A DNA stretch of 64,000 bases from Raillietiella orientalis (Eukaryota): the NCBI GenBank assembly GCA_036172245.1, contig JAYWIR010000032.1, forward strand, positions 434,001-498,000, given 5' to 3'. The translations under genes were made by a program, and so were the position numbers. The notes beneath the pieces are model-generated. The model did not search any database, was not told where the DNA came from, and saw nothing but the letters and a program-made list of their open reading frames with translations. Each line of letters begins with the position of its first letter. Position 1 is the stretch's first letter. Shown one piece after another: positions 1 through 64,000 of this stretch.

Positions 1-2379
1 GGTCCCATGAAGAGGGCTCAAGTGTAGCTCTCTCAGCCACACTCCTTTCGGAGATTTTCTCTACTTCCGCTCTCCTGGCACTCCGGGAGCCTCCAGCGAG
101 TTGTCGGGGAGACGGCGTTGAGCACGGTCACTCGCTCTTCGGGTGCAAGCGAGATCACGAGTCAGGAAAAACTATCGAAGAGCCTCCTCCTGCGATGGTG
201 GCAAGAAAAATCTACGTGTCCCGAGAGCGAGAAAGTGTGCAGACAGTCCTTTGTTTCTTCCCGCTTTTACGGGAATTCTTCGCCCTCCCCACAGGATACT
301 AGTGACCTTCTCCTGAAACCGTGTTCCGAGTTTCAGATTGCGCATTTGAATTCCCCTCCTTCTGGCGTTTGTTGGTGGCTCCTGCTTGATGACCGGCAGT
401 TCCAACATGGGAAACCACATTCCGTCCCATCGGATGGGACGTTGGAGTGTAGGTTGAGCATCCCGAAACGGGTGTCCTCGAAAGGCGGGCGAGGCGAGCG
501 TGGATGGCTGCCCTCGTTGGAAGTCAAGATAAAACGAGACCAGATGTAGCATCCGAAGACCAAATCAAGCTGGATGAAGGAGCATCGTCTGAATTCCGGA
601 AGCTGGAATTTCCAAGTCCCCACGCGTCTCGAGATTTAGATGGTTTATGGAATCGAAACTCTTGCTTCAATCTCTTCTTCCCTCCCCCCTCCCTCCCCCC
701 CTGCTCTGTGCAAATCCGATCACTCTCCATATGATGGAATCAGAATCGATTTCTCCTCCTCGGATGATGGCTGTTTGAAAGACACGATATCTCTGCCAGC
801 AAGAAATCACCAAGCCCGTCGATAAGGAAAGAGTACAGGAAATAGGTCGGTATTTCCACGGGAACGTGAGAGGCTGGCAAGGGAAACGGAGGATGCAGAA
901 CAAATCACAGAGGAGTCGCAGGAACAAGTCTCACCTCTGGAGGGAGGGGACAAAGGAAAAGATGGAGAGGAAGAGAAGATGCGTCATGGCTGAGCATCGG
1001 AAAAATTCCAAACGATTGTCTGTGATGCCAGCGCCAAAATCCCAGATCTGCAATTCAATCAGTTGGTCTTGAGCTCCACGGAATGGAGGTCGTGTGAGTT
1101 GTCGGATTGCAGGGGCAGTTTACGAGTGACCACACCTAAGCTTATCTCTCTCTCGAGATGTCCGTATCTCTGCGTGCAAGCAGACAGAAACAAATCGAGC
1201 AACTCTTTGAAAGGGATAATCTTTCAAGGTCGCCCGAATTCCTTTTTTTCTGGATCCTTTTTTTTTTTTTTCTTTCTCTTTTCCCCTCATCGAGGAAAAG
1301 GTTGTGGGCAAATGACTGGTTATTAAGCACAAACAGTTTCATCAAGAACTCCCTTCAGTTCCGGGTAAGTGCAGTTCTGAGCTTTTTCAGCTGTTCCACC
1401 CTCCGGTAATTATCGGTCTTCCAGGTTTTTACCCGCCGTGCCAGTTAAGAAAATAAAGAGATCGTGGCCACAAAAAAAAAAAAAAGCGCTCATTATGGAA
1501 GAGGGTAAGAGATCCAAGTGAAGGTCGCTCTCATTCATTCTCAGCGAAAGAGATTCTCCTTGATGGCGATATGTCTGGTGTCCAAGTGGCCTTCTCCTAC
1601 GACGGAATACCGCCACTTCCGGAATGCTCGAGACATCTGCAGGATGCGCGAGAGCGTAAATAGGCAATCCGTCTTGGTGATGAGATGCAGGAGTGCCACA
1701 ACTCACCAAAGCCGCCGATTGGGGACAGGAATCCCAGAAGAAAACAGGCAATCCACTAGGAGAGTAATGGCGGGGTGTCAATACAGCTCGCAGTCCTCTC
1801 CTATAGTCATCAATAAAGATCATTCCAGACTGCATTTGATCCGAAGAGCGCCATGATCTCCGCTTGAAATCTCCATCGGGAAGCATAAAATGAAGTCACT
1901 AACATCCCTTCCCTCCGATTCCCAGCAGGATAATTCTTCCTTGCATGTCGTGGGTGCCACGAGCTGGATGGATTCTTATCTGGCGAGATCACGTGACGCG
2001 AAGGCTTCGCGGAATGGATTCTCAGCTGAGGTTCCCCCTTGCTGCGTGGCTAGTCTAGGTAACCGAGGAGGCACAGAATGAAAGCCCCTGGCTATAATTC
2101 TGTAGAACCCGGTCATTTTGCAGCGAATACCTCCATTTTCGATGATGGGCAACGCCTTCGCGAGGTGTCAGCTGAAATGTCTGCCGGTCCAGAGAACCAT
2201 GAACGTTCGTCTCTGACACCGTCACGACTCTGGAGATGGCGATGATAGGCGACTCGAGAAAGCGATTTTGCAAAAGATGTGCCCTTTGCCTCTGAAGCAG
2301 ACGGCTGTAAAAAAAATACACAAGCGAAAAATGGTCCATGAATCACGTTCGTTTCTTGGGCGAGACGGAGTTCTTTTCG

Positions 2380-2930
2380 TCAGCAGAGCAGACGATCGCT
2401 GCTCGGTTATCAGCTAAAGAGGCATACAAAGCAACCCAAAGAAAAAGAAAAGGAGGATTCCTTCTCGCCTCGAACGTTCCACCTCAGCTTTCCACGTCGA
2501 CAACAGCAGGTCTTTTTCCACCCAAAAACTGCCAATAGAGAGCATCGAGAAGAGCAACCGGAATGAATCTTCCCCCGCGAGAATTCAAGAACTCGGCAGC
2601 TGAAAGCCAAGGAACCCCTTGTTCATCGAGACAAATTTACACCTGTGCCTAGTGATGATGCTGGACTTCGCGAGGCAAGCGTCCATGCTGGCGTCAACCC
2701 CTGGAGTCGTAAGTGGATGCGGACCTTCCCGAAAAAAACCAGGCGATGATTACCGTGGCGTCCCCGAAACCAAAATCGTTTCGAGGCGGTGCAGTCAGTG
2801 AGCAGTGGATCCACTGTGAAGAAGGCGGGAAGCTGGGGTGCAGGAGCCTTTTCAGTTCGCAACCACGACACTTGGTGGCAATGGAGTCGCGCGCCATACG
2901 ACGAACCTCCCACCTTCCTGGCTCCAATAG
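2380..2930 (+). mobile_element. Possible Helitron Rep/helicase relic
   Basis: ARLSAKEAY (compare RYxSAxEA) and LFSSQPRHLVAMESRA (compare FSHGQLYVAxSR); very degenerate. Confidence 0.2.
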
Positions 2931-3899
2931 GAAAAAAAAAAAAAAGAGTTTTTTTACTCCTTCCGAAGATTCGAAAACTCAGCTCCAAGCAATCAGCCTC
3001 TTTTTTGTTTTAGAAAAACTTTAGGATGGGGGTTTTGGGTGCACATCTCGTGCCTGGAAGTTTTACTCCGGACCGTCAAAGCCAAGGCAGGAAGGTTTCC
3101 CGCGTAAGGCAGCATCGTGTGCAGGGACAATTTTCCTTTAACGGAAAACACCCGATGTTTATGGGCATAGCACCCATCCTCCCTGTTTTCCTACTTACAG
3201 ACCACGCCTTCAGCCGCCAAGCGGCTACAGGAAGAACATCTCGTTCCGCTTCTAGAGAAGGGAGTCAGCGTCGAGCCGCGAGAAGTCGCCATGTGCTCTT
3301 CCCTGTGAAGTCCATCACCCACTGAGATTTCATGGACCCCACATCGCCCTGGTGGGTCCGGGTGAACGGAGAGTCTCTCATGCGTTCTTGCAAGCAAAGC
3401 CAAATGCTCCAAGAACACCAGATGGCCGCCCGAAGCTTCGGAGCCATCCGGAGCTGCTTGGTCGCCTGACCGACTTCGGCGGAACGCTTCCGTCGTTTGT
3501 TGGGAAAGTGAGTCCAAGAAAATCACTTTGCCAGCCTCTGGGCACCCTTTCAAGAGGTTGTGAACCTGTGACATTTCTATCCTCTAGAATGGAAACAAAG
3601 ACACACCAAGCACCTAGTCACAAAAACCCACCATGATCCGACTCCTGGAGGAGTCTTAGGCAACGAATTCGTCCAAGAAACATCTAAAAAAGTGGTCCAA
3701 AATAGAATACTCAAACTACTTCCAACAGATGAGGATTTCGGGGATTTCATAACAGGCACTTACTCAGATAAATTCACAAAGCACAGCAGGGATATTGAGT
3801 GCTTATGGTCCAAGGAAAGAAAAACAAAAGCCCTTTGGAAGTTTACTGGTGGCGAGCTCAACATAACCGTCGACAGCGTCATCTTCAGCGGTACCAGGA

Positions 3900-4290
3900 G
3901 GACGAGGTTACCTCTGTCGTGAGGACATTGCAGAGATAACACGCTCCTGCAGGGCAACATAGCCCACAAGCAGGAGCTTGAGGGTTTCCTGTTCCCCGCA
4001 CTTGTCACAATTCGGATCCACACAGACACCGGGGTCCAGTGATGCCAGCACGCGTTGCATTGGGGAGGTCCCAGTGCAATAGCAGAAGTGCCTTGAAAAG
4101 GGGGGGTGCGGTTGTTCAGGAGCGATGGGGGCCACTCGAGTTCCTCACGGGGAATGCTCAGTAGCCCACCCCAACGCACAAGTCCTTTAGGCTGGAGACT
4201 TGGGGTCCCAGAGTCGGTTAGCTGGTCCGTGCTCCAACCAGTAAGCGTCCTGCTATTGGACGAGCATTGCAGGGAGAGCACTCCTAGCAA
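3900..4290 (-). mobile_element. L1/Tx1-like ORF2 3' fragment
   Basis: DPNCDKCGEQETLKLLLVG zinc-knuckle remnant, homologous to 5900-6010(+) and 7400-7540(-). Confidence 0.65.
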
Positions 4291-4299
4291 TCCCTCGCT

Positions 4300-4612
4300 C
4301 AGAAGCGTCTCGGTCAAGGGAGAACCATGCAGCGTGTGGGCATGCACCACGCCTCAAGCTTCCTCCTCACCGATGGAGAGTACCTGAGGTTGCAGGATCG
4401 CAGATTCATCCACGCAGCCAGGCTAAACGTCCTACCAGTCAGGGTCGGGCCCAGGGTGAAATCAGAGGGACGCGCATGTCGACGCTGCCGGACGGAAGAC
4501 GAAACGTTGCCTCATAACTTGAGCCAGTGCAGGAAGCACTTTCATCTGTCCACTATGCGACACGACGCGATCCAAGAAATGATCAGCATGGCCACGGTGG
4601 ATGAGGAGAAGT
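4300..4612 (+). mobile_element. Utopia-like RLE-type non-LTR fragment (CCHC region)
   Basis: GEYLRLQDRRFIHAARLNVLPV..CRRCRTEDETLPHNLSQC..RHDAIQ is the typical pre-endonuclease CCHC/RHD region of Utopia/NeSL/R2-group elements. Confidence 0.85.
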
Positions 4613-4689
4613 TTTCTGTAGAGATACTTTTCCCCTCCTCCTTGTAATTATTGTGTTCTGGTTTCAAATAAACGTCCCGGCGCAAACCG

Positions 4690-4980
4690 CGTTCAGACAT
4701 CGTTACCAAGTATTTTTTAGGAATTCCAAGATCTGAGTCCCAGGCTCCCAACGATGAGAACATGCACTCTGAATTGTTTCTCCTCTCTGCCTAGCTGGAG
4801 GGCCATTTCCTTATGCTTTTCCAGCTTGTTCCTCCTACTTATGCGGAACGCCTCTTTTCCACCCTCGAAGGAGCAGCAGATGACCAGAGCTATTGTTCGA
4901 TTTCCCCTCTTCAGCACTAGGTCTGGTAGCAAGAAGGATTCGTTCCTGGAGCTCTCTGCTTAGTGGACACTAAGGATCCT
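4690..4980 (-). mobile_element. Utopia-like restriction-like endonuclease fragment (inverted)
   Basis: LLPDLVLKRG..ICCSFEGGKEAFRISRRNKLEKH..LIVGSLGAWD..LGIPKKY fits the PD-(D/E)xK RLE domain. Confidence 0.85.
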
Positions 4981-4984
4981 CCTT

Positions 4985-6522
4985 CAGAAGCCAGAGTTGG
5001 CGATCGACCCGTTCCGGGATGACAAGTTTCTCTTGCCGGAACGGGACGCAGTGTGGAACGCGTTTGTGACCCCCCTCTTCCACTCCCTGCTTTTTGTTTT
5101 CTCTCCAACGAGTAGCATCAAAAGGCGGACAACGGACCTCCTCAGAATCGCCTCTTTGGGTTACAGGAAGGTCCCGTGTCCTCCTGAAGGACTTTTGCGC
5201 TCCGCGTAGCGATGGAGGCCTCGGTCTGCTGTCTCTGGAGCGCCTGGAGCGAGAGCTCCAGTGGAGGACGCTTGCCCTAGTGGCGAAGCTTTGAAGTACA
5301 AACTGATGCGAGCCCGCACGATACCTGGTCAAGCGAGCCACCGGCTACGCTGGACTTTTTCGTTCTGGCACGGCGGTGCAGATGCAACGTGTCCATTTGC
5401 GGACTGGAGCTCCGGCGAATGGCCAAGCTGACCAGGACCAACAACTGGATCTTCTGCCAGCCCGCGAGAGGTAGTGCCTGGTTTTAGGAAACTGTTCACG
5501 CATGGGCCAAGAACAACGAAGCGAGCCCGGAGATGCGACTGCGAGTGCTGCACTTCTTCTACAACAACCGCTCGCTGCAGACGTCATCGTGCAGCCCTAC
5601 CACGTATGCGTGGGCGCAAAGAACCTCCCTAGCCGCGACACTACCCTTCCTCAGGGAGCAACTGAGTGGTAACCAGCCAGTCAAATCGGAGATCCGATGC
5701 AAGATCGCAGGAAGAGAGAAGGAATTAGGTGGTTGGACCAAGGACTAGCTCACGGGCGCTGCGACCTCAAGTGCCCCACCGAAAGGACTATTGCACTGGG
5801 ATGAGCTGCTGAGAATTCTACAGGAAGACCACGAGTGACCCTCAGAGCTGAAGAACAATTGGGCCCTGAAATGGCAGGAGTGGGCACTTCTGCTGCTGCA
5901 CTGGGTCTCCCGTGCAACGATCGCCGGTCTCACAGCACCCAGGAGGCTGTGAAACCCAACTGTTGCAGGTGCGGGGAACACGAATTCCTCCTGCACCTGT
6001 TTGTTGACTGTGGTTGCCCTCGGACTCCTGTGGTTGCGCTACGCAACGGCCCTTGGTGCCACCGACAGACAATCGCAGGGACGAGATGAAGAGCCTCTTC
6101 GTACGTGGCGCCCTTTCTCTGCCGCATCCCCGGCAGCTCTTTACTGCTGCCTACGCGGGAGTGCGGCGTCCCGGAGCTACTCGAGAGGAGGACGTCACGA
6201 TAGACGGCACGCCATCTGCTTCACCCTGCGCTTCATGAGGACGGCAGCAAGATGGCCCCACCGGAGACATACTCAGAAGGAACTTGCCGACATTCTGGAA
6301 AGGATGCAGAGGAAGCCCTCCAACACCTGGTGATCCTTCCCGAACCCTCCCAATTTTTTGCACAAATTTTTTTATTTGCCCCCTTCCCTTCCGCTGCCGA
6401 GGCGAACCTCTCCGACCTGCGCGCTGGTTACTCGGCAGGTTCCGAGCCTTTTCGGACAATAGGGCCGATGACCCTACACATGTGTGTTAATTTTTTATAA
6501 TAAACGTCCCGGAGTGACCGGA
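4985..6522 (+). mobile_element. L1/Tx1-like element, 3' part of ORF2 plus 3' UTR
   Basis: VWNAFVTP, PRSDGGLGL post-RT motif, PNCCRCGEHEFLLHLFVDC zinc knuckle, KELADILERMQR C-terminus, then a T-rich UTR and AATAAA at 6499. Confidence 0.8.
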
Positions 6523-6539
6523 TGATAAACCTAGCAGAT

Positions 6540-6800
6540 TGGCGATGGTGTTCGGAACGAAAGATTGTGCTTGCATGCTCCTGGCTACACCGAACACCGG
6601 ACATCCGCCGACTAGGAATAAATATCAAAGAGAAAAAGTACTGAAATGTTTGAAGGGAGGGTGGGATAAGGGAAGGGATCACAGGCTGCTCCCTCATGGC
6701 CTCTGCATCCTCTCATGGATGCTGGCAAGCTCCTTTTGATTTATCACCGTTGATATTCGCCTACGTCTGAGCTGCTTCCCCTTTTGCAGGCATTGGAGTT
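6540..6800 (-). mobile_element. L1/Tx1-like 3' end fragment (same family)
   Basis: 6670-6735 is the reverse-complement homolog of 6278-6340 (GAGCTTGCCAGCATCCATGAGAGGATGCAGAGG..GTGATCCCTTCCC). Confidence 0.65.
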
Positions 6801-6864
6801 TGTCTCGACGCGCAGGAGATCCAGGTGTGGTCCTGAGCCAGGACAACCACTCTCGAAGCTGGTT

Positions 6865-9300
6865 GAAACCCGGTCACGCCAGGAGATTCATTTATAAAAT
6901 AAACATACTCGTTTGTGGCAGGACATTTGATCCTCACACGTTACTCACAACTACGAGAAGGAACCTGCCGACAGCAAGCACATAGGCCAGCGGAGTCTCC
7001 TCGGCAGCACAGGGGAGAGGAAAACAAACAAAAAGAAAAAATTAAAACAAAAAACATACATTAAAAAAAAGGAGGGAGGGAGGGGTTAGGGAAGGGATCA
7101 CTGTATATTGGAGGGTATCCTCTGCACCCTTGTAAGGATGCTGGCAAGTTCCTGTTTCAAGACTTCCAGATGGGTCCATCTTGGAGCCATCCTCATGAAG
7201 AGGACGCAAAATAGATGACGTTCCTGTCGTTCTGGCCTCCTCTGGAGCTACTCCATCCAGCCGCGGTCCCACCGCGTGGGCAGCAAGGTGCTGCTGGGGA
7301 TGAGGCCGGCGTGAGGGCGTCGCGCAGGAAAACGTCTCTGGTGTTGCCACCGGGGGTTCCAAGGGTCACGGCAAAGCATCCTCAGAGGGTCCCGAGGTCA
7401 ACACAGTCCACTAGGAGGTGCGGGAAGGATTCCTGCTCCCCGTATCTTGCAAAATTTGGATCCATACATCCTGTGATGCTGTATCCAGTGATGCCAACGG
7501 GCGTTGCACGAGAGACCCCAGTGCAGCAGTATCAATTCCAACTCCTGCCACCTTAAGGGTAGGGTGAGGTGTTCAGTGAGCACAAGGATCCACCCCAGGT
7601 CTTCCTCCGGACTACCCAGTAGCATGCTGCAACGCAAAAGTCCGCGAGGTCGAGCAATTGGGGTCGCAGAGTCGTTGAGGTAGCCCCTCTTCCACTCTCC
7701 CAAGCTGATGGCTGCTTCGCGGAGGTCACCGTTGGCTGCAAACGAGGAACGAAATGAGTCCCGCCGAGCCGGTCGCTCGCTTGGTCAGAAGTTTTGGCCG
7801 CGACGCACCAGCTGGTGCTCCAGAACGACTTCTCCAGGGCGGTCCCTCCTGTCCGGGACGCCGACTCTGCCGTCCCGAGCCAACTCGGAACCTCTGCGTG
7901 TCTCAAAAAGCTTTTCACGGAAGGATCCCCATCTGCTCCTCCACGCTACTGGGAGGACGGCGGCAAACAAAGAACAAGGGTCTTGGGAATGGGGTGACGA
8001 AAGCGTTCTAGACGACGGTCCGTTCCAGCAGTAGAACCCCTGCCATTCTGGAACGGACCGAGCTCCGAGCCTGTCTCCTGAAGACAGCTGGACCACTTCC
8101 CCACCGGTGGAATAATGTCCCAACGGTGCACCGAGGTCCTTGAAGTACTGAACCGGGGGACCACACATGCGGACGACTTCGTCCTGTTAACAGCCCCGCC
8201 GGTGCCGCGATGGGGTCGGCATGAGGGAGAAGGATCGGCTCAGGCAGGGATGCCGGGGCACTAGCTCAACATAGTGACCAGGGTCTCCCTGTCTGCCCCT
8301 TAGCAGCAACTCGAAGTAGGAGCTCTCTCGGGTTGCCACATTGCCGAAAGGCCTGCTGCACCAACATCCTGAAAACCTTCTGATCGCTAGAATCGACGTT
8401 TGTAAGTGTGTGGCGCCAGTCGGAGTGCAGACGAGCCAGAAAAGCTGCCGGAAATCCCACGCGTCACGTACGATCGCCCCGTATCGATCAGCGCTTCTCG
8501 ACTCCGAGGCTCGTCCGTCGGCGGTGTAATAGCCTCCGGCAGCGAACGGCATGATGGGAATCTCGAAAAGGAAAAGAATGGCGAATCTTACGGGACCACA
8601 GTGGCGATATGTCTAACTCAGTCCACCGGGTGCCATTCAGTGTTCCCCACCTGGCACTGCAAGTGGAAATTGTTGCTTTCATTCCTGCAATGCTCGGTTG
8701 CCATGGATGTGCCAAGTGTAGCACTTCACTTGGAGAGATCATGGTTTCCATCGAAACGCTAAAGTGAAGAAGGTATTTCCCCGGTAGACGGGGGGTGAAG
8801 GGGGAGGATTCGTAGCCGCGCACACCCGGACAGAAGTCCTGCGCATGCGCGCGCTGAGCACGGTTAGCGATATCCGTCGGGACTCCAGTTGGCATCCCCG
8901 AGCGTGCGTCGCCGGCTGCTGCAGAATGTGAAGGAAGCCGGAACAGAGGCTGTTCTTGAAGACGGGAGAATAGGTTTTGCAGCAGGGCTCATCGTTGTAG
9001 GGCAGCGCCAACAGCGCTTTGGCGGCCGGCGGAAATCTTCCCCGAAGCAGTCGGAAATTCGAAGGCCCCCGCATCGGTCAGCTGCTTCCGAATCCAGGAG
9101 AGGCTGCTTCGCCGGGCTGCGGGAGCCCCCAGGATTCTCGGAATCGTCGCGACGCTCGCGAACGTCTTCTCCAAGAAGCGAGTGCGTTGTCTCGGAAACA
9201 GGGAGGTGCGAGCCGGAAGTCATTGGGGAAAATTCTCGGAACCTCATAACTCCCGAGTCTCTCAAATGAATCGTGATCAATAGCTTATAATGTTGCGAGC
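6865..9300 (-). mobile_element. L1/Tx1-like element, near full length but heavily deleted
   Basis: In order on the minus strand: Cys/His gag-like remnants (~8830-8950), SDWRHTLTNVD (RT1), RGRQGDP (RT4), LNRTKS (RT6), QYFKDLG (RT7), RDGRVGVPD, zinc-knuckle remnant, family C-terminus and 3' UTR. Confidence 0.75.
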
Positions 9301-10899
9301 GCTTAATGGACGCTGATTCCATCTATATGGGGAACGCGCACGCGCATGCGGATTTCTGAAGCGCTTGATGGCAAGAGGGAAAGAAGAGGAAATATGAGAA
9401 ATTAAGGGGGGAAGTAATAGGACATTTCAAAGGAGGAGGATCGTGGTAGACAAAGCCTCCTGATGAGGCAGGCTGGATCGTGCTGCAGTGTGGACTGTAT
9501 TCGGAAACAAGGGATCTGGGTTCGGGAAAAAAAAGAAATCTGCTTCCAATTACTTCCTTGTATTCGCGCTCCTCGTGAAAGATACGGAAGACCTCAGTAG
9601 ATGTCCCTTCGGCACATTTGCGAACAGAGGACGGATCTTGTAGGAGTTCTGCCTTCGCTCTTATCCACCACGTCCTCTGAGCACTCATCGCCTGAGCATT
9701 TTTCTTTACACACCGAAAGTTCTGGAAAAGCCTCGTCGCTGCTTGGAACCTGTCATTTCAATCTTTCAGAAAAAAAAAAAAAAAAAACAGCAGAGGTTTG
9801 AATCTGCGATCAGGGCTCACCTGATCGCAGACTAAATTCGAATTACTTGCAGAATTTTTCTGCGATAGAATTTTAAATCAGAGCACGCGTCGATTCATCT
9901 TGCGAATGAGACGTCAGCTTCTGTGGTAAGGGAAGCTCCGCGTGAGTTTCCGGCATCATCCAAGGGTATTTTGGAGAAATCTTCTCGAATGCCACTCATA
10001 ACACTTCAGGAAATCCTCAAAGATTGTGCCTGGCATCTGAGGACGTTCTGCATTGACAGGACCCTTGCATTATGCATAATGCAAACAGCGATGCAAGGCG
10101 GTTCACAAGACGCGAGTTATTGACTTCGGAGGCAGGGCGTGTTCGCGCGAGCCTTTTTCAAAGACTGCCCGCGGGGAGCGAGCGCTCGGAAGGATTTGTC
10201 ACAACCCGGTACTTCCAGCCGCAAGGAGCAATTAGGAACTGTCGCCGGAAGACGGAAGTTCCCCTGAGTCTCCTCCTCCCACGCGATTCCGCCGCCGCCT
10301 TGTTCGCCGTGTGTCCGAGGAGCGCCAAGTAGGAGCAAGAGAATGGGAGTTTCGAGAAGCTTCCAAGCTTCCCCTATGCCGGCCATGAGCGGGTTCCGTT
10401 CTGTGAGGACTCCACGTTGCATCATTCCCCGGGGCGCCACGCGCTGTTCTTCTGCGCTTGTCGCCACCATCACCAGTGACATACATTATTTACGCCACGC
10501 TCCTTGTCTGCATTCCATAAATAATTCAATCCCCATGAAACATCGATAGGGAACGATCCCGACAAGGGTCGGTTGAAGGAAGCACGCGTAAAGTTCGGGC
10601 TAATGTGGTCCCAGTTTTATCTCCGGGAAGTTCGGGAGGAGTTTCCGAGGAATACTTTAGAAAATCGTCCTGAGGAACCAGCGACTAATTCTGAGCCGGA
10701 ACTGAGCTCCTTTGGAAGCACTCGGAACCACGCAGCACGACTTCCGTTCAGTGGGAGTAGGGAGGCATGTCTCCGTGGTTTCCCAAGGATTTGCGTTTTG
10801 TGCACACACCGAGGTGAGCAGATGCAGTGTGAAAGGGATAGCAAAATTGATTATTTGCATTCGGAAAATCGCTGTTGCGATAATCCCATCAGTCCGTTG

Positions 10900-12900
10900 C
10901 CATGGCTTTCGCGCGTTCTGAAACCCGCGAGAAGGAAGAAAGAAGCTTTCTTGAGCAGTGAGCAGATTTTAAAATTTCCAACTGATTTTACGTCCAGGTG
11001 GAGGTCATGGCCGCGCGCAGGACCCTCGTGCTCCGCAGCACCCAATATGAATCAAATTTCATCCGGTCTCAAGACATCTCGAATGGAGCGTGTTTTTTCC
11101 TCCTCACCCACCAATGAGAATGCTGCTTTCAAAAAGGTTCCATCACAGGCAATCCACGTGGAGGCCCATCCGGTAGGGAAAAGATGAATTTCACCGCTGA
11201 GTGATCGTTTCTCTTTACATCTCCTCCGCTGGTTCGCGCTCTGAAAGATCCTGGGTGCATGGAAGGTGAATCGAAGTCCACTCGGGATGTCGTCAGGAGC
11301 AAGGAAGGAATGTTTTCCAGCGTGAGTGAAAGGTGGGAAGAGGCGATGACAAGTCTTCCTCTACGTAGGAAGCTCCATTCCCCTTCAGGTGTGGGTTGCA
11401 GTGGTTGCGACTTGCCAAACGTCTCGCTGTTGTCTCGGCATGCGTGCTTCATGGCTCCTCTGAGATGTCTGGTTTGGGAACCGCGCCAGCGGAAACGAAT
11501 TCCTCCTACTGAGGGATCGCAAAAGAGAACTAGGATCAAGAGGGACCAGCATCACAAACAGAGGCAGTGAAGTCGAGAAAAGGCTGATTCTCTCATGGAG
11601 AACGCGAGCATCGACTCGCCACCGCACCTCGTCCAAACACGGATGCTTCGTCACAGGACATTTGCTAGACCATCGTGTTGAATGCGCCATGACGTAGCAT
11701 CCAGTGCAGCCATCGCCCACTGGGTGATCTCTGCTACCAGAGAGCTCATCGTTTGGCTTAAAGAGTTGGAGTTGTGGTTGAGTTTGAATTTGGGTCCAAT
11801 GCGTCCCAAACGAGATGTTTCTCCCAATGCCATATCGTCCTCTTGCTAGCTGGTCGGAGAGCTGATTTTCAGTCCGGCTGTCTCCTCCATCAGCCTGGGG
11901 GGGAGTAGCGCTAATCAGCGGGAAGCATTCAGTATCTCCAGGAAGAACATGGTGGCTGGAATTCGCTCATGCACGTGAACCACTGAATCCCTTAATGGTA
12001 AGGAGTGGAAGAGAGCATTTGTTTAAGGATGACTCTCAGCCTTTTCGAACGATTCACCCTTTCTAATTCTTTACGCATGGAAAAATGCGGACCGTTGGCT
12101 TCCTCGTGGGTTTCACTTCACAAATGAGATGCTACATGCTGTCTGATCTAATCGGTGGGCTCGTGTGGGACTGTTTCCTGGAGGATGCGCCTTTCTGATT
12201 TGCCGCCAACCGAATTTTAACTGAGTTTGAACCATCTTGGTATGCGCATCCGCATCTGACTACCAGATATTGCCCCAGGGTTTCTGACTACGCAGGGGTT
12301 TCTCTATGAATGGCAGCCTACTGCAACGCCATCTATCTCCCTATAAGTAAGCCCCTATAAGTAGCTTCCTTTGCAACAGAATGAGTTTCCATGATTATGC
12401 CACCCCGTTCTTCTTTGCTCAGAGAATTGCAAAACTGTCTCCCGATGTTCTATCACGGGGGGATCCTGTGCGGCACAAGAACTTGGCATTGGACCAGGAA
12501 CTCGACTGCCCCGCAGGCAGGAGACTTATGGGTTCCAGCTGTCCAGGTGTACATTTGGAGTGGGACTCCTCCAGGGACTACAAAGTAGTGAAGCAGGCAA
12601 TTGATGGTCATCTGGTATTGAAGATTCCCGCAAGGGCATCTTGATGGGACTTCTCAATAAAGGAATCGGGACACGAAACTGCTGCAAGGTGTCACCATGG
12701 AGCATCAGCTACGCCCTGAAAATGATCCAAGAAGCCGAAACGCAAGTGGCACTGGTACAGAGGGACATTAGTGACAGAGTGATATTCAGTGAACGATCCA
12801 TCCTTCCTCCCCCTCTATTCCTTCCTTTTTCCCCTTCCTGATCCCACATCCCCTCGAATTCTAATGCCAAATCTTTGCCGGTGAAGACATCAAAGAGACA
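10900..12900 (-). mobile_element. Degenerate RLE-type (Utopia/R2-like) non-LTR retrotransposon
   Basis: Frameshifted motifs in the expected order: DALAGIFN, LDSWNPISLL (WRPISL), SVPH-like, GLKI, CR..SET..NHC, LRPD. Confidence 0.5.
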
Positions 12901-14029
12901 GACCCAATGGACCGCACTGAATGTTGCGCCTCACTGAAATTTGCCTGGAACAGCCGCCCAGATAAGTGACTGGAGGATGATTGCCATTCTGCAGCACACG
13001 CGGACTGCGAGGGGTGCGTCCCCTTCCTACCGCGGTTTCGCTGCTTTGCTCACCGAGGTCCATGTGGAAAGGACAGAACATTCTTCGTGAAGCGCTTCGG
13101 ACGTGATGGACATCGGCTCTCTTTTTCCCTTTCCGCGAGGCGGTTGGACGGCTTGTGTTCAAAAATCATGTTTCCCGGTTGCCGGATCCAGGCCTTTTAA
13201 TGGACCTCCTTTCCGTTGCCCCAGAAAGAATCATGCTTTCCAGAACCCTACATCGTACAACAGTCCCCATACTTCACTCCGGTCTTGTTCTCAGCTTCAT
13301 GAACCAACTCCTCCTTGCAGGATTAATGCGACATCGCGAAACTCGAACTCACTGCGGGGACAACCAGATAACTGGTTCCCCCTAGCGTAAGAAAGAACCA
13401 AAGGAGGAACGGAGGAACGGAGTCGTCTTCTCCATCAGTGGCTGCCAGTGATATGATTGCAAGAAAACAAGGGTAGGGTCAGCGCGTCGAATGAAATGGA
13501 CTTTCTTTGCAAGCTGTTCTTGGTCCTTGGCAAGCTGATGGCATGAAGCCGTCTTATGTGGACGAGCGTTCCAGATTAAGTGCTGGGAAGGAAGGAAGCA
13601 ATGTCATGGAAACACCCTGAATCAGCCTGCAAGTAAAAATAGCTGATTCGAGAACTCTTCGGCGACCCGAAAACTCTAGACGCGGACTCCGTCGTAGTTG
13701 ACGTTGGCGACCTCTTCGTCTGTGTGCAGCAAGACAGACAGAGACAGAGACAGACCTCTTCGCACCTTGCGGGGTGAGTGACAGAGGCACGCGGAAGCGA
13801 CGACAGTCACTTCCGGTGAGACGACGGCACAAGACGCAGCCGTTTCTTCTGCGGCGTACCCCAAGCAGGCAACCACGAAGATGAGGTCCTCCGAAACGAG
13901 CAGTGACAGGATCCGAAACCATCTATGCGTTGCCAGGATGGAGCCGAATCTTCCAAAACACGTGCACGCCTGCGCCCACGTTTGGAGACCTCAGAGCTGG
14001 TGCTCACCTGATAAAGGAAGTATCACCTC

Positions 14030-14620
14030 CGGCCTCATCACGCGGCTGCGCAAAGTGGCATGGGGAATAGCACTGACTTCAGGACGCTCAGACTAAAGGG
14101 ATACCAAGACTTCCGCGTACATTCAGCATCGAGTCTAAGGGCATTTGCTATACAAGGGACGCGATCTTAGGTTCGCAGATGGCGAGGTCATCCACGTGGA
14201 CCCGATTGAACCTCCTGCCTGTATGACAGCTTGCTCTAGGGAGGTGGCTGACCGAACGTGAGCCCGGGGCAGAACTGCTCCTTCATCGCATCTCCAGCCG
14301 CCAAACGACGATCGCCGTGTGTCGTGGTGGTATCCAGTGGAGCCACTCAAAAAGGATACCCTGCAACAGTGGAAACCGCTGCATACCAGGGGATGATGTC
14401 AGCTTGGAACCCCCCATCGGTGCATCAGGGAGGAGAGACGCTCTCCTCCCTGATGCACCGATTATACTAGACGTGGTACCCCCGCTCCAGCACTTCGCCA
14501 TCCCGAAGAGCCACTGGCGATCGCCATCGCCTCCTACGTGCTCAAGGAGCGCTCCTCCGGAACGAACCAGTCGGGAGAAAGTGAGGTTCAGGGGAATCTT
14601 CGAACGCTCGTGAGCACCTC
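14030..14620 (+). mobile_element. Utopia-like 3' fragment, copy A
   Basis: GRDLRFAD..IH../TRLNLLPV (frameshifted) and IILDVVPP. Closely similar to 57190-57800. Confidence 0.75.
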
Positions 14621-15395
14621 CTCCTTCGTATCCTATCCCTTCCCTGCCCCATGTAGACCATGGAAGTCGAGCGGAATACCATATGACTGATCCATACCAG
14701 TTCAGGGAATACCATATGACTGGTTCCCTACTTATCCATCCCTACTGCCACTGTCTCCACTCCTCTCTGGTTCTGACCCCTGAGAGGGAGGTCCCTTTGG
14801 GCTTGACTTTTGTTTTCCTTTCTTTCAGATGCGGTTGCCTCTGGCCTTCTAGATGGAGGAGATAGCAACGCAAATGATGGCCTGCCGTCGGCACGAGTGA
14901 GACTCCAGAGAGTAGCGGATGCCGCTGCTGCCTCATGACCGTTGAGGTCACGGTCTCGAACGAGAGGAACCGACGCAGCAGTTCAGTCCGCATGCCCCCC
15001 GGATGCAGGAGCGCCGACTCCAACCGCTTCTCACAGACGAAGGAGGACCGTTGCAGACGTGAGGACCCCGGTGCAAGAACAGCACCACGCCGTCTTGAAG
15101 CCTGAACGGAAGCTCCGAAGCAGAAGGCTGTAAACACCTGTGGACGTGTCGCTCGGACCAGAGTAGAACCGCCTTCTCCTGCCGAACACCTCTCCAAGGT
15201 CTCCGATGGATTGTCTGCACAACCGATTGCCGGCAGGCGCGACCAATTGGTGTCGAGGATCGAGAAGGCTACCCGGAAACATTGCGGGCCGTTGATCTTC
15301 AGCCGGCTCGTCCCTGGGACGGATCCCGATCCCGAGCTTGGATCGAGACCACTAATTGCGCCGGATGCCTCCTGCCCTTTGGGGAACAAGCGAAG

Positions 15396-15515
15396 ATAGG
15401 TTAAGGTAGGGAGTAGGGTGAGGTAGGTTAGGTTGGGTGGATTATGTAGGTAGAGGGTAGGGTAGGGTAGGTTAGGTAAGCTAGGCACGTTAGGTTATTT
15501 ACGTTAGGTTAGGTA
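15396..15515 (+). repeat. Degenerate (TTAGG/TAGG/TAGGG)n tract, interstitial telomere-like
   Basis: TAGGTTAAGGTAGGGAGTAGGGTGAGGTAGGTTAGGTTGGG..GTAGGGTAGGGTAGGTTAGGTAAG..TTAGGTTAGGTA. Confidence 0.7.
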
Positions 15516-15539
15516 TGTTACGTTTAGTTTTTCTTCAGA

Positions 15540-15965
15540 CGCCGCAAGCAGAGGAGATATTTGCGAAGTGGCCCTCTGTTGCGTTCCCGAAGGAGACTGT
15601 TTTCGTGGAACCCGGAGGGACGAAGGAACCAAATGTCTTTTGGCGACGGAAGCAGCGCCTCAGCGGAAGAGACGGCATGCCTCAGGTATGGGGTCAGGTT
15701 GCACACCGTAAACGTCGGTCGGACCATCGCCCGCAGCAAACTGACCTCTCAAATGTTTTGGGATGCAGCTGTATGGAGAAAGAGTGCTTCAAGCATCAGG
15801 GACCCTTGAGTTTCCTCCTTCATCTGTCCTCAGTTCCCGTGTGATCGATCCTTTTGTCTTTCCTCCAGGTTGTAGCTTGGATCTGTGCATCTCTCGAGCG
15901 CATTCTCCTCGTTACGTGCCCGCGAGTTCTCGATGCCTCCTCTGTTGTTTTAATATCCCGGTCCA
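15540..15965 (+). mobile_element. Probable L1/Tx1-like 3' end fragment
   Basis: Weak C-terminal FW..W signature, pyrimidine-rich UTR, ends in AATATCCCGG like the other family ends. Confidence 0.35.
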
Positions 15966-16449
15966 GTTTGCGTTTTTACTGATATTTTTATAGCTGGCGA
16001 AATCTTCCAGACCCCATCTGAAAGCACGAGCTCTTCATCCTCGATGCACGCATTCCATCTGCTAGTCGGCTGCAAAGTCCTTCCCCACTCCTTCTTCTCA
16101 GGGAATGAGTCTCTGGGAATCTTCAAATGGAACGCTTGCGTCCATCATTTCTTCGTTTTATGAGTCTTTCGAAGCGGTGTCACGCATGAAGTTTGGATGC
16201 AGGGTGCATCGGTAGAGGATTCGCTCGTCCCCTACTGTTATCCCGGAACGCTACCGGTTCTCATCAACACGGGAGATCATCTTCTTGCACTAATAGGTCC
16301 CGTGACACCTGTTTCACGCTGAATGCTCCGGCCTTCGTCGGGAGGATAGGGAAGGGGGGAGGGAGAGAGAAGAATTTTTATCACGTGGATTCGTCTCTCA
16401 TTGTTTCTTCTTTTGACGCCAACAACCGGGATGCGGTGCTCATGACGCG

Positions 16450-17250
16450 TTTCGACGTGAGAGGCCATCCTGGCTGTTGGCTGCACCCCGAGTTCGCATG
16501 CTGTCTCAAGGGAGATCCCTTCCAGGCGGCGTCTGGTCAACGTGGACGTCACGGGAGCTCGGTTTCCACGAGCCGGTGCGTTGCTTTCGTCTCGTCGATG
16601 TGGCCGGCGGTGGACGCGCTGAGAGCACCAGTGGCTCGTGATGTCCAAGATGGAAAAAACCTTCTCGAGATGCTCGCGGAGATTTCCGCATCCCCGCGGC
16701 GTTCGCACGCGAGCAATGAGACACGCCAGTGGCATCTGGCAGCCGATCTGCAAAGTTACAGGAAAATGGCGGATCCTCTCCGAGACCCAGGTCAACCCAG
16801 GTTCCAATGGCGCGGCCGTCGTCAGCTGCCTTGCAGAGATGTCCTTCCAGGTCCTTTCCCTTCCCACGGGGGGCTGGGCGGCTCGGGCGCAAGAAGTGCT
16901 GCAACCCCTGGCTGAGGGGCGCATACGTTTGGACGAGGCCCCCGTGGCGAGGAGGGTCGATAGGTGGTCCCTTGTTTGGCCTCTTCTGGACTTGGAATCC
17001 AGCCCGTTGTCCGTTCTGGCGGCGAGTGGCAGGAACCGCCTCCCTCCAGGTGGACCACTTCAAGGACCTCCTCACCCCGGGGTGCGCCTCCTCCAGCATC
17101 CACGGCATCGAGGAGCTGACCCGACGGTGCGAAGGTGAGCCAAGCAGCCAGGGGAGGCATCGCTCATGTCTCCAGTATCGGGGTCCTTCCCTCCCCGTAT
17201 TCTTTATTTTCCCTGTCCCAGCCCTGTTATAATCCCTGTAATAATACTAC
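16450..17250 (+). mobile_element. Probable L1/Tx1-like ORF2 3' fragment
   Basis: Degenerate zinc-knuckle-like stretch and pyrimidine-rich tail; GCCAGGGGAGG segment shared with 17840-17855(-). Confidence 0.35.
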
Positions 17251-17779
17251 TGTTAACCCTTTGAGTGCTATGGACGCACCTATGAGTCTGGCAAATGTTT
17301 TCCTTACCTTATCCTCAAAAGCTAACCCTACCAATGCTCGAGATGGGCACATGCACTTAGAATCTTAGAATCCCCTTAATAACACGATGGTAAAGGAAAA
17401 CTCTGTTTATATCGAGTAACTGTTCCTTTTTTTTCTCGGTGTCGTACAGAATTATAGTTTTTCATCTTTGTGACTCCTTAAAAATGTGAACGACTCATTG
17501 ATTTTACTCGAATTATGATCATAATTTTTAAACTCATACTATACGTTTGGGACAGATGAAAATATTATATTTAATGTAGTGTAAAGAAACGCTTTATGAA
17601 GTCAACCGGTGCCTCGACAGAGCACGCGGTACGCGAAAGAGCGTTCCGTCCACGGAGGTCGCAGCTGCCACTCGCGTACCGTCGACACAGAACGTTTGAA
17701 TTTGATGGCCTCCGCACCCAAACGGTTAGCAATTATGCACGTTAATCGAGTATGTGTGTTCGAATAGAGTTACACTTGA

Positions 17780-18120
17780 ATGACTTTTCCCGGTGACCGT
17801 TGGCCCTCGAACGTCGACCACGCACCAGAACTTCAGGAAGGGTCCTCCCTGGCCTCTGGAGCTCCTTCGCCACAGGCTGGCCTGCAGGGGTTGCCATTCA
17901 CCACCGCTGGGATCTGCCTGGAGCATCTGCCGGGGCAGACTCTCCAGGCGAGCTCGGGACACGAGCCGTTTCCACGCGCGCACACTATCGCGACTCTCCC
18001 TCTGCTCGCTGGAACCTGCTGACCTGTGACGACGGAGCGCCGAGGTTAGGGAAGACCCCGTCTTGGAGTTCTGGAGCGTGGTCGACGCTCGAGAGCCAGA
18101 GGTCTCCGGGACAAGCCATG
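17780..18120. repeat. Imperfect inverted repeat (~110 bp arms) made of two Tx1-like C-terminal fragments
   Basis: 17780-17890 is approximately the reverse complement of 18010-18120. The arms encode PFLKFWCVVDVR (-) and PVLEFWSVVDAR (+). Confidence 0.75.
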
Positions 18121-18599
18121 CGTTCCTCATCCCTGTTAGCGGATGCCGGCTTCCCTGGTTGCCACCGCTCTGCCACCCATAGCAACCAACACCTTTCATG
18201 GGACATAATAAGCATCGCAGCGGGTGTCGTAACCCAGCGTTTGGTTCATCCAACAGAGGCAGCTCGTTTTTTTGATCCTGGACTTCTTAGAATCTTTTTG
18301 GCTTCCGGATCCTCTCTTGTTGTTGAGATCATGATGAACTCCGGGTTACGATGGAGGAGTCGAAAGGATCTCCGTCTGCACGCGCCGCGCCGAACTCACC
18401 CCGAGCCGCCTCCAGCTGCACCTGCCAGGAGACGGTCCCGTTTCAGCATCCATCCACTTAACCCATCTGGAACCTGCCTCCGCGGTGACTTCCAGACCAC
18501 TCCTCTCAGAATGCCTGCTGGTGCACGGAAGGCCGCATTCTCGACGAGGCGCGACTTGGCCGGCTGTCGCTCTCCGACTGCCCCATCGTGCAAGTATCG

Positions 18600-20170
18600 A
18601 CCTCCTCAGGGAAACCACAAGATCGTGGCTGGAGGCCTCATTCCCTTTTCTCGTTAGCTGCATGTGGAGCCGCGTCGTCACGAAAGACTTTGAGACGTCA
18701 CGGTGTTCCGGAATGGACTCCCCCTCGCCCTAGCTGGAACTCGTGGAGACAGGGATCTCGTTTCGCTTCTGGCGTCATCGGGGGAGAAAGAATCGATCTT
18801 CGTTCGACTCCCTTCCCAAAGTCTCCCTCCTCATCATCTTCAGCTTTCCTGTCCTCTGCGAGTTCCGAACCTGCCACGGAGGTTCGCGCAACTCTCCTTC
18901 CGCGAGTGCATCGAACGGCACACCGATTTCTTGGTGGAAATGAAGCGCGAAGCAGACTTTCACCAGATGACATTGGATGCTGCGGACGGGATCGAAACGC
19001 GAAGACTGGCAACGCGGGGTAAAAGGGCGGATGAGAATAGATGATCGCCCATCATGTGCAAACGAGAATAGATGACGCGCCGGTGGTAGAGCAGCCCAAC
19101 CTACTGGGGCTGCTTCGCGAGCCATTTGGCGTCATCTTCCAACGAACGGAAGCTGTGTAAGAATGGAGTATCCTCGGTCCGCAGAGAGATCCTCCACTTT
19201 ACAGTCCAGGCAATCCGGAACGAGCATCTCAGCAACCCTTAAGGTTCCTTAATCTTATGAGAAACCCTTAGGTTAGGATGGTCACGTGTCACGCGCTTCT
19301 TCCCGATGCAACGCGATCCCGCTGTTCCAAGGATCACAGGCTGTGTAGAGTGTGGATGCTCCTTTGAAATTCCCACAGCTGCCAAGAGAGGGCGCAGAAG
19401 GCGTTTGGATTGGAGGAAGTCTTCAGTAGGTTCAACCACCGCCCAATGGCTTCTCATGATCAAGATGCTTCTGATAAACAAAAGATTTCGAATAGGCAAA
19501 GGAGCCAAAATCGTATAGAGGATTCTTAGTCACCCCTCAAACCCTTGCGCATCCCAAGAAGATCTAGGAAACAGATGGGGAGTTGTTGTCGGTGCCAGAA
19601 ATCGGACGAGACTCTGCAAGCATTCTGAAGCATTGCTTGAGACGGTCTTCGACCCTGTACCAGAAGGCTCAATGCCCTGCAGCAACGTCATAAAGAAGGC
19701 GATGCACGGACGATGGGGAATGCTGACCAGCGACCCTGGCCAAACTTGTAAGGGTACCGTCGTTTGCGACCTGACCTCGTCCCGAGGAAAATGGTCATTC
19801 TACTCCAAGACGCTGCCCATTCGAAATCACAACGGCAGCGCTGGAAAAGGGAACATGTTCGTGCTGCAACCGCGCCTTTCAATCTTCCCACCATCTCCTC
19901 GACCCAAGCACCATTCGAGGCGACTGTCATCGGCCTGTTGGGCGATGCTTTGAAAGAGCTCCAAATCCCAAGAACGAAACAATTCTGTTTGCCGAGTGGA
20001 TGGAGGGATCGAGGAGAATGAAGCGAGAAGGATTCCTGACCGTTCGTCCTGTCTTGCCCATCTTTTCGCACAGTCAGCATGTATCGTTTCCAGGAATCTT
20101 CCTTCCTCAGCGGTGGTACCAGCTCTTCCCAGGCGTCAGTATTCTGGCATCTTCTCGGGAGAATATTATA
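18600..20170 (+). mobile_element. Degenerate RLE-type (Utopia-like) non-LTR retrotransposon
   Basis: ECIERHTDFL (GCxEHxF-like), CCRCQKSDETL..LKHC, LRPDLV, PFEITTAALEK, VIGLLG in order. Confidence 0.65.
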
Positions 20171-20479
20171 ATCTAAGGATGCAGCATGCATCGCAGCCAT
20201 ACCGAATGTTAGGAGCAACCATCGAGGTAGCTGATCTGCACCAACGAAGAAAGAAGACTATCTTTCTCCTTGCCATCTCGATGGCGCGGAAAAGGGCGCA
20301 GTGAACTCGACAGAGATGAATAGCAAAGGAGGAAAGACGTAGGCCCCATGACCCGTTCTCCTCCCTCATTGCTTATATTTGTTTCGGTTAACGCCCAGGA
20401 TGGACCGAGTGAAAGCCGAAGTTCCTTGGGAAACGTTCAGCACCGTGAGGCGGTACAATCCCACCCCTACTTAGGTCAT

Positions 20480-20640
20480 TTGTTTACTCGTCCATCCCCT
20501 CCAGCCTCCAGTCGCTCCCAAGCCAAGTTCCCAGTAAGGTTCGAATCCTTTCGTCTCGGGTCTGCAAACGTCGGACCCTTCCTCATTGTATTTCGCTTAT
20601 TTATTTGCTTTTCAAGTAAATGACCCGGCACACCCGGAGT
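20480..20640 (+). mobile_element. L1/Tx1-like 3' UTR end
   Basis: AGGTTCGAATCCTTTCG..T-rich..AGTAAATGACCCGGCACACCCGG parallels 6437-6522. Confidence 0.45.
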
Positions 20641-22169
20641 GAAGAAGCCGAATTCCGTTTCCACTCGCGAGATTGTGCCCCGAGAGAGGCAGCTGCGAGA
20701 CTTCAGGGGCTGCCTCCCGCCCTGCACTCATCCTTTCGCCGAAGCAAACACCTTCCCCGGAGAAAATGCGGCTCCCGCAGTTTCCTGTTCTCGGTCTGGA
20801 TTTCCAAAGAGACCTTTTACTTCTCGTAGATGGTGCCGAGCCAGAAATATTTTAGGGAAGAACGTCACACTTTCCACAACTGTGCTGCATCAAAAAATGC
20901 CTAGCAACGGTATCTGAGGAACCTGTTCCTGGGTCGGATCTTATTTATGGCTGGAGGCATCCTTCTCTTCGATTCCGTCGTCCTTGCTCAGTGCCATTCG
21001 CTCTTTCCGGCTCGCAGCTATTAGGTGTCCGTTCTTCTTCGTGTTTTGTTCTTCTCCTCGGGCGTCGACGTTTCAATTTCCTGAGGCCACCCGCCGCTTC
21101 GTAAGCTGTCCGGCTGCTCCCACAAGGAACGGCGAGGTCGCCCTTTACGACCTCGGACGTCCGTCGAGTCTTTCTCGAGCTCCAAAGGTACCCTGCGAGG
21201 TCGAGAGCTCCCCTCGGTCCGGAAGGGATGCCATCTCCCGCAGCACGTGGGTCGGCTAGCGTGCACTATATCACGGAGGCTGCTTTACCCCCCTCCTCCA
21301 CTCCCCTCCCTCCCCGCGGCGCGCTCGGCGTGCCAACCCAGGGAGACGGAACGCGCCCAAGTCATGACGGGCTCTCCGCGGTCTTCCCGAGAGCGCTTTG
21401 TCGTCAGCGAAGCGTATCTTCCCGTATCGATTTTCTTCCCCCGCACGGCAGTTGCAGCAGCAGCAGCAACAGCAGCACGTGGGGGAAGATCGGGCATCTT
21501 CCCGCCTCTCGGCGGCCCTCGGTGGTGGAGTGCTCTTTCCTCCGCCTCCGCGCTCGCTCGGGAGGGGGGGGGGAACCTCGCCGCGGAAACCTCGCTTCGA
21601 CGACGCTTCCCCTTTCTGGTCGGGAGAATCGGGAATCTCAAGGAGACCACGTGAGAACAACGGGCGGATGATTGCCAGACTCGCGGATCGAGGGCTTGGA
21701 GTCACTTCCGGTTCCTCCTGCGGGAACCAGTGCTCGGAATTTCCGCCCGCTCGCGTCCGGTCTCCTGGTCTCTCCCGCCCGTTGGCAGCCACCCCCCCCT
21801 CCCAACTGTTTCACTTCCTGTGCGGGGCTGGGGCAGGGTCCCTTCCTTCGGCAGGACCCCTGCGGAAGGACGGTGCAGGAATCGCAACAATGGGGGGCGG
21901 CTGCCTCACCGGATACCACCACTCCGAGAATTTTTGCCGTCCCCGCATGGTCCAAGGCGTGACCTCGGTCGGATGTGTGGATGAGCATCGGAAGATCAAG
22001 AGGCTCTTCCCATCCTCCGATCTACATATCCTTTTTTTTTTTTTTTTTTTCAACAAAAACAAAAAAAAACCTTTCGCTTCCCGATTTGCACGCGAGAAGT
22101 CCGTCAGTGGGAACTCTGGACACCCTGGCAACCGCTCCGACCCTCCCTTACGTCCACTCGGACGGCGGC

Positions 22170-22310
22170 AGTCCCTGGAACTTGCTGGAAGGATCCTGGA
22201 GGGTCGACTCCCAATCCTGGCCACTCATCGGGGGCACTCAGCTTAAACCGCTACCAGCGCCGTTTCCGATGATGGGCCAACCAACGTCATCTTGCGGGAG
22301 GAACTCTGAC
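22170..22310 (+). repeat. Dispersed repeat family Y, copy 1 (L1-like ORF1 remnant)
   Basis: CTGGAAGGATCCTGGAGGGTCGACTCCCAATCCTGGCCACTCATCGGGGGCA is shared with 24100-24190(-) and 32140-32260(+). Confidence 0.65.
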
Positions 22311-23599
22311 CCACAGCGGATCTCCATCTCACGGCGTCGATTCCTTTCGAGTATTCGAACCCGCGATCCCCGGTGACCCTCTCAGAGACCGCAACCACGT
22401 GGCCTCCGACGCGAGCAACGGCAGCGGCGGCGTTCGGGCACGTGCGCGGGGAATCTGGACGTGAGCAGCGTCGCCAGGCAACGCGGCCCCCTGCGACGGG
22501 AGAGAGACTCGCAGAAGCCGAGAAGGCACCGGGGTCTCCAGGAGCTGGCGAGCGCGGTTGCCTTCCGGGAGACATTAATTTTTCTTTCGCCGGCTCCTGG
22601 CTACCACGAAGAAGGGCGATCCATCTCCGGAGCTTGACAAAACCAAGATTGTTTTCTCACATGGTTTCCCTGCAGATTTGTGCGATTCTCCTGCTGGAAG
22701 TGCGGATCCTTCGTCCCGATGTGCTCCGAAAGCATTCTTGGCCAATTATCCGAGCCAGTGGAGTACGTCAGCATCGATTTTCCGATCCACAGGAAGGTTT
22801 CTTCCGAAGACAAAGCAGTCCGCGGATGTCCGCGATGGAGAAATATCGGCTGCTACTGCTGCTGCGTGGAAACCGAAGATAAAGTGCTCCGGGACTCGGT
22901 TCGGTGCGTCCGCGAATGCCGGCGCGAACCTGCCGGTCTCGAGGAGCGTCTTGCGCGCCGCCCGTTCCGGAACCGGCCGCTAGATGTCAGGACGCGTGAG
23001 GACCGCACTCCAAGCGAACCGGGGAGAACCCTAGAAGGCCGTGCCGGCGAGCTCTGGAGGCTGATTTGAGACATCAAGAGCCACCCACTTGCCCGATGAA
23101 GGGCTGTCGCGGGATCGCGACGCATAGGGAGAATCCCCGAAACGTCACATGGAGGGGAGCGAGGGTTTCCTGGCAAAGGCGGGAGTGGTGAGCCACGGGA
23201 GAACGGGGTGAGTCCCCTGGTGGAGGATGGGACAGGGAGGATCGGTGAAGGCGTGGAAAAGAGACCAAACCTCCTGAGGAAAAAACGAAAACCACGAAGC
23301 AGACGTTCACTTTTTTTTTTTCTTCTCTGGCTGGTGCCATCAGTCCCTGCGAGCAGCTTCAAACACGTCCCTGGCCTACGAAAAAAGGATCGAGTTGGAA
23401 ACGGTTGAAAAGCAAACCTTTCGGCGAAACAAGGAATCCTGATGCAGCAGCAGCAGCAGCAGAGCTCGGAGGAACCCGAATGCAATGAACATGGAGTAAG
23501 CTGAGTCCACTAGCAGTGGACGTGAAAATATTTTACCAACGTCTTCGAGGGGGGGGGGGAGTTCCAACAAACTTCTGCTGAATCCCGCTGCTGCCATAG

Positions 23600-24500
23600 T
23601 AACTCCTCCTCGCATCTCACCAGCTCCTTCCCATTGAAACTCCAGCTTAGGTGTTGGCACCCTGCAGTGGCCCGCGGCCAAAAATTTCAGCTGCTACAGA
23701 TTCTCCAGCATCCACGTCCCCACGAACCAAGAACAAGAACAGGTCGAGGTTCCTCCTCACCTGCCCACAGTGCCGGAAGAGACTCGGCTGATCCGTCCCC
23801 CGCGGGCAGCATCCATCTTGAGAGACCCGCAAACGTCCGAGCAGCAGGTTCCCGTTTCCTGTTTCCGTTTCAGTCCCATTTCGAGACGAGGGATAGCAGC
23901 ACCTGTCAACCCAGACCTGTGGACCACCTCCTTTCAATACCGCCCTCTATCGGCCTCTATTAGAGGGAGATCTCTTGTTCCGTCTTCTCCGTTTTGCTCC
24001 CCGATTTCTTCTTCCCCCCTTTTTTTTTTTAGTCCACCGAGTACTGAAGAACTGGGTTCGGAAAGGAGGGTGCGTCGTAGGCTTCGATTTCCCCCCCGCG
24101 AGATGGCGCTGGTTGGCACTGGTGGGAAGCGGATGCCCCCGAGGAGTGACCAGGATTGGAAGTTGATCCTCCAGGATCCTTCCAGAGATCAAGGAATCCC
24201 TTAGGGGTTCCCCTCCGTTTGTGAAAGTGGGGCCGTGCATTTTATCTACCGTGGAGGTGGTAGGTGGACACCCCTCCCGAATGCGAAGAAGCGCGCTGCT
24301 CCCTTTAGGGAGCGACCCTTCAGGGAAAATCGGGAAAAGTCCCTTCGGGGTTCTCTTCGGAGGAGGAAGCAAGAAGCGGTTCCCTTGCTGCGGAGAGAAT
24401 GAGAAAGCAATTCCCTCCAGGGTTCCCCTCGGATGCGGGAGAGAAACGGACTCTTCCCTCCAGGGCTTCCTAGATTCATAGGGCGGGCCCTACGGGGTCA
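23600..24500 (-). mobile_element. Dispersed repeat family Y, copy 2 (probable L1-like 5' region/ORF1/APE remnant)
   Basis: The reverse complement of 24330-24495 matches 31588-31900 (GGGCCCGCCCTATGAATC..GAAGAGAACCCCGAAGGGAC). GRILEDQLPILVTPRGHP resembles the L1 ORF1 pre-zinc-knuckle region. Confidence 0.6.
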
Positions 24501-25025
24501 CCACCTAGCTCGAAGAGTTCCACACACCCTTGGGGTGGCGTAGACAGAGTCAAAGAGCTTCGTAAACCCCCAGGCTAAGGGTTCTTTAACACTCAGTGAA
24601 CCGTAGAAAAGGAAAAGCCTCAAGAAACAGGAAGGGCAGCCAGCATCATTTCAGTTCGGGGATCTGATCCCGATTTACACGCAAAACTATTCTTCTCCCT
24701 CACCGCTCCCAGATAGTTTCCAGAGCCTGCCGTGATGGCGCGACGAGTGAAACCGGAACGATAGAGGATGTGGAAGGTACGAATGCCACGAGAAACCCCT
24801 CCACGTTTACTCAGCACACCGCCGCGTGGAGCTGTCGGATGCGCCCCCGACGAGAGCCGTCGGACCTGCAGCCTCCGCTCCAAGAAGCGGAAATGCGGCC
24901 GGCTGGTCGTGGCTTTGGGGGAAACCCGCGTGCCCGGGGCTGAGGTTCTGTTTCTAGGGAGACTTTACTCGGGACGCAGCTGGCAGATCCCCAGGAGAAA
25001 AGCACGGGTGTGCTCTCCATTATCA

Positions 25026-27750
25026 CCTGGGTGAGCCGGGATTTCATTCATATATATACATATTGAAAAAAAAAGAATCATGTAGTCTCCGTGGTTGGAC
25101 TGGTAGTCCAATCACATGACTTAAGGGGAGCCTGCCGGGCTGCTGGTGAGCAGAACGGTGAGGACCGCCACGGCAGCAGAAGAGGCATACAAAAGAAAAA
25201 TAAACAAACAAATTTCGGGGGTATGTGAAGAGGTCACGTCCTGCTGGGGGCAGTCCTCTGCATCCTTTCGAGGATACCGGGCAAGCTCTTGCTGCATGCT
25301 GCCTTTGAGGTGGAGCCATCTCGTTGCCATCCTCATGAATCGGACGGCGAAATGGATGTGACACTCCTGTCGCTGTGCCCCCCTTGCGTCGCTCCAGGCA
25401 GCAAAATCCCGCGTAGGCAGAGAGCTGCTGGCGAGGCTGCCGGTCGAAAGGCGTCGTGTAGGAGGAGGGCTCGTAAACCATCCTTAGAGTTGGCTCTGAA
25501 GGTTTACTAGAATGGCGGAAAAGCGTCCCCCGAGGGGCTGGAGGGCAACACAATCCACAAGCAGGTACGGGAGGGATTCACGCCCCTGCGTCCAGTGAAG
25601 CTGGCTGGCGTTGCACGGGAGGTTCCAGTGCAGCAGCAGCAGCGCCGACTACTGCCACTTGAAGGGGAGGGTGTGTCTGTCCAGAAGCACTGGGGAACAC
25701 TGTAGATCTTCCTCCGGAATACCTAATAGCTCGTCCCAGAGCAAAAGTCCACGAGGAGGGACACTCGGGGTCGCAGCGTCCGTGAGCTGGTCCCCGTGGG
25801 GATGCTCTTGAGGGCGGGGAATAGAACCGGCTCATTGGGCACCGTCGGCTCGTCTGGACGGGGAACGCCTGGAGAAAAGGTGTTCGTCAAGAACCGGAAA
25901 TTCCAAGAGCTCACGCACATCGGTTACACCTGATCGAGCGAGCGGAGGGCTTACGCCCAAGGAGAAGCGGAGTAAAGGGAATGGACTCTTTGCGACCCTT
26001 ACCATCCCAGTGCCCTGTCCATAGGTGATGATGCGGACTCCGAAAATCCTTCTTCGCATCCGCGTCGGCTGCTGCATGTTCTTGGGTGTTTCCTCCATCG
26101 AATATCGTGGCCATACCTTACAGCCAACCACAAGGCGCAGCCGTGTGATCTCTAGCTGCTGCATCACCTTTTCATCCTGGGGTCCACAGGATTCAAGCAC
26201 ATTACGACTCGGGGGGTCACTTGAAGTCGACAAGGTGGCAGGGTGGCACTCGAAATTCGCCCGGGGTGCTTTGGAAGAAGTGTAGAAAGTACCCTTAGCC
26301 ATGTTGTTGATCAACTAAATGTTGGTAAAAGTGTTCCTCAAGGTCCCGAGCAGGTGGGCTTCACCTACTAATATGACCAGACAAACTTCTTCCATAGGGA
26401 ACTCTGAGCAGCCCAGTACGGACGACATCATTCTAAGAAAAAAGGATTGCAAGGTGGAGGAGGACGCAGAAAACGTCGGGGATGACCATTCTTGTTTCCT
26501 GGAGCAGTGCCAGATCTGGATGGAGACCAGAGTCCATTGCGGGGAGTAGATTTACATCTCCAGCAGGTGAGTCGATGCGTCCTGTCTCCGAGGGCACGCG
26601 GGAGACCGCCACTGTATTTTAGCTCAGGGGGCAGCATCTCGTCCCAAACTTGCCATCTTCTGTGGCCACGTTCTTATTCGCTCCCGGATCCGGAGCACGT
26701 TGAGCCGAGGAGCACAAACCTCTTCCCCTGAAGACATGGCTCGCCCGTGGTCCCTGCTACTCTCCATCGGGGAAAGGAGGACACTGCGCTGAAGGTTGCA
26801 GGCAGCTGCGCAGACTTTTTCCTCAAGTTCGCACCGAATGCGCTGTTTCCGACGACGATCTCACAAGCGTCCATCTTGCTCTCGCACGAGATGACACTTG
26901 TCTGTCCGATACCGGCAAGCTTCTCATGTCCACACTTTTCTTTCAGGATTCCAGCAAGACCTTCCGACATCCGGCGCACTCGATGTCCTGCGGTCCTCCC
27001 CACTTCAGTTTTTGCTCGATGCTGTGGTCGGAACTGTGCCTTCGATCCCTCGAGGAGCATGTCGGAGCACATGGTTTCCTTACCGATGCGTTCCCCGCAT
27101 TGCTTAGAGGTCTTCAGTTACTCTTCTTACTGCCTTGTTGTCTCTGACGGACACTGGCACTCCTTTGCCTGGGAACCGATCATCTGCATGTGAGTCCCTG
27201 GAGACATCTAATGGAACCGGAAGCAAAGTGGCAGATTTATGCAATCGAAACACCAAGAGTGGATGCACCTGTGAGGTCAAACAGCGCCGAAATTCGAACC
27301 AGAAGGAGGCTCCATAACTTCCGTTGCCAAAAACTGGTCCGTGGCCCAAACCGCGGTGGTGGACGTGCAGCGCTTCTACGATCCTGAATGAACCTCGAGG
27401 GAAACCTGAGAGTGCACCTTTTCGCGGTGCGCGCTCCAGAACGAGTTCCGCCTTCTCTCAAGATCATCACAGTGACATCACAAGGGAAGGTCAAAGAGAG
27501 AGATTGCTGCTTCTTCGGGTACTGGAAAGGACCGCTTGCAGACCGCGTGGGCTCATTGAGTCGCCGAAGGTGGGAATCGAAATTTCTTTCCTTCTTCAAC
27601 CCAGCTGCTGGGACACAGCCCGCTTTTCGCAGCAGTTCGACACTCGGCTCCACGTGCTGCGGCGCAGCTGACTCGCGCTCTCGCGCGCTTCGAAGGGTTC
27701 AGGAGCGAGGGGGAATGCACGCATCTCCAGAACTCCATCCGTCCTAGCCG
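25026..27750 (-). mobile_element. L1/Tx1-like element, near full length, heavily deleted
   Basis: Order on the minus strand: Cys-rich ORF1 remnant (~27600-27650), APE remnants (LQxTH-like, EGLAGIL, VVGN, RVAG), RT (INNMAKG, GVSPPL), LLLHWNLPCNA, QQELARYP C-terminus, family 3' UTR. Confidence 0.7.
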
Positions 27751-29899
27751 AGAGGATGACATATGCCTTCAGGAGCGTGCGAGCATGAAGGGCCTTACCG
27801 TGATCCTCGACCGCAAGTGGACCTCGCAGTCCACGGCTTCAGTCCTCGTCCTGTCTTAGAGGATGGTCGCGCGGTCGCCAGCGCCGTCCATGCAGACAGC
27901 CTGGCAAACTGCGACTGAGGCTGAGGCTGAGGCTGAGGAGCGATGACGTCATCCTGCAGGTGAATGACCAGGACATCAGCAGGGTGAGGAAAAAACTCCT
28001 CTATCTTGCCACTCCAGCTCTTCCCGGAAGCGAGGGTAGGATACAAGGACAGCGGCAGTCTTCGAGCAGGAGGAGAGAAAAAAAAAAAAAGTTGGTGCCT
28101 TATAAGCTGGGACGTTTCCTTGGCAATGCACGAGCGTCGTTCCGAGGAAAGGAACTGGTGGGCCATCGAAGAAGGGATCGAAAGCCCAGTGTTTATCGGA
28201 AGATGAAAAGGAAACGGAGGAGTCGCTCGGTTTCCCTACATAAGAAGGAAGCACTACGGCGCTTGAACTCTTCGTCCCATACTGGGGATTCTCACAGGTG
28301 CAACCCAGCCGGTTCGAAAGTCTTCACAGAAGTCATGACTCACGCTGCACACCGTGCAGCAAGCGTTTTTGTTTTTTTCTTTTTTTTTGTGTTACCAGAC
28401 AGACTTCTGGCAGCACAAGTGTTAGTGAGACGGATGAGCTCAGCACACAACCTGCAGTTTCGTTTCGTGTCTGATGGTGGCTATGCGGAAGCTGTATAAA
28501 GGAAGGTAGAAGGGGGATTCTTCGCTGGGGCGCAGACATCACACACTCACCAAAGCTACCTTGGGTCCTTCGCATCAGCGAAAGAGAGCGCACGCACTCG
28601 GACGTCTCCACGTAGGTCGAGCTTCCAAGGGGTGCAGGGTCTTAAGTTGCTGGTCACTGGTCAGACGCGGTGAGCACACAGGAAAACTTTCGAGACGAGG
28701 GAGACCATAGAGAAAGATGAGGGGTCGGTTTTCCTAAAGATTGGTTGGACTTGACACGCGGAAACCATGGAGATAGAGACTGCGTTGAAAGTCGCAGGGA
28801 TAAATGAACCAATTTTGTCTTGCCTGTTCGTTCCTAATTTCGCTACTGAGGGCGTCTCTTGTTGCGACGCATCAAATGAACCCAAAACCATAACCATCTG
28901 GTTATGGTTTTAGGTTCCAAAGCTCCCATGTTTATTCCACCTCTTGAATGCATTGATCGCCTCCCCATTAACTCGTATACCAATCCCTGAAGAGAAAAAC
29001 AAGCCAGACGATACATATCCATGAATCACTATCAATAACACACACCCTATTAACGCCAATTTCTCCTCCTACTAATCCTCCACCTACGATTACCCTTATA
29101 TGACAAATGGAAGAACAAGCTATTATTACCTAATACTCTACTTGCGTAAGGCACATTAAACCACGTTAAACCCCTTATTACACAGCCCGCAATCCTTATT
29201 CCTACCAAATAAGTCCCTATAATTCCACACCTATATTTCCTAAACGATCCATGACCTCCCGACTTTCACAAAACACTCACGAGAACCGTTGGGCCGTAAA
29301 AAAAAAAAAAAAAAAATCCCACATGAGCCTTAGGAAGTTACAAATGGACGCCATACGCTGGGAATTCCACAAAGAAAATACTCCAACTTTTCCCCTTTCA
29401 TTTGCCCCACATCTCCTTGCAAAGTTAACCACGCCGACCAAAAAGGGAAAAAAAGCGAAAATCTGAAAAGAACAGTGCACAGCCTTCACAAACCCTGAAA
29501 TTTTGACGGAATACCTTGGTTATTTTCTAAGGTGGGTAAATATTAATAATAAACAAATTAAGCAAGTAAGTATAAGAGTTAAGAAAGCAAAACAAGTATT
29601 TATTCTCAAATTTTAATTGCGTGAAATTTTCGTAGTTTTTCACGGAACACTCGTCGACTTTCCGCGGGACGGTTTGGGGAACACTGCCATGGGGTTCAAA
29701 AAATAACAGTGCAGCCATCGACAACGAGCAGCATCTCACCCCATCAACCACTCCATCCCTTCCCGAACATCTCCCTGCATTCAACCACCCGGCGTGAGTG
29801 CATACAAGTAGTGCACAACGGCACACCATCCCTCGTCTTCTCTCTACACCCCACCAGCATTGGTTCTATTCCCTCGGGTTCTCCTGAGGAAAGCGCGCT

Positions 29900-30960
29900 T
29901 TCCGACCGGGAAAAAAGGCGTCGCGCGCCAGCGATTGAGAGTGCTGAAATGGCGCCCAGGACGTCGGAGAGCCTTTCGAAAAGCAGGCGTAAAACCCTGC
30001 CACGCCGGTGCTGCACTGAACTGGGAACAGAGGAGGAGGTCAGAAAACTCCGCAGGAGTTCTCCATCCAGAATTCACTTTTTTGTTTCTTCGGGATGTGA
30101 TCCACGCGATGTGACCCATAAAAAGGAGACTCCTCGCGTATCACCGGGATTCCAAAATGTCCCTTCCTCTTGCTGCATGGTGTGGACTCTCCAGTGGACA
30201 AGAGCAACCAGAAGAGGATGCCTGGTCACCTTCCGGAGAAAGCCGAAGAAGAGGTAGCCATCGAGGAAGACCATTTCCGAACCGCCGACTGTACTCTCTG
30301 AGTAACTGGGAAGGGCGGCTGGAGACTGGACTTTCTTCATGAAGGTGTTCGGCCTCGACCTCAACCCGTACGCGCGCTGATTCCAGTCTTAATCTCCCAC
30401 TCCAGAGTCCTCTCTCGTCTTTCTGAATGAATAAATCGCCAGTCCTTCGGGCTTGAAAAATCGGGCCGCGAAAAGCTGCGAGCATTCCCAGCTCAGAAGA
30501 GGAGGAGGACGGTGCTTGTAGAGCAGGTGGTCGAGTACATTGGACTCCCGTTCTGGGTGACCAGCCGGAATGCTCGCTGTGGCACCACGCGAATCCCTGT
30601 GGCACGCTCCAACACGTGCGGCACCCTCCGCTGACGTACGAGGGATCGGGAAACTTTCGTTGTGAACTTTTACGTTTCCATGTCATTGAAAAGAAAATAC
30701 CGCATATGGGGGGGAGCCACCCGAACAATCGGCGGCACGTTGCCATGCAACGAAACGAAATCATGAAACCAAAAATCCATCCCTACCAGTTTCCCATCCT
30801 CACGTGACACCCATCCAGGCTGGCACACTGGACTACTGGTTTGGAAGTGGACGCGAGGATTGGAGAGATCGTCTCCGTCCACAAAGTGGAAAGACAACTC
30901 CCCCCCCCTTTCCCGAGGGAGTGCGGAGCATGGATCTCGCGTTGCATTCGCTCTTCGGTC
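29900..30960 (+). mobile_element. Degenerate L1-like ORF1/APE endonuclease remnant
   Basis: SGLKNRAAK, FVVNFYV, HMGG and TLDYWF follow the APE motif order. Confidence 0.4.
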
Positions 30961-30977
30961 CTCCCATAATGGGGAGT

Positions 30978-31099
30978 GGTGGGCCGATCCCGGAGGTACT
31001 GCGATACCGGATCAACTCGCGACAGGAGAGGAGCAAGTTCCAAGCAAAATAGGTTGATATACTGGCCTCCAGATAGGGGGCGTATCAGATAAGAACAGA
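30978..31099 (-). pseudogene. U2: U2 snRNA pseudogene, 3' portion (5'-truncated, internal deletions)
   Basis: Minus strand reads TCTGTTCTTATCTGATACGCCCCCTATCTGGAGGCCAGTATATC..ATTTTG..CTTGCTCCTCTCCTGTCGCGAGTTGATCCGGTATCGCAGTACCTCCGGGATCGGCCCACC. This matches metazoan U2 from just after the branch-point-pairing GTAGTA to the 3' stem-loop IV. The stem-IIa loop and part of the Sm/stem-III region are deleted. Confidence 0.9.
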
Positions 31100-31375
31100 T
31101 TTATTTCAATTAATTGCACAAGCATCACAAGAGATGAAATGGAGGACTCTGCCGTATCTCCATATCTGTCATCTCTGGCATCATCCTTTGATTTCTTGTA
31201 GGTGGGGTGCTCTCATCATTTTGTTCGTTTGTTTCATCGTACTTCTTTATGGCGTCGTCTGGAGGGCGGCCGAGACGGTGCGTCCAATAGATATCCCTGC
31301 TATATGGTTTTTTAAAAGGCCAGTAGCGACCCCACGAGGAGATCGTTACTATTGGCCTAGGATCATGGAAAATCC
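31100..31375 (-). mobile_element. Utopia-like non-LTR retrotransposon 3' tail inserted in U2
   Basis: Encodes YSRDIYWTHRLG (31268-31303), like the Utopia C-terminal motif SRDIYxEHxxG, and ends in AATAAA directly joined to U2 TCTGTTCTT. Confidence 0.75.
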
Positions 31376-31584
31376 TTGGGTTCTTCTTCTTCTTCTGTCT
31401 TCGCTGTTTGTTTGTTTGTTTGTTTCGGGTTTTGTGTTTTTTGGTTTTCTAAAGTGCCTCAAGAGCCGGTCGCGTGCCTCGCGGCTCACGTGGCTCTTTT
31501 AAACACACTGTTTTGTTTCCACACCTCTCCTCTGCGACAACGCCGCAGGGGGGCGTGTAATTGTTCAGGATTGGGGGCAGCCCG

Positions 31585-32290
31585 GGATGGGGCCCGCCCT
31601 ATGAATCCAGGAACGGCTCGGAGTCCGTTCCTCTCGCGCTTGGGGAGGGATCCCCCCATAGGGGGGGGATCGCACCTATCACCCTGGTTGTCTTCGAAGG
31701 GGAACCCCGAAGGGAATCTTCTCCCTCATTCTCTCCGGAGGGACACCTTCTGGGAGGGGGTGGTCCTCTCCATTTGATCTTCTACGAAGGGAACCCTGAA
31801 AAGATCCGCTAGCAGGAATTTCTTCTCCAGAGGGAACCCCGCAAGGGAACTGCTCCTGTTCATTCCTCTGAAGAGAACCCCGAAGGGACGCTTCCGAAAC
31901 TCAGAAGGGGCGGCGCGCTGCAGCTTCTCGCAGGGGAATCGCTCTCGCTTGCTTCCTTGCACTCTCGAAGAGGCGACGACTCGGAGGGTTCCTCCCGCAA
32001 CAGGGGGGGGTCCGCTCCTTTAAACAACTGGAGAGGTACGTGTGAAGGCTCCTGCTCCATCTTGAAACCGGAGGGATCCCCCACGGTGTGAGGGGTCCGC
32101 TCTCCGTTGTACGCCCGAAGGGGGAACTCCCCACTCCTTGATTCCTGGAAGGACCCGAAGATCGACTCCCATTGTTCCGACCTTCATGGGAGGCCTCCGG
32201 CTTAAACGATCACCGGTGCCACTCCCGAATGTCTCGGCCAACCAGCGCCATTGCAAGAGAAACTCGGAACCCAACGACGTAGTGACGTCA
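31585..32290 (+). mobile_element. Dispersed repeat family Y, copy 3, with internal GAAGGGAACCCCGAAGGG repeats
   Basis: Homology to 23960-24495(-); unit repeated at about 31696, 31786, 31830 and 31870. Confidence 0.65.
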
Positions 32291-32749
32291 GTTTCTGCCG
32301 GAGTATTCGAACCCGCGACCCATGGTACCACACGCGGAAGCCTTAACCACAAAGCGTCCCATGCGGGCTGCTGCCCTGCTATATTGCATGCAGGAAGCCC
32401 CAATCAAGAGCCTCATCTTCTCCATATGCAATCTCGGGTCACTGATCTCGCGGAGAAGTGCATCGTTCCGTGGGTCCCAAGTTCATTAAGGAGCCGACAA
32501 TGATAGCTCCAACTTCAGACGGAAGTCCCGTTTCCTGGAGCTGCAAGTCTGTTTCTCAATACTTCCCTTCTTTTTCAGCCCTAGAGAAACTGGAGTCTTC
32601 GTCCGTGTTCTCAAAGGAACATGCAACATCAAGAATGCAAATCGTGTTTGCTTTTTTGCAGAACCAGATCTGGTTTCAGACTGAAGGTGCTGCCAGGAAC
32701 GGTCTTATTTGCCGATACTACCTGCCAAGGTAGTATCGGCAAACAAGAC

Positions 32750-33010
32750 GTGGGCAGGAATGTAAGGTGGGTGATCGAAAAGTTAACCATTTGAACTTCC
32801 GAATTGTCTGGAATGTGCGGACAGCATGCGTTGCCAAGGCGCAGGTCGTCGTGAAGGAGAAGGGCCATTCCCGATCTCAGCATTCCACGTCGTCGGTTTT
32901 GAATGGCACGCCGCAGTTTCGAAAGCGTTTCACAGTAGACTGGAGAAGTGATGGTTGTTTCAGGCTCCATAAAGTTCACCAAAAGCACGCACCCTCTTGG
33001 TTCCACACGC
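32750..33010 (-). mobile_element. Mariner transposase fragment (DD34D core)
   Basis: GCVLLVNFMEPETTITSPVYCETLSKLRRAIQNRRRGMLRSG..LLHDD, then frameshifted FKW..DHPPY. Confidence 0.9.
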
Positions 33011-33029
33011 TGCTGTCCGCACGTTCCAG

Positions 33030-33367
33030 GCAATTCAGAAATCCAAATGGGAACCTTTTGATAATCCACCTCACAGTCCAGTGACTACCACGTCTCCCTG
33101 CACCTCCAGAAGTGTCTCGACGACTCGAGGGGGAAAGTGAGGAGTGGAAAACTGCAGTGCTGCTGAACTTCCAAGCGGCGGAATTTCATGCAGACGGTTT
33201 CAAAAAAGCTCCATCCACGGTATCCAAAGTGTTTGGAAAAAAGTGGTGACCACGTACTAAAATGACATGGGGATGTACATGATCGGAACCGCCAACACAT
33301 TTTTGTTTCTGTTTATTTGCTCTTTCTTTCTATCCGATCCTGCCTTATTTTTGAAATGCTCCTCGTA
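33030..33367 (+). mobile_element. Mariner transposase C-terminus plus right TIR and TA
   Basis: KWEPFDNPPHSP..SDYH..LHLQK, FHADGFKKLHPRYPKCLEKSGDHVLK*, ending ..TTGAAATGCTCCTCG-TA (TACGAGG-type mariner terminus). Confidence 0.85.
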
Positions 33368-36300
33368 TATAACACACTCCTTCCTACAAGGTAGCTACAA
33401 GTAATGCACGATGCGTAACACACGTGAGCGTTACATTCTGTACGCCGTACGGACGAAACCCACTGGAAAAACACGGTCGTGTCGAAAGGGGCATCCGGTA
33501 AAGGGCGAAAAGCACCGAAATCTTCCGATTCGAAACAGCCATAAATATTTATGAGGGAGTCGCGGCTGCGAAACCTGAAGCAGACACGTGAAGATGCAGC
33601 GAGGATCGATCCACCGGCACTCATGGATACGCCGCCGATCCAGCCTTCACGTCTGTGCACGGTGATGTGGAGGAAACGGGGGATTCCTTTGATTGGATTT
33701 GTGCTCCCTGCGAAGGAAGGGGCCTTCCGCGGGATCCTCCCATCGGACGAGGAAAGCACGGAGATGGATTCCCGTGAATGATGGCGGCAATTTTCCTCCC
33801 GTGAAACTTCTTCTCCCTGCAAATTACCAGACCAGAGATTAATGAGTCTTAATGGAATTCTTGAAGCTAGAATTCCCTCCCTTCCTTCGATGATCATTTT
33901 CTTTCTTCCACTTCATCTCCGCGATGAGCCATCTTTGCACTTCCAGATCTCCCCGAAGAAGATATGAAATCCATTGAAATCACCGTGACGCGCGCCAGTG
34001 TGTTCTCTCCGTAACGTTCGACGCGCTCTTCCTTTTTTTTTTTTTTTCTATTAAAGATGCAGATTACGTTCTCTCCATTAAGGTCCATTCCTCTCCTAAT
34101 GGAGGTGCCTTCTGAACAGCTCTTTTTCTCTGGCTTTGGTTCGCGACGAACGGAGGACTTCCTCTCGCAGAGACACGCCTCAGGAACACGACGCACCTTC
34201 GCTGCTTTCTGAAAACAACCGAGAAAACTCCAGCAAGAATCTTCCTTTCTCTCTCTCTTTGTTCATTCCGCTGCCGAAATGAAAACGGGGACTTCCGCAT
34301 GGAGCGATTCCTGCTGTCCTTCCCGGTGAGCCCACCGTCCAAATGAAATCTTCGTTCGGATCGCGTACTCAGCCACGTAATCGCTAGGGAAACCACCTCC
34401 AAGGGAAACCGTTTCCACATGTAGAAAAAATAAGGAGGGACGCGCCTGCTTTCTCCGGCTCTCCTGAAACCCACTCCTCCGGGGTCGTTCCCTACGTACA
34501 AAGAAAGTTGGAGTATCTGCGCGAAATCTGGAAATGTCTTCCCAGCCGCCCCCTCAACTTCACGCTTTCCTCTAGACGGAAGAGTTGAATCACAGTGGTG
34601 AACACTGTCCTCCCTTTCTGAAAAAAGAGGCAGGGAAAGGGAGGAGGGAGTGGAAAAATGTGTCATCTCTTTTTGCTTCCTTTTTGCTTTAGTGTATGAA
34701 CCCAGTCGTGCATGTTGGCACGTGCAATTGCTCAATCCGCGCTCCCGTCGCAACCCGTTGAAAATTGGTCCATTGAATTCATTCCTGAGTAGATGGTAGA
34801 CGCTTCATCTGGATAACGTTTTCACTTGGCACCGTACGGAAGAATGATTTAATCTGGATGTTCCTGGACACTGTGCGACACTGCACCTTGTGATGACGTG
34901 TGTCCTCAGACCGAAATAACAGCTCAGCTACGAAATCAGAACCACCTCAGCAGCACAGCCATGCGGCTGAATAGGATACTAATGGCAGGCTCATAAAGAT
35001 GGATACATGCAGGAAGCGGAAGTGATCCAACTGGGTCTCGTTAATGCAGAGCCTTTGGGTTTTTTTTTCTGGGGGGGACCTTCAGATTTCCATTGCTTTG
35101 GTGAGTAATTATGCACGTCTTCTCCGGCTGCGACGACCGGCGCAATGCATGTTAGCGTTACAAATGCAAAAGCCTCTATTCCAATGGGAAAATCCAAAAC
35201 ACGTGCAGTGCACTGAATCATTTTCTAGGCGTCGCCAGCTAAACTTAAGCAACAGAAGTGTTGGGCTTGCAGCTTCTTTTCTTGTTTTCTTCATACTGTG
35301 GAAAGGGAACAGCTAGAAGAATTGATTTCTGTCACTGCCACTCAACGCTAATTTCAGTCATCACTTCAATCTGGATCATTCCTACGGTTTCTTCTATACA
35401 AAAGCCACAAATTACACGTGTACATAAAAGCCGAAACGCAATGAAACCAGAATAAGGACGAAATGTTTCTGTAGGTACACTTTAATGTCCTATCTGCATA
35501 GGTCTGACGCGTTTCCTCGTATAAACTTCTGCGATGACAATCCTTCCGTCTCGTTTTTGAAATTGTTCAGTTCCTCCCTACTCCTATTTAGAGACTACCA
35601 AACGCAAGCATGATGACAACAGTGTAAAAATGTCTCATTCATTGAATTTGCCACTCATTTAGGTGCCTTACTGTCATCGATCTATACGACAAGTCGTCTC
35701 TTCACACGACTTGATTTATAGATCAAACTACACACTTGCATTATTTTTTTCATTCAGGGTTTGGAAGAAGAAAAAAAAGCCTCAGTTTCCTTTTCGAAAT
35801 CATCTTAACCTTCCGGCCAGCTCATTCATTGCTCATTCAATCGCTTTCCTCACACACTTTCTTCTTGCTAAGAAGTGCACACTGAAATTAGGAAGACAAT
35901 AATTTAGTTCTCATAAACACACATTTCTCCATGAGACTTTCCACTCGTGTTTTTCTTTTTCCTTTCCCCGATCTTCACAATCGTGCTTTTGGAAATTGCC
36001 TCAATCGGAAGATTCTTAAAGTTTAGTTTTCAACTGTGCTTTTAATATATTCAGCATTGGAAACCAGTAAAAAAAAAAAAAAACCTTCAACTCCTGCGCT
36101 CTGAGCCTCTTTAAATGAAACTCTCAAAAATGGACCGTATCTTATTCGACTGAGCCATCAGTAATAATATGAATTTACGACTGCTGAATCGGAAGCACCT
36201 CGATGACTATGAAGCATAACTAATGAATAGATAAATGAAGACATATGCATGTATCTAGTACTTGAAATTCCGGGAAAGCTATTAAAGGAATGAACAATTA

Positions 36301-37031
36301 GGCAGACTCGTGTTCCCTATTTTCGTGAAAAGTAGAGCAGAATCATAAAACCGTGGGAGATTCCACGGATATCTAAGATTATTCAAATTCACATCGCTCT
36401 CGATAATAAATGAGCAGACGTTGTAGAACAAATGTGCACGCTGAATCGGGCTGTGTTCTAGGCAAAGATCTTGATAAAAAGACAGATGGATCTGCAGAGG
36501 CGGTGTGTGGGGCACAGCTGGAAGAACTTCTGAGAACTTGAGGACTTCTGTACAAATGCCATATATCGTAAAGTCAACCTCACACTGAAAAATGCAAAAG
36601 CATTGCATAGCACACTAAACAGTCCGGATGAAAAAATAAAACGTTCTAACCAGAGTTCGAGAATAAAGGATTCGGTAATTAGACCTCCCACTATAACAGA
36701 TGAAGGAGGTGATTTTCCTCACATTTTCATTGGAAAACCAGGCATCGATTTTCTGTAGGCGAATTTTCTGTAGAAGAAAACCTAGATTTTCATTTCTTTA
36801 CCATTTCAAAGAATAAAGAACAGTAAGACAAACGAGATAAAGAAAGACAATTGGATGGAACAATGTCGTAACAGGAAACCAAGCCATTTATAAAATGAAA
36901 ACTAAGAAAATTGCTTGATAATCAGCAAATGTTTTTAAAAGTCCAGACAGTTTTCCTTCAAGATTGGTACCCCTCATCCTGAAAGACGATTTAATCGATC
37001 ATTCGGCATTATAGTTGATTTCAAGGCATGA

Positions 37032-37071
37032 AAATTTAAGCACATTGAGATTGCTCAATGTGCTTAAATTT
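37032..37071. repeat. Perfect 18-bp palindrome with 4-nt loop upstream of Atg2
   Basis: AAATTTAAGCACATTGAG-ATTG-CTCAATGTGCTTAAATTT. Confidence 0.9.
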
Positions 37072-37859
37072 ATAATGAGCTCAAACTGACATGTGTAACT
37101 GCACTGATGTTGAAATTTGTTGATACATCTTTTCATAAATCTCTGATGATTGCAGTCCAAATCGCATAATTTATTAAAGCTTATTTTTGCTAATCATCTA
37201 AAGCTAATTTCTCCCTCCTTTCAGTTGTTTCAATTCATTTTTTGAATCCCTTATACTGAAAGCAGTGCCACAAAAACCATGTAACTCAAAAAAGTTTTCC
37301 CATTAGGCATAAATTACTATCTTCTGTATCAATCATAGCTTATATTCATCACACTGCGTTGCTTTCGTTGGAAAATAAATACTTTTCCTTTATCTCGCTA
37401 GCTAAACGTGCTTTTCTTTTCTTTAATTTTGTTTAACACCTTTCAGCAATACATTTTCTGTGTGCATTTGGTATTTCCGCAATATTGTGAAAACGTAAAC
37501 ACAGAGGGAAGAATGGTTATTAAAAGCTGAATTACGCTTAAATTAAGGGAAGTAGGGATGAAAAGGTGAGTAACTGTGCAGTGCATGATGAAAATTTGTT
37601 CCTAAACTTGAACTTCCAGATTAGCCGACTTGTATTCAATTATCCAGAATAAATGAATTAATGCCATTTCTTACTTCTAAATGTTTCTATCATTTCAGTC
37701 TTTGGGTAATACGTACGTAATAATCTACCTTTAAATTCGCATGCTTTGTGTTTTTTTGCGTTTTAAGTAATGATAGTAATAAGTATGTGTGATTTTTATT
37801 GCTGTGTATCATTCGGAAGTTACCATAAAAAAGTATTCTCATTGTAATGTTGCTCCTAG

Positions 37860-40800
37860 ATGTCTTGGTTTTCGATCTGGGGAGAAAACTTCAAAAAACG
37901 AATTTGCAGGTATCTTCTGGATAGATACCTGGGTCGTTACTTGGAAAGTAAAATATCATTGGATGAATTTTCCATAGATTTATTCAATGGGACTGGCTTT
38001 ATCCAAAATGTGCAATTTGATGTCCAGGTAATTCGAAGTCATGTAAAATTAGAAATATTTGTGAATTGACTTTGTACAAATTTTAATTTCGTTTGTAAGC
38101 CGTTTTTTCTCCAAGAGACATACTAAGCTAAAAGGTATTTTGTTTTCCTGCTTTCGCATACATAAAAGGATTGCACTCTATAATTTAAACTAAATTTACA
38201 TGGGTATTCGTATGCACGGTATTTGTTTTTCATTACGTGATGGTAAGTATCTTATATTTACTAGGTCAGAAAGTTTCGTTCGATTACTTATCCGTGATTT
38301 TTTGAAATTGTAGTAAATACTCAACTCATTTGAATAATTTCTAAATGACTTTAAAGTAATACGAAAGATGTTTTCCATGTTTGCTGAATTTATTTGCTTT
38401 CCGAAAATCACACGTTTAGTGTTTCAAACCTTCTTATTCCTAAATGCAGTATTGGATGGATTTGACTCAAAAAAGCATAAATTTCTGCAATCCACATCTA
38501 CAATTGCAAAAAATGTGCATTTTGCAAATTCAAGTAATTTTTGAATTTTCAGGCATTAAATGAATTAACTGAACAATACAATATTCCATTTCGGTTTATT
38601 TCTGGTGGTGCAGAAGAAATATCTATTGTAGTTCCATGGGTGAATCTTTTAAATAGCAACAGCTTTATCGAAATTCATGGGTTAACAACAATAGTTGAGC
38701 AAGTACTACCATCAAGCAATGGTACGTGACTCTGCCTTCAATGTGTTTGTTTTCATATTTGCAGTAGACTCCATGTTTGATTCCTTTCTTTGCAATATGA
38801 CTAGCAGCCTACAGTTGGCAGAAGATTGTTTGCGATCCACATATTTGAATGAGGAGGAAAAACTTACCAAAACGGAACCATTTGAAGGACTAGAATTTCT
38901 GGCACAATTTATTGATTCTGGTAAGTGAGATTGAAACTGAAATGAGTCTTTATAAGTCTTTCAGTTTTATTAAAAGTGGAAGTGCGGTTCATTGATACAG
39001 TTGCATGTTTTCGGCATACATCTTCTCATACTGGGACCCGTATAGATCTAGAGTTGCGAGTGTTAAGGTCAGTTTGAGAATTTCAAATGCACAGTGATAT
39101 AAATGTTGAGTAGGCTTGATTATCATTCTACTGAACTTAAGGATCAGGAGAATCTTGGGAATGCCTGGAGTGCTGATAAGAGAATTCAATTAGAGGGTGT
39201 ATCTCTATCTTTGAGCAAAATGGTAGAAGTAGTAGATCAGGTAAGTAAGATATACTTTAATGGGAATAATGCATGATGCTAACAGAAATTGGCTAATGTT
39301 TCTCCTCCTGAGTCACATAAGTTGAAGACCATATTGATTGGTAAAGCCTTTGGCAAGCAAGAGATGATTTTCAGATTTCCACATATGGAGCCTGGAGTTA
39401 CTCCAAAGGTTTGTATGTGTGAAGTGCAAATTGTAATTTTATTAAGAAACACTATTGAAATATGTATATATATGTTCATGTATCTTCGATGCAAATTGAC
39501 TTTTAATTCTAGTTGTTTTTTTCTTTTTTTTTCCGACCAGTGTTTCTGGAAAGGTTTTTTGTGTGTTGAACTTTTCTCTGCAGTAGGTTTTATGATATAA
39601 GAATCAATAAGTTTCAGTTCAGTTTTTTTATTTTCATTCTGGTTCCCTAACTGTGTTTAGAATGGACTGAAGATTCTTTTTTTTCTTTTTTTGTCTTTGA
39701 AGAACAATATTGCATATTTACCAATATTGCCTTCTTTAAAGCAAAAGCAAATAAATCAATGAGTCTTTGATGGTGTGCACAGTTCCTCCTTTTTAGTCAT
39801 TCAGACTTATAAGTGAGGATTATGCATCACTGAGTAGCTGAATTTGATTACAAGATAATTTACTAAAATGGAAGTTTTTGTTTTTTTTATAGCCGGGAGA
39901 TAAATCAATAGCTTTGCTATATTTTATTTATCTATTTTTTTTTTCCAGACACATATTACAGCAAACCTTGGAAGTCTAATACTTTTCCTAGCACCTAAGC
40001 AGATAACTGAACTGCTGGATTTCTTCAGAGATCTTGTTCCTTCTCAGGAAACTAGGTGGGTATCACAGGAAAGCAGTGAGTGCAAATCAAAGCATAGTAT
40101 GAATGATGAAAATTTTGACTGAATGCATACGTTTCCATTGTAAACAGAAGTTGAGGTTTTCATGGTGCAAACTGATTTTCTTTTTTTGTTCCCCTTGATC
40201 AATTTCCCAAAGAGGGAAAACCTTTCCTTTAACCTTGCATCCATTATCAAATGGAGGCAAGCTTAGTGGATGATGTTTTCTGAGCACCTGTTAAAGCAGA
40301 AATATTTTTCTAACATTTCTATCTGGTTCTGTATAATTGCCTTTTTGTTTGCGTATCAGGAAACTCCAAGACAGACCTATGAGACCTGAAGATTATTATG
40401 ATATCAAAGCTCAGTTAAAATTGAATCTCAAAACTGGTCATCCAGAACAGCATGTGAGACAATCCTGTGGCCTGCAGAAGGGACAAGGATGGTCATCAGC
40501 AGGTGCAATTTTATGAGCAAAGCGCATTTTCCAATTGTGTCAAAGTATGCCTGTTTATGTACGTTAGACAAAAAACAGCTTAGACAAAGAACTGCTTATT
40601 GAGTGCTTGTGTGCACAAGGAATATCTTTTTATACGTGCATTAGTAAAAAGGGATGGGAAGAATTCGAACTTCTCAAGAGTAACCAGCTGTTGTTCCAGA
40701 AAATCCATCTATGAGAGCCCATGGGTATAGTGGGTTTCTTGAGGATGATAAGGTTGGCTTTCACCATGATCCAATGTTCGCACCTTTAGAAGGATCTAAG

Positions 40801-43800
40801 GATTTGTTTCAAAGGTAAGAGTTTTGTACAATGATGTTCCATGAGACTCACAGCACCTTTAACAGAAGAACCAGTGTATTTTTTCTTTGCACCAGAACAT
40901 TGTTGCAAAGAAAAAATAGAATACATGCTTTCTGTAAACATTTGTAGTTAATTATATTATTTTTCATTAATGTTTTCCACTGCACAACAACTGATATCAC
41001 GTATTTGTACTGGAAGTTGTTTGGGCAGATTTGCTTCTATATTCCAAGCTGGCTGCATTTTCTGTGCCAGCTTTTGAAAGTGTTTCATAAAATGGAGTTT
41101 TTATTCCCTACGTTTTCAGTTCAACATCAGTACAAAGGAGTACTTAGTTTCAAATTGTTTTATTATTATATTATTATTAACAAAGGATATTAAATTTTGA
41201 TTTCTTTCAGGATTGGTAGTCTTGCATCTGGGAGTAAAGATGTCAGGCTTAAGGGTGAGTACCATTGTTTCAGTTTAAAAAGAAATGAAAAAGCAAATAC
41301 ATATTTGCATGTTGTTCATGCAAGCAAATATGTATCTGTTCGTATCCAGAAGCTTTTTAGATATTCAAGCAATACCTCTTAAAGGATTGAGACTGTCATA
41401 CAAGCATTCTTCATTTGTTGGCAAATTTCAGAATTTTCTTAATACTTTTGCCAAAACTTTGAATTTTGCGATTTTTTTATCACATGCATACCAAGTTCAG
41501 GAAATTTCTTATTCCAACTAGGTTCATGGTAGGTCTTTATTGTCCTTAAAATTTCGTTGCTTCTAATCTTTATGTTAGCTTAATGTGTTTTTATGAGCAT
41601 GATTAGTGAGCAACTCTAGAATGTAGCTTATCAGGAGATTAAGTAACTGTTTAGTAAGTAAACTACAGTGCAATATGCAGCACATTTCAAGATTTTGTGT
41701 TTTTTCCTGGTTGATCATGTTACCTTTCTGTTTTAGTTCTGTTAGGTTGACTTGTCTTTTTATATAAATAAGTATTTTGTACAAATCGTAAGTTTGCTTA
41801 AAAATTTAAAATTGCATGCATTAGTTTAGTTTTTGCTTTATTTGATTTATAACAAGTGATTGTCAATGCATTTGGTGTATATATTTTTGAAACTTGTAGC
41901 AGCTAGTGTTATTGGTTTCCTGATTTGTTCTCAAGCACACTTACCCTTGTGGTTTTGATGAATTACACAAAAGACACTAAGGAAGTATTTTACTGTATCT
42001 GTTTGAGCAGGATTGCAACTTGATCTGGTTTTTAATACTCCACCACATTTTGTAATTAACCCTTACGATCTTTAAATTTTTACCAAAAATTTCAAAATTG
42101 TTGCTAGAAGCAAGGTAGCATTTACAGAAAGAATACTGGAATATATCTTGTATTGCATACCCCTGAAAACTGTAGTTTTTTTTTTTTTTGGTATTTCTCC
42201 TAAACTAATGATGGTTACATTAAGGAGATGAAAAGGTGTAAAATGAATTTTGATGAAGGGGAATACATCCCTTTTTATCATTCCATCTAATGTTGCATTC
42301 AGAGCCATAGTACTAAGGCATTTGTTTTGTAGGTTTGTTCCCAGTGATGAACAGTCACACTCATCAAACAGTATGCATGCGGATTCCCAGTGTTGCAGTA
42401 GTCATTGCATATGAATTTCATAATGAAGCACACAAGAGTGACCTATTTGAAGAATCATCCTGTAGAACAGCAGACAGATTCTTTGAAGTTTTGGAATTTG
42501 AATCTGTATTCTCCACTGGTTGGAAGGAAGTTAGCACCTTCAAATCAAAGCTGCAACAAGCTTCCACTTCCAATTTCATAAGGTGTGTAGTTCCGTCTTT
42601 CTGTAATATATTATTCTTCCACACAGCATAATAGCCATGCCAGTGACATTTGAATATGCTACTCAAGGATATGCTACTTATATAGATACTCAGTACTGTG
42701 GCACAATTGGCATGGTTTCAGTCTCAGAGTGCTTGTATCCCCTATCAGCAGATGATTTTTGTGATGAATATGAAGTACGAAATTTCTGTTTTGTTTCTCA
42801 GCCAATTTGGTTTAGATTTTTCAGTTGCCATATGAAAGTGGTTCTAGTCAAGAAGGAAAACCACTTAGCATTCAAGTGAATCATATTTACAGAAGCAATG
42901 GATTCTTGAGGAGAACTGAAGAACATAGCAAATTGAGGTATAGTAGAGTGCACACCATGCATGAAAGAACATGTATACATTAGCATAAGAATCAATCTGC
43001 CTGCCATCAAAAGTGAATTGGATGTGACCTTGCTGAATCGTCTTCATCATTTAATCGAATCCTTGACTACAGGAATTGATGATAAGAAAGTAGGTTTCTT
43101 TTATTTCAAATATTTGCTGTAATTAAGAAAAGGGAACAAATATTGTAAAGGGTATATACTAAGCTAGCCAATAAAAACACATTAGCTGGTGATTTCATTT
43201 ATTTTTAAAACTGAATTACTGTTTATGGTAATCATTGAATGCTTTATGTGGAAGAAAATCGCAGAAAGTTCGGAAGAAATGGGAGCTTGATGCCTATAAT
43301 TATTGTAATTAGGCAGTATGCTTTGTTTATGTACTAAGAAGCCACTATTAATGTTTGTGTGTTCTACTAGGATTAAATGTATTGTCGCTGGCAGAAATGT
43401 TGGAAGACTTACCAAAGATTCATAATTCCATTAATGAGAATAACGGAATTCGCATAGTTTTTCTGAGATAGATTTATCTAGCAAATTACATAATGCAGTA
43501 TCCTCCAAGATTGCGATTTTTTTTTTCAGTTTTTTACTGGTTTTATCGATCGATTCTTAGCAAAACTTTATATGTTATCCTTGTTGCATCTCCCTCTCCC
43601 CCATCCTCCAAACATTACCAGGCAATTTTTTTTCTCCCTCATCATATGTTCCTCATTACAAGTATCACATGGACCCAGAGTGTATGAAGCCCTGCAAATG
43701 ATTTATTAATTCAGGCAGGCACAAAATAAGCTATAGAAAAACTAAGTTCAAATTGTGCAATTATTCAAACAAAAAAGGAAAAGATAAAAGAATTGAATGA

Positions 43801-46800
43801 CAGGTTCTTGAAAAGTTTTCCTAAACATAAGCACAATAAGAACACAAGATGGAGCATTTCCCATGAGCACGTGAATTTCCTCCTGCTTTCGATTTTATTT
43901 ATATTTGGCTTTCAGTCAGCTGTTTTTGCTCAATCAGAAAATGCAAATAGTCTGGAATTCCATAGCCATAAAAATGGGTTTATTTTTGTTAATGAATTAA
44001 GTATGGATATGAAAATCCCGGTTGAGCTTTGAGACTGAAATTATTGAAATAACTCAATCCTAAGGTTTCTTCTCTTAGCATGTTGACTGCTCCATTTTGA
44101 ACTGAAACCACATTTGAGAAAGAAAAAGCATACACTGTTCGGGTGCAAAATATTTTTGAGAATGGGCTTTTGCAACTCTCCTCCAGTAGTCTTTTTGAGT
44201 GCAGATTCATAAGCAGTGATTATGGAAAACGAATTTTACAACAAAGGTAGATTGTAATTCGAACGTTGCTTTTTTAAGGTGATTACTCATAATTGAAGTA
44301 CATTTCCGAAAATAGAGCTTTTGAAGTATTTGTGGAAGAGTTTGTTTCTGTATTATTTGAAATTTTTATCCGAATGGGATTTCGCATTATTTTATTGGGC
44401 ACAATTAGGATCAAGGATCACTCATCCCACATGGTTAATTTTATTTTCTGGTGAATACAATTTATCTCCTGCTTTCAGTTTTCCATGTAACAGTTACACT
44501 CATAGTTTAAATTGCATTTTTAAGCTTGTTCTGTGAACAGGACTTTGGGTTTTGTAATTATGTTTATTTATTTATTTCAATATATTCCTTATTTGAATTC
44601 TTATGTTTACAATATTATTTGAAGTAATTTAGAACTCAGAAACCAGATTTATATACCATTATCTCCTTCATGGTTTTAAGTAATAAGGGAAATACCCTGT
44701 TTTGGCTATAAAGTATGACTTTGACATGTAGTGGCAGTTTATGATATTCATCCTTCTGTAACGAAACTTGTTTCATAGAAAAGATGTATTTGGAAAGTAT
44801 ATATTTAATTAATTGTACTTGAGCAGATTAGCATTCGTTGAAAAATGGGCACCAAAACTGGAACTGTACGTTCGTGCTGACAAATAGAAGGAACTTAGCA
44901 AAGGTTGACAACTTGTCAAGCGTGTTGTGTGATTCTTACGAAATCAAATACCGGGAAAGCAATGAAACTTCGAAAATATGTGACAAAACAATGTTAAAAA
45001 CTTAACATTAGTCACACGATAAAGCGTGATACAACAGGAAACATAGTGGTATTTATTCTGGAAGCTGATGGGGTTTTTTTTTCTCCCCTCTTTCTCTCTC
45101 TCAACACTACAGACTTCACATCCTTGTGATTCCTCTGCATTAAGAGCAAAATAAAGTACCTCGTTCGTAAGAAAAAGAATGTCTGTCTACAAATGACTGC
45201 TGAAAGGGAAATCTATTTTTATAACACCAAATCTAGCAATGAAATTCAGCTCTCTAAATATCAAGTAAGAAATGGAGAATCAAGAGAACATAGATTCATT
45301 TCTAGCCCATGAGATGCTAAAGCCCTTCACAGTTATCAAAATTCAGTGTATTAAGTAGGAAAGCTAAACAAGAATTTGTACGAGTGTTTTAGAATGCATC
45401 AGAAAGTCTCGGTATTTTTCGCAGCCTTGCAAAAAAGTCTGCCTAATTTTTGATAAAAAGTTCATCAAATGGTCTTTAGTGCCCACAATCTTACATCTTC
45501 AACGTTGAGCATGTATCATGAAATATGCTTCCCTTTGTCTTATGTCTGGCAAAAATATTGGCTAAGCATGTTGATATGTTTAATAGATTATTGTAATTTC
45601 AGATGAAGCAACATAGTTATGATGTCGAAGACAATTACTTTGGCTTCCGTGATGTCCAAGTATCCATACCAAAATGCGAGTGTCATATCCGGTTTCCTCA
45701 GCTAGATCTGAGCACATCATCCAAATCAAGTCATGATTCAAACCAGAAGAGATACCTCCAGAAAGAATTCTTGATTGTAGAAATCCAGGATAGTCTAATA
45801 AATGGGAAATTTCGAGAAGAATGCCAGAGTTGTTACACGTTATGCATGCAGATTCGTTATGCGTATGTTTTCTATAAAGACGGTGATGGACCAGCAATTG
45901 CTATCCTTGCAGTCAAAAGCGATTCAGTCTATGATCATGATGAGATCCTAGGCCTTGGTTGGCCAAGGTATGCATGCAGCTTCCTATGTTGTATACTACA
46001 TTCACTTTCCAAAGCTGTTTCTCACAGGGAAAGTGTTTCAATTGAGAAAATTGTTTTCCTTGGTATTTTCCATTCTAACTCTTATGTATTTGCTGAAATC
46101 AAGTCAATTTGCAATTGAGCATACGACAAACTGTAAAGTCGACCTTATGAATCATACAGAGCTTTTCCTTTATTTTTGTTTTCTTATGGAAGTTATTTTT
46201 GTCCAGTGAGAATTCTGATTCTCACAGATTTCTTGCTCCTTCAAGCTTCATTTTGCATTTTCTTTGAAAAATCGTTTCTAGGGTCAGTTGTGAAACGAAA
46301 CTCTTTAACTAAGTTTGCATTCGTTTCCTAAAGTACAATTTTTTTTTCATGCATATAACAATATCACTTGTATTGATCTTTACTAACGTTTTCTTTATGG
46401 TTTAGGGTCACCCTTCAAATCTGCTTAGCTAAAGAAGAAATATATGAAGTTAACGAGCTGAATATTTTCCAAGATGAAGAGTCCTCGAATTCAGAGTCGA
46501 CTTTTTCTGCTAACCATCACAAGAATTCTGTGCTATTTAAAAAAAAGTTGCTGCTTGTCGAAAATAGGTATAATGTTGAAACCAGGGAACCTAATTACAA
46601 AGGTACTTTCTATTGTATATTTTGGAATGTTAACTCCTTCTAGTTAGATCATGAAGAGGAATTTGTTATTCCTGGTAACCGAAGAGATATGCAGCAGTTT
46701 ATACGGTCATCTACAGCATCATGTGAATATTCCTTGGAAGTTTTTTGCCCCTTGTTATTAATTTGTTTACCGGACAAAAACGTTTTAGAAACCTTGTATA

Positions 46801-49800
46801 ATAGGTAACCGTTTTTGTATTTTGTACCTGTGCATTTAGCATTTACACATCAGAATCTCGTTTGATCTGTTACTGTGGAAGCCTGGATGTGTATTTTGTG
46901 GCTCCAAACGTGTGCTTGCATCACTTTCTGTGTACGAGAGTTTTCGACCATGCCATTGTGAATCTACTTCAGGTGAACTTGATTATATTTGAATTTTCTA
47001 ATAAAGCATGTGCGAATTTTATTGTGTTCAACTGAACTTATAGTGCATGAAAGAATCATTTTTTTCATTATTTTTATTATTACGACCATTATCTTCTGAG
47101 CAGTGTTTTTGTACATTTAATCCGCTAAATATACTTCAATATGCAAAACCTGTAAGCAGTTTGTACTTTAATGATTAGCATCTTCATCTGATGAGCTAAG
47201 TGATAGTGAGTTGTACTGTTCCATACATTGTGATAAGAAAAAAATGTCAAAACCAAGCAACAAATGCATTTTGACTGATGGGCTTGCTTTTGGGATAACT
47301 TTTAATCAAGCTTCGGTTCTCATCAGCACACCATCTAAGGTCAGTTTTTTTTTCTTCTTGAATTCAGGTGAAACCTTAGTTAGGATGTAGATGGCAAATT
47401 GTTGGAGAAAACTTATGGGTGTCTTTGGCTTCGATTATGCGATGGATGTTTGTTCTCCTTGACAGGCAATCAGCAGTTACACAGAACTGCTTTGTCATGT
47501 TGCTGGGCCAACAAAGGTTGCATTAGTTTTAAACGTAATGTAAGATTCTTTGGGTGTGGGAAACTTAGCCTTGACTATTACAGCATCATCAAGTGTGAAA
47601 GCAGATTTGTTTACGATTGAATCCAATATGGATGCCGTCTTGAAAGATTTTTATCTTTTGATAAATCTTTCGGAAGAAGGCCTTTCATCATATTTTTATG
47701 GCTCTGAAAAAAATGGTTTTCATTCAAAGGATGCTCTAAACTTTTCCCTGAAATGCTCAATAGATGATGAAACCGATCTCAAGGTAAGGGAAATGATTAA
47801 TTATAGTAGGGTATTCTCTCGTTTCAAGATTTATCAAGTCGCCGTAGGTATTGAGAATGTTACCCTGTTTCATCGTATGTATGAGAGTAATGAAAACTGG
47901 CTGGCCCATTTGATGGAGTTTTTCGACATTAAAGAATACCCTATCCCCGGTTATGAGTCTCCAGCCGTCATTACTGAACTTCATTTGCATTTTTGGAACT
48001 GTGCAATAGATTACAGGTACAGGCAGAGTTCCATATGCATCATGCTATGTGCATCTCCAGACCACTCTATCTCCCATATCGAAGCATTGTGAGTGCGCGA
48101 AACTTTAGTTTCTCGAGCAATTTAACTGCCCAAGCCAACCAATCTGTATTAAGATTCATCATTGAAGATGCTGCTTTGTTTCTGTCCACCAGATGCAAAG
48201 ATGTTATGATTGATCTCAAACGTGATTTCATCTGTATACTTGATTTAGATTTTTTGGATATCATTTTAAGAACTTGTCAGAACCATAAATTGGGAAGGCC
48301 AAAAACCGAACTTGTTGCTACCAACAACATTGTCCATTTAAGAACATGTGTCGATTCGTTCATTGCCTTGTCAGAGCTTATCAACTATTACGCCAATTAT
48401 GGAGACTTGAACAATCCACAGAAAGAATGCGAAACGCATTCCGAGAGCGAAAAGGAGGGAAACATAAATCAGATGCATGACATGATCGAAGATGCGATGC
48501 AAGAAGCCACCAATAAAAAATCTGGTACAATAGCCATATATAAGGTGTAGGTTATCATTTACGCAATCATAGAAAAGGTGGATAAAACAAGGGTGGTGAC
48601 CGAAAATCAAACCATATTTTACTTTCCTGACGAATCAGCCAGTGTGGATGATGCTCTCCTGGGCACAAATGCAAGTACATTGGAAGAAAGCTTTGAAAAT
48701 TCTGAAGAAGAGTTCTGCGTTCTTGAAGATGACCCTGGAACGGGGTTCACGGTAACTGTCGCGCCCCAATTTGTGGTATGGTTCTTGAGCCCCTTGTCTG
48801 TTGTATAGCCCAAGTCTGGTGAGCCAGAACTAAGAATATTGAACCCTTTCACGGTTATAGAAAATTTCGTCCCTATCCCCAAAACCAAGAGAGATTATCT
48901 CCAAGCTCCAAAGCATTTTCCAGTTCCCGTCATGAAATTACACTTGCGAGAGCTGACTCTTATGTGGCAGTTATACGGTGGCTCTGATTTCGACACATTA
49001 TCCAAAAGGTATTACAATAAGGTATTCTAATAAGCTGTATACATGCTGCATATACACGCTTTTGGGAAAGATGGCAATCCTTAATGAAATTCTAGTTCTC
49101 CAAAGCAACAGATGAACGAGGAAGTGCTGCCTCCAGCTTCCAGAGCCGGACCCACAGTGGGTTGCAAGAAAATTGAAAACGAATCTTTTCAAGTGAAAGT
49201 CTGGAAGGATTTTAGTTGCCCTCACGTGAGTTCTTGTATTTGTTTGATAAATAGTACGACGTACTGGTTTGCAGACACGTTCAGCGAATTTCAGAAGCTC
49301 AAAGAAATGGATTGAAGATGGTGGGGCACACAGGAGACTAGATATTTGCATGGAATTAGTGCTTTCTAAAGTAAGAAGAGTGACCGTTTCTTGTTTCTTG
49401 AACAAAATGACCCTTATTTGGTTGATCCGTTGTTGCTTAGATGATAGTTGTTTTTACCATTGTTTTGTTTCTGCGATTTCTGGGCGCACTTAGCAAAGTG
49501 GATACCTTCACTTAAGGTTCTCCTTTATGTGAGCAGTGCCTTCGTACGATGCACGACATGCCTGCATGCGCTCGAATTAGAGGTTAATCCGAGGAATTTT
49601 TTTTATCGGGATTGCTTCCACAGATCGTCTTGACGTTTCGTTAATCGCTGGAATTTCTTGGGAGGCCTTCTCCGTTTAGGCCAACTGATCAAATGAAACA
49701 CCCGGTGGGTCCTCGTGGGTTGGTGTCTCGTGTTGGATGTCCTTTCCATGACTCGCCTTCCTTGAAAAGTATTCTTGCCCTGGTCAGCATATGGAATTTT

Positions 49801-50632
49801 CTTCTCGGGTTTTCTTAGGATCCAACTCTTTTCAAGAATACTTGGCTGATAAATTCGTTTCGTGAGTATTTCTGGAATAGTCCTAATGTAATCCGTAAAG
49901 CAAGACATTTAACATCTTTGTGCTTTGGTAAAGTGTGAGATTTCCGTTATTTAAGATGAAATGAGATGCCTGTGAAATTTCGCCAACCATAATAATGCAT
50001 CTGTCGCAAACGCAGCGAAAGAAGAAAATCAAGTAAAAGGAAAGGAAAAAAACGCGTAACTTGAAAGGTCTTCGGGCCCGGTCATTTCTCCGTGTGAAAG
50101 TAGGTAATGAAATTCTTCCGACGGGAAAAATGTAAGTCGACGGCAAGTGCTCGTTGGGCCCGTGGGTCGCAGCCTATTTTCTGTGATTCGTTGTGCCGTC
50201 TGTGTTGGGGAAATAAGAATGCACGCCGCGGCCACTTTTTCCTTAAAGTGGGAGCCCGTAGAGTAAGCTCCTCTCCCTCTGAAACCAATGTTCGCGTCAC
50301 GCACTCTTCCCAAGAGTCGAAGGGCAAAGATCTGAGGAAGACGCGTTTGCGTTCATCGTTTCGAGCGTTCGTTAATCAGGGGAACCGGACAAAACAAGTC
50401 CTTCAAAGATTCGTCTCTTCTGTGCTGAGGATGCTGCCGTGTGCTGACTTCCTGAGCAAAGCGCTTTGTCGAGGGCATTTCAAAAGGAAAGACCCTGGGC
50501 AAAGCGGTTTGCAAACGTTGCTGACGCGGCCGTAGTGGTGATAACCGATGTTACTGATTCTTTTCTCCGGAAAATATTTCTCGAACGCAAACTGAAAGAC
50601 GATGTTTCTCCTGCCCCTTCGTTTTGCGTAGG

Positions 50633-50667
<35 letters not shown>

Positions 50668-53083
50668 TCAGTCAAGCACGAACATCGACTCGTTGAAAGA
50701 GTTATTTGATAAATGAACTTTGAGGCTGCTTCCACGAGAACATTTTTCTTTTTGTGAACCCAACAGTGTTAAGTGATCGTTGTCCATTGGACGCCAACTC
50801 GTAAGAAACCGAAGAGATTGTGCTCTTGGCGAAGCAATTTAAATAATCCATAACTGTGGATCAGTTCTTAATTGCTTCTTGCTCAGCTTGGGCTTGGACC
50901 GATCTATCATTAAATTGATGAAATTTCCAGATTAGCGATTTCATAACGATCGCCCTGATCGCTTGCATTTTTTTTTTTACTCGGTGACTCCGGGGCGTTT
51001 GACGTAAAAGATGCATCCTTTATCAATGAATCTTCGGTGTTTCTGTAGTGGCGGTACGGTGGCATTACTTCGGGATGCACTGAGTAGGTCCGCTCAGGGA
51101 AATTAGGGGGAAGGGGAATAAACGGGCAAGAAATAAATGTTAAGCAGAAAACATGTGTACTAATTGATTGCTCGTGCGAAAGTTTGCCTTGGGGGAACTG
51201 CAATTCTCCCCCTGATTAACGGCGAAAGCGTGCAGCATTCCCTACACCGATTTTTGCAAGTGGCCTCGTTGATTCGCGTGCTGATGAGGTCCTCAGGGGG
51301 TGTTTGCGGGATTGCTCGTTTGCACGCATTCCTTTTCCGTTGGAAATGAGAGTTTCTTCTTCTTCTTCCCCTTTTTCACGTTCTTTAGAATGAAGGCTGA
51401 ACGAATTTTCTTGTAGAATCCTTGCATTCCGTATTATTTCCAGATTCAGTTTCTTTACGAGATGTATCCAGATGTTACGTTTCAAGCGTCGAGGCAAGTG
51501 CTCAGCATCCGCGACGTGGAAATCAGGGACAAATTAGCGTGTTCGAGGATCAAAAAATTTCTGTACCCTTTTTCTTCAAAGGAACACCCTCGGCAGTCGC
51601 ATTCCCAAATGGTGAATTGACCGTCCCGAATGCGAGTTTAATTTGCGTTGGCAGGTGTTTGTGAAAGCCCTCCAGGTGCGCCCGGATCCGAACTTGCCAA
51701 CCTTGGAATGCATGCTGAAGATATCCTTGCTCCCCCTCCGACTGAACATCGAACAGGACGCGCTGATTTTTCTGTACAACTTCTTTTCCGAGTTCAACCA
51801 GCGTCTCGGGGGAGGTGTGCTGGCATTCCCCGTGTCCGTCGACGAGTCCCCTGTCGTTCTGTAGATATCTCACTGGAAAATCGCCTCTCTGAGCCGGTGC
51901 TGAAGATCGGAGAGCAAGGGGTTCCTCAAGGCGAGACAAAGGAACAGGCTTCCCTTTCGACTTGCGACAGCGAAAAGAGCGTGGACAAGGGCGAGCGACT
52001 GTTTCACCGGCCGCTGTATTTCCGGTAAGGCGCTGCGTGCAAAAACGGAAAAAATGAAGTCGAAATAATAGGTCCGTGTGCTTTTCTCCCGATTTGTACA
52101 TCCGTCTGGATTATCACGGAAAATATATAGAACTGGCCCATGGGCCGCTGGCCGGAATTATCATCGGGCTGATGCAGCTGAACTGCTGCGAACTGCGCCT
52201 GAAGAAAATCGTTCACCGGCACGGGTGAGTAGAGCGGGACGGCGACCCTCCAGAAAGGCTTGCTTCAGGCTCCTTGGGTTCAACAACGTGCTGGAATTCC
52301 TCGTTCGGGAATGGCTGGCGGACATTAAGAAAAACCAGCTTTCTGGTCTCTTAGGCAGCGTGGGGCCGATGAGTATTGTCCTCCAGCTCCGTGAGTCCGA
52401 CACCCCGAAGGGAAGTCCATCTTCATGTCATTTCAGTGGAAGGCATCCGAGATCTGTTTTGGATGCCCATCCAGCAGTATCAAAAAGACGGCACCATCAT
52501 CGGGGGCATCAAAAGAGGTGCACATTCATTTTCTTCGTCGACAGCTGTCGCGGCGCTGGAACTGACGAGTCGATTAATCAAGACGATCCAGGTTTGTGCG
52601 ACATCTGTCTTCAGATGAAAGGAGTGAAAGTGGCTGCTTTTGTTCAGCACGCCGCGGAGTTGACGTACGACGTCCTGAGCCCAGGGCCGAGCATCCGACG
52701 GAAGGCGTACCCGACGGGGAAGCGGAAGAAAAAAATGATGCAGCCGGTCGACTTGAGGGAGGGCGTGACGAACGCAGTCGCTGTCGTAAAGGAGGTAACC
52801 TCCCCCCTCCCCCTTCCGCGCGCCCCGTGTGGCAGGCAGCGACTATGCCGTTCAGGGCCTGCACGAGACGGCGCACACGCTGGTTCTGGTTGCCCACCAG
52901 GAACATGAGCAGAAGGGCGTGACCGGTGCCGTCGGCGGCGTTCTCAGGCAGATACCGTCCAGCGTGGTTCAGCCCATCATACTGATTTCGGAAGCCACTT
53001 CCAACGTGATAGGAGGACTGCGGAATCAGTTGGCCCCGGACGTCTGCAGAGAGCAGCAGCAGAAATGGAAAGATGACGTGTAG
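37860..53083 (+). CDS. Atg2: Autophagy-related protein 2 (lipid-transfer protein, VPS13/Chorein_N family); multi-exon gene span
   Basis: Exon 1 (37860-38027) reads MSWFSIWGENFKKRICRYLLDRYLG..ISLDEFSIDLFNG, matching the ATG2 Chorein_N start. Exons 38553-38721, 38765-38920 (MTSSLQLAEDCL..PFEGLEFLAQFIDS), 38965-39067 and 39114-39240 have GT..AG introns. Middle exons contain ITELHLHFWNCAIDYR and LRELTLMWQLYGGSDF. C-terminal exons read LKISLLPLRLNIEQDAL, IRLDYHGK, GIRDLFWMPIQQY, QPVDLREGV. Last exon 52856-53083 (GGVLRQIP..EATSNVIGGLRNQ..QKWKDDV*). Internal exons at 39.3-47 kb are not all resolved. Confidence 0.96.
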
Positions 53084-56000
53084 CGTCCCGAAACTTTTGT
53101 CGCGGTATGGCTCGCCCTCGCATCAGTGCGAGAGATCCACGAAATTTGCAGCCTTCTGCCCGTTGCTGCTGTTCCGCGGCTCGTGATGTGGGAGTATACG
53201 GGCCAAATAGCCCCAGCGGAGCCCACCATCTGTGATTGCTGTTCGGAAGAGAACTTCGGGACGGACATTCGTTGCGCAATCGAGATGGGAATTTGCCTGT
53301 GGAGTGTCTCCAGGGCATATTTTTATATTAATACATCGTTGCTTCAGTCGCATAAAGTATTAATTGGAATAGGGAAAGCTGTGGCGTGGGGAGGGAGGGG
53401 GCACATGGGCAGTCTCACGGCCGCGGACCGAAAGGGAAGCGTGATTATTAATAGTTGAAAGCTTTACATGGCGTGAGGTTAATTTCTTTGGTTTGGAACC
53501 GTGGCCGCAGTCCTGTGCTCCTGGAGCACAGAGCGAGGGAGCTTTGCCATCGAGTGGAACACCGTTCGTGAATACACGTGGCCTTCTGTGTTCGGCATCT
53601 TCTCATGCCGTTTTGATTTACCCAAACACTGGCCGCGGTCGATGACTCAAATTACCAGCCAGGGTGACTTGCTTGCCACGTACGAGCAATAGAATTTGTG
53701 CCGCTCTTTCGTATACCCGGAAGACTGCCGTCACATAGGACAAGCAGTTGACTTTGCAAGTTGGAAGCAACTATCCTGATCAGCTGGCGCTATCCTGATC
53801 AACTGCCACCAGTGAATTTAAATGAGGGATTCGACTCAGACCTCCGCTTGCTTGAAGGTATGAGCGAAAAGTGCCAATCGATGGAGCACTTGAATCCAGA
53901 GCGCTCTGTGCGCCCTCCACTTCAATGACTGTTTCGAGAGCCCCCTTTCTTTCCATGGAGACCATCCGACTGTTCTATTTGTGCTGTGCTGTCGATCCCA
54001 TCGACGGTATCCCCAATTGCACCATCACGCTTACGTGATCACACCAAACTTTGAAAGAAGCAAAAAATCGGCAGGTGGAACTTGGTAATGAAGCAGGACC
54101 TTCCGTTGCTATTCGCTCGGATCCCATGGGGTTTCGGAGATGCTCCCACATCTTCAAAACTTCAGAATGAGGACCGTGGTCGAATTGTCCGAACAGACGA
54201 TGCTCGAACTAAGGTGGTTAGGGTTTAACTGATCCTCTTTCCTGCTGAGCTTTCCAGCACATTCCTTCCGTCCAGGTTACGAAAGCTACATGTCATGACT
54301 TCAACTGACCATTGACCACAGCGAAGTCGGACAAAGGAGTGGGAAATTCCAACGATCCCTCCCTCCGGGTACAGGTGCGTCTGCGCAAACAAGACGCCAT
54401 TTCCACCAGAACTTTCAGAATGAATTACGAGGGCACCGTTCCTCCCGGAGTGTAGCAGCGGAATCAGATACGCACACCTTAGTCAAAGCCTCCTCCTGTG
54501 GTCGAGTCAACTTTTTCTCTAGGAATCCCTCGTGCAAGCTCAAAAGCTACCCAAGAAGTCTGACTCTGTGCCAACCATTGCTCTTTCTAAGCTATTGCTG
54601 TTCCCCAGGCATCCAGTAATATGGTGCTCGAACGCTGCAAGAATAACGCAGTTGCCTGTCATTCAATCAAACATGGGATCCGAGAGAATAAGCAAGGAAA
54701 AGCGAGTTCTGCTTAGATGCGTGGTCGAGCCGATTCCCCTTTTCCCAAACGCCCTCATCCAAATGAACGAAGCTGGTGCTGTGAAAGTATGAGTTTGTGA
54801 GTTTTCCTTCTGCGGAGTACGGGAGAGTTGTGCAAGCGTTGCCCTTCAGCTGGAACGAAAGCCAAACTGACGCAGAAGCTTTTCCTGTGGCGTCTGTCAC
54901 TGACAGGAAGGGTCACTGAGGATGCAGGAGTCCGCTTCCCGATCTCGTCCATCGAAGTGGAGGGTTGAAAGGGGAACTTCAGAATAGCGTGTCTCTCTCG
55001 AGTGCTGAGGTCGTTCACAGCATCAGTCATCCCCCTTCGTGTACCGAAATCTTGAAGGGCGAGTCTCATACGCAAGGGAGGATGCTGGGGTTCGTCGTGG
55101 GGCAGCATTTCCGGTTTGCGCGTAATTTTTTATGTGCTTTTCTTTGTCGCCAATTTGTCGGCACGCTCCGAATCTTTAAGATAGTCGAAAAGTTCGAAAG
55201 GTTCACTATACCTTGATTCATTTCGTCTTAAGGACTGAGCCTCAAGGCATAGAAATGAAATGATTTTGAATGGTTCTCTGCAGCGAGCTGGAGCTCTTGA
55301 TCGAAAGTATGCGAACCAGGGATTTTCAAGAATTCAGATTTTCTTGAACTTTCAGGCTTTTAGAAACCGACAGTGGTTGTGGTTGTGGCTATATCGTTGG
55401 GGATTGGACTTCCAGAGAGGATTCATCCATTCATCGGTGAATGGAGTTATTCATTTTTGAAAGGCAAACGCCCCCTAATCCATCAGTGCAGAATACTCTG
55501 TACGCTCTTCAATGACCGTATCAAGAGCTCGTGCTCTTGTCATTTATGATTATGAGTATTTTCCCATGGAAACCACAAGCTCCTTGACGAACTCAGATTA
55601 TCTCGCTCGACTTGTCCAGACCTCGCACAGACTTCCGGGGTTTCTTTTGGGGATTTGATTCCATTAATCAACGATGAAGAATAATGTTTCTTTTCGGGAA
55701 CAGGAAGCCAGAGACAAAGATTTCTACAATTCCATCAAAGAAAATGCACTGAACAAAGGAGACCACATCAAAAAACAGCTTAAACTTGATGTACCTTTAG
55801 AAATCAAGCACACAACATTTCATAACTGTAACTCCAGCGCATGATAAATTCATTGCGTCCAAATCGAAGATAATATCAGTAAACCAACATTAATCATACA
55901 AATATCAGTAAACTAATGTTAATCATACCGATGAATTTGCAAAATGAAAAAAGCTCGATTTTTTAGGCATGGATTTCTTGAAAATTTGCTGTGTTATTTT

Positions 56001-57189
56001 ACCCATCACAATCTATTAATTCTTTACGTCCATTCCCATTAATTTTCGCCAGATTTACCTCATCTAAACAAGAACACGTTCTCTTGAAGTCTTCGTTCAA
56101 CCTCACTACGGCTTCCTTTCTATGGAGCTTTCAAGGAAATAGCGTGAAGTACGCTCCGTAAAAATTGAGAGTTCCCCTGCGTGGGAGGCTGCGCATGAGA
56201 GGAAGAACGGTTGCGAGGACCGTCGTCCAAGGCTCCCAAAGCACCTAAGAGGCGCAAAACAAATGGAAGAGTGCGTTCCAATGCTTTCAGAGCAAAACTC
56301 GCGAATGATTTGAGATTCATAAAGTTCGATGTGATAAGCAGTTCTCCCGTTTCATGCGTAGAAAGACAGAACAATTTCATCAACGGCAGTTGCTCGAATC
56401 TTCTCCGATGCAAAGGCTACTTCAAATCAGCAAAATTACGAACCTCAGTTCTTTGGATATTTACGAATTCTGGATCCATTTTTCAGCATTTTTGTCATCT
56501 CTAAAATCTAATTTTACTTCCAGTGATTGTTTCGAATAAACTTGCTTATATCTTGAAATCTGCTTAATGTTCTCATTTGGATGCTGCAAAATATCAGTTT
56601 TCAGAATGAGAAGTACACAAAAGAGTGGACACTGCGTAATTATGGGCACTTTTCCCAGGATCAAAAACCACCACTCAAAAACTTCACGGAAAGCAACAGT
56701 TCCCCATATCAGGCCTCCAGCAGTCCACCGGAGGGTTTGCTACTGCCACGAAGATCTGCGCCGAAGACGTCACCAACCGAGCTCGCGCTCAGACCTTTCT
56801 GCGTGCACCCTTACCACTCTCCAGCTACTCGTAAGACCCTAGAGAACCTGCCGTTCTCCGACGGTGTGATGCCGGAAGGGAAAAATGACTCTTCCCTGGC
56901 GGTTGGGTGCAGGCTTGACGCTTAATGAGAATTTCATGGTTGCCACCTTCCAGCTATCCATTCTACTGGATCCGATGGGTGTATCCCATCGGCCGCCATC
57001 ACCCAGAGTTCGATTCATCCTGTAACACTCTTACCAAAACTGGCCTACTGGTCGCTCATGGTTTCGACAGCGTCCAAGCAAGCCAGACTTATCATCCATT
57101 TAAAGTGGGAGAATAGACTGAGGTCATTTCGATCCAAAGCTTCTAATCATTCACTTGACCGGATGAGACTCCATTTTTCTTTCATTTCA

Positions 57190-57800
57190 ACAGACCAGGA
57201 CACCGAGACTAGCACGGACATTCAGCATCGAACCTAAGGTCATTTGCTGTACAAGGGACACGACCTTAGGTTCGCAGATGGCGAGGTCATCCACGTGGAC
57301 CCGATTGAACCTCCTGCCTGTATGACAGCTTGCACTAGGGAGGTGGCTGACCGAACGTGAGCCAAGCGCGGAACTGTTCCTTCAGAGCATCTCCAGCCAC
57401 GAAACGACGATCGCTGTGTGTCGTGGTGGTATCCGGTGGAGCAACTCAAGAGGGATATCCTGCAACAGTGGGAACCGCTACATACCAGGGAATGGCGCCA
57501 GCTTGGAATCCCCATCGGTGCACCAGGGCGGAGGGACAATCATCCTAGGCGTGGTACTCCCGCACCAGCACTCCTCCAAAGCGCTGGAAGACGCAAAACG
57601 TGTGAAGCAGACACGGAGGACCGACCGTCCACTGGCCCCGAAAGAAGTCCCGCCTGTAGTGAAAGAGATCGTTGCAGGATCCTCGGGGTGGGAGATGAAT
57701 TGATGACGCTGAAGTTCCGGAAAAAAAAAACGAAATCACAAAGCAGAAGATAGTCCGCATAAGCGTCCATCGTTCCAGAGAGATGTGCTGGAACGACAAG
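57190..57800 (+). mobile_element. Utopia-like 3' fragment, copy B
   Basis: DQ..GHDLRFAD..RLNLLPV, TIILGVVLP, KALEDAKRVK, EIVAGSSGW, SREMCW (RLE tail). Aligns to 14110-14500. Confidence 0.75.
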
Positions 57801-59145
57801 GGTAGGTCACCAGCAGAACCAACTCCGTGCTACCAATGGAAGACAAATCGCGCCAAGCAGCCAGACCTAGGAAGGGTAGGGTACCTTCCATCTACCATCC
57901 ATTTCGTAACCTCCACCGTACCTTATGTTATGTAACCAAATTTTCATTGAATGAAAGCATCATCTCTGGAGAAAGACAGTGCTTGAGAATTAAAGAATCA
58001 AAAAAGCCATCTGATGGTTAAATATTGGAATTTTTCCATGTGAATGTTTGCCCTGCTCCCTCATTGGAAGTTATGACTAAACCTAATTGTTCTCAGTGGG
58101 GATATTTTGCATGGAAAGAGAATACACAAGCATTTGGGGAGTGAAGTTCACCACAAATGCGGTATTTGTTTTCTCCATAAAAGCAGCTTGCTTATCCGAA
58201 ATTTCAACCATATCTAAAAGAGCTCCTGCCAAATAAAGTAGAAAGGATATGACGTGCGATGTATTTGACGGTGAGAACTCTACAATGCGCTCTTTCAGTG
58301 CTGCTGAGTAACTTAAAATACGAGAGCTTAAATTTAGACGAAATCCTTGAGACAGAAAAGTACTTATTGTGCAGTTAGCTGAAGAAACAATGATGTTTAG
58401 ATGTACAATGAAATATGAAATCTATGATTAAATATTTTTCACATCACAATTCTACGGGGTACATAGGGGATTCTGTGTTATTCTAGCTAATGTCCACCGG
58501 AAATTATCCTGCAAATTATGTAAATGTTGCTCAACTGAAAAGCTGGCGAAGAAACTCGAACTCCTCGTGGACACTTTTTTGTATGGAATTGCTACTCACA
58601 GTAAGATGCTCAGCGAAGTCGTATAAATAAAACTGGATTGCTCGGCAAGTGGAGCACACGACGCGCTTTACATGTGTGCCCGTCAGGCTTCCCCCAGCCC
58701 GACTAGAGGTGGGGTGAATTTATTTACTACATTCATTCATACATGCAGTATCACTGGGTTTCACTTTTTCTCACTTTCGGATCTGGCCTTCAGGCATCCA
58801 GTCACTGAGTTTGTGTGGGGGATTCACTCACTTGACAAGTTCTGTGCCCATCAGGCTCAGAGGACAGTAACTAGCAGAACTGGATGAAATGAAGAAAGCT
58901 TGAAAACTACGAATTTCTTCTGTAAACAATTTATAATAATGCCAAGGTGGTTATGGATTCTTTTTCTCAAAATAAAGGAAAGCATTTTTTTTTTTTTCAA
59001 ATCGAACAACAAATTGCAAATGGAAAACCTCACTTAGACAACAACAGGCTGAAAAGGAAAGGTAGTAAAATAAAAAATGAATCATTTCGAAGTCTAAATT
59101 TTATTTTTTCTCCAATACAAAGAGTATCTGCTTCTCGGATCTTGC

Positions 59146-59181
59146 ATTCGTTTCTCGCCCGTTTGGCTAAGATCAAAGTGT
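59146..59181 (+). pseudogene. U2: U2 snRNA 5'-end fragment (~36 nt)
   Basis: ATTCGTTTCTCGCCCGTTTGGCTAAGATCAAAGTGT resembles the metazoan U2 5' end (ATCGCTTCTCGGCCT(T/A)TGGCTAAGATCAAAGTGTAG), with a long exact core TGGCTAAGATCAAAGTGT. Confidence 0.55.
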
Positions 59182-60492
59182 CGAATCCTGCAAATCTATC
59201 TCCGATATGCTAATCGAAAGCTTTAAGTCTTGCCACATGCTTGGTGTTTTGTGAAACCAAGGGAAAAACGTACCGGTAACTCACAGTTTACTGTACTGAC
59301 TGCTTTTCTTCTTCTTCTTCTTTTTCAAAAATCATTTAGTAAGCAGTTGTAACTTCTGATACGTCGATACTTCAGCTGAGACTATTGTACTTGTAATGCT
59401 GTACTGTTATGCAATTTTTGCATTGGACTTTTTCTGTACTTAGCATAAAAAAAAAAAAACAACAACCTTCATCTTCGTCCTGCCTTAAGAGCATTGAGAA
59501 AGACGTTCTTTTGTAATGTCTCTCGAGTGGTTTGATTCCATAGGCCAATAGGTGCCTTAAAACTGTTATAGATGGATCAAAGTGCATCATAGCAATTATG
59601 CCAATTAGAGTATGAGTACTATTGCTTACAGCTTCAATTTCGCAATAAAAAAAAAAACAGGCAAATCGAGTGTTTTGTCCTTTAGGTAAATTGTTTTTTT
59701 TGAAAGTGCACTGACAAGCAGTGTTGCCATTTTAAAGCCGTACACAAAAAAGTTTTTGAAAGTATGGATACCCGAATCGTAGAACAACGTTTTTGGGCTT
59801 CCAGCCACTGCAGAAAATCCCAAAGTAAAATGGAGAGCTTCTACAAAAGTGAACGCGTTTCCATGGTAATTTTCCTGACCAGCTTCCAAAATGCCCACGG
59901 TCAGCTGCTGAGTTTGTCGTGTTTTGTATTTAAAAAGAAGGGAAGAAAGAAAAGAATTGCGAGGCGACACACAACTCGTTCCGTTCCACCGTGGAACCAC
60001 AGTGTTTATGCGTAAGATTTCAGTACGAACTGATGTGTACACACGGCGGAAGTACCTTTGCTGACAATGCAGCAGCAACACGTAACGTTCTTGGCATGAA
60101 CGTCGCGTTGCCCGCCGGTGGACTTTTTGACAGAAGGAAGTCGGGACCCCATCATTGAAAACTGATCCTATTTTCGATCCTTGCTGGTCATCACCTTCCC
60201 GAGGGGGAACTCCTGAACTCTTCTCAAGTAACTGTTTTTTTTTTTTTCCTTTTTCTTTCTCTCTCCCTAATGAACGGTTACCAGCATTTTATTGCCTGCG
60301 CCGTTAGGAGTTTCCGCGTCTTTTTTTGCCGGATTCACGTTGAGGGAAAACAGGCGTCTGTATCTTGCAAAATAAGTGAGAAGTTCAGTAAGAAGGCCTC
60401 CTCGCCTGGAGACTCGGTACACGGCGGGATGTTGGGACAGAATTAATCTCGAGGATGATCCTCCATGCGTTGCTGACGTTTCGCTGCACGCA

Positions 60493-63400
60493 ATGCGTTC
60501 CTGGTTTGCATGTGTCCTGCACAGAAATCTGCTGTCTTTCAGAGCGGCCTGTAAAACCCCTGCATTTGGTTTCACACATTCACGCCCGTCTGTGCATGGT
60601 ATCCAAAAATTACAGTTCATAAATACGTATCTTCCGTACAAGATGAGCGAAAGTAAAAGCACCGGGGACAAAAAGGATTTTCAGAGGCTTCCACCGAGCA
60701 TCAAGCCTGTTCATTACGAAATCACACTGAAACCGAATTTTCAAACATTCAGATTTGAAGGAACAGAGGATGTGATTGTAAACGTAGTAAGTACCTTTGG
60801 CATTTCCTGTATATCCAAATGTACCACTTTTCAAATTGTGAATAAGTAAGCACGCAAAAATATGAAATTGGCAAAATGAGAAAAGTTATTTGTCAACCAA
60901 ATTAATCGGTCCTTCCTGACCAGTAGATTTTAATAAGAATCGACTAAAGCATGCAATTGCTTCATCAGCATTTGAAACTCTGTATTAAAGTCGAAACCAA
61001 TGATTTTGTGTAAGCATTATGAGCAATTTCCAAATTGGTCATTAATTAGAGTATACAAAAGCTGGAAATTTCTCATCAAAAGAGACATTGCATGTAGTGT
61101 TTTAATGAAAATAGCTATAATATACTTTATTACATGAATAATTTTTCCACCTGGTTAAATTTATGTTTGTTTGTGCAAAGGTTCAGAAAGATTGTCGACA
61201 AGTGGTGCTAAACTCTGCTGATTTAGATATTCTAAGAGCATCTTTTACTGATAAAAGCGGTACACCTCAACTATCGAGAAGCATTGAATTCGATTCTAAA
61301 GATGAAAAAGCAATATTCATTTTTGACAATCCTTTTGAAGTTGGAGAAGCTCATTTTGAAGTTGCATTTTGTGGAGAGCTCAATGATCAGATGAAAGGCT
61401 TCTACAAAAGCAAATATTCAAGGTAGATTAAGTTAATTAGTTTTGACAGGGAATTTTGAGAACCATCTTTCCGAAAGTGCAGTGCTAACAAAGATGAGCA
61501 TTACATGGCTGTCACACAATTTGAAGCCAGTGATGCTCGACGAGCTTTTCCTTGCTGGGATGAACCAGCACTCAAAGCCACTTTCAATATCACTCTTGTG
61601 GTGCCAAAAGATTACATAGCTTTATCTAATATGGTGAATGCTGCTACTAGTTAATACTGCTTTAATAGTATCTTTAGCCTGGCATAAAGGAGGAAGAAGA
61701 TATTACTGATCCGGATCTTAAGATTGTTCGGTTTGCCAAAACTCCAATCATGTCCACTTATTTAGTGGCTGTGGTTGTGGGAAAACTTGATTTTGTTGAA
61801 ACTTACTCTAAGGATGGAGTATTGGTTAGAGTGTACATGCCTATTGGGAAAAAGGAACAGGGCCTGTTTGCCTTGGATGTAGCCAGCAAAGTACTGCCAT
61901 ACTATAAGGACTATTTCCAAATTGCCTACCCATTGCCAAAATTAGATTTGGTCGCCATTCCAGACTTTGCCTGTGGTCAGTTATCTCAAATGCTGTGGAT
62001 ACTCACTGATTGTTGTAGGAGCCATGGAAAACTGGGGTTTGGTGACATATCGAGAGACATGTCTCCTTGTGGATCCTAAAAATACATCCGCATGCCAGAA
62101 GCAATGGGTAGCACTGGTGGTTGGTCATGAAATAGCCCATCAGTGGTTTGGCAATCTAGTCACCATGGATTGGTGGACTGATTTATGGTTAAATGAAGGC
62201 TATGCTACTTTCGTGGAGTTCCTATGTGTGGATTACTTGTTCCCAGAGTACCACATCTGGACCCAGTTTGTGGCCCAGGTGTATTGTCGAGCTCTGGAGC
62301 TAGACAGCCTCCATAGCAGCCATCCTATTGAAGTGCCAGTAGGCCATCCCTCTGAAATTGATGAGATCTTTGATGATATCTCATATGATAAGGGTGCCAG
62401 TATCATTCGCATGCTGCATCAGTACTTGGGTGTTGAGGTAAAAGCATTGATGTTCAACCCAATAAGATGATTTACATTAATTTTAGAATTTTCGCTTGGG
62501 AATGCATACATATCTTAAGCGCCATCAGTATGGAAATACATGTACCGAGGATTTGTGGACTGCTTTGCAGGATATCAGCAAGAAACCTGTGGGGCCAGTG
62601 ATGTCAACTTGGACTAGGCAAAAAGGCTTCCCATTAATCCACGTGGCTTGCAGTTCTGAGGGAACAAAGAGAAAATTGGTTCTCAGCCAGGAAAAGTTTT
62701 GTGCTGATGGCACAAAAGACAAGGAGGGCACTCAGTGGATTGTGCCTATTAGTATCATGGCATCATGCTCTGGTGTTGTAGAATGCACCTCTCATCTCAT
62801 GGAGCAGGCTACTCTGGAAATCACACTGGATGAAGTCGATGCAGACTCCTGGATTAAGCTTAACCCTCAGGCTGTGGGTTTTTTTCGAGTTCAGTATCCT
62901 GGAGAAGAGCTGCAAAAGCTACTGGCTGCTGCCAAGGATCACAAATTGCATCCACTGGATCGTCTTAATCTGGCTGATGATCTCTTTTCTTTGGTGCCTG
63001 CTGGACATGCAAACACAACTGATGCTTTAGAGCTACTGCTTGCTTATGCTAATGAAGACAGCTACCCTGTGTGGTGTTGTTTATGTGCTATGCTGGAGAG
63101 ACTCTCCTTACTTTTTGATTATTCACCTTTTCGAAAAGCCTTCCACCAGCTGGGCTGCCGTGTGCTGCTGAACATAGCCAACCGTTTGACGTGGGATACC
63201 CATCCTGATGATAGTATGTGGATTTAGCTATAGATTGTAATTCTTGTTGCAGCCCATCAGGACAAGCTGCTGCGCAGTCTTGTATTACGGCGATTGGGAC
63301 AATTTGGGCACAAACCAACAGTAGAAGAAGCTCAGAGGCGCTTTGTTAAGCACTGCAGCAAGGAACAGATATTGCCAGCTGATCTACGTGGACCTATCTA

Positions 63401-63994
63401 TAGCATTGTGGCTCATCATGGGGATGCACAAACTTTCAAGGACCTTGTGCAGGTGCGTTAGTTGTGTTGTAAGAACAGAGGGCATGTAGAACATACTAGC
63501 TATATCGAGAAAGCGACCTTCAAGAAGAGGAGGATCGCATAGGGAATGCCATGGGTGCTCTGCATCATCATGATCTTCAAAAGCAAGTGCTGGACTTTGC
63601 CATGTCTGAGGATGTCCGCTCACAGAATTCCGTGTTCATTGTGGCAGGTGTGTCTGTGACAAAGGAAGGGCGTGAGCTAGCATGGCGATTTTTCTGTGAT
63701 AACCGGAAAGAATTTGCTCATCGATACCCTGTAAGCATAATCTGTAATAGGGGGGAGTGATGATAGTGCCTGTTTTGCTAGTCTGGCTATTTGCTAATGC
63801 GGATGCTGAAGAATATCTGTGAAAATTTCGCCTCTCTTGAGAAAGCAGCAGAGATCGAACAGTATTTCCAAGAGAACCCCTTAAAGGGTACAGAGCGAGC
63901 TGTGAGCCAATCTGTGGAGAACATTCGTTTAAATTCAAAGTGGCTGGACAGAGATCGGATGCAGCTCGAAAAATTTTTTGCTTCCCAAAGTTAA
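60493..63994 (+). CDS. Psa (NPEPPS): Puromycin-sensitive aminopeptidase (M1 zinc aminopeptidase), 9 coding exons, complete
   Basis: Exons 60493(or 60643)-60786, 61181-61422, 61483-61633, 61678-61975, 62019-62437, 62487-63213, 63253-63452, 63500-63730 and 63782-63994 join in frame over GT..AG introns. Motifs: [44 protein letters not shown]-terminal [16 protein letters not shown]. Confidence 0.97.
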
Positions 63995-64000
63995 TTCCTG

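Follow-up and report, generated by a model that had tools for sequence, protein, structure and literature searches.

A probable fossil 3' end of a Utopia-type retrotransposon joined to a truncated U2 snRNA sequence in Raillietiella orientalis

Introduction

How did a U2 snRNA sequence that lacks its 5' part come to lie directly behind a piece of DNA ending in AATAAA in the genome of the arthropod Raillietiella orientalis? The original prediction, made from the letters of a 64-kb stretch of this genome (the window, by which we mean the whole stretch analysed), described the coding tail of a Utopia-like retrotransposon fused to U2 on the minus strand and took the locus for a site-specific insertion into a U2 gene that afterwards decayed by deletion. 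Utopia elements are non-LTR retrotransposons of the NeSL clade with a restriction-like endonuclease (RLE). They are recorded from 21 arthropod species (Table 1, PMC4640811), and the U2 sequence downstream of them begins at nucleotide 39, TCTGTTCT (PMC4640811). What is said here about published Utopia and Keno families is limited to the accessible portions of PMC4640811, including its S1 Fig, and of PMC4494074.

Our analysis indicates that the piece in front of U2 is probably the fossil 3' end of a U2-targeting non-LTR element, with a Utopia-type retrotransposon as its most likely source, and that the 3' four-fifths of a U2 sequence follow it directly. Genomic fossils of this kind are known, and the locus adds one more dead, 5'-truncated copy, from an arthropod genome, to a familiar class of site-specific retrotransposons.

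Results and discussion

A decayed U2 fragment without its head

We searched positions 30600-31500 of the window (901 nt) with the Rfam covariance model of U2 (RF00004) and obtained a match at 30974-31135 on the minus strand, with 41.7 bits (E 8.2e-7 in an E-value scan). It was the sole U2 match in an E-value scan of the whole window, where its E-value was 5.8e-5. A scan restricted to 30600-31100 (cmscan) left the score unchanged at 41.7 bits (E 4.5e-7), with the match covering model positions 38-192 and carrying the 5'-cut flag. The gathering score of RF00004 is 46 bits, and the fragment is missing from the default Rfam listing because its score falls short of this value; the default scan of the whole window reported a 28S rRNA fragment alone, without U2.

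The alignment obtained with the 901-nt region was good from AUCUGUUCUUAUC on and bad ahead of it. The 35 nt at 31101-31135 added 0 bits to the score, and therefore nucleotides 1-37 of U2 (the head) are absent. The U2 sequence proper thus occupies 30974-31100 on the minus strand. Apart from the 5' truncation, the covariance-model alignment revealed two internal deletions: of the 12 model positions in the loop of stem-loop IIa only 1 remained, and ~17 positions were gone around model positions 104-120. Both gaps recurred when the fragment was aligned to the U2 of a metagenome contig (L001, described below). A member of the U2 family would be expected to reach at least the gathering score and to keep an intact 5' branch-point-binding region; the present sequence scored 41.7 against 46 bits and had lost positions 1-37.

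No match to a 20-mer from the U2 head was found in the 64-kb window with up to 3 mismatches allowed, and the window held neither a second U2 nor a U2 array. We conclude that 30974-31100 is dead U2-derived sequence rather than a gene. The U2 part of the original prediction was thereby largely borne out: a covariance-model match was obtained, though below the gathering score, the 5' part is missing and two stretches have been deleted from what is left. The position needed correction, since the predicted feature (30978-31375) stopped at 30978 and the U2 sequence ends at 30974.

The junction at U2 nucleotide 39 and the terminal motif

On the minus strand, ...TTAATTGAAATAAA gives way to TCTGTTCTTATC... 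between 31100 and 31099. Read over a longer distance, ...TGTGCAATTAATTGAAATAAA stands directly before TCTGTTCTTATCTGATACGCCCCC... The U2 fragment opens at A/TCTGTTCTT, immediately past ...GAAATAAA, so that the junction (31099-31100, minus strand) has the form ...AATAA(A) followed by TCTGTTCTT. The A at 31100 is ambiguous by 1 nt: it can be counted as A38 of U2 or as the final base of the element. Apart from this single base, an AATAAA-type 3' end is joined to U2 at nucleotide 39. The break between an AATAAA-ending tail and U2, as predicted, was thus confirmed in the minus-strand sequence.

The same arrangement is found at published Utopia 3' junctions. In S1 Fig of PMC4640811 (Kojima and Jurka 2015), successive Utopia junctions read ...|TCTGTTCT, and ends of the form AATAAA|TCTGTTCTT are given there for Utopia-1_SP and Utopia-1_LV of sea urchin and for Utopia-2_APi of aphid. 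The junction in the window is therefore identical with the published junction at U2 nucleotide 39, and the original prediction was right to place the start of the fragment at the U2 site known from Utopia and Keno elements. The accessible text of PMC4640811 also describes arthropod Utopia families as being without target-site duplication, and reports that the 5' part of U2 is lost at insertions and in arrays of Phytophthora Utopia; the U2 head is likewise absent upstream of the piece studied here. In its U2 nucleotide 39 junction, its AATAAA-type end and its arthropod host, the locus thus resembles Utopia.

The likeness extends into the end of the tail. By word search against S1 Fig and inspection by eye, we found that the last 15 nt of the tail, ATTAATTGAAATAAA (31100-31114, minus strand), are identical with the end of the consensus of the ant element Utopia-1_CFl (...AACATTAATTGAAATAAAA). 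Copies of the bee element Utopia-1_MRo nearly match it, with ACATTAATTGAAAAATAAA. The 11-mer TTAATTGAAAT occurred once in the 77,786 characters of S1 Fig, at the terminus of Utopia-1_CFl, and ATTAATTG occurred eight times, in each case as part of the terminal motif (six times in Utopia-1_CFl and twice in Utopia-1_MRo). Other arthropod Utopia ends in S1 Fig are variants of CATT...AATAAA. Within the window, the 15-mer was present once without mismatch, while two AT-rich sites elsewhere resembled it with 2 mismatches. We put the probability of a 15-nt match arising by chance at ~0.002-0.02, a rough estimate by judgement rather than a value computed by a tool.

The similarity to catalogued Utopia 3' ends spans these 15 nt only: none of five words (8- to 10-mers) from the window sequence further upstream occurred in the accessible S1 Fig. 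The identity with Utopia-1_CFl ends at the same point, and the tail in the window lacks the GC-rich hairpin found immediately ahead of the motif in the ant and bee elements. A terminal motif of hymenopteran Utopia, ...ATTAATTGAAATAAA, is also present in another arthropod, which hints that the last ~15 nt may be what the enzyme requires.

The surroundings of the U2 fragment allow a different reading of the junction. A block consisting of the tail and of U2 from nucleotide 39 to its end could have been brought here as a unit, by segmental duplication or by copying back of a read-through transcript, or chance could have placed a truncated U2 pseudogene next to an AT-rich end. The fragment is indeed solitary, having neither head nor array nor a second U2 within 64 kb, and the 36 kb of GC-rich sequence around it contain dispersed repeats and, as the sole protein-domain match, a fragment of a mariner transposase. 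However, no poly(A) was found after the end of the U2 fragment and no target-site duplication around the block of tail and U2. A truncation exactly at nucleotides 38/39 that coincides with both AATAAA and a 15-nt Utopia motif is also improbable by chance. We therefore regard relocation or coincidence as unlikely, and an insertion of Utopia type as the better account of the junction.

The tail in front of U2 is short and non-coding

We delimited the piece attached to U2 from its upstream neighbours. The candidate 3' UTR, 5'-truncated and non-coding, lies at 31101-31380 on the minus strand, and its 5' limit falls between 31380 and ~31529. At 31381-31448 it is bordered by (GAA)n, (CAAA)n and A-rich microsatellites (Tandem Repeats Finder, 31381-31402, 31405-31425 and 31430-31448). 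The outer limit is a dispersed, GC-rich and unrelated repeat at 31530-31895, which BLASTN aligned in inverted orientation to 24333-24549 with 67-84% identity; U2 does not adjoin the copy at 24333-24549. Since the tail is enclosed by these microsatellites and this repeat, the piece attached to U2 is at most about 280-420 nt long. It is present in a single copy in the 64-kb window, and its predicted RNA fold is ordinary (z -0.34).

Two further features of the tail were considered and rejected. A hairpin at 31128-31176 gave only chance-level Rfam rows (E 2-4) when looked for as a known RNA, and the score of an apparent internal duplication was reached by 5 of 300 shuffled sequences, the match being of low complexity.

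According to the original prediction the tail encodes the end of a Utopia protein. The frame concerned runs over 107 codons from stop to stop (31125-31448, minus strand) and contains YSRDIYWTHRLG. Its length is not unusual, as 172 frames in the window reach 100 codons or more, and its first 23 codons are translated microsatellite. We found no Pfam match for this frame, and a comparison with longer proteins likewise gave no match. The 84-aa informative part yielded no match at E<=0.001 in a HMMER search of 1,835,955,588 representatives, a library that takes in arthropod proteins, as seen in a related collection. In the ESM Atlas, recognition of the frame was below that of most real proteins; its best match reached 0.88, and its neighbours, all below 0.9, were bacterial. 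We judge that the frame is no real coding remnant and conclude that the tail is non-coding.

Coding remnants were likewise sought upstream. In every minus-strand frame of 40 codons or more at 31100-37500 (51 in all, covering ~6 kb upstream of the junction), Pfam detected no reverse transcriptase (RT), zinc finger or endonuclease; the sole match was a mariner-type Transposase_1 fragment at 32629-33084. RT was also absent by Pfam from 170 of the 172 window frames of at least 100 codons, the scan comprising all except 29747-30073 (minus strand) and 29812-30111 (plus strand). Utopia elements carry a C-terminal zinc finger and a PD-(D/E)xK restriction-like endonuclease upstream of their 3' UTR, and neither was seen here. 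With no RT among the 51 frames or the 170 of 172, this heavily truncated copy provides no sequence that could be placed in an RT phylogeny. The copy in the window thus differs from Utopia in being without RT, zinc finger and RLE, and in standing alone, outside any visible U2 array. Taken together, the junction, the absent head, the deletions and the shared 15-mer agree with the Utopia-type insertion that had been proposed, whereas the claim that the tail encodes the end of a Utopia protein has to be abandoned.

A comparable insert in a U2 tandem array

We searched collections of contigs for similar junctions. The exact 22-mer junction had no match in the metagenome contigs. A looser pattern, AATAAA followed by U2 from nucleotide 39, was found at one locus in them, L001 (1638 nt). 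On its minus strand L001 consists of a U2 3' end, a spacer of ~50 nt and a non-coding insert of ~300 nt ending in ...GTAATAAA, which is followed by U2 from nucleotide 39 to its end, a spacer of ~900 nt and an intact U2 start. Its U2 pieces scored 62.9, 102.7 and 111.4 bits and have no internal deletions. L001 is a U2 tandem array of a eukaryote, in which the insert-bearing unit is without the U2 head and the ~900 nt spacer. The 19-mer junction was matched six times in the genome_contigs and once in the viral_contigs collection, but none of the seven matches ran on as U2, and we attribute them to chance in bacterial or viral DNA.

At both loci a short non-coding piece (~300 nt in L001) with an AATAAA end directly precedes U2 nucleotide 39, and the two pieces show a weak likeness over their last 100 nt. 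The alignment score over this length was 4, compared with a mean of -24.6 (sd 9.7, maximum 2) for 200 shuffles. In contrast to the solitary copy in the window, the insert of L001 still lies in its array: the neighbouring unit has an intact U2, and ~50 nt of shared spacer are retained. L001 shows an event of this type within an intact array.

This second insert bears on another explanation, in which the piece in the window is a short non-autonomous (SINE-like) element that has a ~15-nt 3' end in common with Utopia and was copied by the Utopia enzyme onto the same position of U2. Such an element would be wholly non-coding and would resemble Utopia at its terminus alone, as is the case here; the insert of L001 is a comparable ~300-nt non-coding sequence at the same U2 position, and its alignment to the last 100 nt of the tail lies slightly above that of shuffles. 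On the other hand, we found no tRNA, 5S or 7SL head (a tRNA scan of 29000-34000 was negative), and the piece occurs once in the window, without a defined 5' end. Truncation of an autonomous element from its 5' side, the usual case for non-LTR elements, would look alike. We consider the SINE-like origin rather improbable.

In its more specific form, this explanation takes the ~280-420 nt piece to come from a short non-autonomous family that borrows ~15 nt of the Utopia 3' end and that the Utopia enzyme directs to U2 nucleotide 39, and to this we assign a slim chance of being correct. If it were true, the short riders would form, for an RLE-type element, a site-specific counterpart of a SINE/LINE-like pair. 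The insert of L001, an unrelated contig, hints that short riders of this kind at U2 may recur. The locus would acquire greater significance only if copies across the genome revealed such a family of non-autonomous riders.

Proposed origin of the locus

We return to the preferred reading, the 5'-truncated 3' end of an autonomous element. The Keno elements of the Tx1 clade (Kojima and Fujiwara 2004, as cited in PMC4640811 and PMC4494074), which have an APE-type endonuclease, are U2-specific and share with Utopia the target position and, as stated in the accessible text of PMC4640811, the identical 3' flanking U2 sequence, could also have left such an end, but the terminal 15-mer agrees with Utopia ends and therefore favours Utopia over Keno, and the range of Keno in the accessible part of PMC4494074 comprises vertebrates, lancelet and cnidarians and not arthropods, so that a Keno/Tx1-type origin is very improbable.

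From these comparisons we infer an enzyme of the Utopia type, an insertion at the present locus and an order of events whose steps are drawn from the published account of the Utopia family. The restriction-like endonuclease of the element would have nicked the bottom strand of U2 between nucleotides 38 and 39. With the nick as primer, the element RNA would then have been reverse-transcribed, beginning at its ...AATAAA end. An early stop of reverse transcription or integration, i.e. 5' truncation, would have left the ~280-420 nt of non-coding 3' tail. The U2 head may have been lost at integration, comparable with the Phytophthora arrays, or afterwards. Finally, the dead U2 piece would have lost its two internal stretches by deletion.

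Surroundings of the locus

The U2 fragment and its tail lie in a block (window positions 1-36000) of 45-58% GC, where Pfam recognized, among frames of 100 codons or more, only the mariner fragment mentioned above. This remnant (Transposase_1, E 1.8e-6; 32629-33084, minus strand) shares the strand of the tail and lies 1.5 kb upstream of it. The block also contains dispersed repeats: besides 31530-31895 with its inverted counterpart at 24333-24549, 32142-32368 resembles 22182-22416. At 36-48 kb the block gives way to AT-rich sequence (33-35% GC).

Further along the window, the 28S rRNA fragment reported by the default Rfam scan occupies 320 nt at 56873-57192 on the minus strand (LSU_rRNA_eukarya positions 967-1379, 51.8 bits). 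It is isolated, outside any rDNA unit, and Pfam detected no domain around it among frames of 100 codons or more. Two host genes were recognized on the plus strand. Exons of an ATG2-like autophagy protein are present at 47978-52905 (ATG2_CAD, E 4.4e-9 and 8.2e-6), and exons of a puromycin-sensitive aminopeptidase at 61678-63224 (Peptidase_M1, E 5.1e-60; ERAP1_C, E 1e-28). Among the matches listed, its namesakes from mites, horseshoe crab, decapods and insects share 75-84% identity with the aminopeptidase exon at 61946-62467.
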